From: Squalus acanthias
Taxonomy: Eukaryota
Reading direction: 5' to 3'
NCBI GenBank assembly: GCA_030390025.1
Contig: CM059432.1
Span: forward strand, 25,174,001-25,238,000
Length of the DNA: 64,000 nt
Position numbers and translations under genes: made by a program. Below the pieces are notes generated by a model that was not told the origin of the DNA, did not search any database, and was given only the letters and a program-made list of their open reading frames with translations. Position 1 is the stretch's first letter, and each line of letters starts with the position of its first letter. Of this stretch, positions 1 through 64,000 are shown piece after piece.

Positions 1-1207
1 CAGGAGGCCCTCACCACAAGTCTGCCGAACTATGTGGAGGGAGGGGGCACACCATATCACGGGCATCACTGTAGTTCCCAGGACCCACACCAGTGCAGGA
101 ATAACTTTAACAAGCTCACACGGGTGGTCAGGGTGAGTGAAGGCTTCAACAAATGCTACATACCGCCACCTGTACCACAAGCTTCACACACTGCTCAATG
201 TACCACACCCCCAGCACTCACCCACCAACAATCTCTACCTAGCAACACTCACACACACATCTCACACCTTGCACACAATGACAGCTATTCAACTATGGCA
301 GGCACAAGGGTCATTAGTTATTAGAATTCATGTGATATGTGTGATATGTTTATGCACAAATCTATTAATAGAGTTTGGAATATTTTGTGGTATCTCTCAT
401 TTCACCTTTGCACCCAGGAGGACTCTGTGATATGGCATGACACTTTGATGGTATGATGGGGATGTGGTGAGCAACAGGGATCTGGGGTTTCATTCATTCA
501 AATCGGAGTCTGATGAGCTGGTCATGGACCGCCCGTCCAGAAGCCCAATTGTCTGGCTGCTTCCTCCCTTCCTCCTGTTCCTCGTCTACTTCCTCCTTGT
601 CTTCTTCCTCTTCCCTCTGCACACATGTTTCTGTCTTTCTCATTGCCACCGCTCCCTCTGCCGTAGATCCTGGAGGGTGAGGTGGACTGCCAGTACAGCC
701 CCCATGACTTTTAGCAAGTGTTGTAGGTTGAATCTTTCAAGAATAAATTTTGCACTTTTCTACTTGCCACAACACTCCTGATACCAAAGAACCTTCAAGT
801 CACTAAATAAAACTTTTACAGTATCAGGAACTAAAACACAGGTGCTGAATCTTCACTAACGTGTCAGGTGTGAGTGATTGGGGCTGATTCCTTTAAATAA
901 CATCCCTGAAGCCAGCTTCCTGGTGCTGCACGCCAGCTCTCCCTGTTGTTGTTAACTCCAGGCAGTGAGGTAAGTGGTGAGTAGCAATTTGGCAGATTGG
1001 GCGTTCAGTGAGCGTTGCACACTCACTGACGTCATGATCTCCCTGGTGTTGAAGTTCCCGGCGATCACTGTTACTGGCAGCGCTACAGGCGTCCCGACTT
1101 GCTGTGTGGCGCTGGATTCGACAGGAGCTGTTGTTACAGCTCTCAAAGCCGCATTAGCGCCATGTACTAGTGCTAACGGGTGGCGCTAAGGGGACAAATT
1201 TTCCCCC
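1..1207 (+). mobile_element. Non-autonomous PIF/Harbinger deletion derivative ('copy 0'); left end outside the window
   Basis: Myb/SANT exon-1 end (..QC RNNFNKLTRVVR|GTGAGT at ~132). Minus-strand transposase N-terminus (MGAVLA) is fused to its acidic C-terminus (..SGRAVHDQLIRLRFE*). Right TIR CAAATTTTCCCCC ends at 1207. Homologous to 9558-11140. Confidence 0.85.
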
Positions 1208-1260
1208 AGTATGCTATAAACGGCACAATTTTAGAAAGTGTAGATGAGCAGAGAGACCTG
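1208..1260 (+). mobile_element. CR1 LINE ORF2 fragment
   Basis: Translates YAINGTILESVDEQRDLG, matching the CR1 copies at ~11510 and ~44450. Confidence 0.7.
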
Positions 1261-2038
1261 GGGGGCGATTTTGCCAGCCCTGAGGAGGCGGGTATGGAGG
1301 CGGGACTGCCGGGAAAATGGCAGAAACTGGGAGCGGGTACCGAACCTGCCACCAACCCGCCTCCGTGCCATCTTCCCAGGAGGCGAGTCCCCGACTCGCG
1401 CTGGGACCCATCTCCTCGAGGCGGGAAGGGGATTACAGCCACTTAACTACCTGTTAACAGGTAGTTAATAGGCAGTTAAGAGGATTGTCCCCATTTTTCC
1501 AACACAAGTGCGGGCTTCCCGATGTCAGGAAACCCCGCCAGGGTCAGCGAGGCTAGCAGTGGGTCTGCGGGGGTCAGAGGGTTTGAAAAGTGCGCTGTGG
1601 AGGTGAGTGATGGGTGCAAGTGTAGAGAGGTCAGTATGTGAGGTGAGCGAAAAGTCTTAGAAAAAGTTTCCTTACCTTTGTTTCTTCCTGCAGGCTTCAA
1701 TCGTTGGGGATCCGGAGGCTTCGGCATCTCCACAGCAGAGATGACAGAATGGCTGCTGCATTCTCCGAAGCAACAGCCATCTGATTTCTGCTCAGGAAAT
1801 AGGTTTGGTGAGTTTTGAGTACAAGGACTCATCAAACAACAGTGTTCTCAAAGCTGTCAAATGATGACAATTCATCTGTCAAACATTTTTGACAGATGAA
1901 ACGTCATACGCTGATGTTCTCTGCCACCGGCTTTCCCTTAATTGGTCTGCTAAACCCGCTGGGCGGACTTAACAAGGTCAATCAAGGGAAAATAGCGTGG
2001 GTTGGCCGGACATCGATGGAGGCAGGACTAAAACCCAA
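1261..2038. mobile_element. Probable Harbinger-type MITE, right end degenerate or deleted
   Basis: Begins GGGGGCGATTTT, resembling the other TIRs here. GC-rich arms carry repeated GGCGGG/CCCGCC. It interrupts CR1 coding sequence. Confidence 0.5.
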
Positions 2039-2103
2039 CAATTAGAGGTTTTGATAGAGAACAAATATTCCCTCTGACGAGTAGTTTAATAACCAGAGAT
2101 CAT
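2039..2103 (+). mobile_element. CR1 ORF2 fragment, continued at ~11144
   Basis: IRGFDREQIFPLTSSLITRDH; resumes as IGKRSRGEMKRIFFTHRVVRIWNAL after the Harbinger block. Confidence 0.7.
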
Positions 2104-3330
2104 GGGCTAGAAATTCGTTATAGCCAAGAAATGGGCAGTGTTTAGACTAAAAGGGCTAGAAATTCGGTATTTCCCCGGTTGGGGAGCTAATTTAAAAAAA
2201 GTTTCAGTGTTAGCGCCCGCTAAATTGATTGTTAGCGCTCCAAGGAAGATCTGGAGTGCTAACTCAAGTGATAATCAGCTAACTTAGGGCGCTACACACA
2301 GCGAGCGGGGCTCTACCCGCAGAGCGATAGCCAATTTCAGGTGCACTCCAATGGGACTTATCATTCAGACTGACTCCTTCCAATTCTTAAAGGGGAGGTT
2401 CAATCATTCAGCACAACATCATTCTTAATATTGCTGGCTCTGAAGGCGACCTCCAAGCAACTCAACAGCTACACCTCTTATCCTCATGGCTGATCCCAGT
2501 CCCAGGGAGCGAGCGCGCCGTTTCAGCAACCAGGCATTGGAGGCATTGGTCGCGGCAGTCAAAAGAAGGAGGGCAGTGCTGTTCCCTGTCTTCAGGGCAA
2601 TGTAGAGTGAAGTGGCCCAGGATGCCAGCAGTGTGGTCCTCAGGACCCTCACACAGTGTGGTATAAAATTCAACGACCTCACTCGGGTGGTCAGGGTGAG
2701 TACATGCTTCAACAAGTCCTACATCCCAGCATCTGAACCTTCAGTCTGTACACACTACACAAACCACCACACCCCCACCACTCACCCACCAAGCATCTGC
2801 ACCTACTCAAACTCACATCCACATCTCACGCCTTGCCAACAATCACAGCTGTTCAACTATGGCAGGCACGTCTCCCAACACATAGCTTCACACTCACTCA
2901 CACACTTTCCTTTCTCTTGCAGGCCAAGCTGGCCCACAATAGGAGGGAGCAGGAACGAACAGGCGGGGTGAAGCGGACATCCAACAGCTTACAGACCTGG
3001 AGGAGCGAGTGCTGAGAGTCATTGGGTGCCAGGTGGTGGGCGCCGTGGCCGTCGGCAACGTTGAACCCCTTGGGGACAACAACAGTATGTTCATCCCCTC
3101 TCCTTCTCTCATCCCACTTCCCCCTCACAGCACAACCCTTTCCCACTTTCCAGCTCATTATACAGTCTGCATTCCTTGCTCCCTTCTTGCCCCCCTGCCC
3201 TCACCTTAACATGAGTCTTGTGCCTTTATGCTTTCAGGTAATCAGCAACCAGCTGACCAGCCTGTCCCTGAGCCTCCCAGTGAGAGTAAGGCGGGAGAAG
3301 AGGAGGAGGAAGTACACACCGCGTCACTGC

Positions 3331-3684
3331 ATGTTGCCCCAAAAAGCTGTAGAAGCTACATCATTACATAAATTTAAAACAGAAATAGACAGTTTCCTAG
3401 AAGTAAAGGGAATTAAGGGTTACGGGGAGCGGGCAGGAATTTGGACATGAGTCTAGGTTCGGATCGGTCATGGCCCTGTGGGTAGCGTTGCGGGCCCAGG
3501 GGCCGTGTAGCCTGATCCTGCTCCTATTTTGTGTATCCAATTCTGTTAGGTTCAGGAGATGGCTCTGTGATAGTAGATTGGCGGTTAGGATCAGATCAGC
3601 CATGATCTTATTGAATGGCGGAGCAGGCTCTAGGGGCCAATTGGCCTACTCCTGCTCCTATTTCTTATGTTCTTATGTTCTTAT
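3331..3684 (+). mobile_element. CR1 LINE 3' end with tandem double 3' UTR
   Basis: LPQKAVEATSLHKFKTEIDSFLEVKGIKGYGERAGIWT*, then two 3'-UTR-like modules and a (TTCTTATG)n tail. Confidence 0.85.
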
Positions 3685-3728
3685 GCTCACCCACAGGCAG
3701 CAGCTCAGATACTGGCACTATGCAATAT

Positions 3729-3820
3729 GGGAGCGGTAGCTTAGTGGTAATGTCACTGGGCTAGTATTCCAGAGGCTTGGACTAATAATCCACAGACGTG
3801 AGTTCAAATCCCATCATGAC
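3729..3820 (+). promoter_or_regulatory. tRNA-Thr(AGU)-like Pol III internal promoter
   Basis: A box TAGCTTAGTGG (3737-3747) and B box GTTCAAATCC (3802-3811). Anticodon-arm-like CTGG(G)CTAGTA(T)TCCAG is present twice in tandem. Confidence 0.8.
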
Positions 3821-4152
3821 AGCCTGGGAATTTAAATTCAGTTAATTAAATAAATTTGGAATAAAAAGCTAGTATCAGTAATGGTGACCATGAAACAATC
3901 GGATTGTAGTAAAAACACATCTGGTTCACTAACGTCCTTTAGGGAGGGAAATCTGCCATCCTTACCTGGTCTGGCCTATATGTGACTCCAGACCCACAGC
4001 AATGTGGTTGGCTCTTAACTGCCCTCTGAAGTGGCCTAGCAAATCACTCAATTGTAACTAACCGCTGCAAAACATAATAAGAATGAAAACAGACGGGTCG
4101 ACCTCAGCACCGGCTACAGACACGGCAATGGCACACCCAGCCCAGTCGACCC

Positions 4153-6842
4153 TGCAAAGTCCTCCTCACCAACATCTGGGGACTTGTGCCAAAATTGGGA
4201 GAGCTGCCCCATAGACTAGTCAAGCAACAGCCTGACATAGTCATACTCACAGAATCAGCCAATGTCCCAAACTCCTCCATCACCATCCCTGGGTATGTCC
4301 TGTCCCACTGGCAGGACAGACCCACCAGGGGTGGTGGCACAGTGGTACACAGTTGGGAAGGAGTGGCCCTGGGAATCCTCAACATTGACTCTGAACCCCA
4401 TGAAGCTTCAGGGCAAGGAAACTTCCTGCTGATTACCACCTACTGCCCTCCCTCAGCTGATGAATCAGTACTCCATGTTGAACACCACTTGGAAGAAGCA
4501 CTGAGAGTAGCAAGGGCACAGAATGTACTCTGGGTGGGGGACTTCAATGTCCATCACCAAGAGTGGCTCAGTAGCACTACAGCTGGCCGAGTCCTGAAGG
4601 ACATACTGCCAGTTTGGGCCTACGACAGGTGGTGAGAGAACCAACACGAGGGGAAAAACCTACTTGACATCGTCCTCACCAATCTACCTGTCGCAGATGC
4701 ATCTCTCCATGACAGTATTGGTAGCAGTGACCACCGCACAGTCATTGTGGAGACAAAGTCCCATTTTCACATTGAGGATACCCTCCATCGTGTTATGTAG
4801 CACTACCACCGTGCTAAATGGGATAGATTCAGAACAGAATTGGGCATCTGTGAGGTGCTGTGGGCCATCAACAGCAGCAGAATTGTACTCCACCACAATC
4901 TTTAACCTCATGACCTGGCATATCCCTCACTCTACCATTACCACCAACCCTGGTTCAATAAGGAGTGTAGAAGAGCATGCCGGGAGCAGCACCAGGCGTA
5001 CCTAAAAATGAGGTGCCAACCTGGGGAACCTGCAACACAGGACTACATGCATGCTAAAAAGGAGAAGCAGCATGCTATAGACAGGGCTAAGCAATCCCAC
5101 AATCAACAGATCAGATCAAAGCTCTGCAGTCCTGCCACATCCAGTCATGAATGGTGGTGGACCATTAAACAACTAATGGGAGGAGGAGGCTCCGTGAATA
5201 TTCCCATCCTCAATGATGGTGGAGCCCAGCACATGAGTGCAAAAGACAAGGCTGAAGCGTTTGCAGCCAGAAGTGCCGAGTGGATGACCCATGATCAGCC
5301 TACTCCCAAGGTCCCCACCATCACAGAAGCCAGTCTTCAGCCAATTCGATTCACTCCAATTGACATCAAGAAATAGCTCAGCGCACTGGATACAGCAAAG
5401 GCTATGGGCCCCGACAACATCCCGGATATCGTGCTGAAGACTTGTGCTCCAGAACTAGCCAAGCTGTTCCAGTACAGCTACAACACTGGTATCTATCCGA
5501 CAATGTGGAAAACTGCCCAGGTATGTCCTGGCCACAAAAAGCAGGACAAATCCAACCCGGCCAATTACCGCCCTATCAGTCTACTTTCAATCATCAGCAA
5601 AGTGATGGAAGGTGTCATCGACAGTGCTATCAAGCGGCACTTACTCACCAATAACCTGCTCACTCATGCCCAGTTTGGTTTCCGCCAAGACCACTTGGCT
5701 CCCGACCTCATGACAGCCTTGGTCCAAACATGGACAAAGGAGCTGAATTCCAGAGGCGAGGTGAGAGTGAATGCCCTTGACATCAAGGCAGCATTCGACC
5801 GAGTGTGGCATCAAGGAGCCCTAGTAAAACTGAAGTCAATGGGAATCAGGGGGAAAACGCTCCACTGGCTGGGGTCATACCTAGCACAAAGGAAGATGGT
5901 TGTGGTGATTGAAGTTCAATCATCACAGCCTCAGGACATCGCTGCAGGAGTTCCTCAGGGCAGAGTCCTAGGCCCAACCATCTTCAGCTGCTTCATCAAT
6001 GACCTTCCCGCCAACATAAAGTCAGAAATGGAGATGTTCACTGATGACTGCACAGTGTTCTGCGCCATTCACAACTCCTTAGTCCATGCCCGCATGCAAC
6101 AAGACCTGGACAACGTTCAGGCTTGAGCTGATAAGTGGCAGGTAACATTCGCGCCACACTATCTCAAACAAGCGAGAATCTAACCTCCTCCCCTTGACAT
6201 TCAATGGCATTACCATCGCCGAATCCCCCACCATCAACATCCTGGGGGTCACCACTGACCAGAAACTTAACTGGACCAGCCACATAAATACTGTGGCCAC
6301 AAGAGCAGGTCAGAGGCTAGGTATTCTGTGGCGACTGTCTCACTTCCTGACTCCCCAAAGCCTTTCCACAATTTACAAGGCACAAGCCAGGAGTGTGATG
6401 GAATACTCTCCACTTGCCTGGATGAGTGCAGCTGCCACAACACTCAGGAAGCTCGACACCATCCAGGACAAAGCAGCCCGCTTGATTGGCACCCCATCCA
6501 CCACCTTAAACATTCACTCCCTCCACCACCGGCGTACCGTGGCTGCAGTGTGTACCATCTACAAGCAGCAACTTGCCAAGGCTTCTTCGGCAGCACCTGC
6601 CAAACCCGCGACCTCTTCCACCTAGAAGGACAAGGGCAGCAGGCGCATGGGAACACCACCACCTCCAAGTTCCCCTCCAAGTCACACACCATCCTGACTT
6701 AGAAGTATATCGCCGTTCCTTCATCGTCGCTGGGTCAAAATCCTGGAACTCCCTCCCTAACAGCACTGTGGGAGTACCTTCACCACAAGGACTGCAGCGG
6801 TTCAAGAAGGCAGCTCACCACCACCTTCTCAAGGGCAATTAG
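4153..6842 (+). pseudogene. ORF2 (apurinic-like endonuclease + reverse transcriptase), frameshifted
   Basis: Collinear ORF pieces 4186-4635, 5008-5376, 5404-6126, 6194-6625 and 6573-6842. Confidence 0.9.
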
Positions 6843-7966
6843 GGATGGGCAATAAATTCAGGCCTTGCCAGCGACGCCCAGATCTCATAAGCGAATTAAA
6901 AAAAATATTTAGAGGAAAGTTTAGTAGAGGGGTCTGCACTGGGTGATACACCAGGGACGAGTGGGCTGCAGCAAGGCCAATGGGAAAGGGTCGCTCGGGA
7001 GCCAGCTCCCCGGAGGGCGAGTTCGCGCACGAGTTCTGCTTCACAGGACTCAGATGAGGACCTCGATGGGGAGGCCTTCACAAGAAGGGTGCTGGGCATG
7101 CACTCCGAGATGATAGGTGCAATAGCAAGGGTGCCCGAGATCATGTCGGAAGTGGTAAGGAGCGTGGAGGAGTCCGCCTCCAATATTGCACAGAGCTCTG
7201 CGCACACCATGGAGCCCATCGTTGGCAGTCTGCAAAGGATGGTGGACTCCCTGAGAGAGTGTGGGGACCCAGACCTCATGCCGTGTGTCATGGGTGATGT
7301 GGCAGCAGCCATTGCAGCACAGGCAGAAGCCACGCAACGTCTTAGTGATGTAATATAGTCAATGGTTGCTGCCATCGAGGCTCAGACTGCTCTCATGCAG
7401 TCTCAGCTTGATGCCATACAAGCTCTGACTGCTGCTATCGTCGCTGGGTGCACCGCAGTCCACCAGGTATCCCACGGTGTCGCAGCAGGCCAGCAATCTG
7501 TGCTCCAGTAGATTGGTAGGATGACAGCATTCCTGCTCCCACCACTGCCACTCCGCCATTGCCCTTGTTGCTGCCTATCATCCAGCTAGGCTAGACTGCC
7601 GCCGCACAGCCTGAGGTGGTGCAGTGTACAGCCGGGCCTTCCAGGCTCAGAGCTGCAAGGCCATCTGTAGTCTCTGGCAACGACACTCAGCAGCCTTCCA
7701 CCAGCCCTGCTGCAGCTTCCGAGCACAGACTACGTAGGAGCAGTAGATTAGGAAAAGGGATTGTAAAGATGGGAGGTCAGGGATTGCACAAGGGTGATTA
7801 GTTAATACTGTTGTTGTATATATGTGTTTTCTGAATGTTGATAAATTTATTAATGGAATTTTGCAGATTTTGTGCTGTCTCTCATTTCAGCTTTGCGCTG
7901 TGATATGGCATGCGGAATGAATGGAATGATGGGGATGTGGTCAGCAACCGGGATTTAGGGTAGAAT

Positions 7967-9125
7967 TTATTGGAACCGCAGTCTGATGAGGCAGTCATGG
8001 ACCGACCTTCCAGAAGGCCGATTGAGTGGCTGCCTCCTCCCTCGCTGCTGTTCCTCCTCCTCCTCCTCCTCCTCTCTCTCTTCCTCCTCCTGAGGTGGTC
8101 CTGCTATGCCTGCTAGCAATGGCTGGGCCCTCATGATGGCCAAGTTGTGGAGCATGCAGCACACCACAACGAATAGTGACACCAGCTCTGGCGAGTACTG
8201 GAGGGCTCCTCCCGAGCGGTCAAGGCAGCGGAACCGTTGCTTGAGCACTCTGATGGTCTGCTCAATGATATTCCTGGTGGCGGCAATGGCTCTCATTATA
8301 TGAGTGCTGGGCAGGAGTGTTGGGGTTGCAGAGGGGAGTCATGAGCCAGGTGGAGAGCAGATACCCCTTGTCTCTGACCAGCCAGCTGCGAGCTTGATGT
8401 GATGACTGGAAGACTGCTGGAACACCGGTCTGGCGCAGGATGAAGGCATCATGGCTGCTGCCAGGATAACGGGTACTGATGGTGAGGACTCGCTGTCTGT
8501 GGTCGCTCACCAACTGGACATTAAGTGAGTGATAGCCTTTGCGGTTACGGAAGACCTCAGGATTGTTACGGGGTGCCCGCAAAGCGATGTGGATGCAGTC
8601 AATGGCGCCCTGCACCATGGGGAATCCCGCTATCCTGGCAAAGCCACATGCACGCTCGTCCTGCTTCTTTCTGGTGATGGGGAAGGAAATGTACTCCCTT
8701 TTCCTTCTGTAGAGAGCCTCTGTGACCTCCCAGATGCAGCAATGGACGGCGAACTGCGAGATGTTAGCTCTGTCTCCTGCTGCAGACTGAAAGGATCCGC
8801 TGGCATAGAAATTGAGGGCGACAGTGACCTTGACTGCCACTGAGAGAGCCGTGGTGGTCCTGATGTGAGGCTCGAGGTCTGGCTGCAGGAGGTGGCAGAG
8901 CTCTGTGACCACCTCCTTGGTGAAGCGGAGCCTTCTAAGACGCTGCTCCTCAGTTAAATTTATGTAGGAGAAGTGCTTCCAGAATACCCTGGGAGGGAAA
9001 GGCCTCCTGTTGAGAGCCCGCTTGGCACTCCTCACTCTGGCCACATTTTCCAATGCTTGTCTCTGCCTCCGCTGCCTCCGACGTTGACGCTGGAGGGTGC
9101 GGTCGAGTGCCAGTACAGCCCCCAT
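7967..9125 (-). pseudogene. Harbinger DDE transposase (HARBI1-like), one apparent frameshift near 8290
   Basis: RLRFTKE, VALNFYASGSFQ, GFPMVQGAIDCIHI, NRKGYHSLNVQLV, YPGSSHDAFIL, DKGY, IIEQTIRVLKQRFRCL, CCMLHN, acidic tail. Confidence 0.95.
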
Positions 9126-11143
9126 TAACGTAACCAAGTGTAGGACTTCGAAATGTTAGCAGAATGAAAGTGATTAATTTGTACCAGGCAGAACACTCCT
9201 GAAAGTTACAAACATTTATCTCACTGAAAACGAATGTTTCGCTATGTGAATCTGAGAAGGCAGCATTGATTGACAACTAAAATTTAACCGGATGTTGATC
9301 CCTTTAAATATTGCTCCTACAGCGGCCATCCGAATGCATCACGCCTCCTCTTCCTGCCTCCAAACGCAATGACGTCCCGATCTGGCACCCGCTAAAGGCC
9401 TAGGCGCTAAATGTTAGCGCCAGCGCTAAATCCCGGGTAAATTTCTCATGCGGTGTTGGATTCGCCGCGCCCTGCCGCAAACCCATTCGCGTCCTGTTAG
9501 CGCCCACTCCCCCAGGCGCTAATGGGAGGTGCTAACATGCCAAATTTCTCCCCCAAAATTGTTAACTAGCGCCAGTTGAATATCGTTTAGGCTGCATGCC
9601 AAATTCGTCCTCACTTCTCATTAAAATGATTGCAGTCATGGTTCTCGTCTAAAAACCCAAGTTAATTGGGATTACACTGAAAAGATGGACCAATATTGGG
9701 GGCAGTCTAAACGCAACTAATGATTGCCACAAGCTTTTTTCACTACTTAAAGGGGAGTTTCATTGATGCTGCAGCACCTCATTCTCAGCATTGTAGCTGC
9801 CTCAACAACCATAAGAAGAAGGACAAGGAGAAGGAGCATTTATTTACAAATCATGATGGCAGATCACCGCCCAGGGAGAGAGCCCGGAGGTTTTCTGATG
9901 AAGCATTCGAGGCATTGGTTTTAGCGCTGGAGAGAAGGCAGGCGGTTCTATACTCGTCAATTGGCAGGCAGCCTCGCCACAAGTCAGCCGGAGTATGTGG
10001 AGGGAGGTGGCACACCACGTCACGGGCAGCACAATGGTCCCCAGGACCTACACAAAGTGCAGGAAGAAGTTTAACGAGCTCACACAAGTGGTCAGGGTGC
10101 GTGAAGGCGTCAACAAATGCTACATACCACCATCTGTACCACAAGCTTCACACACTGCTCAATGTACCACACCCCCAGCACTCACCCACCATTAATCTCT
10201 ACCTAGCAACACTCACACCCACATCTCACACCTTGCACACAATGACAGCTATTCAACTATGGCAGGCACAAGGGTCATTAGTTATTAGAATTCATGTGAT
10301 ATGTGTGATATGTTTATGCATAAATTTATTAATTGTGTTTGGAATATTTTGTGGTCTCTCTCATTTCAGCTTTGCACCCAGGAGGACGCTATGATATGGC
10401 GTGAGACAGGGATTGTATGAAGGGGATGTGGTGAGCTACGGTGATCTGGCATTTCATTCATGTGAATCGGAGTGTGATGAGCCGGTCATGGACAGCCCGT
10501 CCAGAAGGCTGATTGTCTCGCTGCTTCCACCCTCCCTCCTGTTTCTCCTCCTCCTCATCCTACTCCTCCTCGTCCTCCTTGTCCTCTTCCTCCTCATCTT
10601 CCTCCTTCTCATCCTCCTCTGCCTCGTCGTCCTCCTGAGGTAATCCCGCAATCTCGCAGCCCCCATGACTGTGAGGAAGTGCTATGAGCAGAAGCCTTTA
10701 ACAAATAACGAGTGACTTCTGCACTTGAATCAACACGCCCTGTCAACAAAAAAACTTGAAATAACTAAAGAGAGCTGTTTCAGTTGCAAGAAGTATCAAA
10801 CAGGGACTGAAACTGCAAACCCTGTCAGGTACAGCTGATTGGGGATGGTGCCTTTAAATTTCGTTTTTGCAGCCTGCTTCCTGTTGGTAGATGCCAGCTC
10901 TCCCTGTCGTTGTTCTGCGCTGCCGTTAAGGTAAGTGGCTACAACGAATTTGGGAGATTGGACGTCCAATGAGTGTTGCACACTCACTAACGTCATGATC
11001 TCCGTGATGGCGAGGTCGCCAGCGATCGAGTTTATCGGCAGCACTACCAGCAACACCGATATGGTGTGCGGCGCTGGAACCGGCATCAGCTGTCATTAGA
11101 ACTGAAAACAGCGTGTTCATGACGCTAATGTGTGGCGCAAACC

Positions 11144-12330
11144 TCATTGGCAAAAGATCTAGAGGGGAGATGAAGAGAATTTTTTTCACTCATAGAGTTG
11201 TCCGGATCTGGAATGCTCTACCTGAAATGGTGGTAGAAGCTGATTGCATAAATAATTTTCAAAGGGTGTCAGACAAATACTTGAGGATGAGCAAGTTACA
11301 AGGTTACGGACAAAAAGCGGGGGTGTGGGACTAAGCACGACTGTTCTTTCAAAGAGCCAGCACAGGCTGTGTGGTTGATACTGAAGAAGGAAGCTGTAGA
11401 CTGCAGGAAGATATCAATAAATTGGTCAGGTGGGCAGAACAGTGGCAAATGGAATTCAATCCGGAGAAGTGTGAGGTAATGCATTTGGGGAGGGCTAACA
11501 AGGAAAGGGAATACACATTAAATGGTAGGACACTGAGTAGTGTAGAGGAACAAAGGGACCTTGGAGTGCATGTCCACAGGTCCGTGAAGGTAGCAGGCCA
11601 AGTAGATAAGGTGGTTAAGAAGGCATACAGAATACTTGCCTTTATTAGCCGTGGCCTAGAATACAAGAGCAGGGGGGGTTATGCTTCAACTGTATAAAAC
11701 ACTAGTTAGGCCTCAGCTAGAGTACTGCGTGCAGTTCTGGTCACCACATTACAGGAAAGATGTGATTGCACTAGAGAGGGTACAGAGGAGATTTACAAGG
11801 ATGTTGCCAGGAGTAGAGAATCTTAGCTATGAGGAAAGACTGGATAGGCTGGGACTGTTTTCCTTGGAATAGAGGAGGCTGAGGGGAGACCTTATTGAGG
11901 TGTATAAAATTATGAGGGGCATAGATAAAGTGGATAGAAAGGACCTATTTCCCTTAGCAGAGGGGTCAAAAACCAGGGGGCACAGATTTAAAGTAATTGG
12001 GGGAAGGTTTAGAAGGGATTTGAGGGAAAATTTCTTCACCCAGAGGGTTGTGGGGGTCTGGAACTCACTGCCTGAAAGGGTGGTAGAGGCAGGAACCCTA
12101 ACCACATTTAAAAAGTACTTGGATGTGCACTTGGGATGCTGTAACCTGCAGGGCTACGGACCAAGAGCTGGGAAGTGGGATTAGGCTGGATAGCTCTTTG
12201 TTGGCCGGCGCGGACACGATGGACTGAAATGGCCTCCTTCTGTGCTGTAACTTTCAATGATTTTATGATTCTATGATGATGGGCCAAATGATTTCCTTCT
12301 GTGCTGTAACTTTCTATGATTCTATGATTC
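11144..12330 (+). mobile_element. CR1 3' end (11144-11365 + 12277-12330) with a younger 5'-truncated CR1 (~11366-12276) inserted in its 3' UTR
   Basis: CR1 ORF2 C-terminus (WAEQWQMEFNPEKCEVMHLG, RPQLEYCVQFWSP, FFTQRVVGVWNSLP) and two ATTCTATG tails. Confidence 0.9.
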
Positions 12331-12418
12331 TAAGATCTTCTTCACAAAGCTGAGTGGTGAACACAGTAAAATCCTAATAGATGCCGTTAACTGAGATAAA
12401 GAGCAATGTTTCATAAAG

Positions 12419-12585
12419 AAAAAAGAAAGAGTTGCATTTATGTAACGGCTTTCACAACCTTAGGACATCCCAAAGCGCTTTACAGCCAATTAAGTACTTT
12501 TGAAGTGTAGTCATTATTGTAATGTAGGAAACCCAGCAGCCAATTTGCGCACACAAGGTCCTGCAAACAGCAAAGTGATAATGAT
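12419..12585 (-). mobile_element. Deu-domain SINE (SacSINE1-like) 3' fragment
   Basis: Reverse complement of the tail of the copies at 20972 and 31070. Confidence 0.75.
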
Positions 12586-12869
12586 AGCCAGTGTTGTATT
12601 AACTATTAATTACAATGCTGCTTTGGTTCGCTGAAAGTTTAGCTTTATCTTTGATGACTGCTGCTGAGGATCTAAGCAGTAGGTTTGGAGAAGCATCAGA
12701 GGAAGTTCTCACATATTGATAGAGGAGATGTTCAGAGGAGAGACGATAAGAACTTGTTTTTATGGAATCTTGTGGGAGGGAGTTGGTTTCTGTGAGTTTG
12801 GTGTGAGAATCACTAATTCTAAGTTATTTTTTTCATGAATTCTGTACTATCTCCCTATTCCTCAATGAT

Positions 12870-13125
12870 GGAAATCCTTCAGGGAAAGAAACATGCCATC
12901 CTTACCCTGTCAGGGCTCTATGTGACACCAGCCCCACGCCAAAGTGGTTGACTCTTAACTGCGCTTGAAGTGGCCTAGCAAGCCACTCAGTTGTATCAAG
13001 CTGCTACAAAGTATAGCGAGAATTGGACGCCAGCGTTCAAGGAGAAGGCCCACCACCGCCTTCTCAGGGCAACTAGGGTTGGGCAATAAGTGCCAGCCTT
13101 GCCATCCCAAGAATCAAAAGAAAAT
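12870..13125 (+). mobile_element. Short bipartite derivative of the tRNA-headed LINE (5' UTR segment + 3' tail)
   Basis: Matches ~3935-4070 (GCCATCCTTACC..TCTTAACTG..GGCCTAGCAAG) followed closely by ~6795-6890 (TTCAAG..CACCACC..GGGCAATAA). Confidence 0.75.
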
Positions 13126-14227
13126 CCTGCTCCCATCTTAAATAAAACTTCTTAACTGTTTTCTGGAGTTTTCTGTTTTCTTATTTATCTTCTTACGCCT
13201 GAAATTTTCTCTTCAGTTCTCTGAGATTGGCAGAACCCCCCAGAGAAATTGCACAGGAACAGCTATTTATGTTGCTTCTCCAGGGATTGCACTGATCATC
13301 TGCCAAAGCTACAGCGAGAAATCGGGAGAACCATGCGGGACGTCTGCTCCATAATGTATGGAAGATAAATTCTCCAGCTGGTGACAGAGTTGGACGAGAG
13401 GCTTTAGAAACCCACTCCACAGAGCCGACCAGTGGCAAGAGCCTGCAACTACATTGTGCAGTTGGCATAGTAAAATTGAATGGTTGCCATAGCAATTGCG
13501 GTGGCTAAAGTGAACATTAAAAAAAAATAACCAAAAACGGTGACAACAGGAACTGCAGTTTGTGGACAAGAAGTGCATGTCCTACACAAGATTTTTAATA
13601 ATAATATAGGTATATAAAAGGACAACTCTCTTCGTGTCAGGAAATTCATAAAATATTGGATAAAATACAATTCTTACTGATATATTGCCACTGCTGACAA
13701 TAATCCCTTTAAACTTTGATAGTATAATATTGCAATCATTGCTGGTACTTTAGGGAAAAAACATACATTGTTTTTAAATCATATACTGTAAAGGTACTGT
13801 AAGGCAGCGTCATGTAAATGTTAATGACATCTAGCAGTTCTATAAATCATAACGGGTTCATTTTTAGCAGAAGTTACATGTGTTTTTTTTTGATTAATCA
13901 TCGGTTACGCAGTGCTGAAGGTAATTAAAGCCCACTTCAAATGTAACTTATAGCACATATGTTTACCACAGGAATAAAATGTAAAAAAATGGCCTACTTC
14001 AGTCAGGCTGTCCCCAAATAACTAGCTTAATTGATGTGTTTAGTTATTGCAGACCAATACACTATGGCTGGCTTTAATTCCTTGTGAAAAATAGGACTGA
14101 CTTTATTAACAAAAGTACCATCCCATTCGAAACAGTATCATGTTATAGATTCATACGCAAGTTTGACTGGATCAAGAATTTGCTCAGTAGCTCCATTTGT
14201 GTATTCTCGCTCCAAATTTTTTTCTGT

Positions 14228-14298
14228 CCAACTCTGTTTCTCTCTCCACAGATGCTGCCTGACATGCGGAGTGTTTCCAGAATTTTCTCTTTTTATTT
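14228..14298 (+). mobile_element. Penelope-like terminal repeat fragment
   Basis: AACTCTGTTTCTCTCTCCACAGATGCTGCCTGAC, same as 56217-56280. Confidence 0.65.
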
Positions 14299-16203
14299 AT
14301 GGGAGATAGAAGTAATGAGTTTGGGTTCAGAGCAGCAGCCAAAATGCAGAAACAAATGAACGCAGAGGGAATTCAGGTTACATAGGCAGAGATTGGTCGT
14401 AAACAGAGGACAGAGAGGAGACAATATCAGAGTGTCCAAAATTAAAGCCTAAGGTGTTGTGGTGGGATGAAGTTGGCCTGTAGACAGAGTGGAGTTGGCT
14501 TGCAACTTTGATCAATCAATGCCCAGGTTGGGAGGCAGGTGTGGATAGGGAGTGAACCAGGAACTGTTTGAGAGGTAGAAGATCAGTGGGCCATTGCTGG
14601 AGGTTGTCCAGTGGAAGCAGAGGGCAGAGGAGGAGTGAAGAGTCAACCGTGAGCCAGCAGAGCTTGACCCAAGGGCCCAATGGAGCAGCGTAGTGGCCTC
14701 GGGTGTTAGCAGTGTGCACCAGTGGAGCGAGGAACTGCAGGAGTGAAACCCAAGGACCAAGAGCAGTGAATTCCAGAGAGTCAGGGGAGGGTGAAAGATA
14801 AATCCATGGGATCAGCACAGATAAAATTCACAAAGGATTAAATGATCTCGACTCTGTCACGAAATGAAGTCTGAAAATGATGGAAATGATAAAAGATCAC
14901 TGGCCCAGCTATCTATTTTGCGACTGTCTCCAACAGTTCTTTAATTTAAACAATCTTGAAGTTAAACATGGTTTCTTTATTGAGATAACAGTCTTAGCCT
15001 GAGGGATTGATTTTAGTTGTACAGATGCAATATCTTAGATTGATGTGAACTAGTTTATGATTGTTCACTTGTGTTATTCTTCCCTGCCCCCCACATAAAA
15101 GAGCAAGAAGGAAAAAATTGCATGGTGTACTGTTCATAGAAGAGCCTCATTAGCAAATAGGGAGTTTGGGTTCTACCATCAATCACTGTCAGTTGCGGCC
15201 TCCAATTCACTAATGAGCATCTTTGATGCATAATAAAGATATAACTTTAGCTGCTTCCCAAACAGCCTGAAATGGGAAGATGCTAATGCATTAGAAAATA
15301 TGTGCATACTAATTAATCAGGCCTGGGATGTTTCTCCAGAAGTGCTGGGAGAGAAGAATTTGGAAAGCTTAGAAAATGACTGTTGAGGAAGCTTGATGAG
15401 GAAAGGTGATTACTTGGAATAAGCCACAAATTTGGGGGCAGCAGTCAGCCAAGAGAAATACTGGATTCATTTTTAGTTTTTAAGATATGACTAGCACAAA
15501 ACCGAGTTGGTAGGGAGCCATCTTTTCCTGTAAAATAATGTCACTGTTGCAACCAGTGCTTTTTGATTCTTCAGACACCATTTTGGAAGTAACGCAGCAT
15601 ATTAACTGCAACTAAGACAGCTAAAGCTGGTGTTATGGGGAACTAGGAAGGTGAATTTCTTTGCTGTTTTCAATGCAATGACGGCAAAAAGAACACATTT
15701 TAGCGAGAAAACTCGGGCTTACGCGATTGCAGCGCTTGTGCTCCTTTAATTTGCTTTCCACGAGTTTCCTCAATTGTTTTGGCCCTACCCGTTGATCCAT
15801 CCACTAAGACCCCTGTGGCTCATTTCCATCCACACCCCTGTCAGCCAGAGGCCATGTACGTGTGTGTGTTCACCCCATATTGGACTCTGGGTTAGTTAGA
15901 CCCAAACATGCGAGATGCAGCATCTGCCTGTGTCTTCTGATCAAAGTGGAAGTAGAGTCTGCAAACTTTACTTTCTCATTTCTGCTGTTTGGAAACTTTT
16001 TTTTAATCCATTTTCCTTTTACTTTCTTCCTACTAAGACCGGAACTTGATTCTCACTGCTTGCTACTGGTTCAGACCACCTGAAGATTTTCCAATACCCC
16101 CTCCTTGCAGTCAGAGAAACTTAGGAGTGGGTATACCTTCCCCCTGGCATTCCACTTTATGCCATTATTATTACGGAGGAGTAAGACCAGTACAGGTTGG
16201 AGG

Positions 16204-16885
16204 CAACAACAACAACAACTTGTATTTATATAGCATCTTTAACGCAGTAAAACGTCCCGAGGCGCTGCACAGGAGTATTAAAAGACAAACAATTTGACAC
16301 CAAGCCACATAAGGAGAAATTAGGGCAGGTGACCAAAAGCTTGGTCAACGAGGTAGGTTTTAAGGAGCATCTTAAAGAAGGAAAGAGAGGTAGCGAGGCG
16401 GAGAGGTTTAGGCAGGGAATTCCAGAGCTCAGGGCCTAGGCAACAGAAGGCACAGCCACCAATGGTTGAGCGATTACAATCAGGGATGCTCAAGAGGGCA
16501 GAATTAGAGGAGCGCAGATATCTCAGGGGGGTTGTGGGGCTGAAGGAGATTACAGAGATAGGAAGGGGCGAGGCCATGGAGGGATTTGAAAACAAGGATG
16601 AGAATTTTGAAATCGAAATGTTGCTTAACCGGGAGCCAATGTAGGTCAGCGAGCACAGGGGTGATGGGTGAACGGGACTTGATGCGAGTTAGGACACGGG
16701 CAGCCGAGTTTTGGATGACCTCAAGTTTACATAGGGTAGAATGTGGGAGGCCAGCCAGGAGTGCATTGGAATAGTCAAGTCTAGAGGTAACAAAGGCATG
16801 GATGAGGGTTTCAGCAGCAGATGAGCTGAGGCAAGGGCAGAGACGGGCGATGTTACAGAGGTGGAAATAGGCGTTCTTAGTTATG
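16204..16885 (-). mobile_element. L2-clade LINE 3' end
   Basis: Minus ORF ..PLRYLRSSNSALLSIP..GGCAFCCLGPELWNSLP..FKMLLKTYL; (TTG)n tail. Confidence 0.85.
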
Positions 16886-17440
16886 CTGCAAGGAGAAGCA
16901 GGCGGTTTGCCAGCAGAATGCAGCCCACCAGATATTAGCCCACTTCCCCAAGAGAATGTGTATGCATGTAGGTCCTATGAGGACCTCTCTGGGGACATCT
17001 GCATCAGAAGAGTTTGCTCCTCAAAAGCTACAATTGGACATCTCAGTGACCTGCAGCATGAAGATCACAGGCTCTCTCTGTGGCAATGAAAGTCACAACC
17101 ACTCTCAACTTTTATGGCTCAGGCTCCTTTCAGCCACCACAGGGGATTTCTGCAACATAAGCCTGGGCGCATTAGGGGCATTCATATGCCAGGTCACATG
17201 ATTAGCTTTGGTATCACAGACAGGCAGCAGAGAGAAAGGGCCACGCAGTTCTATCGGGTTGCTGGCTTCCCCAAGGTACAAAGGACCATCGATGTCCACC
17301 ATTGAAGGTGCCCACAGAGCACCCTCATCTATGTGAAGGGATTTTGCTCTATGAATGTGCAGATAGTTTGTGACACCACTCATGTCACTGGCAGGTATGC
17401 AGGAAGGTGCCATGATACCTTCATTTGACAATCCCTGATC
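16886..17440 (+). pseudogene. Highly degenerate Harbinger transposase (element probably starts ~15650)
   Basis: GSGSFQ.TTGDFCNIS, QRERATQFYRVAGFPKVQRTID, SMNVQIVCD, RYAGRCHDTFI. Confidence 0.7.
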
Positions 17441-17918
17441 AGCTGAGGAGTGAAGGCTCAACAGTACATTTGAAAGTTTGCACAGAAGATTCCTGCTGGT
17501 TCAGCTGCTTACATCGGATTTACACCAATGTTTGCATCAAGGGATATGCAATTAGGCATGCCCGGCAAACTTCTGTATATCTCCCTCTAGTGGCCCTGGC
17601 TCATGTTACAAACATCAGTGATGCAAATTACATTGAGGAAATTACAGGTCTAGGTTTTTTTAGCATCTATCCCAGAATAAAAGAAGTTAAAAGTCTCTTG
17701 ACTCTACTGAGTGAAATGGTTCTCAGTGAATTGAGCTTAGACCATCTCAACCCAATGAAATGAGATGAGGCAGTTTCAAACCTGTTCCTAATGGGCACAA
17801 GTTTGCCAGACAAATGAGCATGACTTAGCACAGCTCAAAGAAGGGGGAAGGAAGGCTCATAGAGGTAATGGAACATGTCATACTGGTACAGGGAGCTGGG
17901 GGGTCAAGGGACGTTACT

Positions 17919-18181
17919 GGGGCAATCTTAATTTTGCGTCCAGAAAAATGGGCAGCTTTAATGGGTCACTTTTCTAGTATTAGCCCATAAATTATCAGAT
18001 ATTTTGGAGTAGACGTTGCAGATCAGCAGCCCGTTATAGAAGCTGCCCGATTTTTATTTCCATTGATTTTAAATGAAATTAAATTCTGGGGTTTCTATAA
18101 CGAGCGTTTTCAATAACGATCTGCACTGTCAAAACTGCAGTGTCTGTTTTATACACAGGCAGCAAGTTGAAAATTTACCCC
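17919..18181. mobile_element. Short palindromic MITE (Harbinger-like ends)
   Basis: Ends GGGGCAATCTT.. / ..GAAAATTTACCCC; internal inverted repeat CGTTATAGAA..TTCTATAACG; flanks ACT/ATT. Confidence 0.55.
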
Positions 18182-18254
18182 ATTGAATTCAGTTTCACAA
18201 TTTGCCATGGTGAGATTTGAATTGATGTTGAGTTGCTAGTACTGAACTATAGTC

Positions 18255-20700
18255 TCCATCAATGTAGCCTCAAAACAGTTGCGGCAACAGAAACAATGTC
18301 GCAGGAAAATCAACGATGGAGCACTCAAAGACCCCGCTAAGAAAGCCCTATTCAGCCTGCGCCTCACAAACAACCTGACGACTCCCAGTGACTCAGAGAC
18401 ACAGAGTGTCCACAGCGCCTGGTCTGCACTCAAGGCCTCCATAATCAGCACCTGTGAAGAGACGCTCGGTCACTCGACCAGGAAACACCAAGACTAGTTC
18501 GACGAGAACGACCAGGAGCTAATAAGCCGCAAGCGCCAGGCATTCCTGATCTGGAAACAGCAACAGAACTCGAGAGTGAGGAAGCAGCTCAACAGACGCC
18601 TGAAGGCCAAGGTCCAACAAAATACTCGCGACCTAAAGGACAGATGGTGGGTGGAGAAAGCGCAGGAGATCCAGCAGCTAGCCGACAACCACGACGTGCG
18701 TGGATTCTTTAGCGCAGTCAAGACCACCTACGGCCCAAGCACCCAAGGTCCTACCCCACTGCGGGCCAAGAACAGAGAGGTACTCATCAAGGACAGAGAG
18801 GCAGTCAGTGCCCACTGGAAGGAGCACTTTGAAGCTCTCCTTAACCGAGACTCTGTCTTTGACGCAAGTGTCCTCAACTCCATCCCGCAGCATGCTACCC
18901 GCCACCATCTCAGCACAACCCCAGCCCGGCATGAGGTTGAAAAGGCCATCCGACAACAACAAGGCCTCAGGTGCAGATGGAATCCCTGCCGAGGCACTAA
19001 AGCATGGCGGTGAAGCACTACGGGCGCGAATTCATGAACTAATTTCTCTTATCTGGAAGGAGGAGAGCATGCCAGGGGATCTCAGAGACATCGTAATTGT
19101 GACCATCTTCAAGAAAGGTGACAAGTCCGATTGCGGTAATTACAGAGGAGATTCCCTGCTGTCAGCCACAGGGAAAGTCATCGCAAGAATCCTCCTCAAT
19201 TGCCTTCTCACAGTGGCCGAAGAGCTCCTCCCAGAGTTGCAATGCGGATTCCGCCCACTAAGGGGCACAATGGACATGATCTTCACCGCACGTCAATTAC
19301 AAGAGAAATGCAGGGAACAGCACCAACTGCTGTACATGCCCTTCTTTGATCTCACAAAGGCCTTCAACACTGTCAACCATGAGGGAATATGGAGTGGCCT
19401 CCTCAAATTCGGCTGCCTTCAAAAGTTTGTCACCATCCTCCGCCTGCTTCATGACGACATGCAAGCCGTGATCCTGACCAACAGTTCCGCCACAGACCCA
19501 ATTCACGTACGGACCGGGGTCAAGCAAGGCTGTGTCATCGCACCAACGCTCTTCTTGATCTTCCTTGCTGCAATGCTCCATCTCACCCTCAGTAAACTCC
19601 CCGCTGGAGTGGAGCCAATTTACAGAACAAACGGGAAACTGTTCAACCTCCATCGCCTCCAGTCCAGATCCAAGGTCATCCAATCCTCTGTCGTCGAACT
19701 ACAGTATGCAGACGGCGCTTGTGTCTGCGTTCACTTGGAGTTCGAACTCCAAACCATCATCAACACCTTCACCGAAGCGTACGAGAGCATGGGCCTTATA
19801 CTAAACATCCATAAGACAAAGGTCCTCTACCAATCTGCCCCCGCCACACGGTACTGGCCCCCGATTATCAAAATCCACGACAAGGCCTTGGATAACGTGA
19901 ACCACTTTCCATACCTCGGGAGCCTGCTGTCAACAAGGGCAGACGTCGATGACGAAGTCCAACACCGCCTTCAGTGTGCCAGTGCAGCCTTCGGTTGCCT
20001 GAGGAAGAGAGTGTTTGAAGACCAGGACCTCAAACCCAGTACCAAGCTCATGGTCTACAGAGCAGTGATACCCGCCCTCCTGTATGCCTCAGAGACATGG
20101 ACCATGTACAGCAGGCACCTCAAAGCACCGGAGAAGTACCACCAATGCTGCCTCCGCAAGATCCTGCAAATCCATTGGCAGGATAGACGCACCAACGTCA
20201 GTGTTCTCGCTCAGGCCAACATCCCCAGCGTCGAAGCTTTGACCACACTCGATCAGCTCCGATGGACGGGTCACATCGTTCGCATGCCCGATACGAGACT
20301 CCCAAAACAAGCGCTCTACTCGGAGCTCCGACACGGCAAGTGAGCCCCAGGTGGGTAGAGGAAATGCTTCAAGGACACCCTCAAAGCCTCCTTGAAAATG
20401 TGCAACATCCCCACTGATACCTGGGAATCCCTGGCCCAAGACCGCACAAAGTGGAGGAGAAGCATCCGGGAAGGCGCCGAACACCTCGAGTCTCTTCGCC
20501 GGGAGCAAGCGCAAGCCAAGCGCAAGCAGCGCAAGGAGCGCATGTCAACCCAAGCACCCCACCCACCCGCCCCTTCAACCACCGTCTGCCCTACCTGTGA
20601 CAGAGACTGTAGGTCCCGCATTGGACTCATCAGTCACCTGAGAACTCGTTTTTAATGTGGAAGCAAGTCATCCTCCGAGGGACTGCCGAAGAAGGAGAAG
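18255..20700 (+). mobile_element. RTE-clade LINE, 5'-truncated
   Basis: 547-aa ORF with KGDKSDCGNYRG, QCGFRP, GVKQG, LQYAD. C-terminal VCPTCDRDCRSRIGLISHLRT zinc-finger motif, (GAA)n tail, 9-bp TSD ACTATAGTC (18246-18254, 20701-20709). Confidence 0.95.
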
Positions 20701-20971
20701 ACTATAGTCAGTACAACCCTGTACCATTTAATATAAGGACAGGTCAAGCTGTTTGTTACAAAATTGTAGAACATTCTTGACATTGGAACATGTTAATGCA
20801 GACAACTATGTTAGTAATACTAGCAGATTCCCTGTGGCACTTCTCATGGACGATATGCTGTTTTATGTTAGCAGGAGTGTTCTATCATGCAACGCGCAGT
20901 GTATTATTCTGGTGCTAAAATGCGACTGTATATAATCTGGTGTGACTTTAATCTGGTGTTTCTCTCTGCTG

Positions 20972-21460
20972 TGTCCGCTTGGCTCAGTGGTAGCATGATC
21001 AGCTCTAAGCCAGAAGCTTGTTGGTTCAAGCACCCACTCCAGGACTTGCCATACATAATCGAAGCTAACAGTTCAATGCAATAGTGAGGGAATGCTGCAT
21101 CGTCAGAGGTGCTTTCTTTATAATGAGATATTAAACTGAGGTCCCATCTGCCTGTTCAGGTGGACTTGAAAGCTCCCATAGCACTTTCTTTTCGAAGAAC
21201 AGCAGGAGTGTCTTGGCCAACATTCATCCCTCAACCAGCTCCACCAAAAACAGATTACCCTGTCATTCATCATATTTGCTGTTTGTGGCACCATGCTGTG
21301 TGCAAATCAGCTGCCACATTTGCCACAAAATAACCGTGACTACATTTCAAAAAATATTTAATTTGCTGTGAAGCATTTCGGGACATTCTGAGACACTTTG
21401 GGACATCCTGACATAAAAAGGCACCATACAAGTACATGTTCTCCCTTTCTTCATTCTTTT
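20972..21460 (+). mobile_element. Deu-domain tRNA SINE (SacSINE1-like)
   Basis: A box TGGCTCAGTGG, B box GGTTCAAG, Deu-like core (ATGAGATATTAAACTGAGG..CCCATAGCACT), L2-like tail. Confidence 0.75.
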
Positions 21461-22789
21461 GCAGCACTAGGTCAAATAATGATACTTTCAAAAGTATTGT
21501 GGCCTTACCTCACCAAAACAGAGCCTTCTGAGTCATTCTAATACCCCAGGCCACTCTGTGCACCTCAATTCCCCAAGTCCCTCGACTATTGGCTTACATT
21601 CATTCTTAAATCTAGAGTTAGTTTCAACCACCGGGTCTCAAGATTACAGCCATGCCTCAGAACTCTGAGAAACTTATACCCAGGCTCACATTCATTCCCA
21701 TAACCACAGCTCCTGATTCAAACTCATTCCCTGACCACTGGACTTGTACAGGCTCAGACTCTACCACATCTTTCAACACCAACATCTCCTGGTAACAGAA
21801 ATATCCATTCCTGATCCATCCCACCAGCCTCATATTGCTCTGGTTCCTGACTCACGCAATGAAATTCTTTATTAATGCAGAAATACGACTTGGGTGGTGG
21901 TTTTTGAGGCGAGTTGGCAAAATCAAGAAAAGATGGCTGTTCTCACTGCAACCGATCGATGTCTGCTCCACACAAAAGTTACAATTGAATATTTGTATCA
22001 CTATTAAAACTGAATTATATCACACTTGATAACTTATATGTTGAAGGCTCAGCACAATTTAGATTTCTCGGGTTTTCCTCCAGTTGTAGGTTTGGTGTGG
22101 AACTGAGCGCTACAGATGGTGCAAATTAGAACAATCAATTCCAATAGCACATCCGTCTCCCCATAACACTTGCAAGTGTATTACCATAAACTGTAGTGGC
22201 AGTTGCATTACTGTAGGACCTGGGGCTACCTGGTGTTGATCTACTTTGCTCCTGCGACCTCAAAATGTGAAATAAGGAAATAATTACAATATAGTGTCAG
22301 TAAACAAAGATGAAGAGGCCTTCTGGGGACAGTATTTGACAGCTTACAAACACTGAAAGTTGGATCTGAGGCTTAAGGGAGCAACAATCCAATACTTCCA
22401 CTTGCTGAGGGACATCATTAACAACCAGAAGAAAGAAAGCATGGTCTTTCTGAGGGAGAGGGGAAAAAAATGACTGAGATTGAGAAGATAAAGTTTGTTT
22501 GTCTGGAAGACGACTGCTTTGTTTCAGAATCTGGAGGATATGTTTTTTAAAGCAATATTTTGAATATTCAATATACTTTTCACCTTCTAGCACACAATGG
22601 GCCCGATAACACAATGGCAGGTGCTCTGATCATCAAGTGTTTAGGCCTACAATGAGATCACTGGCAGTCTTTGGGCAAAGGCTCAGTGAAGGGTCCTCTC
22701 CATAATGCAACTGGAGTGCCCAAACATAATTAACCAGTGCATGTTTGGAATGGTCACTGAGGGGAAGGCCCTAATTAAAAATAAATTTT

Positions 22790-24737
22790 TTGACACCCCT
22801 CTCCCTCTCCTGGCATGTGAAACTGTTGGCACATGGTCCAACAGTGCCTCAATTTTAAAATTCTCAGCCTCATGTACAAATCCTTTCATGGCCTCACCCC
22901 TCCATATCTCTGTAACCTCCTCCAGCCCTACAAACTTCCGAGAACTAGCCGCGCCTCTAGCCAAGCTACTCCAGTACAGCTACAACACTAGCATCTACCC
23001 GGCAATGTGGAAAATTGCCCAGATATGTCCTGTCCACAAAAAGCAGGACAAATCCAATCCAGCCAATTACCGCCCCATCAGGCTACTCTCAATCATCAGC
23101 AACGTGATGGAAGGCGTCGTCGACAGTGCTATCAAGTGGCACTTACTCACCAATAACCTGATTACTGATGCTCAGTTTGGGTTTCACCAGGACCACTCAG
23201 CTCCAGACCTCATGGACAAAACAGCTGAATTCCAGAGGTGAGGTGAGAGTGACTGCCCTTGACATCAAGGCAGCATTTGACCATGTGTGGCATCAAGGAG
23301 TCTTGTAAAATTGAAGTCAATGGGAATCAGGGGGAAAACTCTCAACTGGCTTGAGTCATACCTAGCACAAAGGAAGATGGTTGTGATTGTTGGAGGTCAA
23401 TCATCTCAGCTCCTGGACATCACTGCAGGAGTTCCTCAGGGCAGTGTCCTAGGCCCAAACATCTTCAGCTGCTTCATCAATGACCTTCCCTCCATCATAA
23501 GGTCAGAACTGGGGATATTCGCTGATGATTGCCCCATGTTCAGTTCCATTTACAACTCCTCAGATAATGAAGCAGTCCATGCCCGCATGCAGCAAGACCT
23601 GGAAAATATTCAGGCTTGGGCTGATAAGTGGCAAGTAATATTCACGCCACACAAGTGCTAGGCAATGACCACCTCCAACAAGAGAGAGTCTAACCACAGC
23701 CCCTTGACATTCAATAGCATTACCATCGCCAAATCCCCCACCATCAACATCCTGGGGGTCACCATTGACCAGAAACTTAATTGGACCAGCCACATAAATA
23801 CTGTGGCTACAAGAGCAGGTCAGAGGCTGGGTATTCTGCGGCGAGTGTCTCACCTCCTGACTCCCCAAAGCCTTTCCACTATCTACAAGGCACAAGCCAG
23901 GAGTGTGATGGAATACTCTCCACTTGCCTGGATGAGTGCAGCTCCAGCAACACTCAAGAAGCTCGACACCATCCAGGACAAAGCAGCCTGCTTGATTGGC
24001 ACCCTATCCACCACCTTAAACATTCACTCCCTCCACCACTGGCGCACCGTGGCTGCAGTGTGTACCATCTACAAGATGCACTGCAGCAACTTGCCAAGGT
24101 TTATTCGACAGCACCTCCCAAACCCGCGACCTCTACCACCTAGAAGGACAAGGGCAGCAGGCGCATGGGAACACCACCACCTCCAAGTTCCCCTTCAAGT
24201 CACACAACATCCTGACTTTGAAATATATCGCCGTTCCTTCAACGTCACTGGGTCAAAATCCTGGAACTCCCTCCCTAACAGCACTGTGGGAGTACCTTCA
24301 TCACATGGACAGCAGCGGTTCAAGAAGGAAGCTCACCACCACTTTCTCAAGGACAATTAGGGATGGGCAATAAATGCTGGCCTTGTCAGTGATGCCCACA
24401 TCCCATGAACAATTTTTTTTTTTTAAAACTCTGAGTTCCTGTAATTCTGGCCTCATGTTCATCCCCGATTTTCATCGCTCTACAATTGGTGGAAATGTCT
24501 TCCGTCATCTAGGCCCTAAACTCTGGAGTTCCCTTCCTAAACCTCTCCATCTCTCAAACTCTCTCTCCTTTTTTTAAATTCTCCTTAAAACCTACCCTTT
24601 AACCAAGCTTTTTGGTCAACTGTCCTCATGTCTCATTCTTTGGTTCAATGTCAATTTTTGTCTGATTACACTCCTGTAAAGCACTTTGGGACATTTTACT
24701 ACGTTAAATATAAATGCAAGTTGTTGTTGTTATTGTT
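22790..24737 (+). mobile_element. L2 3' end (22790-22939 + 24425-24737) split by a LINE insertion
   Basis: Collinear with the L2 at 16204-16885; ends TATAAATGCAAG(TTG)n. Confidence 0.75.
22940..24424 (+). mobile_element. 5'-truncated copy of the tRNA-headed LINE family
   Basis: RT and C-terminus closely similar to 5450-6903 ([31 protein letters not shown]). Confidence 0.95.
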
Positions 24738-24794
24738 ATGCTCCATTTACTGGTTGATGGTGCCAAAAATTCCAATCCCTGGTGTCCCTGATCT

Positions 24795-26185
24795 AAGAAC
24801 ATAAGAACATAAGAAATAGGAACAAGAGTAGGCCTAGCGGCCCTTCGAGCCTGCTCCGCCATTCAATGAGATCATGGCTGATCTTCTGCCTCAACTCCAT
24901 TCACCAGCCCTATCGCCATATCCCTTGATGCCCTTACTAGTCAGAAATCTATCGACTTCTGTTTTGAATATACCCAATGACTGAGCCTCCACAGCCCTCT
25001 GGGGTAGAGAATTCGAAAGATTCACCACCCTCTGTGTGAAGAAATTTCTTCTCATCTCAGTCCTGAATGGCCTCCCCTTTATCTTGAGGCTGTGGCCCCT
25101 GGTTCTAGACTCCCCAGCCAAGGGAAACATTCTCCAAGCATCCATCCCATCAAGCCCTGTAATAATTTTGTATGCTTCAATGAGATCCCCTCTCATTCTT
25201 CTGAATTCAAGAGAATACAGGCCTAGTTTACTCAATCTCTTCTCATACGACAGTCCCGCCATCCCAGGAATCAATCTCATGAGCCTTCATTGCACTCCCT
25301 CTATGGCAAGTATATCCTTCCTTAGGTAAGGAGACCAAAATTGTACACAGTACTCCAGGTATGGTCTCACCAAGGCCCTATATAATTGTAGTAAGACTTC
25401 TTTACTCCTGTACTCAAATCCTCTTGTAATGAAGGCCAGCATACCATTTGCCTTCCTAATGGCTTGCTGCACCTGCACATTCACTTTCAGTGACTCATGT
25501 ACAAGGACACCCAGGTCCCTGTGAGCATCTGCATTCCCCAGTCTTTCACCATTTAGGAAATACTCTGCCTTTCTGTTTTTTCTACCAAGGTGGATAACTT
25601 CACATTTATCCACATTATATTCCATCTGCCATGTTCTCGCCCACTCACTGAGCCTGTCAAGATCCCCTTGAAGTCTCTTCACATCCTCTTCGCAACTGAC
25701 ACTGCCACCTAGCTTTGTATCATCAGCAAATTTGGAAATGTTACATTTAGTCCCCTCATCCAAATCATTGATATAGATTGTGAATAGCTGGGGCCCAAGC
25801 ACCGATCCTTGCGGTACCCCACTAGTCACAGCCTGCCATCCTGAAAAAGACCCGTTTATCCCTACTCTTTGTTTTCTGTCTGTTAACCAATTCTCAATCC
25901 ATGCTAGTATATTACCCCCAATTCCATGTGCCCTAACTTTGTTCACCAACCTCTTGTGTGGGACCTTATCGACGGCCTTCTGAAAATCCAAATACACCAC
26001 ATCTACTGGTTCCCCTTTGTCTACTCCACTAGTTACATCCTCAAAGAACTCCAATAGGTTTGTTAAACAGGATTTCTCTTTCATAAATCCATGTTGACTC
26101 TGCCCAATCTTACTATTAGTTTCTAAGTGCCCAGTTATTGCATCCTTTATAATAGATTCCAGCATTTTCCCAACTACTGATCTGT
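24795..26185 (-). mobile_element. CR1 LINE, 5'-truncated
   Basis: 318-aa RT ORF ([26 protein letters not shown]) and 3' tail (TTCTTATG)n. Confidence 0.95.
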
Positions 26186-26789
26186 CATGAGCAAGACACT
26201 TGGATCGCCAGAAAAATATTCTGGTGAGCTGAACTTGCATCATTGGGTAAAGTCAGCTCACTCCTGCACAAACGTGCATAGCAGGCAGCGTAGTCCTTGG
26301 CGTTCCCAGAGCGCAAGAAAAATATTCAAGTATCTGGCCTTGTTCTATCGGATAAGGTCAGCAGATTCCTGCACAGGCACACATAGTACCAGAACAATGC
26401 CTGCCCTGTTGACTGTATTATTAGCCCCAGCAGCACAGTCTCCATCTAATTTTGTTTTAATAGAAATTTTTAAAGGTATGGGCATAGATATTCAGTGATG
26501 ATGCACCCGTTTTTCAGGCACAATATGGGCACCTAAGCATCTAATTCTGGTGGGCATGGTGTGCACGCTTATTACAGCCAGAAGTGTGCCACTCTATTGA
26601 TAAAGGCAGAACAAAAGAGAGACTTGCATAAAGAGGGAGAAAGAAAGACTGAGAAAAAGAGATGGAGATAAATACAGAGGTGACAATGGCAGAAAGAAAA
26701 AGTGGCAGATAAAGAGCAGTAGAGAGAAAGAATTAGTGTGGGAGAGAAGCAAAGAGAGTGAAATAGAAGCAGATTTTATAATATTGTCG

Positions 26790-29700
26790 AGTAAGATGAA
26801 GCAGATAAAGAACGCGTATGACAGATGTCAGGTTGCGAATACAAGTGAGAATCAGGCTGAATATAAGAAGTTCAGAGGGGAAATGAAAAAGAAAATAAGA
26901 GGGGCAAAGAGAGAGTATGAGAATAGATTGACAGCTAACCTAAAAGGGAATTCAGAAGTCTTCTGTAGGCATATAAATAGTAAATGGTAGTAAGAGGAGG
27001 GGCGGGGCCGATTAGGGACCAAAAAGGAGACCTACGCATGGAGGCAGAGGGCATGGCTGAGATACTAAATGAGTTCTTTGCATCTGTCTTCACCAAGGAA
27101 GAAGATGCTGCCAAAGTCATAGTGAAAGAGGAGGTAGTGGAGATACTGGATGGGATAAAAATTGATAAAGAGGAGATACTATAAAGGCTAGCTGTACTTA
27201 AAGTAGATAAGTCACCAGGTCCAGATGGGATGCATCCTAGGATGCTAAGGGAAGTTAAGGTGGAAATCGCAGAGGTACTGGCCATAATCTTTCAATCCTC
27301 CTTAGATACAGAGGGTGCCAGAGGACTAGAGAATTGCAAATGTTACGCCCTTGTTCAAAAAAGGGTGTAAGGATAAACTCAGCAACTACAGGCCAGTCAG
27401 TGGGAAGCTTTTAGAAACGATAATCAGGGACAAAATTAACAGTCATTTGGACAAGTGTAGATTAATTAAGGAAAGCCAGCATGAGTTTGTGAAAGGCAAA
27501 TCGTGTTTAACTAACTTGATCAAGTTTTTTGGTGAGGTAACAGAGAGGGTTGATGAGGGTAATGCGGTTGATGTAGTGTATATGGACTTCCAAAAGACAT
27601 TTGATAAAGTGCCACATAATAGGCTTGCCAGCAAAGTTGAAGCCCATTGACTAAAAGGGACAGTGGCAGCATGGATACAAAATTGGCTAAGTGACAGGAA
27701 ACAGAGAGTAGTGGTGAACGGTTGTTTTTTGGACTGGAGGAAGGTACACAGTGGTGTTCCCCAGGGGTCGGTACTAGGACCACTGCTTATCTTGATATGT
27801 ATTAATGACTTGGACGTGGGTGTACAGGGCACAATTTCAAAATTTGCAGCTGACACAAAACTTGGAAGTTTAGTGAACAGTGCGGAGGATAGTGATAGAT
27901 TTCAAGAACACATAGATAGGCTGGTGGAATGGATGGACACGTGGCAGATGAAATTTAACACAGAAAAGTGCAAAGTGATGCATTTTGGTAGGAAGAATGA
28001 GGAGAGGCAATATAAACTAACGGGTACAATCCTAAAGGGGTGCATGGACAGAGAGACTGAGAGGTATATGTGCACAAATCATTGTAGGTGGCAGGGCAGG
28101 TTGAGAAAGCGGTTAAAAAAGCATACGGGATCCTGAGCTTCATAAATAGAGGCATAGAGTACAAAAGCAAGGAAGTTATGATGAACCTTTATAAAACACT
28201 GGTTCAGTCTCAACTGGAGTATTGTGTCCAATTTTGGGCACCGCAATTTAGGAAGGATGTGAAGGCCTTAGAGAGGGTGCAGAAAAGATTTACAAGATTG
28301 GTTCCAGGGATGAGGGACTTCAGTTACGTGGATAGACTGGAGAAGCTGGGGTTGTTCTCCTTAGAGCAGAGAAGGTTGAGAGGAGATTTGATAGAGGTGT
28401 TCAAAATCATGAGTGGTCTAGACAGAGTAGATAGTATAAGATTCTCAAAATTCACAGATCCCCCAAAACTCAAAAACAAACCCTAAGGAAAAAGACTTTG
28501 GACTCTTTTCTAGCTATTTCAGGGTGGTGGAATGCATTGGGCCTAACCGAGATTTGGTATTTTAAAAGACATGTCTGGACTTGTAAGGGAGAAAAGACTG
28601 CACAGGAGTTGGGATCAACCTCTGTAAAAGACAGTTTGGATATTGGAGTTAATCAAACTGTCTGGGGAACCGCATGACCTCACTTGGAGTTAATCGGCCC
28701 CTATCAGACATTAACATCCGAACAATAGACCCGAGGAAGAACAGTCTCCACCCAAATTACAGGACCCATCAAGACATGCATAAAACAGATCACTTCAGCC
28801 CACACTATAGAAATCCCAGGTCCAGTCAAGAAACTCACAACGTGAGAACAATCAGCTACAATCAAGCAAGCAGATCGACAGGATGGAGCCATCCCGAAAC
28901 CACTTCACACATTAACAAACAAGTTACTGTTAACGAGCCCACCAAAATCTAACAATAATCCGGGACTGATTAGTATAATTAAAAGCCTGTTTTCTCAAGA
29001 AGTCAGTTCAGCAGTTACAACAAGTTCTCTACAAGTTCAAGGGTGGAGCAGTTACACAGGTACAACAGAAAGGAGTTCTCGAGTACAACCGTACACAGTT
29101 CAACAGAAACAAGATCAAGCAACAAGCAGGACAGCAGAAGCACAGGAGTCACACAGACAAGCAGCAGGCAGCAAGGAACAAGCAGTTCAAGGAACAAGCA
29201 GTTACATGTCCAGCCAGGAGGTCGACAGCTCGGAACCAGACCGTTCAACAAGGCGAGGGGGCAACAGAAAGAAATTCAACCGAGAAGGCCAGCAGCTCTA
29301 GAAGCAGGCCGACCCACAAGAAGAAACCAGAGCAACAGCCCCAGTGACCATCAGACACCTCACGGCAACAAGGGCCTTACGAAACTTTTTACTTAAGAAG
29401 ACTCTAAACCCTACCTCTAACCAAAGAAAAGTGGGTACTCACCCGATAAATCCAATCCAGCGAACCCCGAAACCGCGAACCAGCTCAACTGTCAAGGATT
29501 CATTTGGTGAGCATTATCCCTGGTTCTCTAGAGCCCAACTTAGCTAGTGAAGTGGGATTGGGAGGGGTGAGGTATTCTTCTGATGTTATTTCCCTCGTTT
29601 GTACCGAAGTGTTCCCCACTTTTAGAGTGTTAAGAGTGTTTGTGTTGTGTTTTATTTTCTTGAATAAAGATCAAAGTTCTTGCATCAAAACCAGTTGTCT

Positions 29701-30155
29701 GCTCCACTTTTTGTCACAACCCCCAAATAAGTCCAAGGTCTAGAACCAAGGGAGTGGGAGCGATTCGAACCGCTCAGAAGTCAGAGGTGAAGCTGACACA
29801 AACCACCACCCCCTACAATAGAGAGAAACTGTTCCCATTGGCGGAAGGGTCGAGAACCAGAGGACACAGATTTAAAGTGATTGGCAAAAGAACCAAAGGC
29901 GGCATGAGGAAAAACTTTTTTATGCAGCAAGTGGTTAGGATCTGGAGTGCACTGCCTGAAAGGGTGGTGGAGGCAGACTCAATTGTGGCTTTTAAAAGGG
30001 AATTGGATAAGTACCTGAAGGAAAAAAATTGCAGGTCTATGGGGAAAGGGCGGTGGGGTGGGACTAGCTGAAGTGCTCTTGCAGAGAGCCGGCACAGGCT
30101 CGATGGGCCGAATGGCCTCCTGTGCTGTAACCATTCTATGATTCTATGAATCTAT
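26790..30155 (+). mobile_element. CR1 LINE ORF2 region, interrupted by a solo LTR
   Basis: [36 protein letters not shown]; reading continues across the LTR (DRVD|REKLFPL); ATTCTATG tail. Confidence 0.95.
28435..29817 (+). mobile_element. Solo LTR (1383 bp; Gypsy- or ERV-type)
   Basis: 4-bp TSD ATAG (28431-28434, 29818-29821). Ends TATAAG (probably TGTAAG)..CCTACA. TATA-like sequence ~28973, AATAAA at 29663. Confidence 0.8.
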
Positions 30156-30789
30156 AAATCGTTTCAGTTCAGGTAAAATCTGTGCTTTGGAATATTCTAG
30201 ACTAATTGTAAGTAAAGCATCTTTGAGCAGCACATGACCAAGACTAGCCCTCTTAGGGACCTACTGAAATGAAGCACAAAATATATTTTTTATTTCGTTC
30301 TTAATTAAAATTATTTAATACTTAATCCTTATCATAAGTTTGAAACTAGCTCATAATGAGCCAAGTTCAAATCTCTGTGGGTTTCATTTCCTCTCTTCTA
30401 TTTTTAGTCCACTTGAGCCTGTAGAAACTTCTATTGGTGTTGTTTAAAGCAGTGTTAACCACTTCAAAATAATTTCACGACTGCATTGGCAGAAATTTTA
30501 CCCAAACATAGGCTAAAAATAGAGGAAATTAAGTTCATTGGTGTTTTTGGTGGACTTGTTCAATGTCTTAAAAGATTATTATATAAAAATTTACTTAAAA
30601 GTCTCACAAGATAATGAAGGCCCTTTTTAGTTCATTCCTCCAGAATGAGCCTAAAGTCCCGACCTGCAGCATCCATTTGCTTCTGAAACAATTACAGGGT
30701 TCTAGGCTCCACTACTCAAAACAACATGTCTGACAGAACCAAAGTATCTGCATTAGAAATTCATAATATAAAAGGCTCTGGATCTTTGA

Positions 30790-31060
30790 GGATTGATCGT
30801 GCAGTGGGTTAGTCTGCTGACCTTTTACCCTTTCCCCAGTTTGTGCTGAATTGGCTGATCCTATCCAGGGACAGCAATAAGGACATTGCAATTGAACTGA
30901 AATTCCCTGGACTTAGGAGGGCAAACTTCCTGTAGGATTCCATTTCCTGGCTGCTACGCAGTGATTTGGTGGAAAGTACACGTGTCTGAACGCAGAATAA
31001 GGACACGATCAAGTACAGCTGTCAATAGTCTGCAGACATCCAACGGATGAGGAGTTTTGC
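30790..31060 (+). mobile_element. Old SINE-like repeat, same family as 34385 and 42615
   Basis: Shared blocks GCTGATC..CCCTG..TAGG..CAGTGA..GGAAAGT..AAGGACA. Confidence 0.5.
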
Positions 31061-31069
31061 CCACCAGGT

Positions 31070-31525
31070 GCCAACCTTGGCTCAGTGGTAGCATGTCAGA
31101 ACGTCATGGGTTCAAGTTCCATGCCAAACACTTGACCGCAAAATTTCGGCTGACACTTCAGTGCAGTACTGAGGGAATGCGGTACTGTCGGAGGTGCCAT
31201 CTTTCGGATGAGACATTAACCTGAGGACCCGACTGCCCTCTCAGGTGGACATCAAGGATTCCATGGCACTATTTCAAAGAAGGGCAGGGGGGCTCTCCGT
31301 GGTGACCTGGGCAATATTTCTCCCTCAACCAACGTCATTAAAAAAAACAAATTATCTGGTCATCACATTGCTGTTTATGGAAGCTTGTTGTGTGAAAATT
31401 GATTGCCCCGTTTCCTACATTACAACAGTGACTACACTTCAAAAGTACATAATTGGCTATAAAGCATTTTGGAACATCCTGATGTTGTGAAAGACACTAT
31501 ACAATTAGAAGTCCTTTCTTCTTTC
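31070..31525 (+). mobile_element. Deu-domain tRNA SINE (SacSINE1-like)
   Basis: A and B boxes, core GGAGGTGCCATCTTTCGGATGAGAC..GATTCCATGGCACT, L2-like tail. Confidence 0.85.
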
Positions 31526-31550
31526 ATGCTGATCAGGGACATTGAGGGCA

Positions 31551-31811
31551 GGGGGTACGGTAGCATAGTCGTTATGTTACTGAACTAGTAATCCAGAGAG
31601 CTGGACTATTGATCTAGAGACGTGAGTTCAAAACCCACCACAGGCAGCTGGGGAATTTAAATTCCTAACAGCACTGTAGGAGTACCTTCACCACACGGAC
31701 AGCAGCGGTTAGAATGTGGCTCACCACCACCTTCTCAAGGGCAATTAGGGATGGGCAATAAATGCTGACCTTGCCAGCGTTGTCCACATCCCAAGAACAA
31801 CTTAAAAAAAA
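31551..31811 (+). mobile_element. SINE consisting of the head and tail of the tRNA-headed LINE
   Basis: 31551-~31664 matches 3729-3839; it is joined to CCTAACAGCACTG.. matching 6756-6903; A-tail. Confidence 0.85.
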
Positions 31812-34384
31812 GGCTGTCATCGACAGAGGGAATACCACGAGTGGAAAAGTAGGTCGACCGACAAGGCTTCTTGCCAGCAGCACATATTCAAAACACCAGC
31901 CATCACTCTCTGGGCTTGCACCTGCACGTGATACTGTACCACTGCACGATTCAATGCCCTCTTGAGGGGAGCAAACTGAAGGAAGATTTTTTTTAATATT
32001 CTTTATCAAGATAAACAGCAGCAAAATTTACCAAGCGCACATTACCTTCAGGGGTTAACTAAGCCAGTTACTATTTTATTAATACAATCGTAACCAATGG
32101 AAGCACATAAATAATATCAAATGAAATGCAATTTCAATATGTGTCATTGCTTCAGACTGTATTATTTTAGCTGTGCATCAAGCTTTCAGTTAGTGGCCAT
32201 TAAGATTCCGTCTGAGCTCAATAATAGATACCCCACCCATGGCCAGTAAAAGTACTAAAAGCCCACGTGCTCGGAGCATGATAAGCATAGTGATTGTTAC
32301 ATAATTGCAGCCTTTATTGGATTGTGCTCTGCGGAACTCAACGTCTATTTTTAAAACCCACTAAAAACCACTCTGAATCATTTTGGAAGCAGGAAAGTAA
32401 TATGCATCATTATGGCTTATGTTATATTGTCATGGATTTTACCACAATTACAGCTAACTGCCAGCACCAGAGTAGGCATAATTTGTAGTTTATTTCATTA
32501 ATGTTCGAGAAATTGTCACAACACACCGGAATGTTCCTTTTCAAGTTGAAAGGAAAGTAATAATGACATTCCCCCATGTTAAGGCATCAGATGAAAGGAT
32601 TTTATTCTGTTACCTAACAGTGCAGCAACACTACTGTTATCTGCTTGCTTTGTGTAGCTGCCTCCTCTCCTACATCCCATTTCATATTTACAAAAGCCAT
32701 TTCTTTCTGGTTGCATTCGGTTTGATGGCACTGGTTACGATGAACGATATTTACCAATGGTGCCAAATATTGTATTGATTTATGGCCAGGCCTTTTAAGA
32801 TTTAATTGAGTAAACCCCAATAATTACCTCTTCCCCATCTATTCTTCTCCCCCCCCCCCCCCCCCGCGGCGAAAAAAGGTAAGTTTAAAAAAAATACTTA
32901 CCTGAATGTGGAGCCGGGAGATGATCCTCCTGGCTCCACTGCAGTGCCGAAGACCGTTAATTTGGGTTAAAGGCTCATGCAAGGATCTCCTCAGAGAATT
33001 GTCTCAGAAAAGAGAAACCATTTTAGATCTTTAACCATGAGCACTTGGTCAGGTCAAACCATCTGTGAGTGGAGGACCTCCTATGGCTCCGCTCCCCACT
33101 CCTACAGCATTAGCTGAATCAGTTCCCAAGATTTGCTTTGCCTCCTTCTCTTGCTGTCCCTCCTACTGCGGCTGCCCTTCTTTTCGGAATTATGCGGAAT
33201 CGCTTCCTGCCTGACAAAAGGCTGTTTGTTATTGTCAGTCACAGACTGTTTAATTTGACAATCGTTTGAGGATTCTTGTCAGTTTTCTATTCAATTCCTG
33301 CAGAGATAGTGAGGCTTCAGTGGGCAAGAATGCATTGCGGGATGCTGTATCTATTTAATTGAAGTCTTTTATGTGCAGGTGTCACTACAGATCATTTAGT
33401 GCACAGGGTGATAACTTTAAATTTGTGAATGGGCTTCTTAGGGTAAATAAAAGTTTACTGTCTGAAATATGCAAAATATACATTAGCAGCAGTTTGCAAC
33501 TTTGCTGACCTTGTGAGGTCATTAAACCTTGTCCTGCATTGGAGAGAGGACCTGGGGGTACACACACTCCCTGTGTCACTTCCTTCCACAGGGCCCTGCT
33601 TTAAGAGCAGTCCAGCTTCAAATGCTGCAGCTGTGCCCTCGGAAGTATTTCCCCCGACCCTCCCACCATATATTCCAGGCTTCCTTGACGCAGTGCCTCA
33701 ATTGCTGGTACTCTGCCCAATATTGTCTCGCAATATTATAATGAGCTGACCCCGTAATTTTGGGCAGGGTCAGTGCCTCAGCCATAAGGGAGATGGTGGC
33801 CCTGCTTCGGCAGGCTCCCGGAGAGTGTTGCAATGCATTCCTGCAAGTTACTGTTTTAGCTATCATTCAGATGATGCAACGCTATGATTTTTATGAACTT
33901 TAACAAATCAGCAGGAAATACTCTGTTCTATATTAGATCCCTTCTTCTAGGAAGGAAAACTTAATTGTTACAATCAAAATAAGTGACCAAGGAGTGCAGC
34001 TTGCTGCCCAGCTCAAACCCCAAGACACCTGAGCCAATAGCCTAAAGTGTATGATGCCGATGTGTGTCCACTTATCCTATAGAGGTTGTTGTTTTGGATA
34101 TGCTGATATCAGCAGTGCATCCTAATAGATTTTTGCGAGTCTGCACTAAACCCAGACCAAAATTTATTAACATTCACTATCCCGCACATAAATCACAGTA
34201 CTTGGCGAGAATCTGAAAAAGTTGGCATTTACTCGATTTGATGGGGCAAATTTATTAATTTAAATCGACTGAAAATTGGGTATGTGCTTTTACGAGCTGA
34301 AGCTCCTTCCTGCCCAATTTCCCTGTATTAGTTGTGCCCAGATGATCCAATAGCCCAAGCAACAAGAGCAGGAAAATCTGACCT

Positions 34385-34895
34385 CTGGCCTCTCCGCAGC
34401 TCAGTTGGTACGCGCTGTCTAATGTGGAGCTCAGCTACACCAATCAGGAATAGTCCAGTTCCGAACCCTACTCTGGGCTTGGTTAGCTGATCGCAGCTGG
34501 GATATTAGATGACGCACTACAATTGGCCTCAGCAGCCCTGAGCTAGGGAAGAGAAAGATTAGCCAGATTTTCCACTCCTGGTTATGATCCAGTGACTCAT
34601 AGAAAGAGGCCATCTGGCCCATTGTGCCTGTGCCGGTTCTTTGAAACAACAACAAAGAGCTATCTGATTAGTCCCACACCACTGCTCTTGGTGGAAAGTG
34701 GATGTCTATGTGGGTATTGAGTAAGGACAGGATACGCCTCTACTGTGATGCCCCCCATGTTCAAATATCCTCCTGAGATTTGCTGTGTAAGCTCATACGT
34801 TAAAAAATAGCCACTTAGGTGTTGTAGCAGACAATGGTTGGCTACCATGAGACCAACCCCAGCATTGAGTCAGCACCTTCAGGACAGAAGGGAGC
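34385..34895 (+). mobile_element. Old tRNA-derived SINE, with a minus-strand CR1 tail inserted at ~34598-34690
   Basis: A-box-like AGCTCAGTTGG (~34398), B-box-like GTTCCGAACC (~34458); homology to 30790 and 42615. Confidence 0.6.
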
Positions 34896-35239
34896 TAACT
34901 GGAAGCATTTACAGACGCTTTGACATATTCTATGATTCTATATAGAAGTAGAAGAAGGAAGCTGACAATATTGAGATATTGAATTTTAAAATACGTCATG
35001 TTTACCTCGACAGTGATGTTCTCAGCAACAAGTGCTTCTTCAAAATAAGGAAGAAAAAAATGGATGCATCTGTCCACAGTGGATGGATGAGATTGAGGAG
35101 TCAATGCAAGGATTAAACCTATATCCTGGTAATGCTATAGTACTGCACATTGGTGTGTCACTGTTACACCAGAACACAGGTATTCTTTTATTTGCCCTTT
35201 TTATGTTGCTCTTTTTGAAAGAAGGAACAAGACGGTTCT

Positions 35240-35465
35240 TTAAAGAAAGGAAATCTTGCATTTGTATAGCGCCTTTCACGACCGCCGGACGTCCCAAAGC
35301 GCTTTACACCCAATGTAGCACTTTTTGAGGTGCAGTCACTGTTGTAATGTAGGAAACGCAGCAGCCACTTTGCGCACAGCAAGCTCCCACTAACAGCAAT
35401 GTGATAATGACCAGATAATCTGTTTTATAGTGATGTTGATTGAGGAATAAATATTGGCCCAATGT
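35240..35465 (-). mobile_element. Deu-SINE 3' fragment
   Basis: Reverse complement of 31300-31525. Confidence 0.8.
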
Positions 35466-36709
35466 ATCTTTCCAATGATAGCAATAAATAACCTGATCAT
35501 CAGTCAGGAGGCTTTCCCAGTTGTCAGCAAGTGAAGAAAAATGAAGAGTTCTCCTCAGGATCCTATACCCTTCAATGACTCTCGAGTTCATTCAACTGTG
35601 AGGATCAGTGTGATCTATGACTGGGACAAATTGTAGAATCAGGGCTTCAAAGCTTAAGTGACAAAGCTTCAAAGTTGCTCTTTTCAGGATCAAACATCAC
35701 AGCTTTATCTAGGGAGAGAAGCACAGATTATCAAATACTCTACAGAAAATGAAGAGCCATGTGTGACTGACACCATGAATGAGGATTCAATTGGCCAGCG
35801 TTGTAAGTGGAGGCTGCACAGTTGGGTTGTTGTTCTGGAGTTATCTTGTTTACACTTGGGAGTGAGGGAGAACATGTCTGAAAGGTTCATATATGGTTGG
35901 TCCCCCCATCAGAAGATTGAGTGGTTTCGATAGAATCCATGATGGTGCAAACTGTACCCGATTGTTAATGGAAGAAGCTTAGTGATCACAATTTTTTGTT
36001 CTAATTCCCTTTTCTTGTCTTACAATTCTTCAGCTGTATTCTTCCAACTTTAAAGGGACACTGTCTCTATGTAGAGTGAGAGAACATCTGGAACAGCATT
36101 CATCATGCATCACAAATGGCACAAGCACATTTTTTGCAATACAATTATGCATTTTAGTATGAATTGGTGAACAGAAGCATTCTTTGGAACTGGAAAAGGC
36201 CATTGGAACCAACAAGCCTGTCCCTTATTCAGGGTCAAGTCTTCTACATGCCTCCTACATTCCAACAGTAGTTTGAATGTGTGCCTGAGCGGCACTCCCA
36301 GGCTCCTGTGGGAATTCTGACCAGCATGCTACTCTTAGGCCCAACGGTGCCTAAGCCTGCTGAGAGATGTTGGTTCCATAATGGGCCTTCTAAATAGTCC
36401 AGATAAACTTCAGAGCAAAGTTAATTGAGCGATTGCAGGCCCTTGTTACCATTTAGGTAAAAAAGATGAAAAAAATGTTATGTCCTCTTTAGTCCAATAA
36501 AGGACTCTCTCTGTTTCCTTTTAAGCAGCAGTGTGCTGCTCTAATTCTCCATCCGGCACTAAGGGCAAATGCATTTATAGGCACAAGCCACCCGCCCGGA
36601 TTATTAAAATAAGCCCATTCTCGGGATTTGCAATGAGGTTAATGTCCTTCCCAGTTGGTGGCCCTACATAATGCTCAGCCACAATTTTGGTGTTGGAGCA
36701 GGGCTCCAG

Positions 36710-37225
36710 GAGTTATACAGAGCAGAAGGGCACCACTTGACCCATCAAATCTGTGCTGGCTCTCTGAAAAAGCTATCAATTTAGTCCTATTCCTCGTCCC
36801 TTTCCCCATATGATTTTTTTTAAAATTTCAAACATTTAGCAATTTCTCTTTTAAAAATGATTATTGATGCTGCTTCACCGCTGTTTCTGGCAGGATGTTG
36901 CACGTCCTAACGACCCTCTGCATCAAAAAAATGTGGTTAACCTCTCCCTTTGCTCTTTTGATGATGAGCTTACGTTCATGCCCTCTAGTTACCAAATGAG
37001 TAGAAATAGTTTTGTCTAATTTACCTTATGAAACCCCTCATAATTTTGAATACCTCTGGTATGTCTCCTCATAACCTTCTTCGTTCTCATGAAAAGCGAC
37101 CCAGTTTCTCTAGTCTCTCCTCATAACTAAAGCCACTCATCCCTTGTATCGTCTTAACATATCTTTTTTTCCCTCTCCGTGGTCTTGACATGCTGTCTAA
37201 AGTAGGGTGTGCAAAATTGGGCACA
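36710..37225 (-). mobile_element. Old CR1 3' end
   Basis: Degenerate reverse complement of the CR1 C-terminus and 3' UTR. Confidence 0.65.
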
Positions 37226-38068
37226 GTTGGGTAAAAATTCCACTTGAAATGGAATCATGGGTTGAGAGTGTCCAATTTTACAATATATGCTATTGGATTA
37301 TGCTGGGAGCAGAGAAATGGAAATTTTATTCCAATATTGTAACCAATAATTTGTATAGGCGTGTAGTCCTGATGGTCAAATTGCCTCTTAATATCCTTCT
37401 AGTGTTCCTCCATTCTCTCCTGAAGACACTGGGCTGAATTTCTACTTTGAAGAGTGTGTGGGTTTGCGAGCAGGAGGGCAGTTAAAAGCGCTGAAATTGA
37501 CAGCTCGTCGGGATGCCGGCTTCAAACTGTTGGCTTCCACCTTTAACTCGAGCACGTTAGTCAGCGCGCCAGAGACCGCTTCGGGAGAGGTGGATTACCT
37601 AATTAAAGCAGTTTAGAGCTCGTTAAGAGGCTATGAACTGCCTTTTTTTCCTGATGTTGCAGCTTTTACTGGCTGTCCACAGGATTCCCGGGCTTGCTGA
37701 AGCTCGCCAGTGAAAGCAAGGTGAGAGCATAGCAGCAATTGTGGGAGTTGAAACGTAGAAACATAGAAAAATAGGAGCAGGAGCAGGATTAGGCCATTCG
37801 GCCCTACGAGCCTGCTCCGCCATTCAATATGATCATGGCTGATCCTCTATCTCAATACCATATTCCCGTTAGTTAAAAAAAATCACATAAATACTCACAC
37901 CTCACGCCTGCTTCCTTGCCTGAGAAAGGCTCTTGCTGACACCATTTGCGCTGAGAGTTTGCTTTCAAGAGTTTGCAGTTGATTTCTACAACTTTGGAAG
38001 TCACTCTCACTACTTTGGAAGATTGTGCCTCTGATCTCCACATTACTTCTGTCAAATATCAGATCACC

Positions 38069-39285
38069 ATGGGTGCCGCTTATGCTGTTTCATCTTGGAC
38101 CTCAGATGAGGACTAAGATGAGCCCCAGCAGCAACACCAGCAGGACCAGCAGCAGCCTTCTCGTCACCGACCTGCCGCTCCACAGGAGAGAGGGGATGAG
38201 CACAGGGGTGCACCTTGCAGGAGGCGATAGCTCCAACACAGGGTATTTAGGCAGAGGATCAGCTTCCCGGACATGACTGAACACCAGTGCCTCAGGAGGC
38301 TCAGGCTCTCGCGTCAGGCCATGGCAGACATTTGTAACCTGCTGGAAGAAGACCTGCTGCCAAGTGGACCTGGAGGGCCTGCGTTACCAGTGGCTGTCAA
38401 AGTCAGCACCGCCCTCAGCTTTTTCACCTCAAGCTCCTTCCAGGGATCTGCAGGAGACATTTGCAGGATCTTGCAGTCGGCCGCCCACAAATGCATCACC
38501 CAGGTGACCGATGCCATGTTTGACAAGTCAACCACTTATGTACACTTTGCCACCAATGAAGCCAGTCAGACTGAGCGGGCGCTCGACTTTGCGGCTCTGG
38601 CTGGCTTTCCACAGGTGCAGGTTGTCATCAACTGATCACATGTGGCCATCAAGGCACCCCCAGATCAGCCAGGAGTGTTCGTGAACCATAAACACTTCTA
38701 TTCCCTCAGTGTGCATCTTCTCTGCTATCACAAAAAAATCATGTGTATGTGTGCCAGATTCCCAGGGAGCTGTCGTGATACATTGGTCCTGTGCCAGTCC
38801 ATCCTCCCTCAGCTCTTCACACCTCCTACCAGACTTACTGGCTGGCTGCTTGGAGACAAGGGCTATCCACTGAAGACGTGGCTGATGACACCCTTGAGGA
38901 GGTCAAGCAATGAGGCTGAAGAGCGCTACAATCAAAGCCACATGATGACGAGATGTGTCTTAGAGCAAGCAGTCGGGATGCTGAAGATGCGCTTCAGATG
39001 CCTGGACAGATCTGGAAGAGCCCTTCAATACACACCAGCCAGGGTCTCCAAAATGACCAGGGTATGCTGCGCGCTTCACAACAGAGCGCAGCAGTGAGAA
39101 TTGGAGCAGCAGGAGGAGCAAGACGCAGAGCCTCTTCAGAGGAGGAGGATGAGGAGGTGGAGCAGGAGGAACACGAGGAGGAGAAGAAGGAGGAGGAAGA
39201 ACCTGAAGTGGACATAGCACCAGCAGTGGCACACATTGCTGCCCGGGAGGCTCGGGATGGCCTCATAATGGCACGATGTAGTTAG
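38069..39285 (+). pseudogene. Harbinger transposase, disrupted
   Basis: [68 protein letters not shown], acidic tail; stops and frameshifts. Confidence 0.93.
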
Positions 39286-39549
39286 GTTGCACCAGTGCAC
39301 CCATATGGCACCCAGATGCTGAATAAAATTCCCCCTCCCCACCACCATCACAAAGCAGTCCTAAAATGACCAAACCATTGCTGTCACACACACCCATTGC
39401 TCTAGTTTAAGTAATGTCTTACCATTCACTCCAACTGATAAGGCCTCTTGCCAGGTAGCAGGTAAAAATGGACAAGACAGGAAAGCAGTGCACATAAATA
39501 ATTTTATGTGGCTCAAAAATTCTACAGAAACTGAGCCATCTAACATTTT

Positions 39550-41397
39550 ATAACACACCCATGTGCATACCCTTGTGCATCTACAATTGTGTCATCTTTC
39601 TGTTCCTACAACTCCTACGCCGTGCAACCCCTGTGGCTTCAGCAGAGGTAGAGTCAGGTTGCTCACTTCCCTGCTCTGACTGTTTACACACTTTTGGTGG
39701 ACGTCTTCTGGGTTTTGGAGCCTGTGAGGGCCCCGCCAAAGACTACTACTCTTGCACCTGTGCAGGGGCAGTCTCGGTCATTGGGATATGAGGCAGCATG
39801 CAGGGCTCTGACTGGGGGGCGGGGGGGGGCAACGGGGGAGAAGTGGGAGCACTTTGAGCAGAGTCCCCACTTCCATGTCCCCTCTCACCATCATGGCCCA
39901 CCCACATTTGCCTCCTAGCAAGGAGCTGGAATGCACTTTGCTGCACATCAGTGGGGTGATGATCGGCCAAGTCTAGGTTTCTATCCATCCTAGATATGGC
40001 TGCAATCAGAATCTGCAAACTGTTGTTCACAGCAAGCATGCACTCATTCGATTGGCGCATTTGATGCTCCATGCACATGGTCACCCTTTCCATGGACGAA
40101 CACAACATAGCCATGGCCTGGGATATCATGCTGGAGATGGACTCTTCCATTCTCCCTACAATCGAGCACATCGCGGCTGGAAAAGCTGCCAGAGCCTCCC
40201 GCATTTTCTGTTGCTCCTCAAGAATCTTCCACTTTGTCGACCGCCCCTGAGGTTCAACATCTTCGTCCAGCTGAGAACTGCTTGGAGCATCCTGCACCCT
40301 CCAATGAGGACTCTCCACTGCTGTCCCTGTCTCCACTATCTGCTCTTGCTCACATGTGATCTGTGAGACCAGGTGACAACACTATATCTCTCTTACTGGA
40401 CCCACCGACGTGTGTATATCTGCGCTGGTGCTTGGTGTGCACGGGTCATGTGACGATGCACCCTCAGAGTCCACAACCTCCTCTGAGGAGTCGTCTTCCT
40501 CCTCTGGCTGGACAGTGGGGGGGGGGACACTTGATGGGTCTGTGGGAGAGTAAAGACATGAATTAGAACTGTTCTGATAAGAATGTTTTAAGTTACCATT
40601 ATGCATATGATCATATTTCACTGGCTGCTGACATCATGTCAACATGTGTGACTGTTTTATGCCACGTGGCTGTATAATAGTTAATTCTTTCACCAGGTAG
40701 CTGGGAGGACCGCTCTCTCCATCTCCCTCCGCCAGCAGCTCTGCAACGTGGCTCAGCACCAGGGCCTCCTCCTTTGCTGAAATGAGCGGTGTCGTGATTG
40801 GAGGGCCACCATCGGTTCGCTGCCTCTCTCAGGTGTTCTGTGCTCTCTTCTCCTGCAAGAAGGGAAACAAGAGACCTTTTGCGTGAGAGTCATGGAATGA
40901 GTGGAAGGGATGGATGGGCAACATCTGTTGAGAGTTACTATGAGGGAGAGGCGTTATATTGCATTAAGATGAGGGTGAGTGTCAGTGGGGGATGGTCAGA
41001 TGGGGATGTGTGTAAGTGTATAGACAGTGAGGGATGGGTGAACTTGCAAGGTAGGTTGGTGTGAGAAGTGATGTGCCGGAGTAGGTTTGAGAAGGCAGAG
41101 TGAGGAGGTTGGGTGACACGCTCATCAGGATGTAGGGCAATGTGGCATTGTACTCACCTATCCTGACCTCATGAGGTCATTAAAGCGTTTCCCACACTGG
41201 ATCCAAGTCCTGCCAACAACACTTCTGCTGCTCACTTCGTCAGCAATCTCCCGCCACGTGCTTTTCATCTGAGCAGCTGGCCTCTTCCTCCCATCAGCAG
41301 GGAAGAGGATGTCCCTGCGGGCCCTGACTCCTTGGAGTAATATCTCCAAGAGGCATCACTAAATCTGGGGGCTGCTTTCTGCCTTTGAGCCTGTATA
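39550..41397 (-). pseudogene. Harbinger Myb/SANT-like gene with 3 exons (~41397-41158, 40852-~40694, 40540-~39550)
   Basis: APRFSDA.LEILLQGV..WREIADEVS..RTWIQCGKRFNDL|GTGAGT; exon 2 EKRAQN..RQRTDGG; long exon 3 overlapping ORF 39746-40336. Confidence 0.85.
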
Positions 41398-42614
41398 ATT
41401 AAGGTTTGAGTTTTATCAAATTGTTAGAGTACAGCCAACTCACTTCTCTCACAATCTGGCTTCCACCTCCACCAGCCTTTAAGTGACATCTGTGCATTGC
41501 ACCTTTAAATAGCTCAGCTGAAGTAGAGTCATCCATGACGTCATCGGACTCACTCCAGTTAATTGGTCGGGAAACCTGGAAGTCTGATTTAATTGCATTT
41601 GCTTTGTTAAAAAGCCACTGCAAAACGTTCCTCTCCAACATCCGGGTTCCCGACGCGATCCATGGCCCCCCTACTTCCATCCACATGTAAAAGTAAAAAT
41701 TCAGCCCACTGACTCAGGCTGGTGTCTCAGGTCCTGACCACCCTTCAAAACCTCACAATGGAGGGAAGGTACACCCACAATCTAAGATAATTGCCTTTGC
41801 TTAGACTGGGGGTGCTTGTTGCCAGATTCAACTTCTTGCACTCCAGGGAGCCATCCCATTAGTCACTTGAGCCCTTGTAGAACGGGAGATTTGAATCTGC
41901 ATATTTTAATGGGTATGCCGCATACCAGAACCTGCATCTCTGGCTGGTTATCCAATCTGGTGGCAAGTCAGATTTTGTATCATTTGCATTTTCATGTGCT
42001 TTGAATTGCTTATTTCCAATTGTGTAATGTGAATTGAATTTGAATGAACTCATTCCAGATTATTTGAGATGGTGGGCAGGAGGGTGCGTGCGCACTTAGG
42101 AAAGATTTGAATAGTGGTGGTGCTTGCCGTATCCAAACCCTTACAATGCCTGTTCCTATTACTGGCAGTCGGAGACTTGATGATTCATGCTTCATATATC
42201 TAGTGGGATCCTAAATGATATAAAGCTAGAAAGCACTGTTGGCAGTAACAGTGACTGCTTAACAGTCCCTATGCCAGTGTTTTAATGGAGGTGCTCACCC
42301 ATAAAATATAAACAGTTATGGCCTACATTAAAATAATGGACAAACGGATGTCTTATGAGTACAAGTATGTGTCTGCTAATAGTGCTGGCTGTAATTTCTA
42401 CCCCATAAACTGGATAGGGTTGGAAAGTAAGCTAGAGCAAGAGAAGAGACAGACTGGGAATGAACAGCAGAGATAGAGAAATAGGCTTAAAGCAAGTAGT
42501 CAAAGTCATGCCACTTGATGATAATTAGTCTGGATAAAACTAACCAGGCCTTTTTATTGGTGGTATTTGGTCTGGCTGCATAGTATTCCTCGGTCCTGCT
42601 CCTCCAATGTTTTG

Positions 42615-42890
42615 CACGAGTAAGCATTTATGATACCTCACCCAAGGGTCCATTCTTCAGATCTGAGCCTGTTCAGTGAGAATCAGAAGGCTATTCAGCT
42701 ATGGCTAAGCTCAATCTTATCCTCACAAAACAGGCACACTTTCCAGCAAGGATTCACTGAACAGCAATCCGGTTTGGGATCCCGGGGGCTGATTCTTCTT
42801 CTTTTCTCAGCCAGGAGCCAATTATAACACTTCTACTGCCTCTCACCTGATGTCAAATGGCTCAGCATAAACCAAGCATCCAATCTGGGG
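42615..42890 (-). mobile_element. Old SINE-like repeat (34385 family)
   Basis: Degenerate reverse-complement similarity to 34460-34850. Confidence 0.5.
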
Positions 42891-42894
42891 CCTA

Positions 42895-43180
42895 TTGGGC
42901 TGCCGTTTCAAAACTGAGATGAGAAGAAACTTCTTCACTCAGAGGGTAGTAAATCTATGGAATTTGCTACCTCAGAGAGCTGTGGAAGCTGCGACATTAA
43001 ATAAATTTAAAACGGAGATAGACAGTTTCCTAGCTGATAAGGGAATTAAGGGTTATGGGGACTGGGCAGGGAAGTGGACGTGAGTCTAGGTTCGGATCAG
43101 CCATGATCCTATTGAATGGCGGAGCAGGCCCGAAGGGTCGTATGGCCTACTCCTGCTCCTACTTCTTATGTTCTTATATT
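42895..43180 (+). mobile_element. CR1 3' end
   Basis: FKTEMRRNFFTQRVVNLWNLLPQRAVEA..KWT*, TTCTTATG tail. Confidence 0.9.
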
Positions 43181-46100
43181 ATTATATATATTAAGGAATA
43201 TAAAAAGAAATAATAAAGTGTTCCATAGACACATAAATAACAAAAGAAAAATTAAAGTAGGGATAGGGCCACTAAAGGATGAGTAAGATAAACTCACAGG
43301 TATAAAGTATTGAATAACTAATATGCTGGAATTTTTAACTAAAGAAGATAATGAAATAGATACTTCACTAAAGGATGAGCTTAAAAAGAGTATTAATACA
43401 GTTGGGGTAGAAAAGGAGAAAACAATTAACAAACTAGCAAAAGTAAAAGTGGGTAAGACCCCAGGTCTGGATGGTATGCACCCACACACACTTAAGGAGA
43501 CTAGGGAGAAGATAGCAGAGACAGTAGTTTATATATATAAAAGTTCCATAGAAGTGGAAAAGGTAGAAGCAATGGAAAGGGTGAAAATTGATAGACAGGA
43601 TGTACTAGAAAGGTATGCTTAGAGTGGATAAGTCGCCTGGTCCAGATGGCTTGCATCCCAGGTTGCTAAGGGAATTGGGGGAGGAGATAGCGGAAGGGCT
43701 TGCCATAATTTTCCAATCTTCCCCAGATGCGGGGGAGATGCCTGAGGATTGGAAAGTGGCAAATGTGACACCATTGTTCAAGAAAGGGTGTAAGGACAAT
43801 CCTAGTAACTACAGGACGGTCAGTTTAACATCAGTGGTGTATAAAGTTTTAGAAATAATAATCAAGGAAAAAATTAACGGGCACTTGGAAAGGTTTAAGC
43901 TAATTAAGGAGAGCCAACATGGATTTGTAAAAGGCAGATCGTGTTTGACTAATCTAATTGAATTTTTTGATGGAGTAACAGAGAGCATTGATGAAGGAAA
44001 TGCAATGGATGTTGTCCACATGTATTTTTGGAAGGCGTTTGACAAAGTACCACATGGAAGGCTGGTTAACAAAATTGAAGCTCATGGAATAGGTAGGTAG
44101 GTGGCAGCTTGGATAAGGAATTGGCTTAAGGACACAAAACAGTGAGATGTGGTAAATGGCTGTTTTTCAGACTGGAGGATGGTATACAGTGGTGTTCCCC
44201 AGGGGTCAGTGCTGGGGCCACTGCTTTTTTTGATATATATAAATGACCTGGATATTGGAATAGAGTAGAATTTCTAAATTTGCCGATGACACCAAACTTG
44301 GGGGTGTGGCAAACAGTGAGGATGATACCAATCGACTGCAACAGGACATAGAAAGGCTAGCAGAATGGGCAGACAAGTGGCAGATGGAATTTAATACAGA
44401 GAAGTGTGAGGTGATGCATTTTGGCAGAAGGAACAGGGAGAGGCAATATACACTTAATGGCACAGTTTTAAAGAGTGTGCAGGGACAGAGGGACCTGGGA
44501 GTTAATGTGCATAGGTCCCTGAAGGTGGCAGGACATATTGAGAGAGTGGGTAGCAAAGCATATGGGATCTTAGGCTTCATTAATAGAGGTATTGAGTACA
44601 AAAGTAGAGAAGTTATGCTGAACCTTTATAAAGCGCTGGTTAGGCCACAACTGGAGTATTGCGTCCAGTTCTGGTCACCACACTTTAGGAAGAATGTGAA
44701 GGCACTTGAGAGGGTGCAGAGGAGATTTAACAGAATGGTTCTGGGGATGGGGGATCTTAGCTACAAGGACAGCTTGGAGAAGCTGGATTTGTTTTCATTA
44801 GAGCAAAGGAGATTGTGGGGTGATTTGATAGAGGTGTACAAGATTATGACGGGTTTGGATAGGCTAGACGGGGAAAGGCTGTTACCACTAGTTGATGGCA
44901 CAAGGACTAGGGGACACAGATTTAAGGTTTTGGGTAAGAGATACAGGGCGGATGTGAGGAAAAACATTTTTATGCAGCGAGTGGTGAGGACCTGGAACTC
45001 GCTTCCAATGGAAATGGTGGAAGCGGAGACACTCAATGTTTTCAAGGGGAGACTGGATAGGCACTTGAGGGAAATAAACTTGTAGGGCTACAGGGATAGA
45101 GCCGGGGAATGGGACTGAATGGATTGCTCTACAGAGAGCCGGCACAGACTCAATGGGCCGAATGGCCTTCTTCTGTGCCGTTATGACTCTATGGGGGAGA
45201 AATTCAGTATCGCCCCATTTGGGGCGCAATTATCAGCTGGGCGCAAAGATTAGTGCCTGGCGCTAATTATCGCCACCAACTGCAAACTTGACTTTTATCA
45301 CCCCTGGAGGTGATTGGAGTGCTAAATCAGGTGCTTCACACCTGTCTTAAGGCGCAAAGGCCGAGGAGCGAGGCGCTACCTCAGAGCGCTGGTGAAGCTC
45401 ATGTGATGTCAGTCAGCAATGGAACACACACACAATGGCGCGGGCCAGTTCTTAAAGGGGAGGGTTGATCTTGCTTTCCATCCACATCCTGCTCATTGCA
45501 GCCTTGAATCTCAGCCTGGAAAGAGCTGTACATCAAATCTGCTGGAAATAACAATGGAGAGTACCAGGGAAAGAGCTCAGAGTGCAGCCCCCACAGTCTC
45601 TTCTAAATCGATACAAGGAAGGGCAAATCAAAATGAACCTTCAAAGTGCTGCTCAGTACCCAAAACTCCCTCACACAGTGTTGAATCTCTCCAGAAGTCT
45701 CTCTCTCTCTCTCTCTCTCAGAAAGCGTGGTTCAAAAATGTCACCAACAATAAAAGGCAGGAAGCGGTCGCCTTTAAATAGCGCTCCCCCAGTCCCTTCC
45801 TGACTGCAAAACGCTCCCCTCAACCTGTCGTTGCTAGCGGCAGGCGGTAAGGCAGGGGGCGTCACTCAGTATCCGCTCCGGGGCGATACCGGGGCGTTGC
45901 GCACTCGACTGACGTCACGATCTGCCGGCGCAGGAGATCGTGGCGGTAGTGTTTAGCGCCGCCGCAAAATGTCTAGTTAATTTCGCGAGCGGCACAAACA
46001 TGGCCGCGCCCGGGCGCTAGATGATTTGCGCCCCATTAGCGCCCTCTTAAGGCGCTAACGGGAGGCGCAACCAACTGAATTTTTCCCCCTATGACTCTAT

Positions 46101-47582
46101 GACTAAGAGGGGATAGTGCCAGAAGACTGGCAGACAGCTAATGTTATTCCTATGTACAAAAAGGGAGATAGAACAAAACCTGGGAACTACAGTGCAATCA
46201 GCTTAACGTCAGTGATAGGAAAGATACTGGAATCTATACTAAAATAAGTGATAGAAGAGCATCTAGAGACAGAAAATAAAATAAAAAATAGCATAGATTC
46301 TTAAGGCTAAGTCACGCTTAACTAACCTTATAGAATTATTTGAAAAGATAACAGAAAGAGTAAACAAATAATAGGATAATGCATTAGATGTTATATACTT
46401 GAATTTTTAAAAGGCCTTCAGTTAGGCACCACACGATAGGCTCATGACAAAGGTTAGGGCATGTGGAGTCAGGGGACAAATAGCTGAATGGAGAGCAACT
46501 TGGGTAAAAAAAAGAAAGCAAAGATTAGGGGTAAAGGGTAGTTATTGAGATTGGAAGAAGGTAGAAAGCGGTGTTCCACAAGGATCAGTGCTGGGACCAC
46601 TGCTATTCAAAATTTACGTTAATGATTTGGACTTAGGAACAAGTAACTCAATATCAAAATTTGCAGGTGATACCAAACTGGTGTATAGCTACCACTGAAG
46701 AAGAATGTGACATAATACAAGAAGACATTAGAAAACTTGCAGACTGAGCAGTTAAGTGACAAATGAATTTTAACATAGATAAATGTGAGGTGATGCACTT
46801 TGGTAGGAAAAATAGAAACATCAGCTACACCTTAGAAAATAAGAAACTGAATGGGGTAGAGGAGCAAAGGGATCGAGGGATACAGGTGAACAAATCATTA
46901 AAAGCAGCATCGCAGGTCAGCAAAATGATTAAAAATGATAACAAAGTACTGGGATTTATTTCTAGGGATATAGAATTCAAAAGTAGTGAAGTTATGTTAA
47001 ACTTGTATAGGAACCTGCTCAGGCCACACTTAGAGTACTGTGCACAGTTCTGGACTCCATACTATAAAAAGAGCATAGAAGCACTGGAGAAAGTGCAAAA
47101 AAGATTTACTAGGATGATACCAGAATTGAGAGATTACAGCTATCGGGAAAGATTGAACAGGTTGGGGCTTTTTTTAAGACTTAGAGGTAATGTGATAGAG
47201 GTCTTTTATAATTATGAATGGGTTGGGCAAGGTAGATGTGGAGAGAATGTTTCTACCTGTGGGAGAATCTGAAACCAGGGGCCATAAATACAAGGTAGTT
47301 ACTAATAAATCCAATAGGGAAACAAGGATACATTTCTTTACTCAGAGAGTGATTAGAATATTGAACTAACTACCACAGGAAGTGGTTGAGGCAAATAGCT
47401 TAGATGTTTTCAAAAGGAAACTAGACGAGTACATGCGAGAAAAGGGAATAGAAAGATATGCTGAAAGATTGATATGAGGTAGATGGAATGGGAGGAGACT
47501 TGTGTGGACTCTCGACACCAGCACAGACTAGTTGGGCCAAATGGCCTGCTTCTGTGCTGTATCATTATGTAATGCTATGTAA
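43181..47582 (+). mobile_element. Old CR1 (43181-~43548 + 46105-47582) interrupted by a younger CR1 (~43549-45192 + 46093-46104)
   Basis: The old copy breaks after KTPGLDGMHP..YKSS and resumes at GIVPEDWQTANV. The young copy has RT ORFs 43615-44100 and 44306-45085 and an (ATGACTCT)n tail. Confidence 0.85.
45193..46089. mobile_element. Harbinger-derived MITE (897 bp) inserted in a CR1 microsatellite tail
   Basis: TIRs GGGGGAGAAATTCAGT / ACTGAATTTTTCCCCC (15/16); TSD TAT; retains the Myb start (MESTRERA) and both promoter regions. Confidence 0.92.
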
Positions 47583-48547
47583 ATGGTTCAATTGCATTCT
47601 TTATCAAGAAAATCATTGGATAAGATAGTCGCTTTTTTTTTTAAGTTAAATGTTCACACTCCATTATAAACAGTGCTATTCCTTGACTGTGGCAAATCGA
47701 CTGAAAATACGCAAACAAAATCCATAAGCCATTAAAATTCATGAAATGACATTATAACAAAACCTTGGAGCATTGCCTGTTGCAAGTTCTTCATGACCTT
47801 TCCCACAACTCCCTGTTGCAGAATAAGAGCGCTGCCAAGTCTCCATCTTTGTTGTCTCCTGTGCATTTCAACTTTGGGCGGGGGAGGGCGGCAGGGTGGG
47901 GCAGGGGGCGGGGGGGTGAGGAGCGAGAAGTGTTATCCTCAGATCCGACGGTCCAAAGGTCTTATTGTCCAGTGACATTACTTAGAGTTTTTGTTCTTTC
48001 CAATACAGGCAGTAAATGTCACATTTAAATATTAAAATTCCCTTCCGGATCTGCTCATTCTTTCTTGCTCTTTATTCATTTAAAGGCACATACATTTTGA
48101 GATCAACCTGAGTTTAACTTTGAGGTTCCTCTGCGTGCTATTCTTCATGTCTCAGTTAACATCAAACAGCTACCTCCACTATTTTAATGCAGCAGTTAAC
48201 CCGTTTAAAATAAACAGATTGATAGTTGTGTTAAATTAACACAGAAAGAAATTCAGGGAGTAGATTTTACAAATATGTGTGCTTGCCATAGAGCTTTGAA
48301 TTCCAGCACAGAGGTAGCATACCAAGTACGATTTTGCATTCATTAAAATATCGACCCTTCAATTAAATGAGTTAACCTGTGTACTAAAAATTACACATGG
48401 AGAAAATTGAACTCCTGAATCTATTACATTGTTAGTACTGTCATGAGCGATGGAGTTGCTGGGTTGAGAAATTGAGCAAGTTGCGCCTAGCAAGGCCAGA
48501 CCTTCCAACCTGAGGAAAATGTTGATGGTGAAGACTTATGGCAAGTC

Positions 48548-48870
48548 TAAAAGAAAGAACCTGCTTTTATACAGCACAGTTTGTCCCAAAGCGCTTTGCA
48601 GCCAATGAAGTAGCCACGGTTGTAAGGTAGGAAACTCGGCAGCCAATTTGCGCACAGCAAGGTCTCACAAACAGCAATTAAATAAATCACCAGGTCATTT
48701 GTTTTAGGTGTTGGTTGAGCGATAAATGTTGGCCAGGACACTGGAAGAAATTCCCTGCTCTTCTTTAAATAGTGCCATGGGATCTTTGACATCCACCTGA
48801 GAGAGCAGACGGGACCTCGACTTCCTGACTCAGAGACGAGTGAGCTACCGCTGCGCCAAGGCTGACACTC
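48548..48870 (-). mobile_element. Deu-SINE with internal deletion
   Basis: Reverse complement of the head, Deu core and tail of the 31070 copy. Confidence 0.8.
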
Positions 48871-49419
48871 GGAAGTATAAAAGAGAGCAAAATTAATCAT
48901 TATGCACCATTTTTAATGTAAAAATCCAAAATTTCCTAGAGGAACATGCCCCAAACCACCTATAAATCACTACTGATTTTGCGCTTTCGATTTTTTGATT
49001 TCCCCCTTCAGGATTTTATACACTTATGTTTTTCTTTCCCTCCTCCAAGTGAAGAATGTGCCTTCCTACAGCTTACAGCACGAAGCTTGGTGTAACTAAA
49101 ATTTTTCACATGTTCTTAAGTTGTTGGGGGCTCTGGCTGCTTTTTTGAAGCTGCTGGCCTAGCTTTTGCTATTTTTCCAGGTTGACATGTATGAAGTAAA
49201 ATAGATTTTTAAAAATTTTGCAGTATATATTAGCAGTAGGAAACTGTCATAGTGAAGCATTGGGCTGGGAACGCATGAGGTATTTTTTTTTTTGCAGTCT
49301 TCTAACCAATACATAAAAGAACATGAAGCCCCATTTTTTTTTTACAATTTATTGCAAAAGCAATTGCAGCTGTACTTCAAAAAGGCATTCATAGGAATGG
49401 GACACTCAGAGAGATTGAT

Positions 49420-50160
49420 AACAACAACAAATTGTGTTAATATAGCACCTTCAATGAAAGAAACAGCCCAAAAGTGCTTTGTAAATAGGCATAAGGGAAT
49501 CAGACACTGAGCCATGTAAGGGAGAGATTAGAAGGGGGTGACTGCAAACTGGGTGGAAGACTGGGTCTAGAGAAGCTTTTTAATGATGGGGAGAGAGATA
49601 GAAAGGCAGAGATGTTTAGGGAAGTGTGTTCCAAAAGCGTAGGACCAAGCCAATTTAAACCCCGGCCACCAACAGTGGAGCAAAGGGAGAGGGGATACAC
49701 ACAAGGTCAGAGTCAGTGAAACAGAACATTCGGGAGGGGTTAGAAAGCTAGAGGATATTGCAGATAAGGTGGGGGCATGGCCATGGAGCGACATATAGAT
49801 GAGCATAAGGATTTTAAATCTAATATATTGGGGGACTGGGAGCCAGTGTAGGTCAGTGAGGATGAGATGGATTTGGTGTGAGACAGGATGTGAGCGGCAG
49901 AGTTTTCAACAAACTGGAGATTATGGAGGGTGAATGATGGGAGTCTGACCAGGATGTCATTAGAGTAATCGTTCCTGGAGGTGACAAAGGCATGTATAAG
50001 CTATAATGTATTATATAAATGTAATTTATTTCTTCAAAGCACTTTACATACAATTAATTATTTTAAGGCGCGATGACTATTGTTAGGTGGGTAAAAGCGG
50101 CATCGATTTCGTGCACAGCCAGACCATAAATAGCAATAAGGAGTGATCAGTTAATCTGGG
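49420..50160 (-). mobile_element. Old L2 3' end followed by a degenerate Deu-SINE tail
   Basis: Similar to 16204-16800, then to 35250-35440. Confidence 0.65.
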
Positions 50161-51687
50161 GGAGGGGGAGGGGGGGGTGTTGGTGGTTATATATATGATA
50201 TACCCTAGAGAAATATTGAAGCCAGAGACCAAATCAGCAGCCAAACACAGGTCAGGCAGGTAGGCTCAAGGTCAGCTACTATGTTACTGAGGAAATCAAA
50301 CAGGGTGGCTATGAGTGGGTTGTTCATGACCCGGGGCTTGAAATTGGTTGGGCAAAGCAGAGGCTCATAAATGGGAAAGAGCATCCTGATGGCCCCTTTA
50401 TCAAATAGAAATCCTAGGAATCAAGAACATCCAATAAACAGATGAATAACACCTGAAAATTGGGTGGAAAAACAACATGACGAATGAATCGGGACAACTC
50501 ACACCACAGCATCCACTGGTGTTGGGAATCCTGCAACTACAGTGTCACAGGCAGATAGGCATTTCCATCATAAGAATGTCGACGTATCATTTTGCCATTA
50601 TAAAATGCTAATAAGTTGACATAGAGTTTTGCCATTATACAATGAAGTAAGATTATACGGACATGAAGTGAGCACCATAGAATGAGTTGATTGACTGTGG
50701 AGTTGCATAACTTGATGTCAAGGCCAAGTACAGTCTTCTGGTGAAGCAGGATTAGAGGTCAGAGGATAATTGGATCAAGGCCTGCAGACACACTTTAGTT
50801 CCCATTTTAAAGGTCTGTACTTATTTTTTATGATTTCATTATTAATTCTTTTGTCCACATTTGTAATGGAAACTGCCCTTACAGGCTTGTCATACTATAA
50901 TTGCATACACCTGTCAGTGATAGCACTGCAGCACCTCCACTGGTGAGAGGGCGTAATTACAGCATTACCATTTCCATTATAATTGTGGGCATAGGAATTT
51001 ATGTTGACAAGTTGACAAAAAGTTCGCACAGACATAAGGGGGTAGAAATTGGGCCTTGCTGTGCCCATTTTCCAGGTGGAAAACAAAGGCAAAAAAGATC
51101 AATTTCGGAGTGCAATGTCCCGTGCCCAATCAGAGCCATATTGATGTAAGTAGCTTCACAGGCATTCCAGGTGGCCACCTAAAACAAGCATTAGGCCCCT
51201 TACATATGTAAAATTGGTTGCTGATCAGCAGAGTAGGTACCGGGCCTGCTTCGGTCAGGATTCTTCAGGAGCTTATGCGGCCACCAATGACATGGGAATA
51301 TATATATTTATTTTAAATGTAGCAGTAATCATTGCTGCAGAACTAGGAGCAGCAGGAGTTCTCTCCCAACTCCACAACACTCACGATCATCCCTCCTCAG
51401 AACCGTTACCGTTCCACCCCACCACACCTGCCAGAGACTTAGCGTTGGGCCACTGCAAGGCAAACCACCCGATATTGATTTCTTCAACTGGGCGAGCTGC
51501 CTGTGGATGCACAACACAATTGGGGCACGCGTTGTCAGCACACTGTTGGTTATGGACCCCAAAATGGGCCATAACAGATTTCCACACCAAGATTTTCGAA
51601 CATATTATATGGATAGATATTAGTCCTCCTATCACTTATCTGCAAACATATGAAAAGGGCGAGAAAAGTACCACCTTCCTTCCTCTA

Positions 51688-51825
51688 ATACAAAAGCAAA
51701 ATACTGCGGATGCTGGAAATCTGAAATAAAAACAGAAAATGCTGGAAATACTCAGCAGGTCAGGCAGCATCTGTGGAGAGAGAAACAGGGTAAATGTTTC
51801 AGATCGATGACCCTTCGTCAGAACT
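51688..51825 (-). mobile_element. Penelope-like terminal repeat with hammerhead core
   Basis: Reverse complement of the 56180-56282 terminus; minus strand reads AGTT-CTGACGA-AGGGTCATCGATCT-GAAAC. Confidence 0.75.
51789..51825 (-). ncRNA. Minimal type-I hammerhead ribozyme remnant
   Basis: CUGACGA and GAAA core boxes flank a short stem II; stem III palindrome has decayed (ACGU to ACAU). Confidence 0.55.
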
Positions 51826-52227
51826 TCCTTCCTCTCCCTGGCTGAACTTGTTCTTACATTGAACAACTTTGGCTGCATTTATTTGGAGGACAAGACACAC
51901 CCTACAGTTTGTCTGGAATGTGTAATTTGATCCAGTCATGGTCACAGGCAGGCTCGCCAAGCCAAGCTGATCCAGTGTAGCCATGACAGTGGCATCTACC
52001 TGTTAATGTGGAGGGTCACCTAGAAAAGCAAGATAACTCTCATCCAGCCTTGTATGGCCTGCCCTGTCGACCTCCTCCCAACCATCAATTGAGTGAAATA
52101 ATATAAAATGCTGGAAATGCTCAGCAAGTCAGGCAGCATCTGTGGAGAGAGAAGCAGAGTTAACGTTTCAGGTCGATGACCTTTCAGTTAACTCTGTTTC
52201 TCTTTCTGTAAATGCTGCCTCATTTGC

Positions 52228-54264
52228 ACAGTGTTCAGTGCCATTCGCAACTCCTCAGATAATGAAGCAGTCCATGCCCGCATGCAGCAAGACCTGGACG
52301 ATGTTCAGGCTTGGGCTGATAAGTGGCAGGTAACATTTGCGTCACAAAAGTGCAAGGCAATGACTATCTCCAACAAGCGAGCGTCTAACCACCGCCCCTT
52401 GATATTCAACAGCATTACCATCACCGAATCCCCCACCATCAATATCCTGGGGTTCACCATTGACCAGAAACTTAACTGGACCAGCCACTTAAATACTATG
52501 GCACCAAAATCAGGTCAGAGGCTGGGTATTCTGTGGCGACTGTCTCACCTCCTGACACCCCAAAGCCTTTCCACCATCTACAAGGCACAAGTCAGGAGTG
52601 TGATGTAATACACTCCACTTGCCTGGATGAGTGCAGCTCCAACAACACTCAAGAAGCTTGACACCATCCAAGACAAAGCAGCCCGCTTGATTGGCACCCC
52701 ATCCACCACCTTAAACATTCACTCCCTCCACCACCGGCTTACCGTGGCTGCAGTGTGTACCATCTACAAGATGCACTGCAGCAACTCGCCAAGGCTTCTT
52801 CGGCAGCACCTGCCAAACCCGCGTCCTCTACCACCTAGAAGGACAAGGACAGCAGGCGCATGACAACACTGAAGGGATAATTACTAGTCGAAGCCCCTTT
52901 AGGGCTACCCTGGATCAGGCGTATTCCTCAGACGTTCACTTTCAACTAAAGTTTGAGGTAGCCGAATCCTAAAGACGCTTAATTGGGTCTAAAGGTCCGG
53001 ACTATCTCTCCCTAAAGGAAAGGAACAACCTGAAAATGTTACCGTCCTCCAGATAGCACTTTTAATAAGTTTAGCTAGACTGTAATGTTCCGGATATTAT
53101 GAGGGTCCGGAAAACTCCCTCAGAATTCTGCAACTCCTCACCAAAGAGTGTACAGAAATTGAGTTTGCGAGTTTGATACAGAAGTCTTATGTGAGACAAT
53201 TCTAAAAATATATAGATTTATTAAAGAACCGACATGTATTTTACAGTTGATGAGTCAATTGTAACATTAACAGTTCCAAAAAGAGAAAGCTTACAATTCT
53301 ATTATCAGAGAACCTTACTCTCAAATCTTAACTTTGCTACAGTTTTACAGTTCATAGTTTTCTACAGGATATCCACCAAAATCAAATACCTTTGATCCCC
53401 GAGGCACAAAGAGTTGGAGACTTACAGAGCTGCCTCTGAAGCCGAGAATCGCTTTGTCCCTTTAAAGCGAGTCTACTATCTCATTTGAGAGTTCAATATT
53501 TATACCCTTTTCCAGTGGTATTTCCTTTAAGGTTTTCTGCTGATGTAAGCTAATTATCTCTAATCATTTTTCTGCTGACCCCTGCAATTCTTACAGTCAC
53601 CTCAGCTGGTAGCATTCCCGAATTATGTCTCTTCTCTAGGTGTTCTAAGTTTACCATAAAAAACGGTGTAATGGCAGGTGTGTTTTACTTGATGTCATTT
53701 TTACGAAGGCAGATGTTTCTTACTTTTATGTGCCTCTTTACAAAATGTAAATTAGAACACCTTGTACAGGGTGAACCATTGTTTGATTCCGAAAGGTTCA
53801 GACTACCGGAGCCTTTAACCTTCTGTTTCAATAAGGTTATTGATTCAGTGTCAACAACTATCTTATCTCTATAGCCACAATGCTTTCACAGCTTTTTCAT
53901 AGTTAGGTTTCTAGATTTCCAGACCCAGTTTGTCATGTTTTAATAAGGCCAGAATTCTTTCATAGAATGATGTATTTTTCTGAATAGGTTATATGGCTTA
54001 TTCCTTCACAACACCACCACCTCCAAGTTCCCCTCCACATCGCACACCATCCTGACTTGGAAGTATATCGCCGATCCTTCATCGTCACGGCGTTAAAATC
54101 CTGGGACTCCCTACCTAACAGCACTGTGGGAGTACCTTCACCACACGGACTGCAGCGGTTCAAGAAGGCGGCTCACCACCACCTTCTCAAGGGCAATTAG
54201 TGATGGGCAATAAATGCTGGCTTTGCCAGCGACACCCACATTCGATGAACAAATAAAAAAAATA
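52228..54264 (+). mobile_element. 5'-truncated copy of the tRNA-headed LINE family, interrupted by a solo LTR
   Basis: TSD ATTTGC (52222-52227, 54265-54270); collinear with 6050-6903. Confidence 0.92.
52870..54010 (-). mobile_element. Solo LTR (~1140 bp), possibly foamy-like ERV
   Basis: Terminal inverted repeat TGAAGG(G/A)ATAA; TSD ACAC (end 54010) or CAACAC (end 54008); minus-strand TATAAATA at 53504-53497, GTAAGT at 53425, AATAAA at 53222-53217. Confidence 0.8.
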
Positions 54265-54849
54265 ATTTGCTGAGTGTTTCCAGCAATTTATAACAGAATT
54301 CCAACATCTGCAGTATTTTGTTTTTGAATCAGCAGAGTGACAGTAGGAACAGCAATGGTGCCATCAGGCAACACCTGCTCAGCTGTTCACCAATGCTAAG
54401 TTCGAGGAGCGGGAGAACGTAGTGCAGGTGTAATGGTGTGGGGTTGGAAGAACATGATCCATATCTAACAGAGGGGGGAGAATGTGATCCGTCTTCCCAT
54501 CTGGATCACGTTCTCACTCTCATCCCCGCTCCTTTAGATATAGATCATGTTCTTCCACCAACCCCACTGTTCACTCCGTGCTTCTCCCCCCACCACAAGT
54601 TCCTAACTTCCCCCCACCGAGTTCCTGACCTTTTCCCTTCCCTTCTCCTGACCTTCTTCTCCCCTCCGATCCCCTGTTCTCTCCCCCACCCCCCTCCAAT
54701 CCCCTCTCCTCTCCCCGATCGATCACCTGACCTTCTCCATGCAAAAACGGTTGGCAACAGGGAGGAAATGTGGTTCAGGCCGCAGCCCTGCACGGTTGGA
54801 TCATCATGTGCACATGCGCAGCCGCAACATTGGGATATGTGGAATATCC

Positions 54850-56282
54850 TTTATTCCAGTTCTACTCAGGTCCCCTTCCTCACCTCTTTTCCAGTACATT
54901 GATGACTATGTCAGTGCCGCTTTCTGCTCTCGCCCCGAACTGGAAAATTACATCAACTTTATTTCCAATTTCCACATCTCCCTCGCCTTCACATGATCCA
55001 TCTCCGACTCTTCCCTTCCCTTCCTCGACTTCTCTAAATCTATTTCGGGGGATAAGCTGACAACCAAAGTCGACTAGAAGCCCACCGACTTCCACAGCTA
55101 CCTCGATTAAATTTCCTCCCACCCTACTTCCTGTATCCCATTCTCCCAGTTTCTCTGTCTCCATTGTATCTGTTCTGACGATGCCACCCTCCACACCAGT
55201 GCTTCCGATATGTCTTCCTTTTTTCACAACTGATGATTCCCCTGCACTGCGGTAGATTGGGCCCTTGACCATGCGCATCCCATTTCCCGCACTTCTGCCC
55301 TCACCCCTTCCTCTCCCTCCCAGAACTGCAATAGGGTCCCCCTTGTCCCCACTGGCCTCAACATTCAACACATCATACTCCACCATTTCCGCCACTCCAG
55401 TATGATGCCATCCCCAAACACATTTTCCCGTCCCCTTTAAGAATTCTGAAGTACCGTTCCATCTGCAACACCCTGGTCCACTTTTCCATCACTCCTAACA
55501 CCGCATCCCCTTCCCCCAACACCTTCCCATGCAAGCGCAGGAGATGCAACCTGCTCTTTCACCTCCTCCCTTCCCACCGTCTAGGGTCCCAAACACAGCT
55601 TTCAGGTGAAACAGCGATTTACTTGCACTTCTTTCAATTTAGTATATTGTATTCGCTGCTCATGATGCGGTCTCCTCTAGTTGGGGAAACCAAATGCAGG
55701 TGGGGTGATCGCTTTGCTGAACACTTCCATTCAGTCCGCAAGCGTGACTCCGAGCTTCCGGTCGCATGTCATTTTAATTCTCATCCCACTCCCACTCTGA
55801 CCACAGCCTCTTACACTGTTCCAATGAAGCTCAACGGAAACTCGAGGACCAGCACCTCATCTTTCGATTAGGCGTTTTACAGCCTTCTGGAATCAACATT
55901 GAGTTCAACAATTTCAGATCATAACCATTGCTACCATTTTTTCAGACAGCAGGTGCTGTTAATGGTTCTGTTGATGCTATTTACAGCTCCTCTAGGCCCA
56001 TCTTTTGTTTCTTTACTTGTCCCATTACCACCCCCTTTTGCCTTGCACCATTATCCCTTTTGTCATTTAATCACTCCTGCCCTCCACCCTATCATAGTCC
56101 TTCCCTTTTGGTCTGTCCTCCCCATTTTCCTCCTTTTCCCTGGCTCTACTAGCTTATAAACCGTTCAATTTCTTAACTTCTTCCAGTTTGATGAACTGTC
56201 ATCGACCTGAAACGTTAACGCTGTTTCTCTCTTCACCGTGCTGCCTGACCTGCTAAATATTTCCAGCTTTTTCTGTTTTTAT
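54850..56282 (+). mobile_element. Penelope-like element (RT + GIY-YIG endonuclease), degenerate, 5'-truncated
   Basis: FQYIDD, SLPFLD, KPTDFHSYLD, VGETKCR.GDRFAEH..PVACHFNS; terminal repeat with hammerhead remnant at ~56184-56220. Confidence 0.88.
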
Positions 56283-56954
56283 AGCAGGGTTAGCAAACCA
56301 CCTGACTCAGCTGATGGTGCAACCCTGCACACAATCCACCCACTCCGTAGCAATGCTCACTTCAGGGAAAAGGTACAAAAAACTGCAGCCTGTTCAAGAT
56401 AGCTCTCTGGAATATTTCTCTCTGGCTATCAAAAGCAATGAAGCAAGCTCCAGGAGAATATAATTGGCCATGACATCACATTCTATGTCAACTAGCAACT
56501 TATCACCTATAACTGAAAATGTTTTCTTCTTTCAGGAACTTGTCGTGGCCCCACACTCACCACAGGACTTTGTTAAATTAAATGAATGTTTAAAATTCAG
56601 TCTGAAGCAATGCCCATGGTGGATTCTATTTCTAAATCCAGCCTTGTAGTTCTGAAAGTGGACTAGGTCCCGTGAGAGAATGTTATAGCACTGTTACCTG
56701 AAAGGTCTGTCATACATCTCTCGCAGTTCAAACACTGCACCAGCAGATGCTACTTCGAGTGTTGCAGACAATATCCTGGAGACAAAAATCTACCACCAAT
56801 GACAAACATGACAACTCCTATTCCCTGACATAACTTATTATGGACTGATGCAAAATGTTTAGGCGTATGACTCCAGAAGTGTGTTGGCGAGTTTATCACC
56901 AAGCACTAACAAGACCAAAGAGTAATTCAACAGGAATCAACATCAATCAATCAT

Positions 56955-58550
56955 TGGAACATAGGATTGTACATGACTAGAAAGGGCTATTGTGTTCCAT
57001 TTGGCTTGTTCCAGTGTCTACAAAATATTCTCATACACCTCTATCAAATTTTTCACCAGATACTTAACCAACACTCTCTTGTATTTCCTGGTGTCTTGCC
57101 TCCTTTCCCCTTCTAAGTTTGAGGCGATACCCGTAAACTAAGTTAAACATTTATTTTATCTATACTCTAGGATCTTGAATAAGCCATAAGATCACCTCAG
57201 AGCTCTTTCTTCTCCAGCGTGAACAATCCCAACTTTTACAGCTCTCCTCATAACTCGGGTGCCTAATCCTAGTTATCAATTTAGTTGCCTGACCAATGTT
57301 CTTCTCAATCTTCCTTGCTGCAGTGCTCCATCTCACCCTCACTAAGCTCCCTGCTGGAGTGGAGCTAATTTACAGAACAAATGGGAAACTGTTCAACCTC
57401 TGTCGCCTCCAATCCAGATCCAAGGTCGTCCCATCCTCTGTCGTCGAATTACAGTATGCAGACGACGCTTGCGTCTGCGCACACTCGGAGGTCGAACTCC
57501 AAACCATCGTCAACACCTTCACCGAAGCGTACGAGAGCATGGGCCTTACACTAAACATCCGTAAGACAAAGGTCCTCTACCAACCTGCCCCCGCCACACA
57601 GTACTGCCCCCCCCAATTATCAAAATCCATGATAAGGCCTTGGACAACGTGGACCACTTTCCATACCTCAGGAGCCTACTGTCAACAAGGGCAGATGTCG
57701 ATGACGAAGTCCAACACCGCCTTCAGTGTGCCAGTGCAGCCTTCGGTCGCCTGAGGAAGAGAGTGTTTGAAGACCAGGACCTCAAATCCGGCGCCAAACT
57801 CATGGTCTACAGAGCTGCAGTGATACCCGCCCTCCTGTATGCCTCAGAGACATGGACCATGTACAGCAGGCACCTCAAAGAGGTAGCACCAACGCTGCCT
57901 CCGCAAGATCCTGCAAATCCATTGGCAGGATAGGCGCACCAACATCAGTGTTCTCGCTCAGGCCAACATCCCCAGCGTCGAAGCTTTGACCACGCTCGAT
58001 CAGCTCCGACGGACGGGTCACATCGTCCGCATCCCCGATACGAGACTCCCAAAACAAGCGCTCTACTTGGAGCTCCGACACGGCAAGAGAGCCCCAGGTG
58101 GGCAGAGGAAACGCTTCAAGGACACCCTCAAAGCCTCCTTGAAAAAGTGCAACATCCCCACTGACACCTGGAATCCCAGGCCCAAGACCGCACAAAGTGG
58201 AGGAGAAGCATCCGGGAAGGCGCCGAACACCTCGAGTCTCTCCGCTGGGAGCAAGCGGAAGCCAAGCGCAGGCAGCGCAAGGAGCGCACGTCAACCCAAG
58301 CACCCCACCCACCCGCCCCTTCAACCACCGTCTGCCCCACCTGTGACAGAGACTGTAGGTCCCGCATTGGACTCATCAGTCACCTGATAACTCGTTTTTA
58401 ATGTGGAAGCAAGTCATCCTCGGTTCCAAGGGACTGCCTAAGAAGAAGAAGGAGAAGAAGAATCCTAGTTATCAATTTAGTTGCCTGACCAATTTATTCT
58501 TTTTGCTGAAGTATCTTTGTGCAGTGTGTGTGATTTAGAAATTAAAGATT
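56955..58550 (-). mobile_element. Old CR1 3' fragment hosting an RTE insertion
   Basis: Minus-strand ATKLI..PSYEE..L..F.LE.R.L.GDL similarity. Confidence 0.5.
57298..58460 (+). mobile_element. RTE LINE, 5'-truncated, same family as 18255
   Basis: LQYADD; CPTC..HL motif; (GAA)n tail; 33-bp direct repeat flanks (57265-57297, 58461-58493). Confidence 0.95.
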
Positions 58551-59044
58551 AGCAAATTATATATCCCAACTACAGAATGATCACGTCTTCTGTTGATGGG
58601 TTCAGTAATACTTTATTTAATTCAACAGGAGGAACATCAGTGCATTGCAGTGCGGATTGAGTCTGACACCAAGGCCTAAAGTTCAATTGTTGGAAATCTA
58701 AACATGCTACATGCCAAATTCAGTTTACATTTTCTGTCACTCCATGTGTTATTTTTCTTTCCCTCTTGAAGTCAAGCTAATAACTTACGAAAGTACTTCT
58801 CTCTTACTTCCCCTCATTGTTTCTTTTTCTGCCTCCTTTGCTATCTCTCTGTGTGTCTTTCTCTCATTATCTTTCTGTCTCTCCCCCTCTTTCTCTCACT
58901 ATCTCGCCGTCCCGTTTTGTGTGTCTCTGTCCCCATTTCTCTCTGTCTCTCTTTTTTTGTGTACAGAGAAACATGGACCTAAAGTCTTTTGGCCCTTAAT
59001 GTCCTATTTAAACTTTAAGCAACCCATTAACAAAATTCACTAAC

Positions 59045-60172
59045 TTTCAGACAGGATGTTTGAACTAGGCCCCACTTGCCTGTTCCAGTGAATGTAGAAA
59101 GATCCCAAGGCACTATGTGAAGAAGAGCGAAGAGTTGTCCTGGTTGACACTCCTCTCTCAACTACCACCACCACCAAAAAACAAATTATCTGATCATTCA
59201 TTCATATAGAAAGTAGAATAGTAAGTTCCCCCAGTGTCCTGCTCAGCATTTATTCCTCAACCAACATCATCAAAAGCGAAATAACTCATTTATCACATTT
59301 GCTATTAGTAGGACCTTGCTGTGCACGAATTGGCTAATGGGCCGGATTTTGCGACCCCTACGGGTGTGTACGAGGTGCGTACGCGCCCGTAGGGGCCGCG
59401 CAAGTGTCGGTTTCAGGCATGCGAAGCGCAAGCGCTGAAACCCGGCACTTGCGATCTGTCACGAATTCTCCTGACAGATCATCCGCATGCCCAAGAAAAG
59501 TGCCTCTGCGGGTGGAGAGTTGCGCTTTTTGCTCAACTTCCGCCCGCTGAATGACTGTCAAATTCTTACGCCTGGTAACAGCAGGCATAAGGCCTGCTTT
59601 TACCAGCATAAGAGTTTAAAATAACATAAAAATACATTTTTTTCAATCATTTAAACATTAACAAACCTGTGCAATAAGGTAAGGTTTTTTTAGTCCCTTT
59701 AAAACATTTAAATTTATTTTTCAAAAAATTACATTTTTGTTTAAAATATTTAATTAAATGGCATTTTAATTAATTTTATATATGTAATGGTTTTTCTTTA
59801 TTTATTTCAGTGTGTTGGTGCATTTTTGCGTACGGACCTGTCAAAAGTATGAAGGTGGAATCCCTTCTTCCATTGGTTCGCCTGGCCCACGTGATCCCAG
59901 GGGCGCTTGCGAACCGCATGCGTCCCTGGGATACCTGGGCCTCTGCGCATTTCGAATGGGAGAAGCCCAGGATCACAAGCCTCGGGATCTACGGAACCAG
60001 CAGGCAGGTAGATTTTTTTCCGATCGGAGGTATCCGCCTGCAGGAAGCCTCCGATCGGAAATTCAGGGCCAATGTGTGTTGGCTCTAAAACAACAATAAC
60101 TACTGCAAAACATTAATGAGTGAAATAGGTTGTGAAGCACCTGAGGACGTCCAAATACAAGTTCCCTCTTTC
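59045..60172 (+). mobile_element. Degenerate Deu-SINE(s) interrupted by a MITE
   Basis: GATCCCAAGGCACT..GAAGAGC core; the tail resumes after 60073. Confidence 0.65.
59339..60070. mobile_element. Hairpin-rich MITE with Harbinger-type ends
   Basis: TIRs GGGCCGGATTTTGCG / CGGAAATTCAGGGCC (11/15); TSD AAT; GC-rich palindromic arms around an AT-rich centre. Confidence 0.85.
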
Positions 60173-60924
60173 TTATAATATTCTGTTTCCTGTTAATAAT
60201 ATGATTATAGAAAAAAATGAACAAAGAAAATCTTGCTCAGGATTAAAATTTTAAAGATGGACGTAAATGATTTACTACAGTAATCAAAATCTCTTTGTCA
60301 CTGATAATCTTTAAAAAAATCTAAGCCTTTCTTCTTTACTCATTCGGCAGTCTGAGTGATGTACTTTGCTGAGCGAACTGTTTAGCAGTTAGCTGCACTT
60401 GCAGTGAAGTGGGTTATCCGGGAGTAAGTGGCATTTACAGCTCACTTCAATCACAGTAATCTGCCCCTTGAAATTTTCCTGGAATTCTTCTGCGTTTTTT
60501 AGAAGATTAGGGCTTTCAACATTTGAAGTGCCCTTATCAGTCAGCCGCAGTGATGGCTTTGTGGGATGGTTGGCTGCACAGTAAAAAGCCATTGCGTTGA
60601 AGAATTAAAAAAAGCTCCTCAGTTCCCAAACACTGGGCTTTTTCTTATCACACAGTCTGCCTTCAGCAGTGCCATTTTATTTTGAAGAAAAAAGTTTTGA
60701 ACACGCTTGGCTGAAAGAAGAATATGTCTCAATTGATGATGAGTTTTGACTCTCATGTTCAGCCTGCTTTGTGCGCCACACAGCCACCTGTGTTATTTTT
60801 AATAGTCTGTACGCTGAATAAATAGGACAGGAGGTCAGCTGAATGTAACTGAAAGAGCAGGGAGGGAATGGATTCAAGGCTCTGCTACCTGTGTTTAGGT
60901 CTCTCTCGTTCTCCCACTTTTTAA

Positions 60925-61635
60925 TAAGAACACAAGAAATAGGAGCAGGAGTAGGTCATTCGGCCCTTCAAGCCTGCTCCGCCATTCAATATGATCATGG
61001 CTGATATTCTACCTCAACTCCACCTTCCAACACTATCCCCATATCCCTTGGTTCCCTTAGTATACAAAAATCTATCAATCTCTGTCTTGAATATACTTAA
61101 CGACTGAGCATCCACAGCCTTCTGGGGTGAAGAATTCCAAAGATTCACAACCCTTTGAGTGAAGAAATTTCTCCTAATCTCAGTCCTGAGTCTGTGACCC
61201 CTAGTTCTCGCCTCCCCAGCAAGGGGAAACATCCTCCTAGCATCTACCCTGTCAAGCCCCTTAAGAATTTTATACGTTTCAATGAGATCACCTCTCATTC
61301 TTCTAAACTCTAGGGAATATAGGCCTAGTCTGCTAAATCTCTGCTCATAGGACATAGAAACATAGAAAAATAGGAGCAGGAGTAATCCATTCGGCCCTTC
61401 GAGCCTGCTCCGCCATTCAATATGATCATGGCTGATCCTCTATCTCAATACCATATTCCCGCTCTCTCCCCATAACCCTTGATGCCTTTTGTGTCTAGAA
61501 ATCTATCTATCTCCTTCTTAAATATATTCAGTGACTTGGCCTCCACAGCCTTCTGTGGTAGAGAATTCCACAGGTTCACCACCCTAACTCCCCATCCCAG
61601 GAATCAGCCTAGTGAATCTTCGTTGCACTCTGCTT
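60925..61635 (-). mobile_element. Two tandem CR1 3' ends (60925-61352; 61353-61635)
   Basis: MSYEQRFSRLGLYSLE..KGYGDSVGRWS*; two 3' UTRs and tails. Confidence 0.9.
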
Positions 61636-62082
61636 TTCCTTTTTTCAGTTCTTCCTTCACTCTCTCTCTCCCTTTTAATCTGTTCTTCCTTTTCTCCTTA
61701 TTTATCATTTTCTGTTTTCCTTTTCTGTTTGGTAAAGAAATAAAGAAACACTTGTATTTGTATGGTGTCTTGTCACACCAAAGCACCTCAGATGGCTCCG
61801 CACAAAGGAGGTCAGATTCCGCATTCCAGCTCTGGATGGAAACCTTCAGTCACTGTGAACAATTTTCTGCTCATTTAAAATAATGGCTGGGAAATCATAT
61901 GTATCACACGGCTGAATTTCTGATATGTGCCAGACGCATCGAAGTTCCCTCCGAAGCATGTGAATTTGGAAATTTATCTCTCAGAACTGATATTTGGAGT
62001 CCAGTGATTGTTATTAATGTAGTCAAATTTCCCTCATAAATTCTTGTTAACCTCGTTTGCCCCTCTATTCTGCTGTCACTTT

Positions 62083-62824
62083 GGGCCGAAAATTGATCCC
62101 GGGACGCGAGAGTACGCACTGCATACTCTCGCGTATTCACACTCCAATTGCCGGTTTTCTGCATGCCCTGCGCATGCGCTGAAAACCGGCAATTGCTCTT
62201 CTGAAAAGGGGGCGGGTCCTGGGTGCATCGCGTGCGCGCTACAGGCTGCGCGCACGCTGTGCACTTCATGCTTTGGACGCGCAGGTAAGTAGGGAAGATT
62301 TTGGAAATGTAAAAAGGAGGAGTAAGACCCGCTTTTAAGAAGGTAAGTAGTGAATTAAGTATTTTTTTGAATTTTTTGTTACAGGTATATCTTTTTTAGA
62401 GACTTTAAAGACAGGTAAGTTTATTTTTATAACTTTTTAAAAGATTTTAAATTTTTTCAAAAATTTAATTTTTTATTTAAAATGGTTAATTTAATTAACT
62501 ATACTTATTTTATTAATGTGATGGTTTTTTTTTAATTTAATTGAGGTTTAGCTGTTATTTTGGGGGGGTGTAAGATTCATAGATTTCACAGCCATGCTGT
62601 GAGACTTATGAATGGAAGATGGTGTGCTGCCATTGGCTCTAACTGAGTCACGTGATCCCACAGCTCGCACGAATTCACTACGCCACTGGGATACGCAAGC
62701 CCAGCACAGCTGATGTCTGGAACATCAAGTTCGTGCGAGCTGGCTCTGAAAAAGCACAAGCGAGGTGAGACATCGCGGGGAAGGCTTACCCCCGCGGGAA
62801 CAGAGCGAGATCAATTTCTGGGCC
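62083..62824. mobile_element. Hairpin-rich MITE related to 59339-60070
   Basis: TIRs GGGCCGAAAATTGATC / GATCAATTTCTGGGCC (13/16); same layout; TSD not preserved. Confidence 0.8.
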
Positions 62825-63154
62825 AATGTTTTATATTCAGATGGGAGGGAGGAGTTGTCAATCATTCAGTGGCTCTGACTTTGTTTTTCTTGTTACTGCT
62901 CTTTTGATGATAATGGCAGATCTCTGCCCCATGCAGTGCCACGTCACCAGAGGAAGGGCAGTTGATATCCAAACTTATATTAGGTTTGAGGAGATTTTCC
63001 AAGTCCTCGCTTACAGCAAGGTGCCCGGCCCATGGCGAGCATGGATCAGTGGATGGAAAATTGTGGGCAGTGCACCCATTATTTTCTGATCTGTACTCGC
63101 AGTGGTATCCCACTGTGGAATGAGGATTTGGAAAGTCTACCTTGCTTTATTATA

Positions 63155-63597
63155 AGAAAGAAAACCTTGTATTTATATAGAGCCTTTCACAACCCCAGGA
63201 TATCTCAAAGTGCTTTGCAACCAACAAAGTACTTTTGAAGTGTAGTTACTGTTGTAATGTATGAAACGCGGCAGCCAATTGCACACAGCAAGCTCCCATA
63301 AACAGCAATGTGTTAACGACCAGATAACTTGTTTTTGTTATGTTGATTGAGGGATAAATATTGGCCAGAACACCGGGGATACCCTGCTCATCTTTAATAT
63401 AGTGCCATGGGATCTTTTATGTCCACCTGAGAGAATAGAAGGGGCCTTGGTTTAACATCTCATCTGAAAGATGGCACCTCTGACAGTGCAGCACTCCCTC
63501 AGTACTGCACTGGAGTGTCAGCCTAGATTTTTGTGCTCAAGTCTCCAGAGTGGGACATGAACACACAACCTTCTGACTCAGAGGCTACCCACTGAAT
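63155..63597 (-). mobile_element. Deu-domain SINE, near full length
   Basis: Reverse complement of 31070-31525. Confidence 0.88.
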
Positions 63598-63784
63598 TAC
63601 TATCTGTTGTTTACTCTCCATCAAATGTTCAGTTTATTCTTCTGTCCAGAACCTTTCGTATTCAGTGCATAGATATGGTCTGCAAAACATATGCATTATA
63701 TTGTTGGGCATATTTGTGTGGAGGATGCGACTGTCGATTCTATTCTACTGCATTGACAATAATGGGAACACAGATGTTTTTTTA

Positions 63785-64000
63785 TTCATTTTTATGGGAT
63801 GTGGGCGTCGCTGGCAAGGCCAGCATTTATTCCCCATCACTAATTGCCCTTGAGAAGGTGGTGGTGAGCCACCTTCTTCAACTGCTGCAGGCCGTGTGGT
63901 GAAGCTATTCCCACAGTACTGTTAGGGAGGGACTACCAGGATTTTGATCCAACGACGATGAAGGATCGGCCATATACTTCTAAGTCAGGATGGTGTGTAA
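63785..64000 (-). mobile_element. 3' end of the tRNA-headed LINE family (runs out of the window)
   Basis: Reverse complement of ~6683-6900. Confidence 0.9.

Follow-up and report, generated by a model that had tools for sequence, protein, structure and literature searches.

A tRNA-like head on an ORF1-less Zenon LINE of Squalus acanthias, a possible internal Pol III promoter of a coding element

Structure of the insertion

The window analysed here is a 64,000-nt stretch of the Squalus acanthias genome (contig CM059432.1), and all positions are counted from its first letter. It contains a LINE that is inserted in a host repeat and flanked on either side by the pentamer AATAT (Table 1). All 19 examined paralogs of the host repeat are uninterrupted at this site, reading ..ctatgcGATCTttagagg.. 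with a single pentamer and no insert. Therefore, the whole 3,175 nt (3729–6903) constitute one insertion, as the preliminary description of this DNA had proposed from the single 5-nt duplication that brackets it. The same description assigned the interrupted host frame to a Harbinger Myb protein. The Myb assignment was not confirmed: a Pfam search of that frame gave no Myb match. A Harbinger-type transposase frame (DDE_Tnp_4) is located close by, at 8262–9152 on the minus strand. A target-site duplication of at least 5 nt was found in only 2 of 17 full-length copies of the family and is not one of its hallmarks.

A type 2 Pol III promoter has an A box with the consensus TRGCNNAGTGG roughly 10 nt inside its 5′ end; a B box (GGTTCGANNCC) follows 30–60 nt downstream of the A box. 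The A box of the insertion, TAGCTTAGTGG, occupies 3737–3747 (element positions 9–19) and fits the consensus exactly. The B-box core, GTTCAAATCC, is located at 3802–3811 (element positions 74–83), 54 nt past the A box, and differs from the canonical GGTTCGANNCC at two positions in this copy. A leader of 345 nt separates the B box from the endonuclease N-terminal motif KVLLTNIWGL, which starts at 4156. Pfam matches were obtained for Exo_endo_phos, Exo_endo_phos_2 and RVT_1 (the last at about 5545–6102, E = 1.3e-28), and the stop codon of ORF2 (6840–6842) precedes the terminal A-run. In the window copy, ORF2 is disrupted by stops and frameshifts. The open frame of ORF2 starts approximately 306 nt from the 5′ end of the element, and no ATG-started frame in the leader exceeds about 49 codons, which leaves no room for an ORF1. 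These results agree with the preliminary description, which had given both boxes at these positions, a leader of about 340 nt, the endonuclease motif near 4156 and no space for ORF1.

Table 1. Features of the insertion and its borders in the window
Feature	Positions	Strand	Basis or remark
Upstream copy of the target-site duplication (AATAT)	3724–3728		Sequence; single pentamer in 19/19 paralogs
tRNA-like head, 5′ terminus of the family	3729–3838	+	Boxes, Rfam tRNA model (23.2 bits), starts of copies, published consensus
SINE-type body and leader, non-coding	3839–4155	+	Holds a conserved out-of-frame ATG (4083–4085)
Decayed ORF2: endonuclease, reverse transcriptase, C-terminal region, stop	4156–6842	+	Pfam and majority state of 94 copies
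Short 3′ UTR, common to SINE tails	6843–6895	+	Sequence comparison
Terminal A-run, merging into the first two A's of the duplication	6896–6903	+	Sequence
Downstream copy of the target-site duplication (AATAT)	6904–6908		Sequence and paralogs

Properties of the tRNA-like head

Of 38 copies of the family, 34 retain the A box and 30 the B box. A relaxed A-box-to-B-box pattern has a single match in the 64-kb window, at the head of the element (0.13 expected; at least one match in 12 of 100 shuffles of the window). The tRNA covariance model of Rfam gave 23.2 bits for the window copy and 14.5 bits for another copy, L141, relative to a gathering score of 29; the D, anticodon and T arms align to the head with an insertion of 22–23 nt. 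When 15 whole loci were searched together with this model, nothing appeared at E ≤ 1, because a match of approximately 20 bits drowns in such a search space. ARAGORN reported no tRNA in the element head, and the z-score of its fold is −0.74.

The 5′ end of the family is uniform and lies 8 nt upstream of the A box, and 43 of 94 non-redundant copies start no more than 15 nt from a common first base. The A box also fits the consensus in the published Zenon sequences of all five elasmobranch species (seven consensuses, compared by eye), and a canonical B box, GGTTCGAATCC, is visible by eye in those of three other species. The ratio of shared to private variants is 0.118 in the head, 0.107 in the body, 0.109 at third codon positions and 0.057 at first and second codon positions. 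Within the family, the head and body are under no more constraint than third codon positions.

The Zenon family in the genome

The head-to-endonuclease junction was present in 39 of 39 other places scored in the same genome with a query spanning the junction, and in 29 of 29 loci collected with the endonuclease sequence alone. Of the 20 loci fetched, 15 hold full-length copies whose flanks are unrelated, one pair of segmental duplicates excepted, and the terminal A-run measures 5–10 nt in all 17 full-length copies examined. No ORF1-bearing member and no ordinary 5′ end turned up among the 29 loci sampled by the endonuclease alone. Two loci considered as alternative 5′ ends (L064 and L069) are plain truncations with unrelated flanks, and the long "Zenon" frames of L180, L182 and L184 (805–971 aa) arose where a nested LINE of another kind happened to be fused in frame. 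Copies of the Zenon family make up most of the best RVT_1 matches in the 3.7-Gb genome. The head, body, ORF2 and tail stay together in all sampled copies, as a unit of 3.26 kb. The junction, whose recurrence the preliminary description had left to be checked, is thus not unique to the window, and the search that it proposed for a full-length relative with an ORF1 or an ordinary 5′ UTR yielded none.

Whether the family was already catalogued had also been left open. A consensus named SquAca_Zenon-1 is given in Supplementary Table 2 of Stuart et al. 2026 (Genome Biol Evol, PMC13343379), which also lists SquAca_Zenon-2 and -3 and the Zenon-1 elements of CarCar, RhiTyp, ScyCan and HypSab. The first 400 nt of SquAca_Zenon-1 contain exact 18-nt and 23-nt words from our copies, are near-identical by eye to L141 and open with the same head; the body is nearly identical by eye in the five elasmobranch consensuses. 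Judged by this identity over the first 400 nt, the element is the already catalogued elasmobranch Zenon LINE, and the clade name that we use is the published label. The published account describes Zenon elements as devoid of ORF1, set apart from canonical CR1 by ORF1 and the 3′ end, and provided with a poly-A tail, unlike other CR1-group elements; the top insertion length is 3,322 nt and the SquAca_Zenon-1 consensus has 3,314 nt (PMC13343379). It treats the absence of ORF1 as the norm for both Zenon and Rex1, so the premise of the preliminary description that CR1-group LINEs normally carry ORF1 was too broad. Its main text does not once use the words tRNA, promoter or polymerase III, and our literature search found no paper describing a tRNA-like or Pol III-type 5′ end of Zenon.

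Coding capacity and selection

In the majority state of the 94 non-redundant copies, ORF2 is open for 962 codons with no internal stop, which answers the call in the preliminary description for a consensus with an intact ORF2. Among the fetched copies, no fully intact ORF2 was seen; the best, L141, has a single stop in 961 codons. The majority state has no in-frame AUG of ORF2 before codon 278, and its translation would therefore need an unconventional start. The sole conserved ATG (71 of 93 copies) lies in the +1 frame, and no canonical −1 slippery heptamer was seen by eye between this ATG and the endonuclease motif.

Variants that are shared between copies differ in kind from private ones. 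Outside CpG, shared variants comprise 71 synonymous and 81 non-synonymous changes, in comparison with 487 and 1562 among private variants (OR 2.8, p = 3e-9), and stops number 1 among shared and 83 among private variants. For each of the ten commonest shared variants, copies with a full head occur on both alleles. The synonymous excess among shared variants in head-bearing lineages indicates that ORF2 was under purifying selection. Contigs from four sequencing runs, which are pieces of 100–200 nt that reveal neither transcript starts or ends nor strand and were used for letter differences between organisms only, point the same way: 9 of the 12 displayed ORF2 differences specific to two other organisms fall at third codon positions. 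A selected ORF2 means that the element depended on its own protein, which indicates that the ancestral element was autonomous. The recurrent junction and the selected ORF2 together uphold the preferred reading of the preliminary description, that of a family of ORF1-less LINEs with a SINE-type head.

SINEs built from the ends of the element

The same genome contains a SINE of approximately 450 nt, found by searching with its own sequence. At 11 of 11 loci, it joins the first 320 nt of the element to the last 128 nt. When 640 kb of fetched DNA was scanned for head-plus-tail SINEs, only one came up, in the window. The element may be the direct parent of tRNA-headed SINEs with a conserved body, its architecture being kept across sharks and rays; we put the chances of this wider reading, taken as a whole, just below even. 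If it holds, the SINE body began as, or is maintained as, the 5′ leader of a LINE.

Transcription of the element

We interpret 3729–6903 as a decayed full-length, ORF1-less Zenon whose tRNA-like head may well have been an internal Pol III promoter, and give this reading a probability of roughly 0.5. Transcription of the coding element by Pol III would begin approximately 8 nt upstream of the A box, at the uniform 5′ end of the family, and would continue through the body in the absence of T4 terminators. Transcription would stop within the short encoded A-run or slightly past it, at the place where the reverse transcriptase would prime, and ORF2 would have to be translated from an unconventional start. 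The majority state (3,259 nt) contains no run of four or more T's and 15 runs of four or more A's. In two control LINE families from the same genome, which have an equal or higher T content, such T runs occur at 2.3–6.7 per kb; the fusions L180, L182 and L184 were reused as controls. Nine copies, a minority, have a TTTT at their very 3′ end. Relative to its own composition, the T4 depletion of the element is not significant, since zero runs also arose in 208 of 1000 dinucleotide-preserving shuffles and in 76 of 500 synonymous-codon shuffles. It is thus the low content of TT and Phe that accounts for the depletion, and this may have arisen for other reasons. The terminal A-run is so short and uniform that it could come from the template instead of being added.

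As a rule, Pol III makes short, uncapped RNAs that are poorly translated, and we know of no precedent for a 3.3-kb coding Pol III RNA among LINEs. Translation normally needs a capped mRNA. This need favours an account in which Zenon is autonomous and its coding RNA comes from Pol II, the head being a Pol II promoter or 5′ UTR module, a TFIIIC chromatin opener or a relic, and Pol III serving only the SINE derivatives. We consider it a serious possibility, at clearly less than even odds. It also draws on the AATAAA motifs, found both 45–50 nt inside the 3′ end and at the terminus itself, which make a Pol II poly(A) route conceivable, on the T4 depletion being insignificant against composition, on the lack of extra constraint on head and body within the family, and on the poly-A tail of the published description (PMC13343379). 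It accounts less readily for an A box kept at the very 5′ end in seven consensuses from five elasmobranch species, for the uniform start 8 nt upstream of it, for zero T4 runs beside the control LINEs, for an A-run that does not vary as a poly(A) tail does, and for copies without a 3′ flank. Among sequencing runs on record as RNA, none was found to contain the element sequence.

Two further readings would deprive the element of its independence or of its unity. A 5′-truncated LINE joined to a SINE head could have been amplified in trans as a non-autonomous "long SINE", with ORF2 as a passive passenger. The missing in-frame AUG before codon 278, the +1 frame of the only conserved ATG and the stop in even the best fetched copy are what this account would lead one to expect. 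It conflicts with the purifying selection on ORF2 in head-bearing lineages, the open majority-state frame, the lack of any Zenon with another 5′ end in the 29 endonuclease-sampled loci, the head-ORF2 architecture of the consensuses from five elasmobranch species and the report that Zenon is universally without ORF1 (PMC13343379), and we hold it to be unlikely. At 3.26 kb and with a 962-codon ORF under selection, the element is neither short nor non-coding, as a SINE would be. The other reading, which the preliminary description had offered as its alternative, takes the insert for a one-off chimera that arose by template switching, as in U6-L1; two abutting nested insertions would be a variant of it. 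Nothing speaks for it beyond the general possibility raised there. Chimeras of this type are independent one-off events with variable junctions, whereas the same junction recurs in every sampled copy of Zenon, one duplication brackets the whole insert and all 19 paralogs are empty. These observations refute it, and its remaining probability is negligible.

Significance and comparison with known systems

LINEs are the textbook Pol II elements and SINEs the textbook Pol III parasites, and tRNA-like promoter boxes are normally confined to short, non-coding SINEs. A coding LINE with a SINE promoter as its own 5′ end would blur this division, and the element offers a concrete, testable case of a messenger made by Pol III. 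It would also suggest a simple origin of a SINE as a LINE minus its ORF, and possibly a source of the widely conserved SINE body. The family is abundant and its consensuses are public; therefore, the question is open to direct study in shark tissue. If the head is only a Pol II leader, the finding is reduced to an annotation note on a known family.

In contrast to canonical CR1, no full-length copy sampled has an esterase-type ORF1. The element is similar to U6-L1 in that the sequence of a small Pol III RNA lies 5′ of a LINE within one duplication-flanked insertion, and differs from it in having one fixed junction that is inherited family-wide and across species. The SINE-type body of the element may be of the type labelled Deu, and SacSINE1 and Deu-type tRNA-headed SINEs of cartilaginous fishes were reportedly described by Nishihara et al. 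in 2006. Likened by their descriptions, these SINEs and Zenon have in common a tRNA-related head with A and B boxes, a conserved central body and a LINE-type tail, but the SINEs are short and non-coding, whereas Zenon holds a 962-codon ORF between the same ends. Copies of SacSINE1 reach 463 bp, and their tail has been assigned to an L2-type LINE (Luchetti et al. 2017, PMC5499810).

Compared with SquAca_Zenon-1, nothing structural differs: each is approximately 3.3 kb long, is A-rich at the 3′ end and lacks ORF1, its only ORF encoding endonuclease and reverse transcriptase. The published account of that element, in its main text, is without the tRNA-like head, the boxes and the sharing with SINEs. 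Kojima 2018 (PMC5786205) outlined a model in which SINE bodies derive from the 5′ UTRs of LINEs by internal deletion and the acquisition of a small-RNA head, for the clades RTE, Ingi, Vingi and R2. In our case, too, SINE and LINE correspond, the SINE being precisely the LINE without the ORF. In that model, the head joins a LINE that is already deleted and transcribed by Pol II, whereas in Zenon the full-length coding LINE itself bears the head.

Organization of the window copy

The Zenon LINE in the window is a 3,175-nt insertion at 3729-6903 that begins with GGGAGCGGTAGCTTAGTGG... and carries A and B boxes in its tRNA-like head. The tRNA covariance model scored 23.2 bits at 3736-3815, which does not reach the gathering score of 29, and ARAGORN detected no tRNA. 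A relaxed A-box to B-box pattern matched once in the 64-kb window, at the head, where 0.13 matches were expected by chance.

Features of the Zenon LINE and related sequences in the window
Feature	Position	Strand	Basis or remark
AATAT duplication copies	3724-3728 and 6904-6908		both flanks of element
A box	3737-3747	+	exact consensus match
B-box core	3802-3811	+	sequence reading
Leader, 345 nt, without long frame	upstream of endonuclease motif	+	sequence reading
ATG at element position 335	4083-4085		+1 frame relative to ORF2
Endonuclease N-terminal motif KVLLTNIWGL	from 4156	+	translated sequence
Reverse-transcriptase domain RVT_1	within ORF2	+	E=1.3e-28
C-terminal region	stop 6840-6842	+	sequence reading
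3' UTR of ~55 nt, then 8-nt A-run	3' of stop	+	sequence reading
DDE_Tnp_4 (PIF/Harbinger-type) transposase domain	8262-9152	-	296-aa open frame, E=8.7e-20
5'-truncated old SINE copy	12875-13120	+	leader body joined to last ~110-128 nt of LINE; used as query
Shorter SINE, ~250 nt	31558-31809	+	head (80% identity to LINE's) directly joined to last 148 nt of LINE (86%); body absent; own A-run
5'-truncated Zenon fragment	22957-24406	+	87-90% identity for all four fragments
5'-truncated Zenon fragment	52225-52869	+
5'-truncated Zenon fragment	54010-54261	+
5'-truncated Zenon fragment	63777-63998	-

The downstream flank of the element lies in a host repeat present in many copies (all 40 places scored; 6,366 first-look candidates). 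All 19 paralogs examined are uninterrupted at the site, with one pentamer (GATCT, AATAT in the window) and no insert. Therefore, head, leader, ORF and tail were inserted together with formation of a 5-nt duplication, which bears out the single insertion proposed in the preliminary description. That description also placed the insertion in a Harbinger Myb frame. The interrupted frame is genuine, being open for 282-315 aa in paralogs, and the nearby DDE_Tnp_4 frame makes the Harbinger-type label plausible for the host repeat. The Myb assignment was not confirmed, as a Pfam search of the interrupted frame gave neither a Myb match nor any Pfam family.

Recurrence of the head-to-ORF junction

A 381-nt leader-to-endonuclease query matched over its full length, with 89-92% identity, at all 39 other places scored, which were drawn from 5,471 first-look candidates. 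With an endonuclease-only query, the same leader was found upstream at 29 of 29 further loci; approximately 19 of them reach into the head's initial 15 nt, and the others are 5'-truncated at scattered points. Recurrence of the junction in all scored loci refutes a one-off template-switch chimera, the alternative considered at the outset, and supports a family of LINEs with a SINE-type head. Fifteen of the 20 fully fetched loci align from the first to the last base of the window's element (3.2-3.3 kb), and their flanks are unrelated except in one duplicated pair. Removal of re-fetched and duplicated places left a non-redundant set of 94 copies, in 43 of which the start lies no more than 15 nt into the element. 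The median difference from the column majority is 3.3% (4.4% for the window copy). The terminal A-run measures 5-10 nt in each of 17 full-length copies, and a duplication of at least 5 nt is visible in only two of them.

Two candidate alternative 5' ends were rejected as plain truncations. A second element at another locus of the same genome (L013:2450-2844, minus strand) shares 89% identity with the window's element in the head and just 75% in the junction region; approximately 130 nt of body sequence are missing from it, and a younger Zenon copy interrupts it. This second element may represent an older or deleted Zenon lineage of the same architecture.

Coding capacity and selection of ORF2

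In the column majority, ORF2 runs uninterrupted for 962 codons; it begins at element position 307 and closes 66 nt short of the 3' end. No stop is common to more than 14 of 89 copies, and L141, the least damaged individual copy, is broken by one stop in 961 codons. No in-frame ATG precedes codon 278 in the column majority. The sole well-kept ATG near the ORF2 start, at element position 335, is present in 71 of 93 copies and in all five elasmobranch consensuses displayed (discussed below). The +1 frame starting from it spans approximately 49 Gly/Pro-rich codons (element 335-485; L141:1050-1200) and overlaps the endonuclease start. Visual comparison between species showed 12 changes in its first 18 codons, 7 of them at its third positions, too few to decide between a translated frame and an unusual ORF2 start.

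Private variants were taken as post-insertion decay, and variants carried by 4 or more copies, and by no less than 5% of copies, as having arisen in propagating lineages; CpG transitions were excluded. Private variants comprised 487 synonymous and 1562 non-synonymous changes (83 stops included), and shared variants comprised 71 and 81 (1 stop included), giving a synonymous excess among the latter (odds ratio 2.8, p=3e-9). Third codon positions were also enriched among shared variants (p=2e-4). For the ten commonest shared variants, full-head copies occur under both alleles (minor class 11-21, major class 19-30). This occurrence and the synonymous excess together indicate that ORF2 has been maintained by selection while joined to the head. 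Among the displayed letter differences that separate the contigs of two coded organisms from those of two others and from L141, 12 fall in ORF2, and 9 of these are on third codon positions; this pattern is an independent hint that ORF2 was needed.

A genome-wide RVT_1 search also returned open frames of 805-971 aa at three loci (L180, L182 and L184). These were discarded as misleading because they are fusions in which a CR1/L2-like LINE nested in a Zenon copy continues the frame by chance.

Relationship to SINEs

All 39 other scored matches of the old SINE query span the body-to-tail joint, indicating an abundant family. In each of the 11 loci inspected, the SINE aligns collinearly with two parts of the LINE, positions 1-320 and 3132-3259. 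It is thus structurally the LINE minus its ORF, and either could have come first. Contigs of other organisms contain a similar body-to-tail joint with loose ends.

Transcription of the coding RNA

The head may serve as a Pol III promoter for the coding RNA, and we put such Pol III transcription at roughly even odds. The A and B boxes are conserved across species and correctly spaced from a uniform 5' end, as would suit Pol III, but the tRNA model scores are below threshold and the within-family constraint of head and body is no greater than that of third codon positions. The short, uniform terminal A-run also favors Pol III, whereas the AATAAA motifs near the 3' end argue against it.

The majority state has 15 A-runs of at least four nucleotides in its 3,259 nt but no T-run of that length. 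Single copies average 0.38 T-runs of this length, in unshared places except for a TTTT at the extreme 3' end in nine copies, and in two further LINE families from this genome, whose T content is equal or higher, the figure is 2.3-6.7 per kb. However, 21% of dinucleotide-preserving and 15% of synonymous-codon shuffles also lack such runs, which traces the signal to low TT and Phe content rather than to codon placement.

A different LINE family (L177, L178, L179, L181, L186 and L187; G000, several contigs) served as a T-run control only. It looks young, with frames intact to 1,306 aa and an upstream frame of 576-730 aa, and its reverse transcriptase is only 22% identical to that of Zenon.

Comparison with the published Zenon family

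Supplementary Table 2 of Stuart et al. 2026 (PMC13343379) lists a 3,314-nt consensus, SquAca_Zenon-1. Its row in Supplementary Table 3 gives 'Proportion_of_intact_ORF2' as 675852, evidently a garbled fraction. None of the terms 'tRNA', 'promoter' and 'polymerase III' occurs in the main text of the paper. In the accessible literature searched, which included PMC5786205, PMC5499810, PMC11481361, PMC10468316 and bioRxiv 10.1101/443036, with subscription papers such as Ogiwara et al. 1999 and Nishihara et al. 2006 outside the search, no statement of a LINE with such a head was found.

The first 400 nt of SquAca_Zenon-1 share exact 18- and 23-nt words with the window element's family and, by eye, match L141 almost letter for letter. 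Inspected likewise, the consensuses of four other elasmobranch species (CarCar, RhiTyp, ScyCan and HypSab Zenon-1) open with an A-box match, and the B box that follows leads into the body and ATG seen in this family. Three non-elasmobranch consensus rows lack this architecture in the 400 nt displayed. The ORF1-less LINE with a tRNA-like head noted in the preliminary description is confirmed, and the head is real and family-wide. Sequence comparison places the window element in this catalogued Zenon family, whose ORF1-less state was already known, and the published consensuses of five elasmobranch species display the putative tRNA-derived head.
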